A stretch of DNA of 14,821 nucleotides from Bacteroidia bacterium (GTDB lineage: Bacteria > Bacteroidota > Bacteroidia > J057 > JANWXU01). The translations under genes and the position numbers were made by a program. This document shows, piece by piece, positions 1 to 14,821 of this stretch; within the stretch, counting starts at the first letter, position 1; each line of letters starts with the position of its first letter. The notes under the pieces were generated by a model. The model was not told where the DNA came from. It made no database searches and worked only from the letters and a program-made list of their open reading frames with translations. The stretch lies in contig JANWXU010000098.1 of NCBI GenBank assembly GCA_025057395.1, forward strand, positions 1-14,821, read 5' to 3'.

Positions 1-1
1 T

Positions 2-1135
2 GCAAGTAGCACGCAAAGTGCGGCTTTCACCACAGGTAATAGCAAAATCACTGCCCGCATCTACTACTAAGTTTGATGCCCCCCCTTTGCATATAATATA
101 ACTTTGTTTAGTTAAAGTATCTGCACAATCAGCATCCTTAAGCTTAGCTATTAAAGTTACTGTATACTCTCCATTCTGCCGATAAGTATGAGTAATAGGA
201 CCTGCTAACGTAGAAGTGGTGCCATCCCCTAAGCTCCAAAAAAATTGATAGCGTTCAGGGTTAGGAGTGAGATTAGTAAAAGTAGTGGTAAAAGGCGGAG
301 CATTAAAATTAGTTACTGAAGCACTAAAAGCAACCCTAAAATCAGGAGGCAGTACTTTCACTGTAACTTTGGCTCCCGCGGTTTCTCGACCGTTAGTAAC
401 AGTTACTGTATATATAGTAGTAGTAGTGGGCCTTGCAGTGGGAGTAGGAGAAAATGGATTATCTAAACCAGTAGTAGGATTCCATATGTAGCGTACATCT
501 GCTTGGTTAGCCCGAGCTTTGAGCACTACACTTTCACCGCACATAATTTCTGCATCAGGACCCGCTTCCACAGTAAGAGCAGGTGCTTTAATGATAATAG
601 GGTAAGGAAAAGAGAAAGGTTGATTATTCAATGGAATCGAAATAGGCAGACCTTGCAAAGTTACATCCAAGTCTGCCATCACATAAATCATCATTGTATC
701 TCGAGGGCCAGTAGGCTCTGTAGGAGTACCAAAAATGGCTCCACAAGCAAAAATTTGAGCAGGATTTCTACCCGGTGTTAATCTACCTGGAATAGGTACT
801 TTGCCGCCCTGTGTATTATCCGCAGGATTACCGCTGTATAAATTAATAGAAAGCCCGCGCGGAATTTTACGAATACTATCTATTCGAATCTCTCGAAAAC
901 GTACTGTTGCATTACGTCCTTGAAAAACCGTATCGAATTTTTCAGCTACTACAATTTGTAGGTCTAAGTTATAAGGCTCGCCAACAGTACCTACTGGTGG
1001 AGCCTCTGGCGAAAGACAAGCAAGTTTAGGAGTACAAGCATTGCGGTTAGGCGTACATCGCTGACTATACGCCCTTTGCACTAAATATCCTCCTAAGCAA
1101 GCAAAAAGTATAAAAAAGAATACTATTTTTTTCAT
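2..1135 (-). CDS. Secreted PKD-domain and Ig-like-repeat surface protein, N-terminal fragment; the C-terminus lies beyond the window start
   Basis: Hand reverse-complement translation from ATG at 1135 ('cat' at 1133-1135) stays open in frame to the window edge for 378 codons: MKKIVFFFILFACLGGYLVQRAYSQRCTPNRNACTPK...PDFRVAFSASVTNFNAPPFTTTFTNLTPNPERYQFFWSLGDGTTSTLAGPITHTYRQNGEYTVTLIAKLKDADCADTL...DAGSDFAITCGESRTLRATC. The frame was spot-checked at both ends and mid-gene (GPRDTMMIYV at 671-700). It has an N-terminal hydrophobic signal, a classic PKD signature (WxxGDG...HxY...GxYxVxL) and flanking Ig-like segments (EAGPDAEIMCGESVVLKA...YIWNPTTGL...TIYTVTVTNG). It is missing from the supplied ORF track only because its stop codon is outside the window. 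Confidence 0.8.
   Translation of the reverse strand, partial: MKKIVFFFILFACLGGYLVQRAYSQRCTPNRNACTPKLACLSPEAPPVGTVGEPYNLDLQIVVAEKFDTVFQGRNATVRFREIRIDSIRKIPRGLSINLYSGNPADNTQGGKVPIPGRLTPGRNPAQIFACGAIFGTPTEPTGPRDTMMIYVMADLDVTLQGLPISIPLNNQPFSFPYPIIIKAPALTVEAGPDAEIMCGESVVLKARANQADVRYIWNPTTGLDNPFSPTPTARPTTTTIYTVTVTNGRETAGAKVTVKVLPPDFRVAFSASVTNFNAPPFTTTFTNLTPNPERYQFFWSLGDGTTSTLAGPITHTYRQNGEYTVTLIAKLKDADCADTLTKQSYIICKGGASNLVVDAGSDFAITCGESRTLRATC
95..352 (-). other. PKD domain (about aa 262-347 of the partial protein)
   Basis: PPDFRVAFSAS...FFWSLGDGTTSTLAGPITHTYRQNGEYTVTLIAKLKDADCADTLTKQSYIIC matches the PKD consensus (WxFGDG...HxYxxxGxYxVxLxV). Confidence 0.6.
1061..1135 (-). other. Predicted signal peptide of the PKD protein (about aa 1-25), probable SPase I cleavage after AYS
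   Basis: MKK n-region, IVFFFILFACLGGYLV hydrophobic core, then RAYSQ. The Cys at position 13 sits in an LFAC context that resembles a lipobox only weakly. Confidence 0.55.
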
Positions 1136-1174
1136 ATTACCCTTTCAAAATTTTTCCCAATAAAAAAATTTATC

Positions 1175-4100
1175 CTATTTATTCAAAATAATTTTGGCTG
1201 TATAGCAATGTTCTTGATTTTGTATTACAAGTATATAAACACCACTGGATAAATCACTTAGGTCTAAAGTGACTAAAGATTCTTTAAGCCTTGGCTGCGA
1301 ATAAACTAATTTACCGTCACTTTGCCAAAGTGCTAGGCTTGAATGGCTAAAATTATTATCTAAAAAGTTAATAAAAAGCATTCCTTGAGTAGGATTAGGA
1401 TATATAAGTGGTACGTCCCCTTCAGAGTAGCTGCTTATGATTTTAGAGGGTAAAGTTTGAAAAACCGTACTTCCCCACTGCCCCGAAATACTGCCTACAT
1501 TCATAGAACACATTGTACAATTAGCCCTAATGCGAATTATATAATTAGTATTTGGTAAAAGGCGGCTAAGCTGTACCAAAGTAGTGGGAGCCGGAACTAA
1601 CATCGTTTGTGCTTGCGCTCCTGATATCCCTAAAGGTTCGTAGGTAAGAATATAACAAACAGCACCAGGTACAGATTCCCAACTAATAGTGGCACTATTT
1701 GCTGAAATGGGCTGTGCTCTCACCGCCGCAGGAGCACTGCAGCTTTGCTCTTTATTACAGCGCGCTATTACGGGTACTCTTTCACTTTCACAATTTGCTA
1801 TAGCCGCAGAAATGTAAAAAGTAGTAGTTTGGTTTAATAATGGAGTAGTTAGCAAATAGGGACTACTTGTAGCTGTAGCTATTAAATTTCCCCCTTGCGG
1901 ACTATCATACATTCGAATTTCATTGCCTGCCGGAATTCCCATTTGAACAGTAAAAGTTACCGATACATTAGCATTACAATAAAACTCTACCTCAGTACTA
2001 GTAGGAGGGGCTGGCGTAGCCTGTAGTACCACCTGAACTCTAGAAGGCGTACTTTCACAGCCAGCGCTCGTCTTTGCTACAAGAACAAACGTTTGTGATT
2101 GATTCACAGGAAGGGTGATAACAAACGGTGCATTATTATCTACAGCAAGTACATTACCCTGTAAATTCCTAAGTTCCAAAACAGAAGCAGGTGTAGATAA
2201 ATGAGCTGAAAAAGTCGCCATACCTCCACTGCTACAAACTCGAATTAAAGGATCAGTTACCTGGGGAGGCGCTGGTACTGCATGAATAACCCCACTGAAA
2301 TTACTTACTAAACTAGTACATCCATTTTGTACCACATAAGTAGCATAATTTTGAGTTTGCACTAAATTCAAAGTTACTGTATGTATAGTATTTTGTACTC
2401 CCATAGTTTGGACGAGGGTACTACCAGGTTCTGTTACTATAAATAAGGTAGAGCCAGGAACCAAATTTTGCAGTGTAAAAGTTAAACTTCCTGCGCCGCA
2501 TCGACTTACAGTAGCAACCGAGGGAGCCTGGGGTATAGGCAAAATATTTGCTACTACCGGTACTCTGACACTTTGACAAGTACCATCCCCTACTGAAACC
2601 CAAAAAGTTGTAGTAGTGGTAATGAAGGGCAGAATTAAAGTATGGTTAGGAGGGCTACTTACATTTATAGGCGAGGAAGCTTGCTCTGAAGAATATAAGT
2701 AAACAACATTACTAGGAGATTGTGCCTGAGCAGTAAAGATCCCTCCTCCTGCACCACAACGACTGATGCTGGCAACTATAGGAGGAGAAGGTGAAGCCTT
2801 TACCTCTATAGTAAACGGTTCGGAGAGAGAACTACAATTTCCACGCATAGTACGCATAAAAAAGCGAGTTGTAGTAGTAAGAATATAGCTAAAGCGATTA
2901 AGGCCACTAACCACTTGACTTTCAATTAACTGGCGTGGATTTTCTTGCCATAGTTCTACAGTAGTACCTGGTTCATTAATGAAAGCTTGTATATTCACTT
3001 CGCTTACGCCACAAATCCAAGCAGGAGCTTGGAGTATTGGCTGCTGAGGTTGTGACAAAACTTGTATTGCTACAGGCACTCGCTGGCTTTTACAAATTCC
3101 TAATTCTGCTTCTACAAAGAAAAAAGTATTACCACTTACGGTAGGAGTTTCTAAAATATAGGGTGCTGTATGAGCAGTGGCAATTGGATTATTATCCTGT
3201 TGGCTTGAATAAAGACGTACAATTGTACCTAAGGGAGAAGCTGTGGCAGTAATATTCACTTTACCCTGCCCACATCGAGTTACCGGGGTAACTACCTCCA
3301 GAGTAGGAGTAGGTAAGAAACGAATAGGCACGACTACTCTTTCTGAAAAACAACTGCCTAATTGAGATTGAAGATAATAAGTAAGAGATGGATTTGCATT
3401 CGAAATGCTAAATAAATATGGAAAAGTAGTCAAAGTTTGTAAAGGCGATTGGGCATTGTCGCTTTGCCATAAGTGGATATGGCTAGGAGTAGGAGAAGCA
3501 GTTTGTACACTAAAATGTAAACTTTGGCCCTGGCAAACAGTCTGTGGTAATACACTAGGAGCCCCAGGTACAGGCAATACGTTTACACTAAAACTTACTC
3601 GGTTGCTTTCACAGCCTGTTTGGTTATCTTTAGCACTTAACCAAAAGGTAGTATTACTACTAAGAGTACCTAATGTAAGAACATAGGGAGATAAAATACT
3701 TTGTAAGGGTGTAATAGCACTTGCAGTAGAATATAAGTGCAAGGTAGTATTCACGCTATTAGGATACGCAATGGTAATAGTTAACTGCCTAGCACCACAA
3801 ATATCGTAGTTAGTAACTGTTGGAGTTAAGGGTAAAGGCAAAATCTGAATCGGCAAGGGCATTAGAGTAGAGGGGCAGTTGTTACTACTTATCACTTCTA
3901 CATAGTAGGTAGTAGTTTGATTTACCATTCCCCAATTTTGAAAGACAAAGCTAGGCCCTCCACTTACTGCAGCTAAAGGTTGGGAACCTGGAATTGCATA
4001 AAGCCTTGCCTGAGAACCATTTGTAGAAACCACAGTAAAGGTTACCGTGCCCGCACCACATCTTTGTAATGGTGAAGGAGTAATTGAAAAAGTAGTAGGC

Positions 4101-7100
4101 GGCTCTACAGTTACCACAAAAGGAGTACGCAAACTACTACAGCCATTAACTTCTACCTCAGCATAAAAAGTAGTAGTGGTATTGATAAAGGGTAAAATAA
4201 CTTCAAAAGGAGAAGTGCGTCTTTGTGCTATTTCCACGCCTCCCTGTGCAAGATTGAAAACGCGCAATACCTCAGTACTGGGAGGTAAGAAAATAGGGCG
4301 TATGGTTGCTACACCACCTTGGCAGAGAGTAGTTGTAGGTATTTGGGGCGCACTAGGCAAAGGAGTAACAAAAATTTCTGTAGTGGAAGTAGCTACACAA
4401 CCATTAGCAGCCCTTACTTCCAGAGTATATATTCCTGCTTGAAGAGGCTGGGCATTTTGCAAAAACAGCACTGGATTCGAAGAAAAGTAATTATTGGGTC
4501 CACGCCAAGTATACTGAGCAAAATTGCCAGGCGCCGTGTAACTTATATCTTTTCCTTGGCAAACCACTTGCCTAACGGGCAAGGAAAGCATAGGTACTTC
4601 TAAAATCGTAATAGCTACACCTACTTTTTCGCTTTCACATTGCAATTGTGCATCAAAAGAAGAAATGTAATAAGTGGTACTAGTAGTAACAGTGCTCGTA
4701 TTCCAAGCTAAAGGAGTTTGAGTAGTTTGAAAAATAAGTTGCTGTGAAAAGTTATATATTCTAAAACTAGTAGCACTGGCAGAACTATGAGTAGCTTCAA
4801 GTGTAAAAGCGGCAGCACCACAGTGACTCAAATTACTGGAATTAACGAGAGGGGGCCTAGGAGGAGGTGCTACTGCTACTACAAAAGGTTGCTTTTCTCC
4901 CGCACAATTTGCTTGAACAGCCTCTACTAAATAAGTAGTAGTTGTGCTTACCAAGCCAACATGCCATAGCCACGGATTCTGGGTAATAGTTGCAATTTTA
5001 TTTTGATTGTGGTAGATATTAAGTGCAACACCATTGGGTTGTGGAGGCAAGGGTATAGAAAGAGAATTTCCTTGACAAATTGTTTGCGGAGCAATAATTG
5101 GAGTAACCGGGGGAGGAGTCACAATAATACTAAATGGTACTCTTTGGGTAGTACACTGAGGGGCCTCTACATTTATTGCTTGCAAATAATAAGTAACGGT
5201 AGTTGTAACAGATACATTCATCGCTCCCCCTAAAGTTTCAAGAATAGGAATACCTCCATTAGGCTGGGTAAATAGTAATATTCTATCATTAGCTAAAGCA
5301 TTATTTACAGTAAATTCTACAATACCTGCTCCACAACGGCTAAGATAAGAAACAGCAGGTGACAATGGCATACGCTGTACAATAGCACTCACAGCAATAC
5401 GCTGACTCTGACAACCACTACTGCTAGCAGCTATATAAAAAGTAGTAGTTTGAGTAATAGGGGGCGTAGTTAAAGTAAATGGTAATGTACTACTGCTTGC
5501 AAGCGGTAGAGCTGCCTGAGCACTTTCAAAAAGAAATACCTCATTAACAGCACCTCCAGCGAGAGGACTAAAAGTAACCACCCCCATGCCACATCGAGTT
5601 ACAGGACTTACTATTGGTGGGGCAGGCTTTTGCGTAGGATCAATAAATAACGTTACTTTAGTACGGGTATTACTTACGCAATTTCTATTGAATGACTCTA
5701 AGTAATAATCCGCTAAAGTAGTTCCAGTAGGAATAGGTAATAAGAAAGAAAACGGCTGTGAATTATCTTCAGCTATAGGAAAACCCCCTATACTTTGAGT
5801 ATACAACCTTACCCCTTGCACAGAGGGGTCTGTTTGTACTCCTTGCAAAAAGTATTGTGAAGCACCCTCACATATGCCAATCAAGGAGTTGGGTAAAACT
5901 GGAGGCAGCGGAGTAGACAATATTTCAATATTCAAAGGACTTCGAGAACTTTCACAGCCATTTTGCCTATTGCGCAAAGAATAATAAATGTTTTGACTTT
6001 GACTAAAAGTATAAGTCAAATTGTTAGGGGGTAGTACCTGCAAAGGAGCGCTGGAATGAGCATCGGCATATAAAACAATTTCAAAATTAGGGTCATTTAT
6101 CAAAAAGGTGTGGCTTATGGAAGTATTGCAAGAACTAAGGCTCAATGGGGAGGGAGCAGAAGGAGTAGGAAATACATCAATATTTGCAGCAATCCTCGAA
6201 CTATTACATTGTCTTGTTGTTTCAAAAAAATCAAAGTAAAAGGTAGTAGGAAAAGTAGCAGTAGTAACAAACTGAAAGGGTAAACTCGATAGACTAGCAA
6301 TGGGAGTAGTAGCATTTGCACTTAAAAAAACTCTAGCGATAGTATTTGCAGGTAGAGCTGCACTAGGTAAAATGGTAAAAGTAACTATACTGCCAGCACA
6401 AGCCTGCAAGCGGTTAACAATAGGCACGGGTAAATTATTTTCAAGAGTAATAATAACAGGGACTCTTTCACTTTTACAGTTATTTTGAAAATTGAAGCTT
6501 TGAACAAAAAATGTAGTGGTGGTAGTAATGTAGGGTGTGGTAATTAAAGCAGGATTACCACCCGCAGTAGCAAAGGGTTCATTAGCAACAGGAGTAGTAT
6601 ATAAAGCTATAGCTTGCCCTCCTGCACCTTCTTGCTGAATGGTAAGCGTAACCATAGAAGCCTGACAAATAGAAACGGGAGCCACCTTAGGAGCCGCAGG
6701 AGTACTAAGCACTTCAATACGACTACTTACTCTAGGGCTGACGCAGTTACTTGCTATATCTATAGATTCAAAGTAGAAAGTTGTTGTAGTATTCAAAAAA
6801 GGAGTTTGCCAGCTGCAAGCGGATAAACAAACTACTGAATCTACGGAGAAAAGGTTTATATCTAATATTCTTACTTTTTTACCTGTAGCATTTAGGATAT
6901 TCAAAAGAGCTTTACTGCCCTGACAAATACTTACACTTTGCACCATAGGAGTCATTACTCTAGGAGCTACTACTATTGGTACAGCAAGCGTATCACTTGG
7001 ACAAAGGTTATTAGTTTGAACAAAATAAAAAGTAGTGCTTTGACTAATAGCTATTTCTACATTAGTAGCCCCTCTATATAATTGCGCAATAACAGTATTG

Positions 7101-10100
7101 CCCAAGTAAGAAGAATACGCTTTGACTGTATCCGCTTCAAAATTAGGGGGTAATGCGAAGCTTACATTTCCTGGTCCACAAAGCTGTACAGGGCTTACTA
7201 TTACCTGGGGTTTAGGGGGTCTTTGCAAAACTCTTGCAATGATAGGTATACTTTCCGAAAAACACCCATCATTACTAGTGCGAAGGTAAAAAGTAGTAGT
7301 AGTAGCGACGGAGGTTTCAAAAATAGCAAAATTTGCCCTTTGGCTCTGTAGTACTTCTTGGTTCTGGGAAAGAAGTTCTATAGCAGTACCACCAGGTCTT
7401 CCTTGCAACGCAGTAATCGTAATACTTCCACTACCACAGCGTGTAAGTATGGAAGTTGCTGTAGGCGGAGCTGGTCTTTCATGAATATAAACTGTTAATA
7501 AAGTTCTTTCTCGAGTGCTGCAGCCACTTTGGGTATTAATAGCTTCTAGCCAAAATCTTGTAGTAGTAGTAAGGTTATTGAGAATAAAAGTATGGGAAGG
7601 ACCTAAGCTTTCTTGTAAGGGTTCGCCGCCGCTACGTTGTGAATATAAGCGGATAAGGGTATTAGGACTAGCACTGATTGAAAACGAGATATTGCCTGCA
7701 CCACAGCGATGTACTTGGTTACTCGAGACTTCAATGTTGGGTAATGGTAATACGGTAATACTTGCGGGCTTACGATCACTTTCACAGCCTAAGCCTGAAT
7801 GAAATACTGAAGCATAAAACGTAGTATGAGTAGTAATATTATTAAGCGTGAAAGTATAAGGAGCAGAACTACTAACTGCCATAAGCTGCCCGTCTTGTGG
7901 CGCATCGTATAAACGAATTTCTGTACCAGCCGGACTGCCCATATTTGCCGTGAGAGTAACTATGCCCCCTCCACAGGTAGTTATTGAATTTATTTGTGGA
8001 ATCGATAGGTGAATAACTTCAATTCGTAAAGGTACTCTTTCACTTTCGCAGTTACCATAAGCAGCAGAGAAATGATAAGTTGTGGTGGTAGTTATATTGT
8101 ATATAGGAAATAAGTAAGGTGCCATAGGACGTGTATCTAAAGGCTCTGCGTCTTGCATACTTTCATACATTCGAATTTCAGGTGCTAGAGCATTATTAGG
8201 CAATACAGTAATTATTGTTTGCGCTGCCCCACAAAGTCGAATATTCTGCACTATAGGTGGGTTAGGTTTATTAACAATTTGAAAAAACACGGGCTTCAAA
8301 GTAGTACATCGGGTTTGTTGATTAATAACCTGCACATAATATGTAGTAGAACTAGTTAAGATAGGAGTAATAAGAACAAAGGGTTCTGTAACGGCACTAC
8401 TTAAAACTGTTCCCAAGGGATCTTGCAGCAACCGTACTTCTGTGCCTACGCTGGGATTAGGTATTTGAACACTAAAACTAATTTTTCCACTGCCGCAACG
8501 AGTAAGCTCTTTGGTATTAATAAAAGGCTCTTGGGCAGAAAATATAGTTACAGAAGCAGCAGAACGTACTAAGCTTTCGCAGCCCGTTCGAGAGTCTACG
8601 GATACAAAGTAATAGGTAATAGTTTGATTAGCCGCTGTAGAAAAAAGAAAAGGTTCTCTTTCCAGAGTTGCTACAGGTCTTGTTCCTTCGCTTTGAGTAT
8701 ACACTCTTACAAAGTGCCCTTGGGGAACACCTAAAGCAGTAAAAGTAACTAACCCAGTCTCACAGCGCTGAATGTTTTCTACAATAGGTGGAGTTGGCCC
8801 CTCTGAAAGCTGCACTACCACAGGAGTACGGGTAGTACTAGCACAACCATTAGCACTGTATCGGGTGCTTAAAAAGAAAGTAGTGGTAGTAGTAAGTTCG
8901 GGTGTTTCAAAAACATAAGGCGAGGTAGCATCCACTGCCAGCGGCTCACCCCCAAAAGGGGTTGCATATAGCAGTACCTCATCGCCGGGAGGAATATTCA
9001 TAAAAGCAGAAATACTTACTTTTCCTGCTCCGCATCGACTAATATTTTGGGCTATAGGAGGTGCGGGTGGATTAATTGCTGTCGCCGTAACCTTCATACG
9101 GCTCGTACTACTACAACCACTTTGAGAAAAATAGCTACCTATCCAAAAATCTTGAGTTTCTCCCGCCATAAGGGTAGTAGTAAGCTCGTTGATACCCACG
9201 GCTATAGGCTGCCCTCCCTGCTCTTGAGTATATAAATGGACTTCGTCCCCCGAAGGATTACCCATTGTAACACTAAAGGTAACATTTCCACTACCACAGA
9301 TAGTTACATTAGTATTTTCTACACTAGGAGTAGCAGGAGTAGTAGTTACTTGTACAAAAACTGGGGTGCGGGTACTGCTTTCACAATACCCAAGCCTAGT
9401 AGAAAGATAAAAAGTAGTAAGAGTTGTAACAACAGGCGTAGTAAGCAAATAAGGGGCATTAGAAGTAGAATCAATAGCTTGGGTAGCTTGCTCTTGGGTA
9501 TATAAATATATTGTAGTACCGGGAACTAAGCCCATAGTTGCTGTAAAAGTCGCTACCGAGCTAGCACATAAATTTATCGAAGAGGCTGTGGGCGGCGAAG
9601 GAATAGGAGAAATATTTACTTCTAAAGAAGTGCGAGTAGGAGAATAACAATCTGTTAGTACATCCACGGTTTGCAGATAAAAGGTAGTAGGACCTGTAAT
9701 ATCTGGAGTAATAAGCTGATAAGGAGCTGCATTGGTAAAAGTAATTACAGTGCTTGAAAAGGGTGAATCATAAAGCATAATTGTACTTCCTGCCGGGTTA
9801 CCCATAAAAGCAGTGATAGTTACTGGCCCCGGTCCACAGCGCGCATAGGCAATTGCAGTTGGGGGAGCGGGAGGCAAACTGCAAACTAAAGAATCTCCAA
9901 ATTTTATAATATATGCATCGCTAATACCAGCAAAAGATTGCATAAATTGCCCAGGCTGTTGCAAAAGGGGTAGATTGGAACTACTACTTCCTGCTACCAA
10001 AACAGCATTATGACAATCATCAATGGTAATGCCTTTAGCAAAGTCTAAACCCGTAGAGCCTAAATAAGTAGACCAACTCAAGCTACCTGTACTTACATGA

Positions 10101-14821: not shown

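Follow-up and report, generated by a model that had tools for sequence, protein, structure and literature searches.

A 3,632-residue protein from an uncultured Bacteroidia bacterium that probably forms a propeller-tipped, T9SS-exported surface stalk

What is made by a bacterial gene of nearly 11 kb that fills most of the 14,821-nucleotide contig on which it lies (JANWXU010000098.1; the whole contig is referred to here as the window), and what might its product do for the cell? The gene stems from an uncultured Bacteroidia bacterium and its product very probably extends from the cell surface as a long, stiff stalk with a seven-bladed propeller at its tip. Our preferred reading, to which we assign a probability of about 0.65, is that of a long-reach surface adhesin that would be exported by the T9SS, carry its propeller head at the distal end of a stiff Ig stalk and need no SprF partner.

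The giant gene occupies positions 1175–12073 of the minus strand and is a single unbroken reading frame of 3,632 codons, starting with ATG and closed by a stop codon at 1175–1177. Across the same interval no open reading frame longer than 95 amino acids was found in any other frame. The window derives from a metagenome-assembled genome (MAG), which is one reason to consider that the gene might be an assembly artefact or a pseudogene. An 18 kb contig from a second, independently assembled MAG (JAVQVV010000208.1) aligns to window positions 2888–14821 with two mismatches and no indels, and covers 84% of the giant gene at 99.98% identity and free of frameshifts. The codons confirmed by the second assembly are those at 2888–12073. 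The fact that this contig ends within the gene at position 2888, leaving the final 571 codons (1175–2887) to the window only, also speaks for an artefact. On the other hand, both assemblies agree over 9.2 kb of the gene except for two SNPs, the register of the Ig_7 repeats and their cysteine pattern continue unbroken across position 2888, and the terminal FN3 and type A C-terminal sorting domain (CTD) resemble the ends of homologous proteins. No tandem repeats able to mislead an assembler were found at the DNA level in the window. Given the open frame, the agreement with the second assembly and the continuous repeat register, we reject a pseudogene or a misassembly as extremely improbable. No match to an Rfam family was found, and exact-sequence look-ups found no record for either the giant protein or one paralogue (P0280, see below).

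From N- to C-terminus the protein consists of a signal peptide, a DUF7948 domain, a seven-bladed SBBP propeller, 30 Ig_7 repeats together with a single Ig_2-like repeat, an FN3 domain and a type A CTD; all coordinates below refer to the minus strand. The Sec signal peptide (residues 1–29, positions 11987–12073; MKKIILKFTLAFWLSASYLSLLLGAKGLA followed by Gln) is recognized by inspection from its Lys-Lys n-region, a hydrophobic core some 17 residues long and the sequence G-L-A directly before the Gln. At this end of the protein AF2 places a helix at residues 2–26 followed by a disordered stretch. Cleavage by SPase I after G-L-A is likely and would generate an N-terminal Gln. A Gln at position +1 agrees with the 'Q-rule' of the Bacteroidetes. 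The all-β DUF7948 domain (PF25778, 96.8 bits; residues 44–259, positions 11297–11944), for which AF2 predicts strands at residues 43–257, immediately precedes the propeller (SBBP, PF06739, 63.7 bits; residues 260–735, positions 9869–11296).

The stalk begins with the Ig_7 repeats R01–R20 (residues 738–2490, positions 4604–9862), is interrupted by the Ig_2-like repeat (residues 2491–2575, positions 4349–4603; 29.8 bits against Pfam Ig_2 when scanned alone) and continues with repeats R21–R30 (residues 2576–3441, positions 1751–4348). Pfam Ig_7 (PF19081, 'Ig-like domain CHU_C associated') matches in 21 stretches above its gathering score with a total of 559.5 bits, and an HMM trained on the repeats of the protein itself delineates 30 units between residues 738 and 3441. 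The FN3 domain follows at residues 3446–3518 (positions 1520–1738; Pfam fn3, 31.1 bits in a scan of the full protein, 33.9 bits for the region alone). The CTD (residues 3557–3630, positions 1184–1405) falls in the last 76 residues and is matched by type A models only: PF18962 (Por_Secre_tail) gives 48.7 bits against a cutoff of 27, rising to 51.4 bits when the region is scanned alone, and TIGR04183 gives 45.9 bits (cutoff 23), while the type B models CHU_C PF13585 and TIGR04131 give no match. A preliminary description of this DNA, made without database searches, had proposed, without naming a strand, an intact, giant single frame with a head–stalk–FN3–CTD layout and 31 repeats. The open 3,632-codon frame and the second contig bear out its view of the gene; its SBBP, Ig-like, FN3 and type A CTD assignments are all recovered by profiles, in the layout proposed. 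Its conserved N-terminal domain turns out to be DUF7948, and its 31 repeats resolve into the 30 Ig_7 units and one divergent Ig_2-like unit.

The Ig_7 units are about 81–90 residues long and are separated by short proline-rich linkers. Each contains two cysteines, both of which are invariant in all 30 units, and the Ig_2-like repeat follows the same pattern with Cys2505 and Cys2559. An AF2 model of two consecutive units (pLDDT 96.7) consists of two seven-stranded Ig domains, and its best structural matches by TM-score in Foldseek are cryoEM fragments of GhpA (TM-score 0.57–0.67). GhpA is grappling-hook protein A of Aureispira sp. CCB-QB1, a protein of 5,898 amino acids (PDB entries 9flp, 9fls, 9flu, 9g8b and others; bioRxiv 10.1101/2024.01.29.577165). 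A profile built from the repeats of the giant protein finds GhpA in the PDB with E = 1.7e-156 and 519 bits over more than 40 stretches, and apart from GhpA nothing below E = 0.4. The closest characterized relative of the stalk is thus the stem of GhpA, and the two belong to the same repeat family. A word-indexed homologue search gave ten matches with the C-terminal 841 amino acids and one with the repeat profile; the matches are few because the repeats are too diverged for a word index.

The relationship to GhpA suggests how the cysteines may pair. The first cysteine would sit in the A–B turn at the C-terminal end of each Ig domain and the second in the F–G loop at the N-terminal end. Since these positions lie at opposite ends of the domain, the first cysteine of one unit would be placed to bond with the second cysteine of the next, about 151 residues further on. 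In GhpA an inter-domain disulfide links Cys2988 to Cys3140, which are 152 residues apart (bioRxiv 10.1101/2024.01.29.577165), and in domain-table coordinates these two residues map to the same first-cysteine and next-unit second-cysteine positions. About 31 such inter-domain staples would stiffen the array into a rod like the GhpA stem. This pairing, drawn from the Ig topology and the mapping onto GhpA, predicts a disulfide-stapled rod of about 120–140 nm, the same order of magnitude as the roughly 100 nm first proposed for the stalk.

The head, in which PF25778 is followed by the PF06739 repeats of the propeller, is a widespread module. Thousands of DUF7948-SBBP proteins, annotated as 'SBBP repeat-containing protein' and about 30% identical to the head, occur in Acidobacteriota, Cyanobacteria, Bacillota, Bacteroidota and other phyla, where the module is also fused to CBM6, PKD, Calx-beta, FlgD-Ig or T9SS CTD modules. 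Among the matches listed most are 700–1,300 amino acids long and none of 120 contains Ig_7. Among the top 150 representatives, the protein's own entry aside, the head is combined with Ig_7 in only two: a 4,003-residue paralogue from the same organism and a 1,303-residue protein with a type B CTD. Searching the genome contigs with the head gave no confirmed relative. We know of no DUF7948-SBBP protein with a known ligand. The head of the giant protein is most likely a ligand-binding and not a catalytic module; its target would be a surface, a polymer or another cell.

The two ends of the protein outline a putative route to the cell surface. Sec would carry the protein over the inner membrane, and folding and disulfide formation would take place in the periplasm. 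Recognition of the type A CTD would then allow passage through the T9SS translocon in the outer membrane and hand-over to PorV, after which PorU would remove the CTD and link the new C-terminus to anionic LPS. Anchoring at the C-terminus would put the N-terminal DUF7948-propeller head at the outer end of the stalk, where it could serve as a long-reach adhesin. The genomic sequence covered here is the window and the 18 kb contig; among further proteins from the same MAGs, some have annotations as T9SS type A cargo. Type A proteins can also be released instead of anchored, as some are in Flavobacterium, and attachment of the giant protein to the surface is uncertain for this reason. Type A cargo follows the PorV/PorU route to A-LPS; for type B cargo a PorP/SprF partner is required (PMC9143113).

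The surroundings of the gene are visible over a short distance on the downstream side, where the window ends after 1.1 kb. The downstream gene (2–1135, minus strand), 378 codons of which are visible before it is cut by the window edge, encodes a signal peptide, about 230 residues of unassigned sequence and, as found by a profile scan, a PKD domain. It starts 39 nucleotides past the stop codon of the giant gene and no terminator was found in between, and because of this it is probably co-transcribed with the giant gene. Within this visible part no PorP/SprF-like gene is seen beside the giant gene. Upstream, an AT-rich divergent intergenic region of 227 bp (12074–12300, about 31% GC) presumably holds the promoter of the giant gene; the window shows no enrichment of TANNTTTG, the −7 promoter motif of Bacteroidetes. 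The gene on its other side encodes an MVP-like protein, of a class that has been reported from Saprospira and Microscilla, and one preprint describes a correlation between the MVP-like proteins of bacteria and gliding taxa.

Three other readings assign the protein a different function or assembly. The closest solved structure to the head is that of an enzyme, CylK, in which the active site lies between the N-terminal domain and the propeller, so that the giant protein could be a stalk-mounted or released enzyme with a catalytic DUF7948-propeller head. When the head is compared with the PDB (full-length GhpA included) using phmmer, CylK is indeed the sole match, but this match spans a single blade (residues 306–363) and is obtained by the single-sequence search only; a profile of the head alignment matches nothing in the PDB. 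As the module moreover recurs, in adhesin-type fusions, across thousands of proteins, a catalytic role appears improbable. A part in gliding, as in the analogy with SprB drawn in the preliminary description, draws on the fact that SprB too is a giant repetitive T9SS cargo, and on the tendency of MVP-like proteins, according to the one preprint, to track gliding taxa. SprB repeats (PF13573) are however absent at E ≤ 0.01 from a Pfam scan of the giant protein, the CTD is of type A instead of type B, and SprF, which SprB needs for its secretion and its coupling to the track (PMC9143113), has no counterpart among the neighbouring genes seen. On these three grounds we reject membership of the SprB family and hold an SprB-like gliding adhesin to be very improbable. 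The analogy thus falls away: nothing links the protein to a gliding track, and GhpA, which had not been considered, is the nearer relative of the stalk. The expectation from the same source that no SprF-like partner is involved agrees with the type A CTD and with the visible neighbours.

The alternative with most in its favour is a multimer like that of GhpA, in which protomers (seven in GhpA) would line up in parallel to form a rigid, hollow stem carrying a ring of propellers at its tip and would catch prey cells, flagella or particles. The stalk repeats are of the GhpA stem family with the same cysteine pattern, the order of signal peptide, head, Ig stalk and T9SS CTD is the same overall, and the MVP-like neighbour belongs to a class known from Saprospira and Microscilla; grappling hooks are made by Microscilla marina and by Aureispira, a member of the Saprospiraceae. 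Against it stand a head that finds CylK and not GhpA in the PDB, a type A instead of a type B CTD, the lack of visible GhpB/C-like genes beside the giant gene and the smaller number of repeats; in addition, sequence cannot reveal oligomerization. We therefore consider such a multimer unlikely, and prefer the long-reach adhesin. A bolder version, in which the giant protein and perhaps its paralogues as well (at least four) would build GhpA-like multimeric rigid appendages with propeller-ring tips, anchored in the type A manner through PorU and A-LPS and lacking a PorP/PorE basal body, is a speculation that we rate as quite unlikely. If true, it would equip this uncultured Bacteroidia bacterium with interchangeable-head 'harpoons' for the capture of prey, particles or partner cells, and would extend the grappling-hook principle beyond the ixotrophic Saprospiria/Cytophagia and beyond type B cargo.

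The giant protein is not alone in its organism. The same MAGs encode at least four further giant proteins with Ig_7 stalks (P0280, P0136, P0140 and P0149), three of which have a type A CTD while the C-terminus of the fourth is cut off. With the giant protein included, this makes at least five giant paralogues that have Ig_7 stalks in common, and FN3 followed by a type A CTD wherever the C-terminus is known. Their heads vary: in proteins from the same MAGs we find DUF7948-SBBP, DUF2341, a cysteine-rich domain with a PKD array, or regions that are unassigned. The paralogues contain many more Ig_2-like repeats than the giant protein, in arrays of 11–26 copies, and P0280, the only one compared, is about 26–28% identical to it. 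More widely, 62 of the 150 top representative matches contain Ig_7 arrays, mostly together with FN3, and for P0137 and P0280 Pfam confirms a type A CTD. Within this large family the giant protein is fairly ordinary. It provides a concrete, intact case of how Bacteroidota put together long-reach surface proteins from exchangeable parts, here by joining a shared chassis (Ig_7 rod, FN3 and type A CTD) to the very widespread DUF7948-SBBP head. Connecting Pfam Ig_7 arrays with the solved stem of GhpA helps annotation, since it suggests that disulfide-stapled rods may be formed by thousands of proteins that now go under the names 'hypothetical' or 'T9SS type A sorting domain-containing'. The gene is also a possible handle on the ligand of DUF7948-SBBP proteins, while by itself it neither opens nor closes a long-standing question.

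Compared with known systems, the giant protein shares different parts with different relatives. CylK from Cylindrospermum (PDB entries 7ron and 7fh6) is a Friedel–Crafts alkylating biosynthetic enzyme of about 680 amino acids without a stalk or a secretion domain. The DUF7948-SBBP proteins have the same N-terminal two-domain module, and Ig_7-FN3-type A CTD proteins of 3,000–6,400 amino acids from metagenomes have the same chassis with different heads. SprB from Flavobacterium johnsoniae (6,497 amino acids), a gliding adhesin, is likewise giant, repetitive and exported by the T9SS; it has SprB repeats, a type B CTD and an adjacent sprF, and none of the three is seen in the giant protein or its visible neighbourhood. 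GhpA comes closest. It also depends on Sec and the T9SS, has a binding module at its N-terminus, mounted on a long series of Ig-like repeats, and shares the conserved cysteine pair, the spacing of about 151 residues observed here fitting the GhpA disulfide. Its head, however, is a hook module of about 1,400 amino acids (residues 26–1402) to which DUF7948 and SBBP have no detectable similarity, and its 52 Ig repeats compare with 31 in the giant protein. GhpA is regarded as type B cargo, and the genes for the PorP-like and PorE-like GhpB/C lie downstream of its own, whereas here a type A CTD is preceded by FN3 and the downstream gene encodes a PKD-domain protein. Because head, CTD type and neighbouring genes all differ, we reject orthology with GhpA. 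The heptameric hollow stem is known for GhpA alone. That stem is heavily glycosylated, whereas the giant protein shows no enrichment of D[ST][AILVMT], the O-glycosylation motif of Bacteroidota (five sites against 7.5 expected).

The giant gene is a single open reading frame on the minus strand (1175-12073; 3632 codons with an ATG start), and the other frames across this interval contain no ORF longer than 95 aa. These are exactly the coordinates given in the preliminary description, which left the strand unstated. Each domain named there is also recovered by profile searches, namely DUF7948 (aa 44-259, 96.8 bits), SBBP repeats (63.7 bits), Ig_7 (PF19081; 21 stretches, 559.5 bits), fn3 (aa 3446-3518, 31.1 bits) and Por_Secre_tail (aa 3557-3629, 48.7 bits). 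The proposed type A sorting domain is borne out by NCBIfam profile TIGR04183 (45.9 bits; cutoff 23). No type B (CHU_C) and no SprB-repeat match was returned for the protein. A hidden Markov model trained iteratively on the protein's own sequence resolves 30 Ig_7 units, which span aa 738-3441. The array is broken once, by a divergent unit (aa 2491-2575) that scores 29.8 bits against Ig_2 when scanned alone, and the total thus comes to the 31 Ig-like repeats originally counted.

The claim that the gene is intact was evaluated using a second assembly. The 814-aa product of the neighbouring gene is found unchanged on an 18 kb MAG contig (JAVQVV010000208.1 of GCA_033579355.1, 'Bacteroidia bacterium'), which reproduces window positions 2888-14821 with two mismatches and no indels. 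As a consequence, 84% of the giant gene is backed by an independent assembly. In the window, the frame is open over all 3632 codons. The only differences, at 4101 and 4180, lie within 80 bp of each other and are both nonsynonymous (T2632A and P2658L, in repeat R21 of the 30 Ig_7 units and just past it). The second contig stops inside the giant gene at position 2888, and the window is the sole source of the last 571 codons. Across this point the repeat register and the cysteine pattern continue unbroken, and the FN3-CTD ending agrees with those of the homologues. The DNA of the stretch contains no tandem repeats. The protein repeats have a mean amino-acid identity of 26% (maximum 44%) without periodicity. 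The array is thus old and poses no assembly hazard.

A model of two consecutive repeats was built with AF2, using the 28 repeat pairs of the giant protein itself as the alignment input. It has very high confidence (pLDDT 96.7) and consists of two seven-stranded Ig domains, and its top Foldseek matches in the PDB by TM-score are cryoEM fragments of the Aureispira grappling-hook protein GhpA (TMq 0.57-0.67). Stronger evidence is given by the repeat profile, which, unlike a single-sequence search that misses GhpA, retrieves this protein from the PDB with over 40 matching stretches (519 bits, E = 1.7e-156), and no other entry comes close. GhpA is a 5,898-aa T9SS substrate, the 52 Ig-like repeats of which form a stem that is a rigid hollow heptamer with disulfides between neighbouring domains; the complete grappling hook is about 240 nm in length (bioRxiv 10.1101/2024.01.29.577165). 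Repeats matching Ig_7, which is annotated as 'Ig-like domain CHU_C associated', also give a strong profile match to the GhpA stem, which probably makes the GhpA cryoEM structures suitable as the structural reference for PF19081.

Each of the 30 repeats carries exactly two conserved cysteines, in an 'RCGxG' motif at the A-B turn and a 'GCxS' motif in the F-G loop, a pattern that is kept in the Ig_2-like unit. The turn and the loop are at opposite ends of the Ig domain, making an intra-domain bond implausible. The first cysteine of one unit would face the second cysteine of the next, at a spacing of about 151 residues. In GhpA, the inter-domain disulfide Cys2988-Cys3140 joins residues 152 apart (bioRxiv 10.1101/2024.01.29.577165), and according to the domain-table coordinates both fall at the equivalent positions. 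We infer that similar disulfides staple the domains together along the stalk. The propeller ends with Cys731, the location of which would allow a bond to the second cysteine of the first repeat. If each of the 32 domains contributes about 4 nm, the stalk would measure roughly 120-140 nm. Additional cysteines are present as a CxxxC pair in repeat R12 (aa 1749 and 1753; window 6815-6829) and as five residues within FN3 and at its junction with the last repeat (3439, 3445, 3473, 3519 and 3522; window 1508-1759). These extra residues, which do not belong to the two-per-repeat pattern, may serve to fix the stalk at its base.

Downstream, 39 nt after the stop codon of the giant gene, starts a second minus-strand gene (2-1135) that runs off the window edge. 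Its product is a secreted protein with a signal peptide, about 230 aa without a family match and a PKD domain (50.7 bits); its C-terminus, and hence any CTD, lies beyond the window. No terminator was found between the two genes, which are therefore probably co-transcribed as one operon. Upstream and divergent, across a 227 bp AT-rich spacer, lies a plus-strand gene (12301-14745) for an 814-aa homologue of the major vault protein, which matches MVP_shoulder (92.3 bits) and Vault_3 (33.3 bits) but no NCBIfam profile. Bacterial MVP-like proteins are known from Saprospira, Microscilla, myxobacteria (Myxococcales) and Oscillatoriales (bioRxiv 10.1101/872010). GhpA grappling hooks are also made by Microscilla marina and Aureispira (Saprospiraceae). 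No PorE-like and, as was anticipated for a type A CTD, no PorP/SprF-like gene is visible in the neighbourhood.

An exhaustive HMMER search with aa 27-1200 was performed and the best 150 matches were classified. Ig_7 arrays of up to about 45 units are present in 62 of these. The longest has 6,444 aa, and most of the 62 end in FN3; Pfam places a type A CTD in P0137 and P0280. Contrary to what the family name suggests, the tail of several Ig_7 proteins is thus of type A and not CHU_C (type B). Only two other proteins among the best 150 combine the DUF7948-SBBP head with Ig_7: P0273 (1,303 aa, type B CHU_C tail) and P0231/P0280. Four hits share their two source MAGs with the window, namely P0280 (4,003 aa, about 28% identical to the giant protein), P0136 (at least 5,729 aa), P0140/P0283 (6,310 aa) and P0149/P0287 (5,864 aa). 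Their stalks consist of Ig_7 and Ig_2-like units, and their heads are DUF7948-SBBP in P0280, DUF2341 in P0136, Cys-rich with PKD in P0140 and without assignment in the remaining one. FN3 and a type A CTD are present in three of the four; P0136 is incomplete at its C-terminus. A single organism thus has at least five ancient giant paralogues with Ig_7 stalks in common and different heads; the coding sequence of the five adds up to well over 70 kb.

The best-supported reading is that of a T9SS type A cargo that acts as a stalked, long-reach adhesin. The protein would leave the cell via Sec and then the T9SS, after which PorU would swap its CTD for an A-LPS anchor, as is the case for type A cargo (PMC9143113), and the N-terminal propeller head would form the tip of a stalk that is stiff. 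The DUF7948-SBBP module is extremely common: a word-indexed search finds more than 4,500 relatives in many phyla, none of them more than 36% identical, and these are fused to CBM6, PKD, Calx-beta, FlgD-Ig or T9SS CTD modules. These fusion partners lead us to favour a putative binding role for the head. It could alternatively be catalytic: its sole solved relative, CylK from Cylindrospermum, is an enzyme.

What the preliminary description observed is thus confirmed, and its interpretation largely holds, except for the comparator chosen there. None of the defining features of the gliding adhesin SprB is present, SprB repeats being absent and the CTD being of type A, and the rod module is that of GhpA. 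The protein is not a GhpA orthologue either, since its head, CTD type and neighbouring genes are different. The most interesting reading left is that it may oligomerise in a GhpA-like manner. In its working mode it resembles the stalk-and-head adhesins of Bacteroidota, and it adds a member to an already known kind of protein.
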